Part shown: positions 1-32,000 of the stretch, one piece after another
How positions within the stretch are numbered: the stretch's first letter is position 1
Layout of the letters: each line of letters starts with the position of its first letter
Source: Candidatus Saccharimonadota bacterium
Lineage (GTDB): Archaea; Nanobdellota; Nanobdellia; Pacearchaeales; GW2011-AR1
Reading direction: 5' to 3'
Assembly (NCBI GenBank): GCA_041659445.1
Contig: JBAZYG010000002.1
Location: 1 to 32,000 of the forward strand
Length of the DNA: 32,000 nucleotides
Notes under the pieces: model-generated
Told to the model about the DNA's origin: nothing
Seen by the model: the letters and a program-made list of their open reading frames with translations, nothing else
Database searches by the model: none
Program-made: the position numbers and the translations under genes

Positions 1-3000
1 GTTGTTCCAACAGAAAATTTCTGAGAATCATTTATTCCAGAATTGCTATTAATATCTGAAATGTAAGCAGTTATATTCCAAAGCCCTGCTCCATCCCACC
101 ACCACATTATAACATTACAAGTATAATTTGCATAATTTCCAGAACTCCAATATTCAGTACAAGTTAAATTTTCTCTTGTTGTTTCACCTGTTTTTGTAAA
201 ATTAATTTTAGCACTAGAATCATTTATGTTTGCATTACCATTTGCATCATAAACACTAAAATTAATTATAACTGACGTCGAGAATGGGCCTTCATTAGGA
301 CCAGAAGAAACATCTGTCATGCTCTCATTAAAAACATTAATTATTTGTGGTAGAGAATTAGAAGAAGCAGTTACATTAATCCAAAAAATTGAAGAATTAG
401 AAGTATAATTTTGACTAGGTTGATAAACACAAGTTATGTTATACAAACCTTCGCTATCAAAAAGTGTATAATTTCCAATAGGTGATGTGCCATTATTAAT
501 TAAAGTTCCATTATTGTATAACGAAATATAAGAATTAGAATCTCCGTTGAGAATTGAACAATTCAAATTAATTAAAGTTCCAGATTCAATCGTTGCATTA
601 AATTCAGAACTATTTAATGTTAAATTTACACTTGATTGAATTGGATTAATTATTAAAGTGTTGGAATTCAAACTTGGAAAAGATGAATAATTTGTTCCAC
701 CAGTTGAATTCAATACTAAAGAATAAGTTCCAGCAGAAGAAATAGAATCAGAATTTCCTTTATCAATTCCATCTCTATAAATTTTATAAATTACATCTCC
801 ATCACCATTGTTTGATTCAGAAATTCCAAGTACATTTGGAGTCCCATCATAATCTCTTGTCCAGGTTTTATCATTTGTTAAAGTTGCAGTTAAAGAAGTT
901 TTATTGACATAATAATCTCTTGATTGAGAACTGTTAAGATTATTATTTGTTCCATTTCCATAAGCCCACCAAATATAGCTATAACTTCCTGCAGATAATC
1001 CATTTGTTAGATAAACTCCAAAATTATTTACACTTAAATTTGTTGCAGAATAATTTACTCCATTAAATTCTAACCAAACAGTTCCGTTAGTATTTACAAT
1101 TGTAGAATTAATTGAATATATCTGTTCATAAGAATAATTTGATGCATTCGTCGGTGTTTCAGTATAATTTGAAAATTGTGGATAAACTGTATCACTTGAA
1201 CCAACCAAAAGTATAACAGAATCAACAAAAACACTATCTCCATCAAGTAAATCAAAGTTTGCTCCTTCAACAACCACGACAACTTGATTATTATTTGGAT
1301 TAACAATTTGCTGGGCTACTAAATCAGTATAATTCACAGTTGAAACAGTATTTGTTCCTGAACCAATATTTCCTACATAAATCCAAGCTGAAGAAGTAAA
1401 ATTATAAATATAAAATCCTGCTAATTCACTTGCATTTTCATAACCCTTAAAAGAAACATTTATCCAAGTTATTGCTGTTCTTGTTTCATTCAATGTAATA
1501 TTAAATCTCCAAAAAGGTTCATCATTCCTATCATCGGTTTGAACAATAGCATATTGGGCATCATTTGAACTCATATTTACATATTGTGCAGATGTTGCTT
1601 GAGTCCCAGCAGTAAATCTAGAAGAACCTGCTGGAGAAGCCCAATATGCAACATTTGTAGTATACCAAGAAAAATTATAGTTTGAAACAGGGTCGACAAT
1701 ATAATCAAACTGAACACTTCCGTCAACAATTTTTAAATCAAAAGTATTCTGTTCTTTTTCGAGATTAGTCAATAAAACTTTATTATAATCATTTGAAATT
1801 AAATCAGAAAACTTTACAATTAAATCATCTTTATCTTTTTCATATACTTCAATTTCAGGATTTCCAGAAACTATCCTTGGAAAAATTGTAATATCATTAA
1901 TAGAAGTTAAATTTTTTTCAAAAGTTACTCGAACATATTCATTATCTGATATTTCTTCGCTCCATATATTATCTAATTTATAAACTTCATTATAAATATC
2001 TGAAAAAAAATTCCTTTCAGTATCTAAGTGTTCTGCTTTTGTTATCACAATAATTTCAAAAGTTTGATTGCTCAAATGAGGAATATTCCATTCAACATAA
2101 TCATAAATTCCATTATTGTCTTTATCCTGAACAGATTTTACCTCAAGATATGTTAAATTTTCAACCCAAAATATTTTAATTTTTGAAGGATTTTTTAAAT
2201 TTAAATTTTCATCTAAGTTTGTAAAAGCCAAAACATTTTCATAATGAATTTCATCAGGCCCGACAATTTTAATTTTTTTTCCATTTGATAAATTTTCTTC
2301 AATAGAGTAAGGAGCAGGAGTTTCATACTTAATTTCATATTTTAAAGAATCTTTTTCTTTAATTTCAACTTTTAAATAACTCTCTCCTTCAATTTGTTCT
2401 TCAACAAAATTTCCAGTAATAGATTTTACTACTTTATTTTCAATTGGCTCAATAATATTTGCATTAACTTCTTTCTGTGTTTCTGATTGTTTTACAACGA
2501 CGTTTTCTGCGTTTTTTGGAATAGATATATTTATTTCTCCAAAATTTTCTAATTCAACATTTTTTTTCCAAACAACAGGTTGTCCTAAAACAGCCTCTCC
2601 TTGAACTAAGGTAATATTTTTTATATTTGCCTCTTTAGGCTCTGTAAAATTTTCTTTTTCATGAAAAAAAACCCCATAATTTATCGATTTCAAATTTAAT
2701 GTTCCATTAGAAATTTCAATTTTAATTTCATAAGAAGAAAAATTCAAATTAAATTCTTCCAAGTCACAAGTTTCTTCACAAACATTGTTAAAATTGAAGC
2801 TTTCAAAATTATTTTCATTTTCAAAAGATAGAGACTTCTCTTGAGAAGGGCTTAAGTTCACTTGAGAAGTCCCATTTAATTCTTCTGAATTTGATAAATT
2901 GCTTGAATTAATTTCTAAATTAAAACTTTCATTTAGTTCTTCAATTTCAATTGAGTAATTTTCTTCTATAGATTTTCCAGTCATACCAAAATCAGATATA

Positions 3001-3572
3001 GAATTTCCAGTAATTTCTGAACTTTTAGATGAAGAACTTTCATAAATTAAATATTCGTTCAAGTAAATCTTAAAACTTCCATTTCCATAAAAAGAACCAT
3101 CAACATTTACATATTTTAAAATTTCTGAGTTTTGAATTTCCAAAGTATAATTTGTGTTTTGTGTAAAATTCAAATTAACATTATCAGAAAAATCTTGAAC
3201 AGAATAATCTTTAGTGATGAACCCTACAAAATTCGGACTTAGAAAAAATACAGAAACAAAAATTAAAACAAAAAATAAAGAAGCAGATATGGTTAATATT
3301 TCTTTTTTTAAAAGTTTTTTATTGTGATGCTTTAAATGTCTTTCACATTCATGAATGTACGAATTATAATAATGAATCCAAGAATTTGGAGTTTTTTTAT
3401 GAATTTCTTTTCTTATTGCTGCATGATATTCTTCATAAGAAAGATGCCCTGATGAATATTTTTCTTCAACACGAGAAAGATAATTTTGAATTTTTTCTTT
3501 ATGTGATTTTGCAAGAGCTATTCTTTTTTTTAATTCTGCTATAGCTATCTCTGGTGAATAAGCCCTTCTCAT
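1..3572 (-). CDS. Giant membrane-anchored surface protein, 3' end cut by window edge (>=1190 aa)
   Basis: Absent from the ORF track because there is no stop inside the window. ATG at 3572-3570 is preceded by an in-frame TAA. The frame stayed open in every stretch I hand-translated (3300-3359, 2040-2099, 1500-1559, 960-1019, 3-59). N-terminus is MRRAYSPEIAIAELKK..., with one TM helix (ILTISASLFFVLIFVSVFFL) about 90 aa in. The rest is Asn/Ser/Thr-rich sequence dense in N-x-S/T sequons. Confidence 0.8.
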   Translation of the reverse strand, partial: MRRAYSPEIAIAELKKRIALAKSHKEKIQNYLSRVEEKYSSGHLSYEEYHAAIRKEIHKKTPNSWIHYYNSYIHECERHLKHHNKKLLKKEILTISASLFFVLIFVSVFFLSPNFVGFITKDYSVQDFSDNVNLNFTQNTNYTLEIQNSEILKYVNVDGSFYGNGSFKIYLNEYLIYESSSSKSSEITGNSISDFGMTGKSIEENYSIEIEELNESFNLEINSSNLSNSEELNGTSQVNLSPSQEKSLSFENENNFESFNFNNVCEETCDLEEFNLNFSSYEIKIEISNGTLNLKSINYGVFFHEKENFTEPKEANIKNITLVQGEAVLGQPVVWKKNVELENFGEINISIPKNAENVVVKQSETQKEVNANIIEPIENKVVKSITGNFVEEQIEGESYLKVEIKEKDSLKYEIKYETPAPYSIEENLSNGKKIKIVGPDEIHYENVLAFTNLDENLNLKNPSKIKIFWVENLTYLEVKSVQDKDNNGIYDYVEWNIPHLSNQTFEIIVITKAEHLDTERNFFSDIYNEVYKLDNIWSEEISDNEYVRVTFEKNLTSINDITIFPRIVSGNPEIEVYEKDKDDLIVKFSDLISNDYNKVLLTNLEKEQNTFDLKIVDGSVQFDYIVDPVSNYNFSWYTTNVAYWASPAGSSRFTAGTQATSAQYVNMSSNDAQYAIVQTDDRNDEPFWRFNITLNETRTAITWINVSFKGYENASELAGFYIYNFTSSAWIYVGNIGSGTNTVSTVNYTDLVAQQIVNPNNNQVVVVVEGANFDLLDGDSVFVDSVILLVGSSDTVYPQFSNYTETPTNASNYSYEQIYSINSTIVNTNGTVWLEFNGVNYSATNLSVNNFGVYLTNGLSAGSYSYIWWAYGNGTNNNLNSSQSRDYYVNKTSLTATLTNDKTWTRDYDGTPNVLGISESNNGDGDVIYKIYRDGIDKGNSDSISSAGTYSLVLNSTGGTNYSSFPSLNSNTLIINPIQSSVNLTLNSSEFNATIESGTLINLNCSILNGDSNSYISLYNNGTLINNGTSPIGNYTLFDSEGLYNITCVYQPSQNYTSNSSIFWINVTASSNSLPQIINVFNESMTDVSSGPNEGPFSTSVIINFSVYDANGNANINDSSAKINFTKTGETTRENLTCTEYWSSGNYANYTCNVIMWWWDGAGLWNITAYISDINSNSGINDSQKFSVGT

Positions 3573-3644
3573 ACTTATTATGTATGTAATAATACTTATA
3601 AAACTTATTATTTATGTAATAATACTTATTATGTATGTAATGTA
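3573..3644. repeat. Three copies of a 21-bp unit plus a 9-bp partial unit, abutting the start codon of the giant gene
   Basis: Plus strand: acttattatgtatgtaataat (3573-3593), acttataaa (3594-3602), acttattatttatgtaataat (3603-3623), acttattatgtatgtaatgta (3624-3644). On the gene strand the partial unit reads TTTATAAGT, a TATA-like box about 30 nt upstream of the ATG. Confidence 0.85.
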
Positions 3645-3677
3645 AAAATCACAAAAAAATTCTAAAATTATATCTTT

Positions 3678-4232
3678 CTAAACAATTTGAATTTTTCCAT
3701 CAGATAAAAGAATTTTTACTATTTCTTTTGGAATGTTTGCAATTTGCCCTTTTTCAAAAGGCCCCATTTTTTCACCTTCAAGATCTGCAAATTCTTCTGT
3801 ACTTTCTAAAAATAAAACCATTTCATTTTGTTGAGATTCTTCAGTTTGTTTATCCCCATTCATAAATCTATTTAATTTTTTATCAGACTTCTCCAAAGTT
3901 TTAACAACTTCTTCAAAAAGATCTTTCTCCATTTGCAACATATTTTCAAAATCTTGCTTTGAAATGCCTGTTTCAGAAGCAATTAAAACCAAATTCAAGA
4001 TTTTTTTTCTTCTCCTTCTTAAAAGTTCTTGAAATAAAGTCAAGGCATTTTCCAATTGCTTCTTTGTTTTTAAAAGACTATCAGAAAAAACATCATTATC
4101 TTTCGAAGCTACTTCTTTTTTTTCTTTTAAATATTTTTCAACATCTTTAACAAAACTTTTTGATATTGGTTGAAGACTTTCAGAATATCTCTCTTTTTTT
4201 GCCGCATCATAAATCTCCTTGTAAGTTATCAT
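3678..4232 (-). CDS. GINS subunit (Gins51/Sld5-Psf1-like order: helical A domain then small beta B domain)
   Basis: 184 aa. Helical N-terminal part with the LQPISKSFVKDVEKYLKE...RRRRKKIL pattern typical of archaeal GINS. Short C-terminal beta-rich part is GPFEKGQIANIPKEIVKILLSDGKIQIV. Family call is from memory only. Confidence 0.55.
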   Translation of the reverse strand: MITYKEIYDAAKKERYSESLQPISKSFVKDVEKYLKEKKEVASKDNDVFSDSLLKTKKQLENALTLFQELLRRRRKKILNLVLIASETGISKQDFENMLQMEKDLFEEVVKTLEKSDKKLNRFMNGDKQTEESQQNEMVLFLESTEEFADLEGEKMGPFEKGQIANIPKEIVKILLSDGKIQIV

Positions 4233-4299
4233 CTAAAAACAAAAAATCTCTTGTTTTTAAGAATTGTGATACTTAAATAGAATTAAAAATTATTTCAAA

Positions 4300-5064
4300 T
4301 TACAATTTTTTAATTTCTTCAACATCCCTCACAAAAACCACCCAGCCATAATCATTGGAACCATGCAAAGTGTCAATGTTAGACTTCACATTCAGACTAT
4401 TACCCGCAAAAACTCTCGACAAATCTTTTTCTTTTGTATGAAGAGTTTTTTCACTATTTCCTAATTCATTTTTGAATTGAATTTTGCTATTTCCATAACC
4501 AAATCTTTCATCATTTTCAAGAATTGAATCTTTTCTAAGTTTTAATAAAAGTCCATAAAAATTATTTGAATTATTATCATTTATTAAATCAAAATTAGAA
4601 ATAATTAAAGGATTTTTTGGAGAAAAACTTTTTTCTCTTGATTTAACTTGTTTAACTAAATTTTCTAAAATATGCTTATTATTTTCCCAACCAATTTCTT
4701 CACTTCTTAAACATAAATTTATTGTATCAGAATAATGTTCACTAAAAAAATTTTTATCTAAAGCATAAATTTTTCCTAAATCATTTAAATTCATAATTCT
4801 TCCATTTATTCCTTGTTCTTTTAAGAAATTATTCAAATAATTATTCCAGAAAAATTGAGAACCTTTTAAAGTTTCAAAATTAATTCCATAAGTTAAAGAC
4901 TTAATTGCTCTTTCATTTTCTTTAAAATCTTTAATTAATTTTTCTCTTGCTGAATTATAAACTTCAATTGGAGCAAAACCTAAAGCAGGTTCTGCATCTA
5001 AGGTTATTATTGTTGCTCCTTGAGGGATTATTTCTTTTCGTTTAAAATCAAGATGCTTTACCAT
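4300..5064 (-). CDS. Uncharacterised protein, paralog A of 26590-27366
   Basis: 254 aa. The central ~170 aa are mostly identical to the 258-aa ORF at 26590-27366 (GSQFFWNNYLNNF.KEQGINGR, HYSDTINLCLRSEE, NNSNNFYGLLLKLR.DSILENDERF). No family recognised. Confidence 0.8.
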   Translation of the reverse strand: MVKHLDFKRKEIIPQGATIITLDAEPALGFAPIEVYNSAREKLIKDFKENERAIKSLTYGINFETLKGSQFFWNNYLNNFLKEQGINGRIMNLNDLGKIYALDKNFFSEHYSDTINLCLRSEEIGWENNKHILENLVKQVKSREKSFSPKNPLIISNFDLINDNNSNNFYGLLLKLRKDSILENDERFGYGNSKIQFKNELGNSEKTLHTKEKDLSRVFAGNSLNVKSNIDTLHGSNDYGWVVFVRDVEEIKKL

Positions 5065-5135
5065 GAAAATTAAATAAAATTAATGTTTAAAAAGCTTATT
5101 AAAACTCTTTGTTAAGAACAATTAGTAACAATTTT

Positions 5136-6380
5136 TTACTTAAACTCAACTTTTTTGAACAAATCTTTTCCTAAAAACTTTCCCAAACTTCCATTTTCAG
5201 CTTCTTTTTCATTAAACTTTTTTTCTTTGAACTCAGAATTATTAAAAAACAAAACAGGAACAGGATCTGCAGAATGATTTTTTAATTTGCACGGAGTAGA
5301 ATGGTCTCCTGTAACAACAATATTTATTTTCTTAGAAATTGCAAAACCTTTTAAAAATTTAAAAAAAGTTTTATCAATGTATTCTAGCATTTCTTTTTTC
5401 TCAATTGGCTTGTTATCATGTCCCGGAACATCAACTTCTTTCAAATGAATGTATGCATAATCTGCTTTTTTATAATTTCTTTTTAAAAATTTAACAGAAA
5501 ATTTGCAAGCTTTTCTTAATCCTTCATACAAATTCTTGTAACAATCCAAATTTTTTAATTTAGGATAATTAAAAGAAAAATTCTTCATTCCAGAAACTTT
5601 TGAAAATCCAATTTCAAGAGGCATATAATTTGCAGAAACCCATTTTTTATATTGCTTTAATTTTGGCTTTTCAATTCCAGCTCCCCTCATTAAAAGATAA
5701 TTTGCAGGAAGCAAACCACTTTCTTTTCTCTTAACATTTACAGGATGATCTTTCAAAACAAGATAAGCTTGTTTCAAAAATTCATTTAAAATATTTGCAG
5801 TATATTCTGAATTTTCATCGTCGTCTAATGGCTTAAAAAAAGAAATTTTTTCAGGCTCTCCAGAAATTCCTTTTGTGTAAGTCAAATCATTAACTGAAAT
5901 GTTGTCTGAAAAACCACCTCTTAAAACAAGTGCAGCCCGATGCTGTATTGTTGAAACAAATTCAAATTTGCACGAAAGTTTAATTTTATTCAGTGCATCA
6001 GAAAGTTCTTTTGCCTCAGAAGTTGTCAATGTTCTTCCAGCCCTTCTATCCAAAATATTCCCTCTTTCAAATGAATCAATAGTTGCGAAATTAACTCTCA
6101 AAGCCAAGTCACCACGTTTTAATTCAAGTCCAGAACCAATAGCTTCTAATTGTCCTCTTGTACTATCAATTAATTTATTTCCAAAAATAGAAACAATTGC
6201 TTCATCAGATTCAGGAATAAAATTTTGCTTAACAGGATACATTAAACCTAATTCACCATAACTTGCTAAAAAATTTAAGTTAGGAATATTTGCAGATTCC
6301 AAGCAGGTTTTTCCATCCAAGGCTTTGTTATCCAAATCCCCTAACCCATCGATGATAATTAACACACCCCTCATAAACAT
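5136..6380 (-). CDS. apgM: 2,3-bisphosphoglycerate-independent phosphoglycerate mutase, archaeal type
   Basis: 414 aa. N-terminal GVLIIIDGLGD metal-binding motif, later VDVPGHD and VTGDHSTP motifs of the alkaline-phosphatase-superfamily archaeal iPGM. Confidence 0.85.
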   Translation of the reverse strand: MFMRGVLIIIDGLGDLDNKALDGKTCLESANIPNLNFLASYGELGLMYPVKQNFIPESDEAIVSIFGNKLIDSTRGQLEAIGSGLELKRGDLALRVNFATIDSFERGNILDRRAGRTLTTSEAKELSDALNKIKLSCKFEFVSTIQHRAALVLRGGFSDNISVNDLTYTKGISGEPEKISFFKPLDDDENSEYTANILNEFLKQAYLVLKDHPVNVKRKESGLLPANYLLMRGAGIEKPKLKQYKKWVSANYMPLEIGFSKVSGMKNFSFNYPKLKNLDCYKNLYEGLRKACKFSVKFLKRNYKKADYAYIHLKEVDVPGHDNKPIEKKEMLEYIDKTFFKFLKGFAISKKINIVVTGDHSTPCKLKNHSADPVPVLFFNNSEFKEKKFNEKEAENGSLGKFLGKDLFKKVEFK

Positions 6381-6487
6381 TTAAAATCTCTTTCTTTTAT
6401 AAAAATTTAGTGTCACTTAAAATTGTGTAAAACCATGTTAAATGCTAAAACCACTAAACTCTTAAACCTTAATTTTCTATTATTTTT

Positions 6488-7573
6488 ATGTTTGGAAAAC
6501 TAAAGGATAAACTAAAATCTTGGGTAAATAAGGTTTCTAAAGAAAAACCAGAAGAGTTAGAACAAGAAGAAACAAAACAAGAAAAACCTGAAAAAAAAAG
6601 TTTTTTCAAGAGTTTAAAAAAAGTAAAGGCAAAACCAGAACAAGAAGAAATTAATGAAGAAAAAATAGAAGAAATTGTTGAAGAAACAAAAAGAGAATCT
6701 TTTTTGAAAAGATTAACTTCTTCAAAAAGAATAATTACAGAAGAAAAATTTTCAGAATATGCAGAAGAACTTGAAATGATTCTTCTTGAAAATAATGTAG
6801 CATTAGAAGTCGCTGAAAAAATTATTTCAGATTTAAAAAAGTATATTGTCGGAGAAGAAATTTCTAAAAAAGAAATACAAGAAACAATTACAGAATCTTT
6901 AAAAGAAACAATTGAACACGTTCTTATTGAACCTTTTGATTTGGTTGAAAAAATAAAAGAATATAAAAAAGATTACAAAAGACCTTATGTTATTTTGTTT
7001 TGTGGAATAAACGGAACAGGAAAAACAACAACAATTGCAAAATTAATTAATTTGTTTAAAAAAAATAATTTATCTTCAATAATTGCTGCAGGAGATACAT
7101 TCAGAGCAGCTTCTATAGAACAATTAAAAAAGCACGGAGAAAAACTTAATGTAAAAGTAATTTCACATGAATATGGAAGTGATCCTGCTTCTGTTGGTTT
7201 TGAAACAATTAAAATTGCTGAAAAAAATTTAATTGATGTTGTGCTAATTGACACAGCTGGAAGAATGCACACAGCCAAAAATCTTTTAAGAGAAATGGAA
7301 AAAGTAAAAAAAGTTTGCAAGCCAGCATTGACAATTTTTGTCGGAGAATCAATAACAGGAAATGATTCAACAGAACAAGTAAAAGCATTTAACGAAACAA
7401 TTGGAATTGATGCAATTATCTTGAGTAAAGCAGACATTGATGAAAAAGGCGGAACTGCATTAAGCGTTGGTTATACAACAAAAAAACCAATTTTATTCTT
7501 AGGAACAGGACAAGAATATGATAAATTAGAAAAATTCAATAAAAAAAAGTTTGTAGAAAAATTAGGATTATAA
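6488..7573 (+). CDS. ftsY: Signal recognition particle receptor FtsY
   Basis: 361 aa. Lys/Glu-rich N-terminal region followed by an SRP-GTPase NG domain: GINGTGKTTTIAKL, DTAGR, LSKADID, GTGQEYDKL. Confidence 0.9.
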   Translation: MFGKLKDKLKSWVNKVSKEKPEELEQEETKQEKPEKKSFFKSLKKVKAKPEQEEINEEKIEEIVEETKRESFLKRLTSSKRIITEEKFSEYAEELEMILLENNVALEVAEKIISDLKKYIVGEEISKKEIQETITESLKETIEHVLIEPFDLVEKIKEYKKDYKRPYVILFCGINGTGKTTTIAKLINLFKKNNLSSIIAAGDTFRAASIEQLKKHGEKLNVKVISHEYGSDPASVGFETIKIAEKNLIDVVLIDTAGRMHTAKNLLREMEKVKKVCKPALTIFVGESITGNDSTEQVKAFNETIGIDAIILSKADIDEKGGTALSVGYTTKKPILFLGTGQEYDKLEKFNKKKFVEKLGL

Positions 7574-7576
7574 AAA

Positions 7577-8068
7577 ATGAAAAAAAAATATTTAAACATC
7601 ATTCTTGTAATAATTACATTTATTGCTTTAGTGATTACAACATCTTTTCAAATAATAGGAAATAATCGTGCTCAAACAGAATTTGAAATTAGAACACGAC
7701 CTTACTTAGTTATGGATTCTTTAACTAAAACTGATACATATACCTATGAATTAATAATTGAAAATAAAGGTGAAACTCTTGCAAAAATAAATTACCTAAA
7801 AATAACGGCTATAAAAATTTCAAATAATTCACAAAAATATGAAGGATATAAAAGTATGAACTATATTTCATCAAATAGCAAGGTGATACAAATAATAAAT
7901 ATATTCCCTGCTAATCAGCAGCAAATGACTGGAGATTATGAAGTAACTTTAATTTGTGAATATTCTTACCCAACTGAAAATAACCAAGATAAAAAATTTC
8001 AAACAAATATTACTTTTATACATTATGAAAATAAAGAACTTGGAATTCCAGAAATTAAGATGACTTAA
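7577..8068 (+). CDS. Membrane-anchored hypothetical protein
   Basis: 163 aa. N-terminal TM helix (YLNIILVIITFIALVITTSF). Starts 4 nt after the ftsY stop. No family recognised. Confidence 0.6.
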   Translation: MKKKYLNIILVIITFIALVITTSFQIIGNNRAQTEFEIRTRPYLVMDSLTKTDTYTYELIIENKGETLAKINYLKITAIKISNNSQKYEGYKSMNYISSNSKVIQIINIFPANQQQMTGDYEVTLICEYSYPTENNQDKKFQTNITFIHYENKELGIPEIKMT

Positions 8069-8127
8069 TTCTTTCTAAATTCTCCTAAAACCCAAAATTT
8101 ATTAACCCTTAAAAGACTTCTTAAAAC

Positions 8128-9516
8128 ATGGTACTTGAGAAACTCGGACAAGCATTGAAAAGATTTCAAGACAAGATAGCAAACGCCATACTTCTTGATA
8201 AAAATTTAGTAGATAACATAATCAAAGACCTTCAAAGAGCATTGATTGAAGCAGATGTTGAAATTCTTTTAGTCAAGGAAATTTCTGACAAACTTAAGAA
8301 AATCGCTTTTGATGAAAGAATAAAAGGAATTGAAAAAAAAGAGCATTTAATAAAAGTCCTCCACGATGAATTAATTGAAATTCTTGGAAAAAATAAAAAA
8401 ATAGAATTCAATGCAAAAGAGCAATCAAAAATTATGCTTTTAGGATTGTATGGTGCAGGAAAAACAACAACAATTGCAAAACTTGGAAACTACTACCAAA
8501 AAAGAGGAAAAAAAGTTGCGTTGGTTGGTTTAGATGTTCATCGTCCAGCTGCAAAAGAACAATTAATGCAATTAGCAGAACAAAACAATCTCAAAGTATT
8601 TGTTGATTTAAAAGAAAATGATGCAATAAAAACTTACAAAAAATTCAAAAAAGAATTAGAAAAATTTGATTTAGTTTTGATTGACACAGCTGGAAGACAC
8701 ACTTTGGATAAAGATTTAGTAAAAGAAATAAAAGATTTGGGTTCTGAAATAAAACCCACTGAAACAATTTTAGTAATGCCTGCAGACGTCGGTCAAGCAG
8801 CAAAAAAACAAGCAAAAGAATTTCAAGATGCTTTAAAAATTTCTGGAGTAATAATTACAAGAATGGATTCTACTGCAAAAGGTGGTGGAGCTCTAACAGC
8901 GTGCTCAGAAGTTCACGCAGGAGTTTATTTTATAACAACAGGTGAAAAAATAAATGATTTAGAAGAATTCAATCCAGAAAGTTTTTTATCTAGACTTTTG
9001 GGAATGGGAGATTTAGAAACATTAATTGAAAAAATAAAATCAGTTACAGATGAAAAGAAAAATGAAAAAATTCAAAAAAAATTAGAAGAAGGAAAATTAT
9101 CTCTTGAAGATGTTATTGAACAAGTTAAATCAATGAATTCTTTAGGTGGATTTGATAAAATAAAATCCATGATTCCTGGAATGGGAAAATTAAAAATCTC
9201 TGACGAAAAACTTGGTGCTCAAGAAGAAAAAATTCAGAAATGGGAACACATAATTAAATCTTTAACAAATGAAGAAAAAGAAAATCCAGAATTACTTTCA
9301 AAACAAACTTCTAGAATTTCAAGAATTGCAAAAGGTGCAGGTGTGAATAACAGCGACGTCAGAAGTTTATTAAAACAATATGAAATGCTTCAAAGTTTTA
9401 TCAAAGATTCGTCAGGAATAGAAGATTTGAGTTCAGGACAAATGTCACAAAAATCAATGCAAAAACTGATGAAAAAATTCGGAAAAAAGAAAATGATGAA
9501 AGGCTTTGGAAGGTGA
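8128..9516 (+). CDS. srp54: Signal recognition particle protein SRP54
   Basis: 462 aa. G domain motifs GLYGAGKTTTIAKL, DTAGR, TRMDSTAKGG. Met-rich C-terminal M domain (GMGKL..., MSQKSMQKLMKKFGKKKMMKGF). Confidence 0.95.
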   Translation: MVLEKLGQALKRFQDKIANAILLDKNLVDNIIKDLQRALIEADVEILLVKEISDKLKKIAFDERIKGIEKKEHLIKVLHDELIEILGKNKKIEFNAKEQSKIMLLGLYGAGKTTTIAKLGNYYQKRGKKVALVGLDVHRPAAKEQLMQLAEQNNLKVFVDLKENDAIKTYKKFKKELEKFDLVLIDTAGRHTLDKDLVKEIKDLGSEIKPTETILVMPADVGQAAKKQAKEFQDALKISGVIITRMDSTAKGGGALTACSEVHAGVYFITTGEKINDLEEFNPESFLSRLLGMGDLETLIEKIKSVTDEKKNEKIQKKLEEGKLSLEDVIEQVKSMNSLGGFDKIKSMIPGMGKLKISDEKLGAQEEKIQKWEHIIKSLTNEEKENPELLSKQTSRISRIAKGAGVNNSDVRSLLKQYEMLQSFIKDSSGIEDLSSGQMSQKSMQKLMKKFGKKKMMKGFGR

Positions 9517-9941
9517 AATGGATGGAAGAAGAAGTGCAATTAAAAATAGAAGAAGCAAAAAGTTGGTTTGTTTTAGCACAAATATTAATCATCTTAGCAG
9601 GTTTTATGTTTGCCACATCTGGAATTTATCATAATAATTTAAAACAAACTGAAAAAATGATGGAAGATTTATTTTTCCAAGTATCAAATTCTGGAAAATT
9701 TACAATAAATGAAAATGATTCATATAGTCAATTTATAATGAATTATCAAAATAACTTAGGGGATGATGAAAGAAAATTCCAAATAAAAATTATGGAATAT
9801 AAAAAATGGGGGGAAATGCTAATAATGGTTTCTTTAATATTGTGGTTAATTGGTTATTACAAATTTTCAAAAAGAATAAAACATTTAATGAATTGGTTTA
9901 AAATTAAATCAAAATTAATCTCCCATAAAACCAAAAAGTAA
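9513..9941 (+). CDS. Hypothetical two-TM membrane protein
   Basis: 142 aa. The ORF-track start is a GTG overlapping the srp54 stop, and the first ATG is at 9522. Hydrophobic helices WFVLAQILIILAGFMFATSGIY and MLIMVSLILWLIGYY. Confidence 0.55.
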   Translation: MKWMEEEVQLKIEEAKSWFVLAQILIILAGFMFATSGIYHNNLKQTEKMMEDLFFQVSNSGKFTINENDSYSQFIMNYQNNLGDDERKFQIKIMEYKKWGEMLIMVSLILWLIGYYKFSKRIKHLMNWFKIKSKLISHKTKK

Positions 9942-9976
9942 ATCGGCAAGTTTTTAAGGAATATTGTCTTTGCAAA

Positions 9977-10345
9977 ATGATGAAGAAAAAATGGTCAATA
10001 ATAGGAATGATTATTGGTCTTATTATAGGATTTATCCTGGGTTATATTATCTTTTCTAATAACAACAAAGAAGATTTAAGTAGTAGTTTAATAAATTCTG
10101 ACTTTACCGTTGATGAATTTTCTTTGCTCAATAGCAATCCCGATTTTACTTATTTTTTTAATGAAGACGATTGTATTTCTGCATTTTATAATAGAACAGA
10201 ATTTATTGGTTTATCTAAACTTAAATCAGTTAATTGTAGCATAAAATCTACAAGTATTAATCTCTTAAATACAAATAGTTTAAATGAAGAAAATATAAAC
10301 ATTATCTCTCGTTGCAATTGTGATTATTTAGTTGGCTTAAATTAA
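9977..10345 (+). CDS. Membrane-anchored hypothetical protein
   Basis: 122 aa. N-terminal TM helix (WSIIGMIIGLIIGFILGYIIF) and an Asn/Ser-rich ectodomain with 4 Cys. Confidence 0.55.
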   Translation: MMKKKWSIIGMIIGLIIGFILGYIIFSNNNKEDLSSSLINSDFTVDEFSLLNSNPDFTYFFNEDDCISAFYNRTEFIGLSKLKSVNCSIKSTSINLLNTNSLNEENINIISRCNCDYLVGLN

Positions 10346-10575
10346 TCAATTACTAATTACGACGGAATTTTATTTAATGTTAAATAGTTTCTAATGAAGT
10401 TATAACAAATATCAAGACCTTTAATTAAAATATTTGCACTCTCAGTTGAGTCGTGAAATCCCTGACAAAAAGCCATTTTTTATCTTACGATATTATACAA
10501 TTTTTCCAACCTTAAAATCCCCCATTTCCCTAGTTTCCCCAAAACCCTTTTATACCAAATTCCCATTAAATTAAA

Positions 10576-11007
10576 ATGCGTAACAGAACAAAATACTTAA
10601 TCATTTTAGCAATCATGATTATTGCAACAGCAATGTCAATTGTTCTTTCATTTGTACCTTTAGATCAAGCATGTGGACAAGGAATCGACGGAAATAATGG
10701 AAGTTGTACAATAGTTCAAACATCAAAATATGAAAGCACATTTGGAATAAAAAATGCTCATTTGGGTTTGATTGCATTTCCAATTCTTTCAATATTAGCA
10801 ATTCTTGAACTAAGAAAATCAAAAAAATATCAAAAAAGATTGCTTAATTTTGGAATAATCGTTGGAAGTATTTTTGCAATATATTTTCTAGTTATTCAAT
10901 TTGCTGTATTAAAAGCAATTTGCAAATATTGTTTAGTAGTTGATATAGGAGTTTTAATAAGCCTTGGACTTTTATTTATAGAAGAAAAAAAGATAATTGG
11001 AAAATAA
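10576..11007 (+). CDS. Vitamin K epoxide reductase (VKOR) family disulfide oxidoreductase, stand-alone 4-TM core
   Basis: 143 aa with four hydrophobic segments. Loop Cys pair is C-x10-C (CGQGIDGNNGSC), followed by TSKYESTFGIKNAHLGL. A CKYC (CxxC) motif sits at the start of the last TM. This is the VKOR signature. Confidence 0.75.
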   Translation: MRNRTKYLIILAIMIIATAMSIVLSFVPLDQACGQGIDGNNGSCTIVQTSKYESTFGIKNAHLGLIAFPILSILAILELRKSKKYQKRLLNFGIIVGSIFAIYFLVIQFAVLKAICKYCLVVDIGVLISLGLLFIEEKKIIGK

Positions 11008-11020
11008 ATTAAAAAATAAA

Positions 11021-11638
11021 ATGAAAATAATAGGGCAAGGAGCAGAAGCAATAATTTATCTTGACAAAAAAAACAATTCAGTTATAAAAGACAGAATTTC
11101 AAAAGCTTATAGAATTCCAGAATTAGATAAAAAAATAATCAAACAAAGAACAAAAGCAGAAGAAAAAATTCTTGAAAAAACAAGCAAAATAATTTCTGTT
11201 CCAAAACCAAAAAATTCAAAAGAATTCAACAAAATAATAATGCCTTTTATTAACGGAAAAAAACTTTCTTCAAGTTTAGAAGACTTTTCATTAAAAGAAC
11301 AAAAATCTATTATGAATATAATTGGAAAAGATGTTGCAAAAATGCACGAAAATGGAATAATTCATGGAGACTTGACAACAAGCAATATGATTTACGTGCA
11401 AAAAGAAAAAAAAGTTTATTTTATTGACTTTGGATTAGGATTTCAAAACGGAAAAATAGAAGACAAAGGAATTGATGTTCATTTGTTAAAACAAGCTTTA
11501 GAAGCAAAACACTTTTCAAACTGGGAAATTTTATTCAAAGAATTTGAAAAAGCATATTCCTCAATAAATCCAAGTGAATCTAAAAAAATTTTTGAAAGAT
11601 TAAAAGCAATTGAAAAGCGTGGAAGATATAGAAATTAA
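11021..11638 (+). CDS. bud32: KEOPS complex kinase/ATPase Bud32 (stand-alone)
   Basis: The ORF-track start (10997) is a TTG overlapping the VKOR gene. The first ATG at 11021 gives MKIIGQGAEAIIY. Motifs present: HGDLTTSNMI catalytic loop, IDFGLG, EDKGIDVHLLKQALE. Confidence 0.85.
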   Translation: MKIIGQGAEAIIYLDKKNNSVIKDRISKAYRIPELDKKIIKQRTKAEEKILEKTSKIISVPKPKNSKEFNKIIMPFINGKKLSSSLEDFSLKEQKSIMNIIGKDVAKMHENGIIHGDLTTSNMIYVQKEKKVYFIDFGLGFQNGKIEDKGIDVHLLKQALEAKHFSNWEILFKEFEKAYSSINPSESKKIFERLKAIEKRGRYRN

Positions 11639-11639
11639 A

Positions 11640-12200
11640 TTATAATTTCTTTTCAAAATTCTCTTTAACCCAAGAATCAAAAGCAATTTCAACACAATCA
11701 ATTCTTTCCTGAAGAGACATGTTTTCTCTTCCCTTTGGAAAAGGCACTTTTCTATATCCTGGAAGATGCTCATATAATTTAAAAACAGGAATACCAAAAA
11801 CGTTTTTCATAAAATTATAAGTCAAATTTGCTCTTAATTTTAGAATATTTTCATCTTTAGGATGCTCTTCAAAAATTCCATTTGCTTTCCAAATTTTTTC
11901 TAAATCTTCTCTAAATGCTCCTGATATAGAAACTGCTATGTGAAAATAATCTGAAATATCTCCATGACAAATAGGAATAATTATTCCCGAAACATCTGTT
12001 TTCAAATTTATCCTTCCTCTTTGATAAAAAGGTTTAAGATGTTCTGCAATTTCCTGATAATTGGATTCTATTAAATTTGGGTTATTTAACTTATTTACAA
12101 GATTCTTTTTAAGAAAACTTTGATCCAATTTATATGTATCAGGATATTTATAATGACCTCCTTCTAAAGGTCCTGTAAAATAGAAATTTAAATTTTCCAT
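11640..12200 (-). CDS. Hypothetical protein
   Basis: 186 aa clean ORF with a TATA-like CTTTAAAAAG about 25 nt upstream. No family recognised. Confidence 0.6.
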   Translation of the reverse strand: MENLNFYFTGPLEGGHYKYPDTYKLDQSFLKKNLVNKLNNPNLIESNYQEIAEHLKPFYQRGRINLKTDVSGIIIPICHGDISDYFHIAVSISGAFREDLEKIWKANGIFEEHPKDENILKLRANLTYNFMKNVFGIPVFKLYEHLPGYRKVPFPKGRENMSLQERIDCVEIAFDSWVKENFEKKL

Positions 12201-12259
12201 AAATCAAAAACAAATTAACAACTTTTTAAAGATTTATTTAATTAAAAGTATATATTCAA

Positions 12260-12508
12260 TCACAATTTATAAACTTTGTAACCTTTTCTAACTTTTTCAG
12301 AAATCTTAATTCCAACATCATCGCCTTTTTTTGCTTCTTTTATAGATTTATTATGAATTTGCATACTTTCTACAACTTGCTCTAAATCAGTGTCTCCTCC
12401 AACAATTCGAATCATGTCTCCGACTTTTAAACCAGATTTTAATTTTATTGCAACAACTCCAACATGTTCAAAATAATTTGATACAACACCTATTTGTTTT
12501 TCTGCCAT
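12260..12508 (-). CDS. Small stand-alone EF-Tu domain-2-like beta-barrel protein (translation elongation factor-like protein)
   Basis: 82 aa. IGVVSNYFEHVGVVAIKLKSGLKVGDMIRIVG...SMQIHNKSIKEAKKGDDVGIKI...GYKVYK matches the pattern I recall for this small family. Confidence 0.55.
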   Translation of the reverse strand: MAEKQIGVVSNYFEHVGVVAIKLKSGLKVGDMIRIVGGDTDLEQVVESMQIHNKSIKEAKKGDDVGIKISEKVRKGYKVYKL

Positions 12509-12660
12509 AAAAAATAAAAGTCATACACATATTTAAATATAACGCTGAAATAAATAACTTCTTAATAATAAACTACAATTTTAACTTTAAAATGCTCCTA
12601 TCTCAGTACTATCTTAAAATGCTCGTGAATTCATATAAAGAATTTCAATCTTAAAAGACT

Positions 12661-12906
12661 ATGAAAAAGACTTACCTCAAATGTCAAACAAAAGAGGCAG
12701 AGTTTGAAGATGAGTGTCTTGTTATGATTCCTCTTTCAAACGGAAAAGTCCATTCAGGTGTGATTGAAAAAAAGTTTTTTAACAAAAAGGGGTATTTGGA
12801 AATTGTTTTGATTGAAGATCATGGAGAAAAAGCATTGATTATGCTTCCACAAGACCTTAATAGAAAAACAACAATTGTAGTAGATTCAAAAAACATCATC
12901 ATTTAA
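12661..12906 (+). CDS. Hypothetical protein
   Basis: 81 aa ORF. Its 3' end overlaps the convergent MinD-like gene by 8 nt. No family recognised. Confidence 0.45.
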   Translation: MKKTYLKCQTKEAEFEDECLVMIPLSNGKVHSGVIEKKFFNKKGYLEIVLIEDHGEKALIMLPQDLNRKTTIVVDSKNIII

Positions 12907-13693
12907 ACATTGTCTCATAGTATATTTCCCTATTGATATCTTGCTTTTTAGGAGTAATTCTCTTAAAATATCTTAAAAAAGTTTTAGGCTCATATTTTTC
13001 TCCAGTCAAAATCCCAGCTAATTTTTTATATTCAACAGAACCTCTTGAAGATGGATTTTGCAAAGTATATGGAACAAAATTAAAAATTGCTTTGTTAAAA
13101 TAAGCATCATGAGGAATAACAGCAAGAACAGGAATTTCAGCTGTTCTCTCAATGCTTTCTAAACTTAACTCAAAGGATTTATTATACACTTTATTTAAAA
13201 TAAGCCCAGTAATATTTATCCCTCGGTTTTTTGCAGTTTTTATTGCCTTTAGAGTCATGCTCAGCGTCGGATAATCTGGAGTTGTGATAACAAAAAGTTC
13301 ATCTGAAGCAAGCATAACAGACAAGGTTTCTTCATTCAACGACGGTGATGAATCTAAAATAATAAAATCATATTTGGATTTAACAAATTTCAAATGGTCT
13401 TTTAATTTTAAAGGATTTATTAAAGGTTCATTGAAAACAGAAGCAGGAATTAAATCAAAATTTCCTAAAGAATGAATTGCATCATTTATCGACGAATTAT
13501 TATTTAAAACATGATGAATTGTTTTTTCTGGATTTATTACATTCAAACAAATTCCTAAATTAGGAGCTGAAAAATTGCAATCAATTAAAAGAACTTTTTT
13601 TCCAGATTCAGCCAAGCAAGAACCAATTGCTAATACACTTGAAGTTTTTCCAACACCTCCCTTTAAACTTAACACCCCTAAAATTTTCCCCAT
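12899..13693 (-). CDS. MinD/ParA-family P-loop ATPase
   Basis: 264 aa. Deviant Walker A LKGGVGKTSS at the N-terminus, then LLIDCN and IILDSSPS motifs. Confidence 0.85.
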   Translation of the reverse strand: MGKILGVLSLKGGVGKTSSVLAIGSCLAESGKKVLLIDCNFSAPNLGICLNVINPEKTIHHVLNNNSSINDAIHSLGNFDLIPASVFNEPLINPLKLKDHLKFVKSKYDFIILDSSPSLNEETLSVMLASDELFVITTPDYPTLSMTLKAIKTAKNRGINITGLILNKVYNKSFELSLESIERTAEIPVLAVIPHDAYFNKAIFNFVPYTLQNPSSRGSVEYKKLAGILTGEKYEPKTFLRYFKRITPKKQDINREIYYETMFK

Positions 13694-13732
13694 GATTTAA
13701 AAAAGTAAAATTAATTTAAATAACTTACTTTA

Positions 13733-15187
13733 TTATTGAGATACGCTCCATTTTTTTAAAAATCTATTTTTAAGAAAATCTGTAAAACCTTGAGAAGAAA
13801 TAATATTGAAATTTGAAGAATCTTGTTGTTGAGATTCAACACTTTGTTGTTCTTGCTCTTGCTGTCCTTGAGTTGTTTGAGATTCTTCAGAACTTTCTGT
13901 ACCCTCACTAGAAGTATCAGTTGAAACTTGACATTTATACCTAATTTTATAATCATTAACACATACGCCATTTTGCTGATTTACTGCTTTACAATAAAGT
14001 CCTGTTCTATAATCACAACTAACAACTTCTCCAGTTTGATGATAGTCTATTCCCGACGCTGTTTGACATTCAATATCAATAATCTTAGAACAATCATCAG
14101 GAAGAACATTCCAACCACTATGATATTCTATATCAGAACCATCACTTGAATCATCTAAATTATACCAAGGAGTCCAACCATTTTCAAGTTGAGGGATTAT
14201 TGCGTTTGGGTCATTAACAGACATGCAAATTCCGTCAGAACAACCATATTTACAAATAATTGTTTGACCAGAATTTATTTTTCCTGCAGCAGGCTTATAA
14301 GTTTGAGCGTAACAAGAATATTTCTTAAGATTTTGTGAATTTATACAATAATCTGTTTTTTGTTCATAAAAAATATCATTCTCTACAACAGCGTCCCTGA
14401 AATATCTATCATAAGTAGATGTTGAAACTTTTCCTGTTTTTGTGCACGAATAATAAATTCCTTCTTCTATGCAAGCACCATTAGAACAACCATGAGGACA
14501 TTTTGATGTTCCACTTGCTCCAAATGTTTTTTCAACTACATAAACATCTAAAGGTATTGACATTGGAGGACTAGCAAACCAACTAAAATAAGGATAAGAA
14601 TAACAAGCATATTCTTTCAGAGTATAACTATTAGAACAATAATCTGTAAAAGAGTTTAAAGTATTAATATCTTCTTTAGTGTAACCAGTAGTTGTTCCTT
14701 TTACATACTTTGCATCATTACTATTACTTGGTGCAACTTGTTGAATAACTTCCGACGCTGAATAAGGACCATTCGCAAGTACATTTACGTTAGTATCACT
14801 ATCTGAACAAGAATTAAAGATATATCTTTCTTCATAATTTAAACATCTTCCATCAAAGCATCCATATTCACAATTTTTTTTATCTGAAACAAGATTTCCA
14901 TAAACATCACAACCTTTTTCATGAACTCTAAAACTATTTTCAGAAGAAACAATATAACAAGCATCAGTAGCAGTATTTCCAGAGGCATCTGTTACAGTTC
15001 CTTTGATATAAATATTTGAACCGCCATCACTATCAGTGCAATATCCTTCTCCAATAACATTTGCAGAAGTTCCTTCAGAAAAAAAATTCTTTATTTTATA
15101 AAAAAATCCCGAAGATGAAGCTAATGCAAAAGGGATTATTAAAATTAATAAAATCAAAGCAATAACAAAACCACTCTTTTTCATCAT
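13733..15187 (-). CDS. Secreted 24-Cys protein: three 6-Cys modules, a WxxW-like domain and a Gln/Glu/Ser-rich tail
   Basis: 484 aa. Signal/anchor is KKSGFVIALILLILIIPFALASS. Three modules each end in C-x-[YH]-G-C-x-[DN]-G-x-C (CEYGCFDGRC, CPHGCSNGAC, CKYGCSDGIC). Residues 338-420 begin WTPWYNLDD and end DYKIRYKC. The low-complexity tail is TESSEESQTTQGQQEQEQQSVESQQQ. Confidence 0.8.
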   Translation of the reverse strand: MMKKSGFVIALILLILIIPFALASSSGFFYKIKNFFSEGTSANVIGEGYCTDSDGGSNIYIKGTVTDASGNTATDACYIVSSENSFRVHEKGCDVYGNLVSDKKNCEYGCFDGRCLNYEERYIFNSCSDSDTNVNVLANGPYSASEVIQQVAPSNSNDAKYVKGTTTGYTKEDINTLNSFTDYCSNSYTLKEYACYSYPYFSWFASPPMSIPLDVYVVEKTFGASGTSKCPHGCSNGACIEEGIYYSCTKTGKVSTSTYDRYFRDAVVENDIFYEQKTDYCINSQNLKKYSCYAQTYKPAAGKINSGQTIICKYGCSDGICMSVNDPNAIIPQLENGWTPWYNLDDSSDGSDIEYHSGWNVLPDDCSKIIDIECQTASGIDYHQTGEVVSCDYRTGLYCKAVNQQNGVCVNDYKIRYKCQVSTDTSSEGTESSEESQTTQGQQEQEQQSVESQQQDSSNFNIISSQGFTDFLKNRFLKKWSVSQ

Positions 15188-15233
15188 AAATAACTTAAAA
15201 AAAAGAACTATATAAAATTAATTAATTTTGAAA

Positions 15234-15306
15234 TAGCCCTGCCAGGATTCGAACCTGGGTCCCTGCCTCCAAAGGGCAGTATACTTGACCGCTGTACTAC
15301 AGGGCT
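15234..15306 (-). tRNA. tRNA-Gln (anticodon UUG)
   Basis: The minus strand reads AGCCCTG TA GTAC AGCGGTCAA GTAT A CTGCC CTTTGGA GGCAG GGAC CCAGG TTCGAAT CCTGG CAGGGCT A. It has a 7-bp acceptor stem with A1-U72, perfect 5-bp anticodon and T stems, a GTTCGAAT T-loop and no encoded CCA. Confidence 0.9.
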
Positions 15307-15381
15307 TTAAAGTTTTTCTGTAGTACACTTATCAACCGCGTCGAAAAGGAAGTTGAACATGAAGGAACCTTGGTTCCTTAT

Positions 15382-15399
15382 GCTGTACTACAGGGCTTT
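15382..15399 (-). repeat. Second copy of the tRNA-Gln 5' end (2 leader nt plus tRNA positions 1-16)
   Basis: gctgtactacagggcttt at 15382-15399 is identical to 15291-15308, offset 91 nt. An inverted 10-mer ctgtagtaca at 15318-15327 lies between the copies. Confidence 0.9.
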
Positions 15400-15420
15400 T
15401 AATTATCAAATCATATTTCT

Positions 15421-15428
15421 ATTTATAA
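15421..15428 (-). promoter_or_regulatory. TATA box (TTATAAAT) positioned for the distal tRNA-Gln 5' copy
   Basis: The minus strand reads CTCTTATAAATAGAAATATGATTTGATAATTAAA|AGCCCTG. There are 23 nt between the box and the distal A1. This is typical archaeal TATA-to-start spacing. Confidence 0.5.
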
Positions 15429-15519
15429 GAGTTTTGATGATAAAAGAATTTTAAAAATTATTAACTAAATAGTAGTTACATATAGAAAGATTTAAATACT
15501 TAAAAATTGTTTAAAAAAC

Positions 15520-16146
15520 ATGGGGAAAAAAGAACAAATTCAACAATATTTAACTTCTTTAGAAGCAACTCTAAATGAAATGTCTTTAACAAATGAAGGT
15601 CAAAATTTTTATAAGAATGTGAATGAATTCTTAAAAAATCCAAACAAATATTTAATTAACTCTCAAAATTCAAACAATGATAACGTAGATTTTCATGAAA
15701 AAAATCAATTAGAAAAAATAACTTTAGAAGAATCAGAACAAAAAGTCGAACAATTTATCAAAAATGCAAAATCTCAAGGAAAAGAAATTTGGTATAGTTC
15801 ATTTCCAGATCCTGAAGGTTTTTTTTGGGATGATAAAAAGCAAAAGAGTATAGAATATAATTCATTTTATGTTATAACAAAACTTCCAAGTTCAGATGAT
15901 GCAGAATTTATGATTCTTCCAGAAGATGAAACCAAAATGAAAATTAATGCTATTTCAAGTTGGAAGCAATATATTCGTCCAGTATGTAATATTATTTTGA
16001 AACAAAATGTGAACTCTTATGAAGAAAGTAAAATTATCCAACATAAACAAGGAAAATTATATCATGAAGGAATGAAATGGAAAATAAGAGACAAAGAAAA
16101 AGATGGAATCTTAATTGATTTATATGCTCCGGGAATAATTGAATAA
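15520..16146 (+). CDS. Hypothetical protein
   Basis: 208 aa clean ORF, soluble-looking. No family recognised. Confidence 0.6.
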   Translation: MGKKEQIQQYLTSLEATLNEMSLTNEGQNFYKNVNEFLKNPNKYLINSQNSNNDNVDFHEKNQLEKITLEESEQKVEQFIKNAKSQGKEIWYSSFPDPEGFFWDDKKQKSIEYNSFYVITKLPSSDDAEFMILPEDETKMKINAISSWKQYIRPVCNIILKQNVNSYEESKIIQHKQGKLYHEGMKWKIRDKEKDGILIDLYAPGIIE

Positions 16147-16208
16147 ACATTTATTTCTAAAAAAACAGTCATCACAAGCTTTAAAAAACCAGAATACAAA
16201 GTATTGAG

Positions 16209-16544
16209 ATGGTAAAAAAAGTTGAACCAGAAAACCCAAAAATCTCACAAGAAGAGTATGAAAAGAAAGTAATTGAATTAGCAAAAAAAGGACTTACTAG
16301 TGAGAAAATCGGTGAAGAATTAAGAAAACAAAAAATTCATCCTAGCGAGTATAATAAAAAAATATCACAGATTTTGAAAAAAAATAATCTTTATGTAAAC
16401 CCGGATTTAAAAAATACTCAAAAAAAATTAGAAGGAATTGAAAAACATTATTCTAAAAACAAACAAGACAAAAGAGCAAAAAGAGAAAAAGACAGAGTTT
16501 TTGCAAAAGTTAGAAAGATTAAGAAATATTTAAAATTAAACTGA
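16209..16544 (+). CDS. rps15: 30S ribosomal protein S15 (uS15, short form)
   Basis: 111 aa. GLTSEKIGEELRKQ near the N-terminus and a C-terminal HYSKNKQDKRAKR...KVRKIKKYL, which is the archaeal/eukaryotic S15/S13e pattern. Confidence 0.8.
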   Translation: MVKKVEPENPKISQEEYEKKVIELAKKGLTSEKIGEELRKQKIHPSEYNKKISQILKKNNLYVNPDLKNTQKKLEGIEKHYSKNKQDKRAKREKDRVFAKVRKIKKYLKLN

Positions 16545-16558
16545 AAGTATTTTCTAAA

Positions 16559-17899
16559 ATGAAAAGAGGAGAACTAGACTTAAGAATAAAAGAATGTGCA
16601 AAAAACTTTTTGGAAATCTCAAAAAATAAGCCCATTGAAATAGTAAGTCATTTTGATACAGATGGGATTACTTCTGCAGCAATAATAATTCAAGCTTTAA
16701 AAAAAATTGATAGAAAATTTTCCTTGAGAATTTTAAAAAGCTTAACAAAAGAAACAATTAAAAGTTTACCAAAAGAAAAGATTATTTTATTTCTTGACTT
16801 AGGTTCTGGAAGTATAAATTTAATAAAAAAAACAGAGATAAAAGATATTTTTATTTTAGACCATCATGAAATATCTGAGCAAGAATTAGAAAATATACAT
16901 ATGGTTAACCCGCAATTATTTGAAAAACAAAGAATAAGTAGTTCAGGTATTGCTTATTTATTTTGTAAAGAATTAAATGAAACAAATAAAGAACTTGCAA
17001 AATTAGCAATTTTAGGTATGATTGGAGATTCATTAGAAAAAAATATTGATGAACTAAATCATGGAATTTTACAAGATGGAGAAATTATTCAAAAAAAAGG
17101 AATTTTAATTTATCCTTCGACAAGACCTTTAAATAGAACATTAGAACTTTGTTCAGATCCATTTATCCCAGGCGTTACAGGAGATTCAGAAGGTGTAAGA
17201 GAACTTTTAAGACAAAGTGGAATAAAACCTGAAAATGGAAAATACAAAAATTTAATTGATTTAAATGAAGATGAAATGGAAAAATTAACTACAAATATTT
17301 TATTAAGAAATCCAAAAATAAAAAATAAAGATTTAATCGGAAATATTTATTTATTAAAATTCTTTGGAAAATTAGAAGATGCTAGAGAAATGAGTGCAAA
17401 AATAAATGCTTGCTCAAGATTTGGTGAAAGTAACGTTGCATTAATGCTTTGCCTCGAAAATCAAGATGCAAAGAAAAAAGCAGAAGCAATACATGCAAAA
17501 TACAAACAAATGCTTATTTCAGGAATAAAAAAGGTAAATGAATTAAACAAAATTGAAGGAAAAGGATTTGCAATAATTAATGCAGATAAAGAAATTAAAG
17601 ACACAATGATTGGGACAATTACAAGCATTTTATCATATTCTTCAAATTATGAAGAAGAAACAATAATTATTGGACTTGCAAAATACGACGACAAAATAAA
17701 AGTTTCTGCAAGAACAGTAGGAAATAAAGGAAGAAATACTAGACAAATATTAGAAGATGTAGTAAAAATCACTGGAGGAGAAGTTGGAGGACATGAATTT
17801 GCTTCTGGTTGTATTATTCCTCAAGAAAAAGAAAAAGAATTTTTAGAACTACTAAAGAAAAACCTTGAATTGCAAGTTATAAAAATTGTAAACCCATAA
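16559..17899 (+). CDS. RecJ-like DHH/DHHA1 phosphoesterase (archaeal GAN/Cdc45-like)
   Basis: 446 aa. Motifs HFDTDGITSAAI, LDLG, ILDHH, GMIGDS, and the C-terminal DHHA1 motif GGHEFASG. Confidence 0.8.
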   Translation: MKRGELDLRIKECAKNFLEISKNKPIEIVSHFDTDGITSAAIIIQALKKIDRKFSLRILKSLTKETIKSLPKEKIILFLDLGSGSINLIKKTEIKDIFILDHHEISEQELENIHMVNPQLFEKQRISSSGIAYLFCKELNETNKELAKLAILGMIGDSLEKNIDELNHGILQDGEIIQKKGILIYPSTRPLNRTLELCSDPFIPGVTGDSEGVRELLRQSGIKPENGKYKNLIDLNEDEMEKLTTNILLRNPKIKNKDLIGNIYLLKFFGKLEDAREMSAKINACSRFGESNVALMLCLENQDAKKKAEAIHAKYKQMLISGIKKVNELNKIEGKGFAIINADKEIKDTMIGTITSILSYSSNYEEETIIIGLAKYDDKIKVSARTVGNKGRNTRQILEDVVKITGGEVGGHEFASGCIIPQEKEKEFLELLKKNLELQVIKIVNP

Positions 17900-17930
17900 A
17901 CTTTAAAACCCATTTAATTCTTGATAAAGT

Positions 17931-18632
17931 ATGGATATTGAAATAGGAGATGTAGTATTATGTAATGTCGAAAAAATAGTTGGAACTACAGTTTTTGTAA
18001 ATATTGAAAATGCAAAAAGACAAGGAGTAATAAATTTTAGCGAAATTGCTCCAGGAAGAATAAGAAATATTAGAGATTATGTTGTACCAAAAAAATCAAT
18101 AGTATGCAAAGTTCTTAAAATAACAGGAGAAACTATTGAATTATCTTTAAGGAGAGTTACACAAAAAGAACAAAAAGAAATAAGAGAAAAATATAAACAA
18201 GAAAAAAGTTGTGTAAGCATATTAAAAAGTGTCCTCGGAGAAAAATCAGGAGATACAATAAAAAGAATTTGCGAAAAACCAGGAATAATAACTTTTTTAA
18301 ATGAAGCAAAAAAAGATTCAAAAGAATTAGAAAAAACAATTGGTAAAGAAAACACTAAAAAAGTTTTAGAAATATTAAATTCTCAAAAACAAAAAATATT
18401 TACATTAAAAAAGGAAATTGAATTGCATACTACGCAACCAGATGGAATAAACAAAATAAAAGAAATACTTTCAAATAAAAATGATGTGAAAATAAAATAC
18501 ATCTCTGCAGGAAGATATTCTATAATTTCAGACCAGGAAAGTTTAAAAAAAGCCGATCAAAAATTAAAAGAAACAATTGACGAAATTTTGAAAGAAGCAA
18601 AAAAAAGTAATATTGAAATTCTTTCAAAATAG
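17931..18632 (+). CDS. eif2a: Translation initiation factor aIF2 alpha subunit
   Basis: 233 aa. N-terminal S1/OB domain (GDVVLCNVEKIVGTTVFVNIEN...GVINFSEIAPGRIRNIRDYV...KVLKI...IELSLRRV) followed by helical and alpha-beta parts. A Nop10 gene lies downstream, as in the conserved archaeal neighbourhood. Confidence 0.75.
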   Translation: MDIEIGDVVLCNVEKIVGTTVFVNIENAKRQGVINFSEIAPGRIRNIRDYVVPKKSIVCKVLKITGETIELSLRRVTQKEQKEIREKYKQEKSCVSILKSVLGEKSGDTIKRICEKPGIITFLNEAKKDSKELEKTIGKENTKKVLEILNSQKQKIFTLKKEIELHTTQPDGINKIKEILSNKNDVKIKYISAGRYSIISDQESLKKADQKLKETIDEILKEAKKSNIEILSK

Positions 18633-18710
18633 CACCCTAAAATTGAAACAAATTTGACTCACTTTAAAGGAAAACTAAAGCTTTAAATAAACAGATAATT
18701 AAAGAAAATT

Positions 18711-19124
18711 ATGGAAAAATCAAAATTTAAAATAATCTTAATAGGAATAATTTTTGATCCAAAAAAAAGAGAAATTCTTATTGGTAAAGATAAAGGTGAT
18801 TTGAAATATACTTTTTTAGACTGTGAATTGAATTATAATGAAGAATTAGATTTATGTTTGAAAAGAGTTACTAAAGAAAAAACAGGTTATAAGATACATA
18901 ACCTTGGAACAGTTTATGCAAGAAATAAAATTCTTGGAAAAGATGATGTTTTAGAATTATACTTTTTATGTGAAGCTACAGAAGGAAAAGAAAAACCTGG
19001 AAAAGAGGTTAAAGAATTAAAATGGATTAACCCTTGCAATGCAGAAAAAATAATGCAAGTAAAATTTCCATCAAGATTAAAAGAATATATTGACGGCTTG
19101 GGCTTAGCCTGCCCTACAAATTAA
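18711..19124 (+). CDS. Nudix-fold protein with degenerate Nudix box
   Basis: 137 aa. The region ELDLCLKRVTKEKTGY aligns to the Nudix box (E-x7-REUxEExGU) but lacks two of the catalytic Glu residues. Confidence 0.5.
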   Translation: MEKSKFKIILIGIIFDPKKREILIGKDKGDLKYTFLDCELNYNEELDLCLKRVTKEKTGYKIHNLGTVYARNKILGKDDVLELYFLCEATEGKEKPGKEVKELKWINPCNAEKIMQVKFPSRLKEYIDGLGLACPTN

Positions 19125-19137
19125 AATTTAATTTAAA

Positions 19138-19260
19138 ATGCTTTTAAAAAAATGTTCAAACAAGAATTGTAATTCTTACACATTCAAAGAAAATTGTCCA
19201 AAATGTTCTTCACAAACAAAAGATGCACATTATAAGTTTATAAAAATTAAAAAAGATTAA
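19138..19260 (+). CDS. nop10: Mini Nop10-like zinc-ribbon protein (40 aa), not in the ORF track
   Basis: Hand translation gives MLLKKCSNKNCNSYTFKENCPKCSSQTKDAHYKFIKIKKD*. This matches the archaeal Nop10 ribbon pattern KC..C..YT.KE.CP.C...T...H..(K/R)F. It sits downstream of aIF2-alpha. Confidence 0.6.
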   Translation: MLLKKCSNKNCNSYTFKENCPKCSSQTKDAHYKFIKIKKD

Positions 19261-19592
19261 ATATTTTTTCTCAAAAATTTAGATAAATCTTTTTTAAGAC
19301 AAATATCTCCCTTAAGAGATTCCAATTCATACTCTTTTAATAGGAAATTTTCAAATCTTCCCTTAAAAACTTCTGGAACACCATTAATTAATTCAAAATG
19401 GTTTACAGTTTTTCCAAAACAAGCTCCTTTTAAATAATTCTCTAAAGAAGATACATCCACAGAATCTACAATATATGGCTTAATTTCTACTTCAGAATTT
19501 TCAATAGTATGATAAATAAAAAATTCTGTTTCAGATAATCTTCCTTTATCTAAAGATTTTCCAAAATAAACAATTTCATGTGGCTTTTTCAT
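19257..19592 (-). CDS. Hypothetical protein
   Basis: 111 aa clean ORF. Shares a 40-bp upstream sequence with the next gene. No family recognised. Confidence 0.55.
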   Translation of the reverse strand: MKKPHEIVYFGKSLDKGRLSETEFFIYHTIENSEVEIKPYIVDSVDVSSLENYLKGACFGKTVNHFELINGVPEVFKGRFENFLLKEYELESLKGDICLKKDLSKFLRKNI

Positions 19593-19629
19593 AAAAAAAT
19601 ATTATTTAATATTTATTTAAAGATTATTG
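19590..19629 (-). promoter_or_regulatory. Duplicated 40-bp promoter/start region, copy 1
   Basis: cataaaaaaatattatttaatatttatttaaagattattg differs at one position from 20518-20557. It contains CTTTAAATAA on the gene strand about 24-33 nt upstream of the ATG. Confidence 0.7.
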
Positions 19630-19674
19630 CAATAGAAAAGATATATTAAAAATACTTTAAATACATTTAAAAAA

Positions 19675-20520
19675 TTAATTTTTCATCAATCCAAGAATTC
19701 TATCTTGATAATTTTTTAAACAAGACAAATCTTTTTCTTCTAAAGGATTTTCAATTAATAAATCAATTCCTCTTTTAAAATTCAAATCTAAAATTGGTTT
19801 CACTAAATAAAAACCAGTGCTGTAAAGATAATACTTATTTAAAGAATCAGTACACAACAAAGTGTCTTTATCAATAAATTTTGCAGTAAATGGAATTTCA
19901 CCCTTACATGAAATATATTCTGCAACACCCTCTAAAACAACATCATAAAGATAACACTGTTTAACATTTTTTTCATTTACATCTTTAAAAATATTTTTTG
20001 CATTTAACTCATTGCTTCTCATATCATAAAAATAATGCCCTGCTTCATGTTTGATATAATAATGAATTCTTTCTTCAAGAACATCTTTAAAATTAGGATA
20101 ATATTTTTTATAAAAATTTTTATACTTTTCAAACATTTCTTCAGAAGGATTTGAAGTAAATGAAATTATTTTATTGTCATCATAAAGATATTCTGCACCT
20201 TCACATTCAAAGAAATTTAAATTTTGAACTTTATTAAAAGTATATTTTGGGAGTTTTTTAGTTATTTTAAAAAAAGAATAAACATCAGAAATATCTTTTT
20301 CAAAATTACTGTCAACGAAATTTCTAACAAAAAGAGAATATTCTTGAACATTACTAAAAGGAAAAATATCTTTCTCTAAAACATTTGGTAAATTATTCCT
20401 ATAGATTTCCTCATTTAAATGTATGATTTGGCTTTCTTTTTTAGAATTTGAATTGAAAAAAGAATTTGAACATGAAAAAATTAAAGGAAAAATAAAAAAA
20501 CCAAGCAATGACCTCTTCAT
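19675..20520 (-). CDS. Putative secreted or lipid-anchored zinc metallopeptidase (HExxH)
   Basis: 281 aa. Signal peptide ends in a lipobox-like LIFSC. An HEAGH motif (YIKHEAGHYFYD) is present. No finer family recognised. Confidence 0.5.
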   Translation of the reverse strand: MKRSLLGFFIFPLIFSCSNSFFNSNSKKESQIIHLNEEIYRNNLPNVLEKDIFPFSNVQEYSLFVRNFVDSNFEKDISDVYSFFKITKKLPKYTFNKVQNLNFFECEGAEYLYDDNKIISFTSNPSEEMFEKYKNFYKKYYPNFKDVLEERIHYYIKHEAGHYFYDMRSNELNAKNIFKDVNEKNVKQCYLYDVVLEGVAEYISCKGEIPFTAKFIDKDTLLCTDSLNKYYLYSTGFYLVKPILDLNFKRGIDLLIENPLEEKDLSCLKNYQDRILGLMKN

Positions 20521-20557
20521 AAAAAAATATTATTTAATAATTATTTAAAGATTATTG
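20518..20557 (-). promoter_or_regulatory. Duplicated 40-bp promoter/start region, copy 2
   Basis: cataaaaaaatattatttaataattatttaaagattattg matches 19590-19629 at 39 of 40 positions. The identity begins exactly at the start codon. Confidence 0.7.
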
Positions 20558-20561
20558 TGAT

Positions 20562-21791
20562 TTAAAATAACTTTTTTTGCTTGTCTTTTTTAATTTCCTC
20601 AATTATTGCTTCACCATAAACCCCATCATAACCGGGTTTAACTTTTATTTTTCCTTGACGATTCTTGAGAATTAAATCAATTAAATCTTTCTCAATTTTC
20701 TCCTTAATTAAATCCTCTTCTGAAACTTTTAATAAAATATTAAATTCATTTTCAAAAATCTTTATTAAATTATTATAAATTATCCAAATTTTTTTAGAAT
20801 TAACACTTACTTTATAATAAAAAGATAAAATTTCATGCAATGGAAGAATCTTAAAAAAATCTTTTTTGTTTTTATGATTTGAGTTTGGATTTGTTAACTC
20901 TTCAACTCTGTATTCAACACCAATAACTAATGGTTTTTTACATTTGGGACAAATTCCATTCAACTCTCTTGATGTTTGTGGACTACAAGAAAAATTACAT
21001 AATCTATGACCATCCCAATGATATTTTCCATATGCTGGATCTGTTTCAATTGTTCCAACAAAAGTTTTTTTTCTTATTTGTTCAATTAATTCAAAAGAAG
21101 AATCTGTTTTTTTAAAAATTGTTGCTTCTCTTCCTAATCTCCAAGGCCAAAAACTATGTGAATCTGAAGAACTGACAATAGAAAAATTTTCAAGTTCTTT
21201 TATTTTCCAATTCATTTCAGGATCACTTGAAATTCCTGTTTCAATTGCATGAATGTTTTCAATTTCTTCACCAAAAGCTTCTTTTAAAGAATTATATCCT
21301 CCTAAACTTCCAAAAATTCCAAACCATGGAGTCCAAGCATGTGCAGGAATTATTTCAATAGACTTTGAAATTTTCATTAAGTCTTTAGTGAATTCTTTAC
21401 AACTAATTCCAAATATAGGCCTACCATCATAATCTCTTCTTAATCCTCGATTATCAATGTAATTATTTATTTTTTCAGCAATTTCCAAACTTGGAACTAA
21501 AATAACTAAATGTATTCTTCTACCTTTTCCATTATCAGAATAAATCAAAGAAATTTCTCCAGTAATAATGAAAGGAAAATCTTCATAATAATAAAATCCT
21601 TTTCCATTAGATTTTAGTTTTTTAATTTCTTCAAACCAAATAGGATGAGTAAAATCACCTGTTCCTAAAAGATTAATTCCTTTTATCTTAGCCCATTTTG
21701 TTAAATTCGGAAAAGTTAAATCTTTACTGCAAGCTCTTGAATATTTAGAATGCAAATGCAAATCTGCAATTAAAACATCTTTTAACTCCAT
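20562..21791 (-). CDS. endQ: Endonuclease Q (PHP-domain DNA repair endonuclease)
   Basis: The ORF-track start (21806) is a TTG, and the first ATG at 21791 gives MELKDVLIADLHLHSKYSRA. Motifs: GTGDFTHPIW, PAHAWTPW, SSDSHSFWPWRLGRE, YGKYHWDGH, Zn ribbon CPKCKKPL, C-terminal KPGYDGVYGE. These match the EndoQ pattern I recall from Pyrococcus. Confidence 0.8.
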   Translation of the reverse strand: MELKDVLIADLHLHSKYSRACSKDLTFPNLTKWAKIKGINLLGTGDFTHPIWFEEIKKLKSNGKGFYYYEDFPFIITGEISLIYSDNGKGRRIHLVILVPSLEIAEKINNYIDNRGLRRDYDGRPIFGISCKEFTKDLMKISKSIEIIPAHAWTPWFGIFGSLGGYNSLKEAFGEEIENIHAIETGISSDPEMNWKIKELENFSIVSSSDSHSFWPWRLGREATIFKKTDSSFELIEQIRKKTFVGTIETDPAYGKYHWDGHRLCNFSCSPQTSRELNGICPKCKKPLVIGVEYRVEELTNPNSNHKNKKDFFKILPLHEILSFYYKVSVNSKKIWIIYNNLIKIFENEFNILLKVSEEDLIKEKIEKDLIDLILKNRQGKIKVKPGYDGVYGEAIIEEIKKDKQKKLF

Positions 21792-21811
21792 TAAAAAATC
21801 AAACAAGATAA

Positions 21812-21821
21812 CTTTTTAAAG
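21812..21821. promoter_or_regulatory. Single TATA element shared by the divergent endQ and adk genes
   Basis: ctttttaaag lies exactly 20 nt from the endQ ATG (21791) and 20 nt from the adk ATG (21842) within a 50-bp intergenic region. Confidence 0.55.
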
Positions 21822-21841
21822 ATAATCTTACAAAAAATATT

Positions 21842-22507
21842 ATGAAAAAAATATTTTTAGGACCTCCTGGTTCAGGAAAAGGAACTTATTCACAAAGAAT
21901 TGCACCACTACTTGGAATCCCACATATTTCAACAGGAGATTTATTTCGAGAACATTTAAAAAATGAAACACACATCGGAAAAAAAGTAAAAGTTTTTCTC
22001 GAATCAGGTAAATTAGTTCCAGATGACATTGTTTTAGAAGTAGTAAAAATAAGAATTTCTCAAGAAGATTGTAAAAAAGGATTTATTTTAGATGGATTTC
22101 CAAGAACAATTTATCAAGCAGAAAAACTATTTGAAATAACAGATATTGATATTGTTACAAATTTAGTAATTCCAGAAGACATCTTAATTGAAAAAATTTG
22201 TTCAAGAAGATCTTGCAAAGAATGCGGGTTTATTTATAATCTTGCAGAAATAAACAGAGAAGGAATTCATATGCCTCCAATGCATCCAAAAATTCCTGGA
22301 AAATGTGATAAATGTCAAGGAAAATTAATTCAAAGAAAAGATGATTGTGAAGAAATAATTAAAGAAAGATTAGAAGTTTATAAAAAAGAAATCCAGCCTT
22401 TAATTGAATTCTATAAAAATAAAGGAATTTTAAAAGACATTAAAATAATTGGCTCTCCTGAAGTTATGGTTGAAATAATTTTAAAAGAATTAGAAAGATT
22501 TAATTAA
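21842..22507 (+). CDS. adk: Adenylate kinase, bacterial-type long form with Cys4 zinc lid
   Basis: 221 aa. P-loop GPPGSGKGT, then TGDLFRE and LDGFPRT. LID region carries C-x2-C...C-x2-C (CKECGFIYNL...CDKCQGKLIQRKDD). Confidence 0.9.
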   Translation: MKKIFLGPPGSGKGTYSQRIAPLLGIPHISTGDLFREHLKNETHIGKKVKVFLESGKLVPDDIVLEVVKIRISQEDCKKGFILDGFPRTIYQAEKLFEITDIDIVTNLVIPEDILIEKICSRRSCKECGFIYNLAEINREGIHMPPMHPKIPGKCDKCQGKLIQRKDDCEEIIKERLEVYKKEIQPLIEFYKNKGILKDIKIIGSPEVMVEIILKELERFN

Positions 22508-22552
22508 TTATAACACAAAAATATTTTTATACTTCTAAACCTAAAAATAATT

Positions 22553-23029
22553 ATGGAAGAAATGCAAAATAAAACACATTATATTGCAGTTACAGGAATA
22601 ATCCGAAATTCAGACGGAAAATACTTAATTTGTAAAAGAAGTCCAAATGAAAAAAACTTTCCAAACAAATGGTGTGTTCCAGGAGGAAAAGTAGAAATAA
22701 AAGATTTTATTGAAACTCCAAAAGATACTAGCTATCATTGGCTAAATATTTTTGAAAGAGTTTTAATAAGAGAAATAAAAGAAGAAACAAATTTAGAAAT
22801 ACAAAATATTGGATATGTTTCAAACTTAGCTTTCATAAGACCAAATGGATTTTCAACAATAATTATAAGCCTTTTTGCAGAACATAAAAGTGGAGAAGTA
22901 AAACTAGACGAAGATGAATTAATTGAACACGCATGGGTGACTTTAGAAGAAATAAAAAATTATGATTTAATAGAAAATATATTTGAACAAATTGAAAAAG
23001 TCCATAAAATATTTAATAATAAAAATTAA
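22553..23029 (+). CDS. NUDIX hydrolase (with an insertion inside the Nudix box)
   Basis: 158 aa. GGKVE...ERVLIREIKEETNLEI. The REUxEE core is intact, and about 11 extra residues sit between the G-x5-E and RE elements. Confidence 0.75.
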   Translation: MEEMQNKTHYIAVTGIIRNSDGKYLICKRSPNEKNFPNKWCVPGGKVEIKDFIETPKDTSYHWLNIFERVLIREIKEETNLEIQNIGYVSNLAFIRPNGFSTIIISLFAEHKSGEVKLDEDELIEHAWVTLEEIKNYDLIENIFEQIEKVHKIFNNKN

Positions 23030-23331
23030 TTGCTATCTTTTAAAATTTCTTCTAATTTTTTAATATCTTTATCAACTTCAGAAACTCCATTTTGAACCAA
23101 AATTTTTAAACGAATTATTTCTTTTTCAAGAATTTCTTTAAATACAGATGAATCTGAACTAATTATTTTATTCTCGAATTTTTTATTTTTTAGAACCCAT
23201 TCAGGAACATCATCGTGTATTGTTCTAGATATATAGTTTGTATAAGAAATATTAGCATTTTCAAATTCTAAAAAATATCTAGTTTTTGAATTAAAACTTT
23301 TTTCATCAGGACGTTCAATTAAATATTTCAT
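23026..23331 (-). CDS. Hypothetical protein, gene 8 of the radA operon
   Basis: 101 aa with a coiled-coil-like C-terminus. ATG lies 8 nt after the upstream stop. Confidence 0.55.
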   Translation of the reverse strand: MKYLIERPDEKSFNSKTRYFLEFENANISYTNYISRTIHDDVPEWVLKNKKFENKIISSDSSVFKEILEKEIIRLKILVQNGVSEVDKDIKKLEEILKDSN

Positions 23332-23339
23332 TTTTTATT

Positions 23340-23540
23340 TTAATTATATTTTGAAGGAGTGCAAAGTTCACACCATTTTTCAGGCATTGAACTATTAATT
23401 TTAATTATATTGAATGGCTTTTCCAATTCAAATTTTAATTTGAATTCTTTAAGTTGATTTAAACAAACAGAATACATTTCAGAAGCATAAATATCAGAAG
23501 GATTTTCAAATTTTACAATCACTGCTAAATTATTTGTCAT
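23340..23540 (-). CDS. Hypothetical small protein, gene 7 of the radA operon
   Basis: 66 aa. ATG lies 6 nt after the upstream stop (TAAAATAAAATG). Ends in ...YN*, like the preceding gene. Confidence 0.5.
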   Translation of the reverse strand: MTNNLAVIVKFENPSDIYASEMYSVCLNQLKEFKLKFELEKPFNIIKINSSMPEKWCELCTPSKYN

Positions 23541-23546
23541 TTTATT

Positions 23547-23738
23547 TTAATTATATCTTCTATAAATTGAATCTTTACTTCTTCTAAATTGAATATAATT
23601 AAGTTCCTTCGAAATTCCACCTACTTCAGATTTATTTCTTTCAAGTTCTTCATTATTTTGAATTTTAAAATTATTTTTAATATCTGCTGATAAAGAAGAT
23701 TCTCCACTTGCAACTTTTATTCCTATGTTCTTTGTCAT
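23547..23738 (-). CDS. Hypothetical small protein, gene 6 of the radA operon
   Basis: 63 aa, polar and probably disordered. TAAAATG junction with the upstream gene. Confidence 0.45.
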   Translation of the reverse strand: MTKNIGIKVASGESSLSADIKNNFKIQNNEELERNKSEVGGISKELNYIQFRRSKDSIYRRYN

Positions 23739-23739
23739 T

Positions 23740-24015
23740 TTATTCTGAATTATTTATAAGTTTTTCAATACTCTGTAGATTATTTTTAATTTCTGTTCTA
23801 AAACTTTTTTCTCTATCTTCTTTAGGAAGACAAGCCCTAAGTTCATTTTCATATTGCCATACTCGAGATTTTTCTTGCAAACAGCAAACCCAACTTAAAA
23901 ATTCTCTTGATTTATCAGACAAGTTTAAAGGTATCAGCCCTTGACTAGATACATAAGGACATTTTTCTAAATAAGGACATGCTTCAGCTTTTCCATATAA
24001 ACAATCTTTTGTCAT
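23740..24015 (-). CDS. Cys-rich hypothetical protein, gene 5 of the radA operon
   Basis: The ORF-track start at 24030 is a TTG. The first ATG at 24015 gives a 91-aa product beginning MTKDCLYGKAEACPYLEKCPYV (C-x7-C-x5-C), later WVCC and RAC. TAAAATG junction. Confidence 0.55.
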   Translation of the reverse strand: MTKDCLYGKAEACPYLEKCPYVSSQGLIPLNLSDKSREFLSWVCCLQEKSRVWQYENELRACLPKEDREKSFRTEIKNNLQSIEKLINNSE

Positions 24016-24016
24016 T

Positions 24017-24259
24017 TTAATTATTCTCAAGATTATTCTTTATTTTTATAGAATCAGATAATATTTCTTTTAAATCAGAGTCATTTTTCGTTAAGATGTA
24101 TTCCAACATTCCTTTCATTTCAGAATTAGTCATAAAATTATCCAAACCAGGATTTTCATTATAAATCTTATGTGCTTCAAAATAATTTTCAGTTTCAAAA
24201 GCAGGTTTAAATTTATCTTGATATATTTTTTCTAATTCTTCAGTTAAATTTTTTTCCAT
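24017..24259 (-). CDS. Hypothetical helical protein, gene 4 of the radA operon
   Basis: The ORF-track start at 24283 is a TTG. The first ATG at 24259 gives an 80-aa product beginning MEKNLTEELEKIY. TAAAATG junction with the upstream gene. Confidence 0.5.
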   Translation of the reverse strand: MEKNLTEELEKIYQDKFKPAFETENYFEAHKIYNENPGLDNFMTNSEMKGMLEYILTKNDSDLKEILSDSIKIKNNLENN

Positions 24260-24260
24260 T

Positions 24261-24650
24261 TTATTCTTTATCTCTAAGACCAACTTTTTTAAAAAGATTC
24301 ATCATTTTATCTTTAAGATAATCATAATTAGGTGCACCAATACGATTAATTACAAATGGTTTAATAATTTCATTTTGTTTTTCTAAATTATATCTACAGT
24401 GATACAAATAATGGTCTTCCTCATTAAAATAAATTGTACAAACTCCTTTGTTATTATTAAATTTTTCAAAAAATACTTTCCAACATTTCCAAGCAGGCAC
24501 ATTTTGTTTAGAAAGAGGGTATACCTCTTTGTACTCTTCCTGTGGATTTATTACAACCTCAAATCTATTATTGATTAGAACAATATCATGAGGGTTAACT
24601 TTTTTTAAATCATTAATTTCTTCAATAACCTTAACATTTATTGTTTTCAT
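24261..24650 (-). CDS. Hypothetical protein, gene 3 of the radA operon; paralog of 25690-26049
   Basis: 129 aa. N-terminal ~55 aa resemble the 119-aa protein upstream of radA: VKVIEEINDLKKV / LKIISNYSELRNV, FEVVINP..EEYKE / LEFVFNP..EEYKN, VYPLS / IYTLS. Confidence 0.6.
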   Translation of the reverse strand: MKTINVKVIEEINDLKKVNPHDIVLINNRFEVVINPQEEYKEVYPLSKQNVPAWKCWKVFFEKFNNNKGVCTIYFNEEDHYLYHCRYNLEKQNEIIKPFVINRIGAPNYDYLKDKMMNLFKKVGLRDKE

Positions 24651-24652
24651 TT

Positions 24653-25687
24653 TTATTCTTTATCTTTCAAACCTTCTGTTGTAACAAAATACACACATTC
24701 ATTATCTGGAAGATTTGGACTATCAATTAATTTTGCAACTCTCGAGCCTTGTTTTCCTCTTCTTAAATATAATCTATAAGTTGAAGCATGCCCGACGATA
24801 TTTCCACCAATAGCAGTTGTTGGGTCTCCAAACATTTGTGCTGGATTTGCCATAACTTGATTTGTAACATAAACCACAATGTTATAAGTTTCAGCTAGTT
24901 TCATCAAGTCGTGCATATAACGATTTAATTTTTGCTGTCTATCTGCTAATTGTCCTCTTCCTGCATATTCTGCTCTGAAATGTGCTGTTAAAGAATCTAT
25001 AATTAACAATTTAATTGGTTCTCCTGCTTTAATCATTTCTGAAATTTTTTCTAATAACAACATTTGATGATCAGAATTAAAAGCTCTTGCAACAAGAATA
25101 TTTTTCAAAACACTATCAGCATCTGCACCAATTCCCTCTGCAAATTGTTTTATTCTCGCAGGTCTAAAAGTTCCTTCTGTATCAATGAAAACGCATTTTC
25201 CTTCTGCACCACCTTGCTCTTTAGGTAATTGAACATTAACAGCCAGAGCCAAACCAAGCTGTGTTTTTCCTGAACCAAAAGCACCAAAAGCTTCTGTTAT
25301 AGCTCTAGACTCCACTCCTTTTCCTCCCAGAAGTTCATTCAAATTTTTGCTTCCTGTAGTAATATAATTTACATTCATTCTTTTCTTTGCAAATTCTAAT
25401 CCATCTGTAAAACCTAAATCCAACATACCTCTAGCAGCTTGAATAGCTTTTCTTGCAACAGCAGGGCTTACACCAGCAGCATCAGCAATTGAAGCAGGAC
25501 TAGCAACAGCCAAAGACATTAAATCTAAAATTCCTGCACTTTCAAGTTTAGCAGCAACAGCAGGTCCAATTCCAGGCAAGTCTGTTAATTCAAGTTCTTT
25601 GCTTGATTTTTCTTTTTTTCCTTTCTTAGACTTTTCAATTTCTTCTTCGTCTTCAAGTTCCTCTTCAACTTTATCTTTTTTTGTCAT
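24653..25687 (-). CDS. radA: DNA repair and recombination protein RadA
   Basis: 344 aa. Charged N-terminal tail and HhH domain (LTDLPGIGPAVAAKLESAG). Walker A GAFGSGKTQ, Walker B LLIIDS, then VYVTNQV and GGNIVGHAST. Confidence 0.95.
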   Translation of the reverse strand: MTKKDKVEEELEDEEEIEKSKKGKKEKSSKELELTDLPGIGPAVAAKLESAGILDLMSLAVASPASIADAAGVSPAVARKAIQAARGMLDLGFTDGLEFAKKRMNVNYITTGSKNLNELLGGKGVESRAITEAFGAFGSGKTQLGLALAVNVQLPKEQGGAEGKCVFIDTEGTFRPARIKQFAEGIGADADSVLKNILVARAFNSDHQMLLLEKISEMIKAGEPIKLLIIDSLTAHFRAEYAGRGQLADRQQKLNRYMHDLMKLAETYNIVVYVTNQVMANPAQMFGDPTTAIGGNIVGHASTYRLYLRRGKQGSRVAKLIDSPNLPDNECVYFVTTEGLKDKE

Positions 25688-25689
25688 TT

Positions 25690-26049
25690 TTATTTAATTA
25701 AACCTCCTTCTCTTGCAAGATTGTAAAGTTCAGTTAATTCTCCAGACATAGATTCTTTAGGGCAAAGATAAAAAGAATGTTTCTTTTTTGGATTTAAATA
25801 TTCTTTTTCCCAATCTGGTTCAGGATTATCCAAATATATCACATATTCATTTTCAACTAAGAAATTGCCTTCAAGTGAAAGAGTATAAATATTTTGATGT
25901 CGATTTTTGTATTCTTCACTATTTGGGTTAAGAAGTATGGGATTAAAAACAAACTCCAACCCTCTTCCAAGAACAGAAATAAATTCTCCAATGCATACAT
26001 TTCTAAGTTCAGAATAATTAGAAATAATTTTCAAGGACTTTTTTCTCAT
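25690..26049 (-). CDS. Hypothetical protein, first gene of the radA operon; paralog of 24261-24650
   Basis: 119 aa. TATA-like TTTATAAAG (26078-26070) lies 20 nt upstream of the ATG. The stop is 2 nt before the radA ATG. Confidence 0.6.
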   Translation of the reverse strand: MRKKSLKIISNYSELRNVCIGEFISVLGRGLEFVFNPILLNPNSEEYKNRHQNIYTLSLEGNFLVENEYVIYLDNPEPDWEKEYLNPKKKHSFYLCPKESMSGELTELYNLAREGGLIK

Positions 26050-26102
26050 ATTTTATTCAAAGAAAATCCCTTTATAAATTTTATAATTCTCTAGAATATA
26101 GA

Positions 26103-26558
26103 TTAAAACATATATATTTTATAAAAAATCAACAAAAAATCCATAATTAAAAACAAAATAAAAATCAAAAATTCTAATTTTCCTCCAGTTTTTATGAAAC
26201 CATGGAACTTTAATTTCAAAGGCCAAAAAACATAAATTCCAGTTTTAGTAAAACTATCAAAAATTAAATGACTTCCATAACCAATTAAAAATCCAAAAGC
26301 AATAAAAGGTTTCCAAAAATATAAAAAAATGCAAATCAAAATCAAAAAACTAAAACTATGAAAAACTCCCCTATGTGTAAAAAACAATTGAAAGATTCTA
26401 AAAATTTTCTTTTTTCCAATTTTTGAAAATTTTGTGTCAATATCTGGAATAAAACAAGAAATCAAAACAATAAAAAGGAAAATAATTTTATTCTCAAAAA
26501 ATTTCATAAATAAAAGTCCAAAAAACAAAGCAATTATAAAATGTGTTCTTAAATACAT
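26103..26558 (-). CDS. Membrane-bound metal-dependent hydrolase, YdjM/DUF457 family
   Basis: 151 aa polytopic membrane protein. Motifs: THFIIA at the N-terminus, IPDIDT, HRGVFHS, GYGSHLIFDSFTKTG. Confidence 0.75.
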   Translation of the reverse strand: MYLRTHFIIALFFGLLFMKFFENKIIFLFIVLISCFIPDIDTKFSKIGKKKIFRIFQLFFTHRGVFHSFSFLILICIFLYFWKPFIAFGFLIGYGSHLIFDSFTKTGIYVFWPLKLKFHGFIKTGGKLEFLIFILFLIMDFLLIFYKIYMF

Positions 26559-26589
26559 AAAAGATTAAAATACAAATAAGAATTTAAAG

Positions 26590-27366
26590 TTAGCTTTTAA
26601 AATTTTGCGAGTTCGCGACTTCGTCGCTCACAAAAACCACCCGACCATTGCCGCCAATAGAAATACGCAAGCCATCGTAGTTGGAATACACATCCTCACG
26701 AAGATTAGCATACACTCTAGACAAATCCTTTTTTTTTGTCCAAAGATTCTTCTCAACATTTCCTAATTCATTTTTGAATTGAATTTTCTTTTTTCCAAAA
26801 GCAAATCTTTCATCATTTTCAAGAATTGAATCTTCTCTGAGTTTTAATAAAAGTCCATAAAAATTATTTGAATTATTATCGCTAACTAAATCTATATTTT
26901 GCATAATTAAAGGATTTTTTGGAGAAAAACTTTTTCCTCTTGATTTAACTTGCTTAACTAAATCCTCTAAAATATGTTTGTTATTATTCCAAGAAAGTTC
27001 TTCACTTCTCAAACACAAATTTATTGTATCAGAATAATGATTGTCAAAGAAATTTTCATCATAACTATAAATCTTTCCTAAGTCATTTAAATCCATAACT
27101 CTTCCATTAATTCCTTGTTCTTTGAAAAAATTATTCAAATAATTATTCCAAAAAAATTGAGAACCTGTTAATTCTTTAAAATCAATTCCATTTGTTAAAG
27201 ATTTTATTGCTTTAGAATTTTCTTTAAAATCTTTTTCTATTTTTTCTTTTGCTTGATTGTAAACTTCTTTGGGATTAAAACCTAAAACACTTTCAGCTTC
27301 TGGAGCTATTACTATTGCTTTTGGATATTTTATTAATCTAGGTTTAAATTCAACATAATTTACCAT
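26590..27366 (-). CDS. Uncharacterised protein, paralog B of 4300-5064
   Basis: 258 aa. See 4300-5064. The last ~45 codons use GC-rich codons (GGC GGC, CGG, GCG, TCG, CGT) that are atypical for this window. Confidence 0.8.
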   Translation of the reverse strand: MVNYVEFKPRLIKYPKAIVIAPEAESVLGFNPKEVYNQAKEKIEKDFKENSKAIKSLTNGIDFKELTGSQFFWNNYLNNFFKEQGINGRVMDLNDLGKIYSYDENFFDNHYSDTINLCLRSEELSWNNNKHILEDLVKQVKSRGKSFSPKNPLIMQNIDLVSDNNSNNFYGLLLKLREDSILENDERFAFGKKKIQFKNELGNVEKNLWTKKKDLSRVYANLREDVYSNYDGLRISIGGNGRVVFVSDEVANSQNFKS

Positions 27367-27430
27367 AAAAATTAAATAAAAAAACTATTTATAAAACTTT
27401 CTAAAAGTTACCTTTTTAAAATTACTACGA

Positions 27431-28354
27431 TTAATTTTCTAATTCATCAATTAATTTATCCAAATTAATTTCTTCTATTTTTTCTATGATGAATTCAGAA
27501 TTATTGAAATAACTATTTTTTCTAACACTTCCAACAAAAATCATTTCTTTACCCAAAATATTTTCTTTCTCTTGGTTAAGAAGCAAAGGATTTTCAACAT
27601 TTTTAATACCTAATTCTTTAACTGTTTCATGAAACAAAACAGCTCTAATTGTATCTTGTCCGTCGTCCAAAACAATATTTAAAATCGCTCTTTTTTCAAC
27701 ATCATTTTTATTAACATTGTCTGTTTCCAATATTTTCTTTCCTGTTTTTTTATTAACCTCAAAGAATCTTGGATCAAAAACCTGAACAATAAATGCTCTT
27801 GTTTTAGCAAAATCACCAATTGAAAATTCAGAAAGAGGTTTCTCTTTAGATTCTCTTTCTAATTTTACATTCTTAATGACTTCTGAACTTAATTTTAATT
27901 CTGAAAAACTACCTAAATGAATTTCATTATCTCTCATGTTTCCACCAGAAATTTCAATATTTGAACCTGCAACAACTTCACCTTTTTCAATTAAAGAAAT
28001 ATGATTTGTGTCCCATAAAACAACTTTAATATTTGCTGTTTCATCGGCAATAAATAAATTTGCAACTTTTCCAGAATCTCCTTTCTTAGTTTTAAATTCC
28101 CTAACAGGAGAAATCGTGATTATTTTTCCTAGCAAGTTTATTTTTCTCATTCCAGGCAAAAGTTCATTAATTTTCAATTTTTCATCTTCAAAAGAAATCC
28201 CTAATTCTGCAGCAATTATTTGTAATGCTCCCTCTTTACTTATTAAACCAGAAAGTTTAGAACGTTTTGCTTCAACTCTTTTTTCTAATTCTCCTTTACC
28301 AATTCCTGAAGACCTTTCAATTCTCTCTAAAATCTTATCATAGTTTCCATTCAT
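27431..28354 (-). CDS. Replication protein A-like ssDNA-binding protein (two OB folds)
   Basis: 307 aa. The N-terminal helical module ends LSGLISKEGALQIIAAELGI. Two OB-like repeats follow (KINLLGKIITISPVREFKTKKGDSGKVANLFIADETANIKVVLWD; AFIVQVFDP...ILNIVLDDGQDTIRAVLF). Confidence 0.7.
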   Translation of the reverse strand: MNGNYDKILERIERSSGIGKGELEKRVEAKRSKLSGLISKEGALQIIAAELGISFEDEKLKINELLPGMRKINLLGKIITISPVREFKTKKGDSGKVANLFIADETANIKVVLWDTNHISLIEKGEVVAGSNIEISGGNMRDNEIHLGSFSELKLSSEVIKNVKLERESKEKPLSEFSIGDFAKTRAFIVQVFDPRFFEVNKKTGKKILETDNVNKNDVEKRAILNIVLDDGQDTIRAVLFHETVKELGIKNVENPLLLNQEKENILGKEMIFVGSVRKNSYFNNSEFIIEKIEEINLDKLIDELEN

Positions 28355-28475
28355 TTCCTAAAAAATAATTCAGTCTTTTTAAGAATTTTGTCACTCCAGA
28401 TATAGTATAAGCTTGTTTAGTAATCTTCTGTAAAAACTAACAAAAATTTATAAACCCTATTTCTTAAACTAAGAT

Positions 28476-28745
28476 ATGGGAATTGCAGGAGTAAAATATA
28501 AAATAATGCCTTCTTCACCAGAAATAAATTTAAAAGAACTTGAAGAAAAAATTAAAAAAGTAATTAAAAAAAATCAAGGAGAAAATGTTTCTTTTGTAGA
28601 AGAACCAATTGCTTTTGGTTTAAAAGCAATTATTGCAACTTTTCAATGTTCTGAAGAAAAAGATTTGAATCAAATGGAAAGCTCATTGGAAAAAATCGAA
28701 AATGTTAATTCAATACAAATGATAGATATCCGAAAAATTGGATAA
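28476..28745 (+). CDS. ef1b: Translation elongation factor aEF-1 beta
   Basis: 89 aa. KYKIMPSSPEINL...EEPIAFGLKAIIATF...IENVNSIQMIDIRKI matches the archaeal EF-1beta size and pattern. Confidence 0.9.
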   Translation: MGIAGVKYKIMPSSPEINLKELEEKIKKVIKKNQGENVSFVEEPIAFGLKAIIATFQCSEEKDLNQMESSLEKIENVNSIQMIDIRKIG

Positions 28746-28777
28746 ATTTTTATTATATTGAATTCATAAATAAAAAC

Positions 28778-29437
28778 ATGGAATTTTCATCAGAACAATT
28801 ACAACAAATAAAAGAACAATTAATCTCTCAAATAAATTCTTCATTTCCAGAAGACAAAAAACAAGAATACCTTTCTCAAATAGAAAATATGAATGAAGAA
28901 GAATTAATTTATTTTTTAGAGCAAAACAATTTAATAAAAACAGATTCAGAGGATTTAAATGATTCAAATAATTCACCTCAAAGAAATTGTGTTTTTTGTT
29001 CAATTGTCTTTGGAGATATTCCTTCGACTAAGATAAATGAAAACGAATCTGCAATTGCAATATTAGAATTAAATCCAATTTCAGAGGGTCACGCTTTAAT
29101 TGTTCCAAAAAAACATCTTAACAATGAAAATGAAATTGAAGATTCAACAAGAGACTTAGCAGAGATTGTTTCTGAACAATTAAAAAACATATTTAATCCA
29201 AAAAAAATAGAAATAATTCCTGGAGAAGTAATGGGACATATCATTCTGAATATTTTACCTATTTATGAAAAAGAAACAATAAATTCACCTAGAAAAAAGA
29301 AAAACCTAGAAGAATTAAAAGAGTTACAAGATAAAATTTTAAAACCACATTCAGAAAAAAAACCTATTGAAATTGAAAAACCAAAAAAAATAGAAATTTC
29401 AGATAAACAATTCAAACTTCCAAGAAGAATTCCTTAA
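28778..29437 (+). CDS. HIT-family protein with degenerate histidine triad and N-terminal extension
   Basis: 219 aa. HIT core is NCVFCSIVFGDIPSTKINENESAIAILELNPISEGHALIVPKKH. The triad position reads GHIILNILP instead of HxHxHxx. Confidence 0.7.
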   Translation: MEFSSEQLQQIKEQLISQINSSFPEDKKQEYLSQIENMNEEELIYFLEQNNLIKTDSEDLNDSNNSPQRNCVFCSIVFGDIPSTKINENESAIAILELNPISEGHALIVPKKHLNNENEIEDSTRDLAEIVSEQLKNIFNPKKIEIIPGEVMGHIILNILPIYEKETINSPRKKKNLEELKELQDKILKPHSEKKPIEIEKPKKIEISDKQFKLPRRIP

Positions 29438-30285
29438 AAAATCCAAAAATTCATTAAACCAGTTTTTATTAAAATTATCCAAAGCAAAAACGCTATTAAA
29501 AAAACAGGAGCAAAAGCAACTCCAAATCTAATTAAAATTTTTTTCTTGTGCAATTGAATTATTTTTATTTCTTCTTTAGTCAAACCACTCCAATTCGCTT
29601 TAATTAATTTTTTACCAATTTTAATATCAGAATGAAGCCAATCTCCTTCAGTTAAATTTCCAGAAAAAACTGATTTAACCATACAAGAATTATCAACTGC
29701 TTTAACATAAACTAACAAATAAGCAATTAATAAACAAAACAAAGCTAAAATAAAAAAAGGTTTTGAAAAAAATCCTAAAATTAAAAAGATAATTCCTAAA
29801 AGCGTCATCAAAATCAAAAATCTTTTATGAATTATAAATTCTTTTTTGAATGACTTTTTGAAATTAATAAAATTTTTTATACTTAAAACAAAAATAGAAA
29901 TTAATAAATAAATAAAACCTGCTGCAAAAAAGCATGCTAAGAATAAAAGCATTATTTTAAAGTTTGAAGAAATTAATGAATAAATAGGTAAAATTGTCCC
30001 TAGAGCAACAAATAACCTATAATCTCCTCCTGCAAAAAACCTTGAATAATATAAAGCATTTCCCAAAACAAAAAATATTGCTAAACCAATTAAACCATTA
30101 TAAAAAAAATTTATTTCACTAAAACTCTCTCCTGAAAATAATGTATAAAAAAATCTAAAACCTAAAATAAAAATAATCAAAGAATAATTAATCCAACTAT
30201 CAATTTCTCTTTTTTTAATATCTTGAATTAAAGCTAATAAAATCCAAATAAATCCAAAAACTAATAAAATTATTATTTCAAGCAT
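29434..30285 (-). CDS. Type IV prepilin/preflagellin peptidase (A24 aspartic peptidase family)
   Basis: 283 aa polytopic membrane protein. First Asp motif is IQDIKKREIDSW, second is FFAGGDYRLFVALG (GxGD-like). Sits beside pilin-like genes. Confidence 0.75.
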   Translation of the reverse strand: MLEIIILLVFGFIWILLALIQDIKKREIDSWINYSLIIFILGFRFFYTLFSGESFSEINFFYNGLIGLAIFFVLGNALYYSRFFAGGDYRLFVALGTILPIYSLISSNFKIMLLFLACFFAAGFIYLLISIFVLSIKNFINFKKSFKKEFIIHKRFLILMTLLGIIFLILGFFSKPFFILALFCLLIAYLLVYVKAVDNSCMVKSVFSGNLTEGDWLHSDIKIGKKLIKANWSGLTKEEIKIIQLHKKKILIRFGVAFAPVFLIAFLLWIILIKTGLMNFWIF

Positions 30286-30314
30286 AAACTTAAATTAGAG
30301 AAGATAATTTAAAA

Positions 30315-30440
30315 TTATTTCTTTTTTAAAGAAATATCTGAACTTCTCAAAGCCCCTCCTTTTTTATAGGGATGCTTTTTTTTCTCTTTCTGTTTATCTT
30401 TTCTTTTATTTCTTTTATCTCCAAAACAATAATCACTCAT
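30315..30440 (-). CDS. Possible very basic 41-aa protein (tentative)
   Basis: Hand translation gives MSDYCFGDKRNKRKDKQKEKKKHPYKKGGALRSSDISLKKK*. ATG lies 7 nt after the stop of the upstream pilin-like gene. Support is position only. Confidence 0.3.
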   Translation of the reverse strand: MSDYCFGDKRNKRKDKQKEKKKHPYKKGGALRSSDISLKKK

Positions 30441-30447
30441 TTTAGAA

Positions 30448-30897
30448 TTATTCAATTGAAACAATACATCTCTCAGAGTCTTGTAAACCAGTAACTAATG
30501 CACTAACATCATATCCTGCTTCTTGAGAATTAACAACCCCGATTTGATTATTTATTTTAACTTGACTACAAGATAAACCACAATCAATATCACAAGGATT
30601 TACACTATAAATTTCAAATTCACTTAATCCTGCTAAAACATAACAACTTGTTTTTACTTTATTTCCTTCTCCATCTTTTATATCTCTTTGAGTATTACAA
30701 AAGTCATATTTACTTTGAATAGAACAAGCAGAATCACAAGTATTCACAACATTATCAACGTTACTTGATTTAATAAAAGGTGCAACTTTATCCCAACCCA
30801 TTGTAAAACCAAGAATTAAAACAACTAAAACAATAAGTCCTAATATCAATAAAATTATTGTATTAGTACTCATACTTTGACCTCTTTTGTTATTCAT
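30448..30897 (-). CDS. Archaeal type IV pilin-like protein, Cys-rich
   Basis: 149 aa. Class III signal MNNKRG|QSMSTNTIILLILGLIVLVVLILGF (KRG-Q cleavage-type motif then a hydrophobic helix). The ectodomain has 8 Cys. Confidence 0.6.
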   Translation of the reverse strand: MNNKRGQSMSTNTIILLILGLIVLVVLILGFTMGWDKVAPFIKSSNVDNVVNTCDSACSIQSKYDFCNTQRDIKDGEGNKVKTSCYVLAGLSEFEIYSVNPCDIDCGLSCSQVKINNQIGVVNSQEAGYDVSALVTGLQDSERCIVSIE

Positions 30898-30934
30898 AAT
30901 TAAATCAAGTTAAATTTATTTATAAATCTTATTA

Positions 30935-31345
30935 TTAGTTAAATGAGTATTCTAAAACATACTGAACATTTTTCTCTTCAATTTTTTCTGAAAAAAAGTC
31001 TTTTAATTTATTAAAAAAAGATTCTGGTTTAATTTTAGATATTTTAATTGTTTTTAAATTTTCATTAAAAGAAATTTCAAAAGAATATCCTTCATTTTCC
31101 AGAACTGAAAAATCTATCTTGCTTAAAATTTGGTCATTACTTAAATTCAAATTTTCATAATGTTCCCATTGGTCAACATAAATATTCATTGCTCTAATAT
31201 CATCTACAACTAAAAAAGAATTATTAAATTTAAATTGCGAAACAAAAAAAGTGATTAATGCAAAAGTACAAAGTGCGAATATTCCTATAACTAAAATTGT
31301 AATTGGAACACTTGCTTTTTTTGAGATTATTTTTCTATTTTTCAT
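30935..31345 (-). CDS. Pilin-like N-terminally anchored protein
   Basis: 136 aa. MKNRKIISKKA|SVPITILVIGIFALCTFALITFFV. Its ATG overlaps the upstream stop (ATGA). Confidence 0.5.
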   Translation of the reverse strand: MKNRKIISKKASVPITILVIGIFALCTFALITFFVSQFKFNNSFLVVDDIRAMNIYVDQWEHYENLNLSNDQILSKIDFSVLENEGYSFEISFNENLKTIKISKIKPESFFNKLKDFFSEKIEEKNVQYVLEYSFN

Positions 31346-31671
31346 TTTAAATTATTTATAACTGCATCAATATCTGCAGGATTTTCTTTTTCATTCTCCC
31401 ATTTTTTTAAATTATTATAAATTTCATTTTTAATTGTGGGATTTCCAATTGAGGAATATACATAAATTGATTTCATTAAAATCAAATTCCCATGTGAAGA
31501 AATTTCATCAGAAAAAACACCTTGCTTAGCAGTTATGAGAGTTTTACCCTCTGATAAAAGAGATGTTGCAAAAACAAATAAAAATAAAACCACTAGAATT
31601 ACTACTGTTGCAATTATCCAACTAATAGTATCTCCTACTTGAGCAGTTTTATTTTTTTTATAATTTAACAT
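31342..31671 (-). CDS. Pilin-like N-terminally anchored protein
   Basis: 109 aa. MLNYKKNKTA|QVGDTISWIIATVVILVVLFLFVFA. Confidence 0.5.
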   Translation of the reverse strand: MLNYKKNKTAQVGDTISWIIATVVILVVLFLFVFATSLLSEGKTLITAKQGVFSDEISSHGNLILMKSIYVYSSIGNPTIKNEIYNNLKKWENEKENPADIDAVINNLK

Positions 31672-32000
31672 TTTGTTCAGTTTTTCTCACAATTGTCAAA
31701 ATTTTAATTAAGTAAACATTATCTGATACATCTGAAGAATAAAAATTATTTTCAACACACTTTACAATTTTTTCGTGATCTTTGTCTTCCAAATAACAAT
31801 CACTTTTCCAATTAGGATTGCCTTTTGAAATATTAAAAACAGGATTTAAAGAATTTTTTCTATTATAAATATCTACTTTAAAATATTCTTGAATTTCTCC
31901 ATCTTCATTATAATCCAAATAAATTGAGCATTTCTCTAAAAATTTATCTTCAAATTCTTTTGAAAAACTTCCATTAGAAATTAATTGGGAATTTAATTTT
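31658..32000 (-). CDS. Hypothetical protein, 5' end beyond the window
   Basis: The ORF-track start at 31918 is a TTG. The same frame stays open to position 32000 (hand-translated ...KLNSQLISNGSFSKEFEDKFLEKCSIYLDYNEDG...). The gene therefore continues upstream of the window. Confidence 0.55.
   Translation of the reverse strand, partial: KLNSQLISNGSFSKEFEDKFLEKCSIYLDYNEDGEIQEYFKVDIYNRKNSLNPVFNISKGNPNWKSDCYLEDKDHEKIVKCVENNFYSSDVSDNVYLIKILTIVRKTEQNVKL

Follow-up and report, generated by a model that had tools for sequence, protein, structure and literature searches.

Archaeal mobile elements classically integrate at transfer RNA genes, and tRNA genes that are interrupted by introns, split or permuted are thought to have arisen from such events. 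The bulge-helix-bulge (BHB) motif of archaeal tRNA introns consists of two 3-nt bulges that carry the splice sites, a 4-bp helix between them and at least one further flanking helix; the rules for BHB-dependent archaeal tRNA introns were reportedly set out by Marck and Grosjean. Leaderless transcription of tRNAs is said to have been described by Randau et al. in 2008 for the RNase P-free Nanoarchaeum. Among described systems, archaeal integrative elements with pNOB8-type or SSV-type integrases resemble the locus considered here in that a partial copy of a tRNA end lies upstream of a reconstituted complete tRNA (PMC3293823). In the model of Sugahara et al. (2012), integration of mobile elements, combined with recombination, scatters tRNA fragments and creates introns (PMC3293823). 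Integration of the casposon/Cas1 type is guided by a tRNA stem-loop, produces a duplication of about 14-15 bp and also accepts mini-substrates (PMC5137440).

The DNA analysed here, which we call the window, is a stretch of 32,000 nt with a G+C content of about 26%. It carries a set of archaeal housekeeping genes (SRP54/FtsY, RIO kinase, ParA/MinD, S15/S13e, GAN/RecJ-like DHH, aIF2-alpha, RadA and Gins51) but neither EndA nor RtcB, and the closest homologues of its GAN protein come from genomes named Pacearchaeota, Nanoarchaeota or Woesearchaeota. ARAGORN and Rfam agree on a single tRNA gene in the window, the 73-nt tRNA-Gln(UUG) on the minus strand that the first-pass annotation had reported (15234..15306; Rfam score 66.3 bits, E 1.6e-12). 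The gene is complete, running from A1 to U72 with discriminator A73 and without an encoded CCA, and this copy is taken to be the functional tRNA. The 18-mer AAAGCCCTGTAGTACAGC, composed of leader nucleotides -2 and -1 followed by tRNA positions 1-16, occurs exactly twice on the minus strand, once at the tRNA itself (the proximal copy, 15291..15308) and once 91 nt upstream (the distal copy, 15382..15399), which agrees with the recurrence noted in the same annotation. When up to three mismatches are allowed, only 0.01 matches are expected, and two matches were reached in none of 100 shuffles, which rules out a chance origin of the repeat. An assembly artefact is ruled out as well, since the arrangement is identical base for base in independent assemblies from other samples (L001, ENA ERZ27249449; L002, Logan SRR18595301).

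Between the two copies lies an insert of 73 nt (15309..15381, minus strand; 91 nt when one repeat copy is counted), absent from most relatives and homologous to sequences in two metagenomic loci, L146 and L228. It comprises a conserved core, an antisense segment and a non-conserved tail. The core contains hairpin 1, AAGGAAC-CAAG-GTTCCTT (15362-15379), present as previously noted with a 7-bp stem of a kind found in 117 of 5000 shuffles; according to both MFE folding and RNAalifold, it is extended by 3 bp to reach tRNA position 16 of the distal copy (15358..15382, minus strand). Hairpin 2 (15333..15355, minus strand; CAACU ... GGUUG, 5 bp with a 13-nt loop) is predicted in all three homologues. 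The antisense segment TGTACTACAG (15318..15327, minus strand) matches the complement of tRNA positions 5-14 at 10 of 10 bases, its pairing partner in the window being the tRNA segment CUGUAGUACA, and a perfect complement of this length arose in 45 of 20000 shuffled spacers (p about 0.002); this complement, too, had been pointed out at first reading. Because the tRNA segment there is nearly palindromic, TGTACTACAG is also a direct match to tRNA positions 6-15 at 9 of 10 bases. The tail, AAAAACTTT, fills the space between antisense segment and proximal repeat (15309..15317, minus strand) and varies among homologues in both sequence and length (alignment A2). The insert matched no Rfam family, either at the gathering score or at E values up to 10. 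A box C/D or H/ACA guide acting through the antisense segment was rejected, since no C/D or ACA boxes are conserved by eye in the three homologues, and small ORFs on the core were dismissed on either strand because their start codons vary (ATG, GTG, ATT and GTC, again by eye).

The native tRNA-Gln promoter box CTTATAAAT (15421..15429, minus strand), recognised by its spacing and by its similarity to the promoters of L123 and L005, includes TTATAAAT (15428-15421), for which the first-pass annotation had given the correct position and spacing, with 23 nt between it and A1 of the distal copy. An upstream promoter element, ATCAAAACT, is common to the window, L123 and L005. In a count over about 108 low-GC tRNA-Gln loci having a strong box, the box cTTATAAAT ends 21-24 nt before the tRNA +1 in 75, with a peak at 22 nt, whereas 114 nt separate the native box from the proximal +1 in the window, and no conserved box stands ahead of the proximal copy in the window or in L228. 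Because the relatives' box is found in the window 23 nt ahead of the distal copy, the 91 nt appear to have been inserted after tRNA position 16. Since the relatives' promoter spacing is matched at the distal copy, this copy, judged from sequence, is probably the original start of the gene, left as a decoy beside its native promoter.

Uninterrupted versions of the gene are common. A scan of one genome per species with a degenerate tRNA-Gln pattern gave 119 loci, and a second scan, of metagenome contigs, gave 120; the latter was broader than a metagenome scan demanding both repeat copies, which returned no match. Thirteen genes from the genome scan are identical to that of the window at 65 or more of 73 positions, none with a direct 5' copy of at least 10 nt and only one, L095, with a degenerate copy. 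Identity rises to 72/73 in L101, L129/L130, L226 and L251, all of which lack the insert, and it is absent from all syntenic relatives. A comparison of the locus among relatives, which the first-pass annotation had suggested, thus finds the same tRNA without the duplication in most of them. An insertion with an 18-bp target duplication had been one of its readings, and this is the one best supported, by the uninterrupted relatives with the same promoter spacing and by homologous inserts elsewhere. The neutral scar to which its refuting condition would have led was not found, the core being conserved and structured across very divergent genomes.

When the 300 nt upstream of 117 further tRNA-Gln loci were inspected, three proved to have a direct copy of their 5' end. 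Two of the three, L146 and L228, contain a homologous core of ~55 nt at the same tRNA position as in the window, each with a repeat of its own tRNA. The shared core, (R)TAAGGAACCAAGGTTCCTTnAnnGTCAACyTCCTTTT..G.GGTTG, comes directly after tRNA position 14-17 and is followed by the complement of the local tRNA 5' region, a non-conserved tail of 10-18 nt and the complete tRNA. Mean column identity over the insert alignments of the window, L146 and L228 (A2 and A3) is 83-88%, and covariance model R1 scores the three loci at 107.8, 107.4 and 85.5 bits. The gene neighbourhoods of the three inserts are unrelated, and the L228 ParA is about 42% identical to that of the window. The repeat measures 18 nt in the window, about 18-20 nt in L146 and 16 nt in L228, and its inner end falls in the D-loop in the window (-2..16) and likewise in the other two. 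In all three divergent lineages the distal copy equals the 5' end of the tRNA beside it, in L146 down to the lineage-specific A7 and U13. The L146 antisense segment, TATACTATAGG, covaries with the local tRNA segment (CCTATAGTATA/CCUAUAGUAUA); in L228 the antisense segment has one base deleted and hairpin 1 is also imperfect. The core is also found alone in L226 (35.7 bits with the covariance model), 1 nt upstream of and antisense to tRNA-Val, where there is no repeat and the distance from promoter to tRNA-Val is raised to about 50 nt, and a degenerate copy lies in the tRNA-Val 3' unit of L246. Such copies at separate loci, together with the empty sites of relatives, are what a transposable element would be expected to show. 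The inserts form a small and apparently undescribed family in Pace/Woesearchaeota.

The insert is related to the tRNA-end duplications made by integrative elements. Like those, it has a partial copy of a tRNA end upstream of a complete tRNA, a repeat that runs from an internal stem-loop to the gene end, an empty site in relatives and a variable or inserted region. It differs in size, with 73 nt between the copies instead of kilobases, in a repeat of 16-18 nt instead of about 40-50 nt, in the absence of a recombinase here, and in being a conserved structured module that contains the complement of the duplicated segment, so that its antisense part matches its target. The locus could also be an attL-attR scar, left when an integrase-borne element with the tRNA 5' end in its attP recombined in the D-loop, duplicated -2..16 and was mostly lost, leaving ~73 nt of its arms. 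Such a scar would explain why the repeat reaches outward from the D-loop stem-loop and stops shortly beyond the gene, in the manner of att identity blocks, and why sites are empty in relatives. The 5' and 3' termini of archaeal tRNA genes are typical attachment sites. The location of the tRNA within a 2.4-kb insertion, the kilobase-scale islands flanked by tRNA-end copies elsewhere in the data set (L106), an integrase fragment at the corresponding place in relatives of L228 and the 5' tRNA fragment upstream of a reconstituted tRNA in Caldiarchaeum (PMC3293823) all point the same way. We nevertheless regard a scar of this kind as unlikely: no integrase was found in the window or between the repeats, and the tRNA 5' part, the junction and the core gave no exact match in viral contigs. 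Moreover, the same small size and core recur in three unrelated genomes, which independent near-total deletions would not give, and the end copies cluster 57-123 nt from the tRNA instead of being spread at random distances like deletion remnants.

The surroundings of the gene have been rearranged. In relatives with GAN proteins 67-80% identical to that of the window, ParA is followed by a conserved noncoding element and then by the tRNA-Gln gene. The corresponding ancestral site in the window (12509..12660, minus strand), occupied by tRNA-Gln in L122, L123/124, L126 and L129/130, is now empty, with promoter and tRNA precisely missing between this element and the promoter of the gene that follows (alignment A4). 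The window's tRNA-Gln is found 2.6 kb away, within ~2.4 kb not present in relatives (13740..16175, boundaries approximate) between ParA and S15, which are ~100 nt apart in the relatives. Besides the tRNA-Gln, its insert and its promoter, this insertion contains the gene of a secreted Cys-rich protein of 484 aa and an orphan gene whose 208-aa product gave no homologues; it bears no Pfam or PHROG mobile-element signature, and the scanned ORFs of the window include no Phage_integrase or other recombinase and no viral signature. Three scans of viral_contigs for a donor, with the tRNA 5' part, the distal junction and the core, gave no exact match in a sequence space where DPANN plasmids and viruses are poorly sampled. 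The L228 tRNA-Gln also stands in a non-conserved context, and no tRNA-Gln was found at the matching place in relatives of its upstream gene. With the window's tRNA in an insertion and that of L228 in a non-conserved context, the insert-bearing genes therefore sit in rearranged regions, which fits the model of Sugahara et al. (PMC3293823).

Two further kinds of mobile DNA invite comparison. MITE-like elements are also short, conserved, hairpin-forming sequences at several loci and genomes, with direct target repeats and empty sites in relatives. Unlike them, the insert has no terminal inverted repeats, one of its segments matches the local target, no parent transposase is known, and the duplication is long (16-19 bp), varies in length and stops at the tRNA terminus in every case; in L226 the core is not flanked by a repeat at all. 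Casposons share stem-loop-guided integration next to a tRNA with a duplication of about 15 bp (PMC5137440), but their duplication overlaps the tRNA 3' end by 5 bp only, whereas that of the insert is inside the 5' end of the gene. Casposon-type integration, which needs TIRs and a casposase, was rejected, as there are no TIRs, no Cas1 among the scanned window ORFs and the duplication is at the wrong end.

Non-canonical introns and split tRNAs of archaea present another likeness, namely a hairpin-rich interruption of 60-120 nt in the loop of a DPANN tRNA gene, with part of it complementary to the adjacent exon. The first-pass annotation had considered that the mature tRNA might use the distal 5' exon, with an intron at position 16/17, so that 91 nt ending in the proximal copy would be excised. 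The promoter does stand at a leaderless distance from the distal copy, and the identity of that copy to the tRNA 5' end in three divergent lineages, A7 and U13 of L146 included, also counts in favour. Folding agrees at first sight: both the unconstrained MFE structure (-61.7 kcal/mol, z -4.97) and the RNAalifold consensus place the distal acceptor strand opposite the 3' end and set the antisense segment against the proximal copy. However, hand analysis and two scripted scans of the window, L146 and L228, with relaxed bulges and helices included, found no BHB motif of strict or relaxed geometry for any excision of 91 nt in the window, 99 nt in L146 or 88 nt in L228, so that the scripted search bears out the earlier failure to see one by eye. 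Since both splice sites of a 91-nt excision would lie inside the repeat, the central helix of the BHB must be self-complementary, and the candidates for this, GUAC (positions 10-13) and UGUA (positions 6-9), both lack flanking helices. The relaxed scan gave one candidate common to all three homologues, a cut after position 15 in which GUAC:GUAC (GUAU:GUAU in L146) could supply the 4-bp central helix; it is flanked by helices of 0-2 bp, or of 4 bp in one variant of L146, and its bulges are not consistent in size. The GUAC 4-mer is simply a strand of the D-stem.

Other observations also speak against an intron. The 5' junction would fall inside the extension of hairpin 1 and not in a bulge. Unlike in known intron-containing or split genes, the exon end is duplicated and an uninterrupted 73-nt tRNA scoring 66.3 bits remains, so that no excision is required for function; that excision would yield a canonical tRNA is trivial, as any 91-nt cut within the repeat regenerates the same sequence. 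The architecture of L095 is the same, and there the distal copy AGCTTGTAGTACA has a degenerate acceptor strand (AGCTTG) that makes an acceptor stem impossible. We know of no precedent for an intron that ends in a full copy of its own 5' exon. A BHB intron is thus unsupported, nothing indicates a spliced intron, and we consider a non-canonical D-loop intron quite improbable.

The reading towards which we lean, with restrained confidence, is that of an insertion module which duplicated the 5' end of the tRNA and now precedes it in the transcript as a structured leader, in which the decoy is sequestered and which is cut away from the complete proximal tRNA. A 73-nt module would have entered the tRNA-Gln gene after position 16, duplicating its first 16-18 nt, and because the 5' end was duplicated during insertion, a complete tRNA gene, the proximal copy, would survive downstream; the same module family would recur at this tRNA position in other Pace/Woesearchaeota genomes. 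Transcription would proceed from the native promoter and, judging by promoter spacing, start at or near the distal copy, and the 91-nt leader would fold on itself while being made. By pairing through positions 5-14 with the antisense segment and through position 16 with the hairpin-1 extension, the distal copy would close a three-way junction. In the closed leader the decoy could not compete for the 3' acceptor strand with the real 5' end. Finally, the leader would be cut at the proximal +1 by a 5'-processing endonuclease, presumably RNase P. A complete tRNA after a structured leader transcribed from an upstream promoter is also found in RNase P-processed 5' leaders and tRNA-like processing elements, and the native box, 114 nt away, is too far upstream for a leaderless start at the proximal copy; what sets the present leader apart from those is that its first part exactly duplicates the 5' end of its tRNA.

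The folding of the leader is consistent with this reading. The antisense segment is predicted to be able either to close the leader domain with the distal copy or to pair with the proximal copy. A structure combining the proximal cloverleaf with the closed leader domain reaches -57.2 kcal/mol against -61.7 for the MFE; it is energetically feasible, at a cost of 4-6 kcal/mol above the MFE, and we infer that the leader domain would fold first co-transcriptionally. Across the three homologues the leader model comprises 25 pairs, of which 4 have changed on both sides, and 96% of its cells are paired; 12 of 500 shuffles do as well, and slid controls collapse. The exchanges include C-G against U-A and A-U/G-C/G-U in the extension of hairpin 1; hairpin 2 has a single one-sided change, from U-G to C-G. 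With three sequences this covariation is suggestive, not conclusive, and it is thin because only three full family members were found. The structured leader with a decoy that the first-pass annotation had offered as a further reading is compatible with this predicted three-way junction and its compensatory changes; its companion proposal, removal by RNase P, is one that we infer.

That long leaders are processed in this clade is suggested by other genes. L095 has no TATA ahead of its proximal copy, so that, with its distal copy degenerate, its tRNA must be released from a leader of roughly 107 nt. Some other tRNAs in the clade have a box-to-+1 distance of 49-57 nt, and these together with L095 mean that long leaders must be processed. 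Several points count against our reading, among them the rival fold preferred by the unconstrained MFE and the RNAalifold consensus, and the thin covariation. Promoter spacing is rigid, which suggests that tRNA transcripts are leaderless, as in the RNase P-free Nanoarchaeum, and we found no literature on the RNase P of this lineage. A leader as such does not explain why distal and proximal copies are perfectly identical in three divergent genomes, except if each insertion happened recently. Finally, no transposase, integrase or donor element was found among the window ORFs or in viral_contigs.

The distal copy might instead be what is left of the 5' end of a second, tandem tRNA-Gln gene, such as one for the CUG isoacceptor, that decayed in an AT-rich genome. 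In Hydrothermarchaeales and other Methanobacteriota, long 5' matches do prove to be tandem genes of this sort, tRNA-Gln(CUG)-tRNA-Gln(UUG) pairs with start-to-start distances of 93-198 nt (L016, L059, L073, L083); 91 nt would accommodate a 73-nt tRNA and an 18-nt spacer, and AAGGAACCAAGGTTC weakly resembles tRNA positions 41-56. Yet the tRNA covariance model, run over 15200-15460 at E values up to 10, returned the proximal tRNA only, and no tandem paralogue is present at that place in Pace/Woesearchaeota relatives. The core, 83-88% conserved despite a ParA identity of about 42% (L228), does not behave like a pseudogene, and analogous units in Thermoplasmata are only 62 nt long. A decayed tandem tRNA-Gln(CUG) was therefore rejected on the missing covariance hit in the distal unit and on core conservation, and we regard this origin as very improbable.

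Units of the same logic, with an end copy, one or more hairpins, a complement of a tRNA segment and a short tail, are found elsewhere. In Thermoplasmata they lie at the 5' end of tRNA-Gln, two in tandem in L026 and one each in L043, L041 and L012, and Woesearchaeota have 5' units with different spacers (L095, L165); the distal copies are decayed in L095 and L043. Mirror-image units at the 3' end of tRNA-Gln occur in many Pace/Woesearchaeota and others (L029, L055, L065, L082, L097, L100, L122, L123, L126 and more), and 3' units are also present at tRNA-Asp, -Thr, -Lys and -Val. One may speculate that an undescribed class of miniature structured modules, of which the window would have one copy, colonises archaeal tRNA ends, in the D-loop at the 5' end and, in mirror image, in the T-loop at the 3' end, duplicating the terminus and carrying its complement; we regard this as doubtful. 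Duplication of the terminus would let the gene survive, the complementary segment could guide the choice of target or clamp the decoy and so neutralise it, and removal may be BHB-independent in lineages that transcribe their tRNAs leaderless.

If the units are mobile, they would represent a new kind of tRNA-targeting element and would give a tangible link from integration scars to tRNA introns or split tRNA genes. Should they be no more than scars, they are nevertheless a pitfall in practice: tRNA finders pick up the intact copy but overlook both the decoy and the long structured leader, and MFE folding of such loci wrongly suggests a giant D-loop intron. Similar units occur at tRNA gene ends in several phyla of archaea; of the tRNA-Gln loci sampled, about 2.5% carry one at the 5' end and about 10% one at the 3' end. 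A complement of the T-arm of at least 9 nt accompanies about 7% of ~220 non-redundant tRNA-Gln loci, against none in the control interval, and most of these complements begin 2-3 nt past the tRNA 3' end.

The structured module that duplicates the tRNA 5' end in the window has mirror-image counterparts at tRNA 3' ends. Downstream of tRNA-Gln such 3' units occur at L029, L055, L065, L082, L097, L100, L122, L123/L124, L126, L135, L141 and other loci from our scans (about 10% of the tRNA-Gln loci sampled), and further examples adjoin tRNA-Asp (L026), tRNA-Thr (L102), tRNA-Lys (L121) and tRNA-Val (L246). Each begins 2-3 nt past the tRNA with the reverse complement of the T arm, continues with hairpins and ends with a second copy of the tRNA's final 12-23 nt, which lies 57-123 nt downstream. 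In some loci the 3' units are in tandem: there are three copies in L082, the repeats are long in L123 and L004, and in L123/L124 the contigs stop within the repeat. Units built by the same logic, with another hairpin (GGAATT..AATTCC), lie 5' of tRNA-Gln in the Thermoplasmata loci L026, L043, L041 and L012. L026 carries two of them in tandem, at about -125 and -63 from the tRNA, and the unit of L043 is homologous to the first of these, its end copy being degenerate. A further 5' unit, in L165 (about 310-454, +), has an unrelated spacer of 109 nt that holds the palindrome GTCAAGTACTTGAC, which consists of tRNA positions 19-26 plus their complement.

The location of the tRNA-Gln in the window has itself changed. 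Compared with the relatives that keep the gene downstream of ParA (L122, L123, L126 and L129), the window has a vacant ancestral site at 12509-12660 (-), from which promoter and tRNA are precisely absent. The gene now lies 2.6 kb away, within about 2.4 kb (about 13740-16175) that the relatives lack, where its neighbours encode a 484-aa secreted protein with a Mucin2_WxxW domain and a 208-aa orphan. Among the low-GC tRNA-Gln loci (L003-L251) the distance from the conserved cTTATAAAT box to tRNA +1 hardly varies (21-24 nt, with a peak at 22), which suggests that tRNAs in Pace/Woesearchaeota are transcribed with no leader or almost none. At the ancestral site, a noncoding element at about 12560-12650 (-) is also present upstream of tRNA-Gln in the same four relatives, with conserved blocks in the order TTTATATnAATT..CGAGCATT..TAGGAGCATT..AGTTAAA..GTTTATTATT and a TATA-like box of its own. 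A search of Rfam with E values up to 1 gave no hit for this element, which may be a small RNA gene of unknown kind.

A close lookalike of hairpin 1 (AAGGAAC-CAAG-GTTCCTT in the window insert) precedes a protein gene in L152 (at about 850) and in L246 (about 11765-11782 in + coordinates, with the gene on the opposite, -, strand). This hairpin, AAGAACCTTGGTTCTT, separates a Shine-Dalgarno-like GGAGG from the start codon, and the gene product, beginning MA(Q/I)..K(R/K)..FFDVEIP, may be an S3Ae-like ribosomal protein. The two hairpins may be a protein-binding hairpin in common.

A LAGLIDADG-type ORF (L009, 3338-4234, +; L126, 2643-3119, -) adjoins tRNA-Gln and runs without a spacer into the first bases of the tRNA, whose 5' end may thus be the site of a homing endonuclease gene. 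In L106, tRNA-Gln and a 13-nt copy of its 3' end enclose an island of 3.9 kb (2546-6520); motif inspection of the island's ORF translations pointed to a Fic/DOC-like protein, a nucleotidyltransferase-HEPN-like pair and a methyltransferase-like protein, and no evident integrase-like ORF. Finally, a short ORF of about 170 aa with a Phage_integrase domain (L257, 2846-3361; L258, 3131-3640) is found directly 3' of an AsnC-family gene, the same place that is occupied by the tRNA-Gln bearing the homologous insert in L228.

Follow-up and report, generated by a model that had tools for sequence, protein, structure and literature searches.

Why should radA, a housekeeping gene, be the second of eight closely packed genes whose other seven products fit no recognized family? 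The question is raised by a 32,000-nucleotide stretch of DNA (the window) from a Candidatus Pacearchaeota MAG, an archaeon with a tiny genome. The initial annotation of this DNA suggested a lineage-specific recombinase accessory or regulatory module. Its naming of the 344-aa product as RadA is correct: the protein scores 458 bits against NCBIfam NF003301 (cut-off 259), lies above the cut-offs of the NCBIfam RadA equivalogs, and matches Pfam Rad51 (4.9e-91) and HHH_5. It is an archaeal strand-exchange recombinase with an HhH domain and a Rad51/RecA ATPase core. That the small products fit no recognized family is likewise borne out, the Pfam, NCBIfam, and PHROGs profile searches being empty for all seven.

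The eight same-strand ORFs that had been described between 26049 and 23026 are all found at those coordinates, on the minus strand, in the following order:

25690-26049, minus strand: g119, first cistron, leaderless, member of the famA family
24653-25687, minus strand: radA, 344 aa, second cistron
24261-24650, minus strand: g129, divergent second famA copy, 3' of radA
24017-24259, minus strand: g80, acidic, 80 aa, without relatives, contains FKPA
23740-24015, minus strand: g91, Cys-rich, 91 aa, without relatives
23547-23738, minus strand: g63, hydrophilic, 63 aa, without relatives
23340-23540, minus strand: g66, 66 aa, without relatives, with a C-terminal CxxC
23026-23331, minus strand: g101, last cistron, of a six-protein family usually directly 3' of radA

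The spacers, given earlier as 1-8 nt, measure 2, 2, 1, 1, 1, 6, and 8 nt in gene order, and the stop of g101 overlaps a convergent NUDIX gene by 4 nt. The junctions are as stereotyped as had been claimed, reading TAAAAATG twice, TAAAATG three times, and then TAAAATAAAATG and TAAAATAAAAAATG. The overlaps attributed to TTG starts are also as described: they belong to longer ORFs at 24017-24283 and 23740-24030, with ATGs at 24259 and 24015. When the last 30 nt of the genes are compared, radA and g129 share 22 of 30 positions, the top rank among 861 gene pairs, and g63 and g66 share 18 of 30, the fifth rank; the value of 22/30 is also reached by one unrelated pair.

The tiling of the cluster by ORFs far exceeds chance. 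Of the coding strand, 99.3% is taken up by ATG-started ORFs of 60 aa or more, compared to a mean of 1.5% and a maximum of 16% in 1000 dinucleotide-preserving shuffles. For g80, g91, g63, and g66 alone, the coverage is 99.1% vs 0.9% in the shuffles (maximum 43%), and none of the 1000 reaches 99.1%. The codon-usage score is best of six in the annotated frame for all eight ORFs, with values of 0.31-0.64 bits/codon (host genes, 0.49 +/- 0.09).

The stereotyped junction is not peculiar to the radA operon. In the radA loci of 80 species-level relatives, which constitute our comparison set, the spacer is +1 in 93 gene pairs and a -4 overlap in 95, and TAAAATG accounts for 71 of the 93 +1 pairs, so that this junction is widespread in the clade. 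Genome-wide, 428 of 1233 same-strand pairs are coupled. No other of the 81 radA loci has as long a chain as the seven couplings in a row found here. With 1-8 nt, the spacers fall in the range over which termination-reinitiation operates; a distance of ~20 nt abolishes it (PMC10666635, PMC6728339). The cluster resembles the translationally coupled unidirectional pairs of these studies in its very short stop-start distances and in downstream cistrons lacking promoters of their own; it differs in that the +1 spacing (TAAAATG) is dominant here and, clade-wide, as common as the -4 overlap.

Two promoter elements precede the first gene:

26070..26078, minus strand: TATA box TTTATAAAG, the 8-mer starting at -29 from the g119 ATG (PWM score 7.0)
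26096..26103, minus strand: degenerate box copy ATCTATAT, cognate of the ATATATAT box, overlapping the YdjM stop codon and recognized from promoter alignments

Within the cluster, g119 alone has a canonical TATA at -29, in agreement with the earlier statement that the only well-placed TATA precedes the first gene. A TTTAAAWA-type TATA lies exactly at -29 from the ATG in 13 of 27 window genes, the same genes from which the promoter matrix (PWM) was built. The ATATATAT box sits at -54/-53 in radA promoters of the clade, where it occurs in 19 of 63 cases vs 20 of 848 other promoters. The sequence 5' of g119 aligns with that 5' of radA in the closest GTDB relative (L001), and, in relatives, with the regions preceding radA or famA, the -54 box included. 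The same TATA is found at -29 directly before radA in about 58 of the 80 relatives; in about 15 it is missing and radA is instead preceded by a coupled small ORF. These alignments show that the g119 promoter represents the ancestral radA promoter, with the ATATATA box, a BRE/TATA from -29, and a predicted leaderless mRNA. Since it is homologous to the direct radA promoter of the relatives, a small gene sits here between the radA promoter and radA.

The PWM scan finds no TATA near -29 of radA itself, which starts after g119 via TAA-AA-ATG (junction TAAAAATG) and has a GGAGG 16 nt 5' of its ATG. The eight-gene cluster looks like one transcription unit. A single polycistronic mRNA, g119-radA-g129-g80-g91-g63-g66-g101, would be produced, in which each downstream cistron would be translated through termination-reinitiation at its 1-8 nt junction, the GGAGG possibly helping the translation of radA. 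The proposal of one operon is thus in line with the single -29 TATA before g119, but TATA-like matches are also present before g80 (-34, strong, PWM 8.7), g66 (-26, weak, PWM 6.0), and g63 (-22). Together with T5-T6 runs within g119, g129, and g101, these matches make internal starts or stops possible.

The surroundings of the cluster are as follows:

27431..28354, minus strand: replication factor A (RPA-like ssDNA-binding protein), upstream neighbor of radA
26590..27366, minus strand: g258, a singleton cluster lying between RPA and YdjM as an insertion and carrying a -29 TATA of its own
26103..26558, minus strand: YdjM-family membrane hydrolase (Pfam YdjM, 74 bits)
22553..23029, plus strand: NUDIX hydrolase gene (Pfam NUDIX, 59 bits), convergent, closing the variable slot 3' of radA

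The RPA gene matches replication factor A in PDB 8aaj (E 3e-20) and a Pfam OB fold, and stays under the cut-offs of all NCBIfam RFA models (best 96 bits vs 442). RPA is found in 68 of the 80 related loci, and YdjM, detected in about 47-50 of them, separates RPA from radA in most relatives; g258 has no homolog in these loci. Many relatives have a convergent gene of about 150 aa after the radA unit, homology to the NUDIX gene of the window being confirmed by sequence in 2-9 loci only. The conserved functional neighbor of radA is RPA, not the small ORFs.

In 40 of the 80 relatives radA looks monocistronic, with its own -29 TATA, and L001 reads RPA-YdjM-radA-NUDIX with zero small ORFs, so that RadA function requires none of the small genes. 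Conservation of the same gene set and order in related genomes, a check proposed with the initial annotation, was thus not observed; as judged from these comparisons, the eight genes taken together are not a conserved module. Rather than one module, the seven small genes comprise two families (g119/g129 and g101) and four genes without relatives.

A full HMMER search of 1.84 billion representatives retrieves 21 matches to the first family, famA, all but one of which are small proteins. The family is predicted to be a folded alpha/beta family of about 110-130 aa, is known from this clade alone, and shows near-invariant positions in the alignment of 20 sequences. The genes g119 and g129 are distant paralogs within it: g129 matches the famA profile at 1.9e-35, a profile built from five seeds with g129 among them, and is linked to famA independently via P0017 (E 3e-7) and P0013. 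All 13 members whose contexts were checked lie immediately 5' of radA, with varying other neighbors and in lineages whose RadA proteins are 70-89% identical. Second copies also stay by radA, as g129 in the window and a tandem copy in L091. The family is present in only 3-4 of the 80 species representatives. All famA contexts come from one clade with conserved RPA-(YdjM)-radA synteny; as this synteny is conserved anyway, the famA-radA adjacency could be simple inheritance.

The g101 family has six members, located 3' of radA. One is the first gene there in L016 and L055 and the second in L100, and members are first or second in L016, L055, L083-L090, and L100. On 8 contigs, the ortholog P0010 (62% identity) begins 2 nt past the radA stop. 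In L083/L085, where radA is 92-96% identical and g129 is missing, the g101 ortholog lies directly 3' of radA with the same GATAAAGAATAAAAATG junction. The five-gene insert g129-g80-g91-g63-g66, of which g129 is the first gene, therefore splits an older radA-g101 pair.

Two further checks had been proposed. Structure prediction yields confident AF2 folds for both families (g119, pLDDT 89.6 and pTM 0.83; g101, pLDDT 86.4, a small beta-sheet and then a two-helix hairpin), but structural search matched neither the famA fold in PDB or BFVD nor the g101 fold in PDB. Crude dN/dS values are high, at 0.60 for g101 and about 1.0 for famA, vs 0.07 for RadA.

Each of g80, g91, g63, and g66 forms a singleton cluster and lacks homologs in the radA loci of the 80 relatives. 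Targeted database searches were made for g80 and g91 and narrower scans for g63 and g66. For g80, nothing was found in four HMM libraries or in JGI metagenome contigs, and for g91 its own sequence alone among 5.8 billion proteins and nothing in viral contigs. The viral-contig matches of g63 and the metagenome match of g66 are spurious, being short word matches inside unrelated proteins of 912 and 236 aa, respectively. The Cys-rich character ascribed to g91 is correct, the pattern being C5-x7-C13-x5-C19, then C44 C45 and C62. The comparison shows that the insert from g129 to g66 is lineage-specific, four of its five genes having no detectable relative.

The present comparisons show the putative operon to be a mosaic of three layers, namely famA, the g101 family, and the five-gene insert. 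We consider it somewhat better than an even bet that this is the housekeeping radA unit of a Pacearchaeota-type DPANN archaeon that has gained small genes on both sides of radA, with famA and g101 linked to RadA and the other four as passengers, the set not being a module. The view that the eight genes constitute a single recombinase module, in which the seven small products serve RadA as accessory or regulatory subunits, appears very unlikely to us. It agrees with the one canonical promoter, the tight coupling, and the short distances, since subunits of heteromeric complexes are over-represented among unidirectional pairs at short distances (PMC10666635). However, no relative keeps the set or its order, four members are without homologs, the g129-g66 block was inserted into an older pair, and the junction type is widespread in the clade, so that the module is largely refuted by the comparative data. 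The idea of a recombinase accessory survives for famA and g101 only, by virtue of the 13/13 position of famA 5' of radA and that of the g101 family 3' of it.

A possible reading, if clearly the weaker bet, is that the small proteins are unrelated to RadA, the radA unit being merely a permissive site for insertion, duplication, and loss, whose strong conserved promoter and TAA-A-ATG coupling would express promoterless ORFs while vertical inheritance keeps the adjacency. The slots on either side of radA hold several unrelated families (at least four in the 5' slot and a mixed set, membrane proteins included, in the 3' slot), and this reading would also fit the bare radA of half of the relatives, the closest among them included, the high dN/dS of famA and g101, the insertion of g258 elsewhere in the locus, and the genome-wide frequency of coupling (428/1233). 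Against it stands the constancy of famA directly 5' of radA despite the divergence of RadA and the differing neighbors. Moreover, famA and a 107-aa family (L010/L012/L033) occur on either side of radA and, within the data, never away from it. Coupled small ORFs are found at 21 of 78 radA flanks on the 3' side and 15 of 79 on the 5' side, vs 12 of 291 flanks of RPA, YdjM, and the TIGR00375-family gene in the same loci, a roughly five-fold enrichment. Quite improbable is an origin of the block 3' of radA (g129 to g66 or g101) in a virus, a plasmid, or a defence/anti-defence island that integrated at the 3' end of radA and of which a remnant is left. Dense small genes without relatives typify mobile elements, the matching ends of radA/g129 and g63/g66 resemble degenerate flanking repeats, and g91 has a weak PADLOC PDC-S31 match (E 2e-4, 19 bits). 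Yet neither an integrase nor a hallmark gene nor a PHROG match below E 0.01 is found in the block, its GC content and codon usage are host-like, and the viral-contig scan, run for g91 and g63, gave nothing and a spurious match, respectively. Furthermore, g129 belongs to a resident radA-linked family, and shared GGL/K-E-rich C-termini and the junction explain much of the repeat, which an unrelated pair equals. We give very little credence to g80, g91, g63, and g66 being decayed sequence (such as a second, degenerate radA copy) that stays open by chance. The lack of homologs, the length of the region (920 nt, not far from the 1035 nt of radA), and its place after a second famA copy, like a duplicated famA-radA unit, would be expected in that case. 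However, when RadA is compared with all six reading frames of the region, the best E is 1.8 and collinear matches are absent, four perfectly tiled ATG ORFs are seen in 0/1000 shuffles, and the in-frame codon usage is host-like and best of six frames.

Bacterial recA operons contain small co-transcribed partners, as in recA-recX and, in Gram-positives, cinA-recA. By analogy, cinA-recA-recX would be the nearest counterpart of famA-radA-g101: the recombinase would share its transcript with the g101 family 3' (as recX) and famA 5' (as cinA), and tight junctions at radA would tie expression to the recombinase. The present case belongs to another domain of life and involves another recombinase, archaeal RadA; the partners of radA occur in only a minority of related species, and their regulatory role is putative. 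In sequence and fold, famA and g101 resemble neither RecX nor CinA, having no Pfam or NCBIfam match and best Foldseek PDB E-values of 0.25 and 2.3. In phage T4, gp32-UvsY-UvsX constitutes an SSB-mediator-recombinase system. The order RPA ... famA-radA similarly puts a protein of ~115 aa between SSB-type and recombinase genes, and, as an analogy only, this is where a mediator would be expected, although YdjM usually lies between RPA and famA, and famA is without similarity to UvsY or any BFVD viral fold. The archaeal RadA paralogs aRadC/SsoRal are proposed as mediators. RadB, the RadA paralog of Haloferax, has been proposed to be one as well (PMC5480776). Like these paralogs, famA and g101 may help or tune the RadA filament on RPA-coated ssDNA; unlike them, with their RecA-fold ATPase domains, famA and g101 are much smaller and match no RecA, Rad51, KaiC, or AAA model in Pfam or NCBIfam.

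Although their predicted folds resemble no known recombinase partner in the structural searches, a function of famA and g101 in concert with RadA remains plausible, if unproven. According to the reading that we favor, a radA unit with gained small genes, famA and g101 would be optional and rapidly evolving proteins produced in step with RadA, most likely acting on RadA itself or on the RPA-ssDNA-RadA hand-over, as filament loaders or modulators. It seems likelier that g80, g91, g63, and g66 are young passengers, expressed through the transcript and coupling signals of radA, than that they are cofactors of RadA.

The eight ORFs of the radA cluster are found on the minus strand between 26049 and 23026, all of them ATG-started, with lengths of 119, 344, 129, 80, 91, 63, 66, and 101 aa and spacers of 2, 2, 1, 1, 1, 6, and 8 nt between consecutive members. 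These coordinates, spacers, and junction reads all match the description in the initial annotation. The locus comprises the following features, where gNN denotes an ORF by its length in amino acids.

27431–28354, minus strand: RPA, a replication factor A homolog of 307 aa (PDB 8aaj, E 3e-20)
26590–27366, minus strand: g258, located between RPA and YdjM
26103–26558, minus strand: YdjM-family membrane hydrolase
26049–23026, minus strand: the cluster, in the order g119, radA, g129, g80, g91, g63, g66, g101
24653–25687, minus strand: RadA
24650–23340, minus strand: the block from g129 to g66
23740–24015, minus strand: g91
22553–23029, plus strand: NUDIX protein

With a G+C content of ~25% in the window, stop codons abound. 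Even so, ORFs of 60 aa or more cover 99% of the cluster strand, compared to a mean of 1.5% and a maximum of 16% in 1000 dinucleotide-preserving shuffles, and the coverage for g80, g91, g63, and g66 taken alone exceeds that in every one of 1000 shuffles. The codon-usage score is best for the annotated frame, among the six, in all eight ORFs, with values within the range of host conserved genes. The cluster proteins are also present in an NCBI Candidatus Pacearchaeota MAG (WC812_03535–03580) and on ENA and Logan contigs. The cluster ORFs are real genes. As judged from the comparisons described here, the locus is a housekeeping RPA–YdjM–radA set in which the radA transcription unit has been enlarged in layers.

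The 344-aa product is, according to its model scores, a true RadA, the archaeal Rad51/RecA-family recombinase. It reaches 458.5 bits with the RadA equivalog model NF003301 (cut-off 259) and 438.8 bits with TIGR02236 (cut-off 361), and the Dmc1, Rad51, and RadB models all score under their cut-offs. Pfam places HHH_5 at residues 32–86 and Rad51 at residues 102–342 (4.9e-91), and the Walker A and B motifs read GSGKTQ and LLIIDS in the translation. The seven small proteins, which the initial annotation could assign to no recognized family, indeed have no match in Pfam, NCBIfam, or PHROGs. Pairwise Smith–Waterman comparison with shuffles gives no significant paralogy among these seven ORFs, the highest z among the 66 pairs being 2.5. 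It can be mentioned here that a 514-aa RadA is called at 158–1702 of the contig L084 (JGI 3300025117), which belongs to the organism having a 62%-identical g101 ortholog. This protein is considerably longer at its N terminus and weakly matches the Pfam family NAGPA; a fusion is possible, as is an artefact of gene calling.

A TATA box of the TTTAAAWA type starts exactly at −29 from the ATG in 13 of the 27 window genes used for the promoter matrix, and at −27 or −30 in five more genes of this set. The fixed −29 position indicates leaderless mRNAs, with roughly one promoter per gene. In a position weight matrix scan of the cluster, a box at −29 is present before g119 only. TATA-like matches inside the cluster are off-register, at −34 (g80), −26 (g66), and −22 (g63), and internal promoters are possible at these sites. 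The operon reading of the initial annotation is well supported by the common strand, the 1–8 nt spacers, and the sole −29 TATA at g119. The cluster is probably a single operon, and one transcript would extend over all eight genes.

The 1–8 nt spacers fall inside the working range of termination–reinitiation, which is nearly lost at ~20 nt (PMC10666635, PMC6728339). The most likely mechanism of expression would be a leaderless polycistronic mRNA with serial termination–reinitiation. Junctions of the cluster type are common across the clade. In a comparison set of 80 radA loci of GTDB species representatives, whose RadA is 67–90% identical to that of the window, 93 gene pairs show a +1 spacing and 95 a −4 overlap, and TAAAATG is found in 71 cases. 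SD-like motifs are enriched about threefold before coupled genes in the clade (25% vs 7–8% of controls). One such motif, GGAGG, spans 25705–25709 in the final codons of g119 and has the radA ATG 16 nt downstream. In famA, the small protein family that includes g119 and g129, the codons of the C-terminal Gly-Gly(-Leu) read GGAGG, GGGGG, or AGAGG and lie 8–17 nt before the radA ATG, and sites equivalent to that of g119 are seen in four related loci (L006, L011, L092, and L098). The motif may be doubly constrained, as protein sequence and as ribosome-binding site.

The 60 nt upstream of g119 are homologous to the radA upstream region of relatives having no 5′ ORF, and also to the famA upstream region of relatives carrying a 5′ famA. 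The common pattern is aATATATAtt, ~12 nt, AAATAATCTTTATAAA, 21 nt, ATG. In ~58 of the 80 species-level relatives a −29 TATA is located directly before radA, behind a spacer of 40–100 nt, and in ~15 of the 80 radA has no −29 TATA and a small coupled ORF precedes it instead. By the upstream homology and the promoter positions in the relatives, sequence comparison places g119 between radA and its ancestral promoter, on which radA depends in the window genome. The first layer of the enlargement is famA, as first cistron behind a captured radA promoter.

Two further observations concern the promoters. An ATATATA(T) box is present in radA promoters at a fixed position, ~17 nt 5′ of the BRE/TATA and ~−54 from the ATG. 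It occurs in 19 of 63 radA promoters vs 20 of 848 other own-promoter genes, most of the latter matches being small ORFs just 5′ of radA. The radA/famA promoters of L001, L005, L006, L017, L026, L031, L043, L053, L092, L094, and L096, all loci of relatives, carry the box, and the window copy (26096–26103) is degenerate. It may be a candidate binding site of a radA-specific regulator. In addition, the upstream regions of two adjacent minus-strand genes, 19257–19592 and 19675–20520, are nearly identical (44 of 51 nt, including the TATA), which points to duplication of the promoter or to paralogy of the two genes.

The frame shared by the 80 loci consists of EF-1beta on the opposite strand, an RPA-like protein of ~310 aa, often YdjM, radA, and a variable slot, and it often ends in a convergent gene of ~150 aa, NUDIX in the window. 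RPA, YdjM, and RadA form a same-strand set in most of the 80 species. The ydjM gene of E. coli is LexA/SOS-regulated, and a possible DNA-damage link of the archaeal YdjM at the radA locus would be worth a look. In 40 of the 80 loci radA has a TATA of its own, no gene is coupled to it on the 3′ side, and it is apparently monocistronic; a further 20 combine an own radA TATA with coupled 3′ ORFs. Outside the window, the longest chains add to radA either three 3′ ORFs (L005) or one 5′ and two 3′ ORFs (L006), which makes the window chain, one 5′ and six 3′, the extreme case. The closest GTDB relative by RPA identity (L001, 72%) has RPA–YdjM–radA followed by the convergent gene, with no small ORFs. 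With half of the 80 loci having a bare radA and this closest relative lacking the small ORFs, the gene set and order of the cluster are not kept in related genomes.

No homologs of g80, g91, g63, g66, or g258 are detected in the 80 loci by tblastn or phmmer. The g258 gene has its own −29 TATA and forms a singleton cluster; its lack of relatives indicates that such genes have been inserted elsewhere in the locus too, and not beside radA alone. Small ORFs that have no Pfam matches follow one another on the same strand at 30448–31671 and further along the contig (L081, 1666–3816). This run adjoins a Peptidase_A24 (prepilin-type peptidase) gene at 29434–30285, and its members may be pilin-like substrates.

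The famA family emerges when g119 is clustered with ORFs directly 5′ of radA in L006, L011, and L043, g129 being linked through L043. A word-indexed search of 5.8 billion proteins returns these five sequences only. When 1.84 billion cluster representatives are scanned in full with a HMMER profile, 21 proteins match, which are 104–152 aa long except for a 1351-aa repeat protein that is probably spurious. The 105-aa ORF of L004 is a marginal match (E 0.003). BLASTP of g119 against g129 yields E 0.27, and their relationship is established by the profile and by intermediate sequences rather than by pairwise alignment: the database protein P0017 matches g129 with E 3e-7, and P0013 matches g119 as well as g129. 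In all the contexts examined (the window, L006, L011, L043, L091, L092/93, L094/95, L096/97, L098, L104, L105, and L106), famA directly precedes radA, is encoded on its strand, and overlaps it or ends at most 2 nt before it. The gene 5′ of famA differs between loci, being YdjM, RPA, a 175-aa ORF, or a 105-aa ORF. L091 has two tandem famA copies ahead of radA, and in the window radA is flanked by one copy 5′ and another 3′. An alignment of 20 sequences displays one invariant and six near-invariant positions (T56, I9, L15, I26, E32, Y69, P87) and a conserved C-terminal GGL. The AlphaFold2 model is a confident alpha/beta fold (pLDDT 89.6, pTM 0.83) that has no match in the PDB by Foldseek (best E 0.25, TM ≤0.32) or in BFVD, and the sequence profile is likewise unmatched in the PDB.

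The second family, that of g101, is separate from famA. The g101 protein clusters with two ORFs, those that directly follow radA in L016 and L055, and a large database search brings three further members, for a total of six. The nearest relative, P0010 (62% identical), starts 2 nt past the radA stop on eight contigs, and its junction with radA, GATAAAGAATAAAAATG, is the same as the radA/g129 junction of the window. The organism of P0010, whose RadA and RPA are 92–96% and 64% identical to those of the window, has the order RPA, 108-aa ORF, radA, g101 ortholog. The 108-aa ORF shows no detected similarity to any window protein, and YdjM, g119, g129, g80, g91, g63, and g66 are absent from the locus. 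The radA–g101 adjacency in this organism indicates that the block from g129 to g66 is a lineage-specific insert into an older radA–g101 pair. The second layer is g101 as an old 3′ partner of radA, and the third a recent five-gene insert composed of a second famA copy and four ORFs having no relatives.

Genes of the g101 family are located 2 nt after radA in L083–L090, and in L016 and L055 they follow radA with no gene in between, at 15 nt and 93 nt respectively; they would be co-transcribed with radA. In L100 one gene separates the member from radA on the 3′ side, and the contig L099 shows ~300 nt upstream of the gene, radA not being on the contig. In the AF2 model of g101 (pLDDT 86.4), two long helices come after a small beta-sheet. 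No PDB structure matches this model under E 2.3, and a PDB profile search gives no significant match. The predicted folds of famA and g101 are confident, and structure and sequence searches give no analog of either in the PDB.

At 90% identity the remaining g80, g91, g63, and g66 each form a singleton cluster, and they have no detectable relationship to each other or to RadA. Searched against 5.8 billion proteins with E up to 1, g91 finds only itself, and g80 has no match in JGI metagenome contigs. Apparent relatives of g63 and g66 (L101–L103) proved to be spurious 8-residue seed matches within large unrelated proteins. We have also considered that g80–g66 might be a decayed second radA, which was rejected (best tblastn E 1.8). 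The FxxA motif, by which BRC-type Rad51-binding peptides imitate the polymerisation motif of the recombinase, is found as FKPA at residues 16–19 of g80; a single motif in a protein having no relatives is within chance, and a conserved FxxA is absent from famA and g101. Their location inside the recent insert and their lack of orthologs argue for young passengers on the radA transcript, as opposed to conserved cofactors.

A viral, mobile, or defence origin of the cluster was considered as well, and the PHROGs, IMG/VR, BFVD, and PADLOC searches give nothing credible. With no credible PHROG match, no credible viral-contig match for g63 or g91, and a host-like composition, the cluster does not qualify as an integrated virus, plasmid, or mobile element. 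PADLOC leaves seven of the eight proteins unmatched. The exception, g91, matches three PDC-S31 models weakly (best E 2e-4, 19 bits, residues 15–74), and these matches, for which partner genes are absent, are probably compositional. By this search the cluster is not predicted to be a known anti-phage defence system. The last 30 nt of radA and g129 (24651–24683 vs 24260–24292) match at 22 of 30 positions, ranking first of 861 window gene pairs, and those of g63 and g66 (23541–23573 vs 23332–23364) at 18 of 30, ranking fifth. As att sites these repeats were rejected, being degenerate only, and an unrelated gene pair also reaches 22 of 30. The tail repeats could be a trace of cassette addition or reflect convergence on a reinitiation-favouring sequence.

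The initial annotation raised the possibility that the eight genes form a recombinase accessory or regulatory module. An eight-gene module is not supported, as no relative keeps the set. A RadA-related role for famA and g101 only, comparable to cinA–recA–recX with unrelated and apparently new folds, is suggested tentatively, gene position being the single line of evidence. In the main rival explanation, which we consider rather unlikely, the radA unit would be no more than a permissive landing pad for small genes. Beside radA, a coupled small ORF is present 3′ in 21 of 78 loci and 5′ in 15 of 79. Such ORFs are commoner here than beside other genes of the same loci, namely RPA (9/68 and 0/67), YdjM (1/47 and 1/45), and the TIGR00375-family gene (0/29 and 1/35), which speaks against a landing pad, as does the occurrence of two families, famA and a 107-aa family (L010, L012, L033), on either side of radA yet always adjoining it.

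On the other hand, the slot 5′ of radA, behind its promoter, is occupied by four or more kinds of ORF unrelated in sequence (famA, the 107-aa family, the 82-aa ORF of L016, and the 197-aa ORF of L019), the first genes 3′ of radA are a mixed set including membrane proteins, and the small flanking families are absent from most species, all of which a landing pad would fit. Profile–profile comparisons do not unite these families either, and a single fast-diverging superfamily was rejected, since the hhalign probabilities are at most 1.2%, except for 22% between the 107-aa and 110-aa families. Crude dN/dS ratios are 0.60 for g101 and ~1.0 for famA, compared to 0.07 for RadA, 0.16–0.26 for RPA, and 0.42 for YdjM; with dS unreliable at GC3 ~0.1, the small-gene values lean toward the landing pad and give no proof of purifying selection.

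The RadA-related role would differ from known systems. The RecX fold or sequence family is absent from the small ORFs (Pfam, NCBIfam E ≤1; g101 PDB E ≥2.3). RadA paralog mediators such as RadB and aRadC are RecA-fold P-loop ATPases, whereas the seven small ORFs match no RecA, Rad51, KaiC, or AAA model. A more specific proposal, which we regard as doubtful, is that famA and the g101 family are new RadA-specific partners (mediators or filament regulators) having no fold match among solved structures, encoded as cistrons fused on both sides of the radA transcript and being the first such factors other than RadA paralogs in DPANN archaea, and that the radA promoter/leader of this clade is a recurrent capture site, at which unrelated small genes come to lie between the promoter and the start codon of a leaderless gene. 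The literature we searched describes neither the famA and g101 families nor any other small proteins linked to radA in DPANN archaea.

To our knowledge, few RadA partners beyond RadA paralogs are known in archaeal recombination, and the genomes of DPANN archaea are reduced. Small, confidently folded, and found only as radA-fused cistrons, famA and g101 are candidate recombinase modulators. The locus would also illustrate operon growth in a leaderless, promoter-per-gene genome, where new small genes may enter between a conserved promoter and its gene, or join at a TAA-A-ATG junction, coupling then expressing them. If the small genes are mere passengers, the locus would be a clean case of fast lineage-specific gene turnover around an essential gene.
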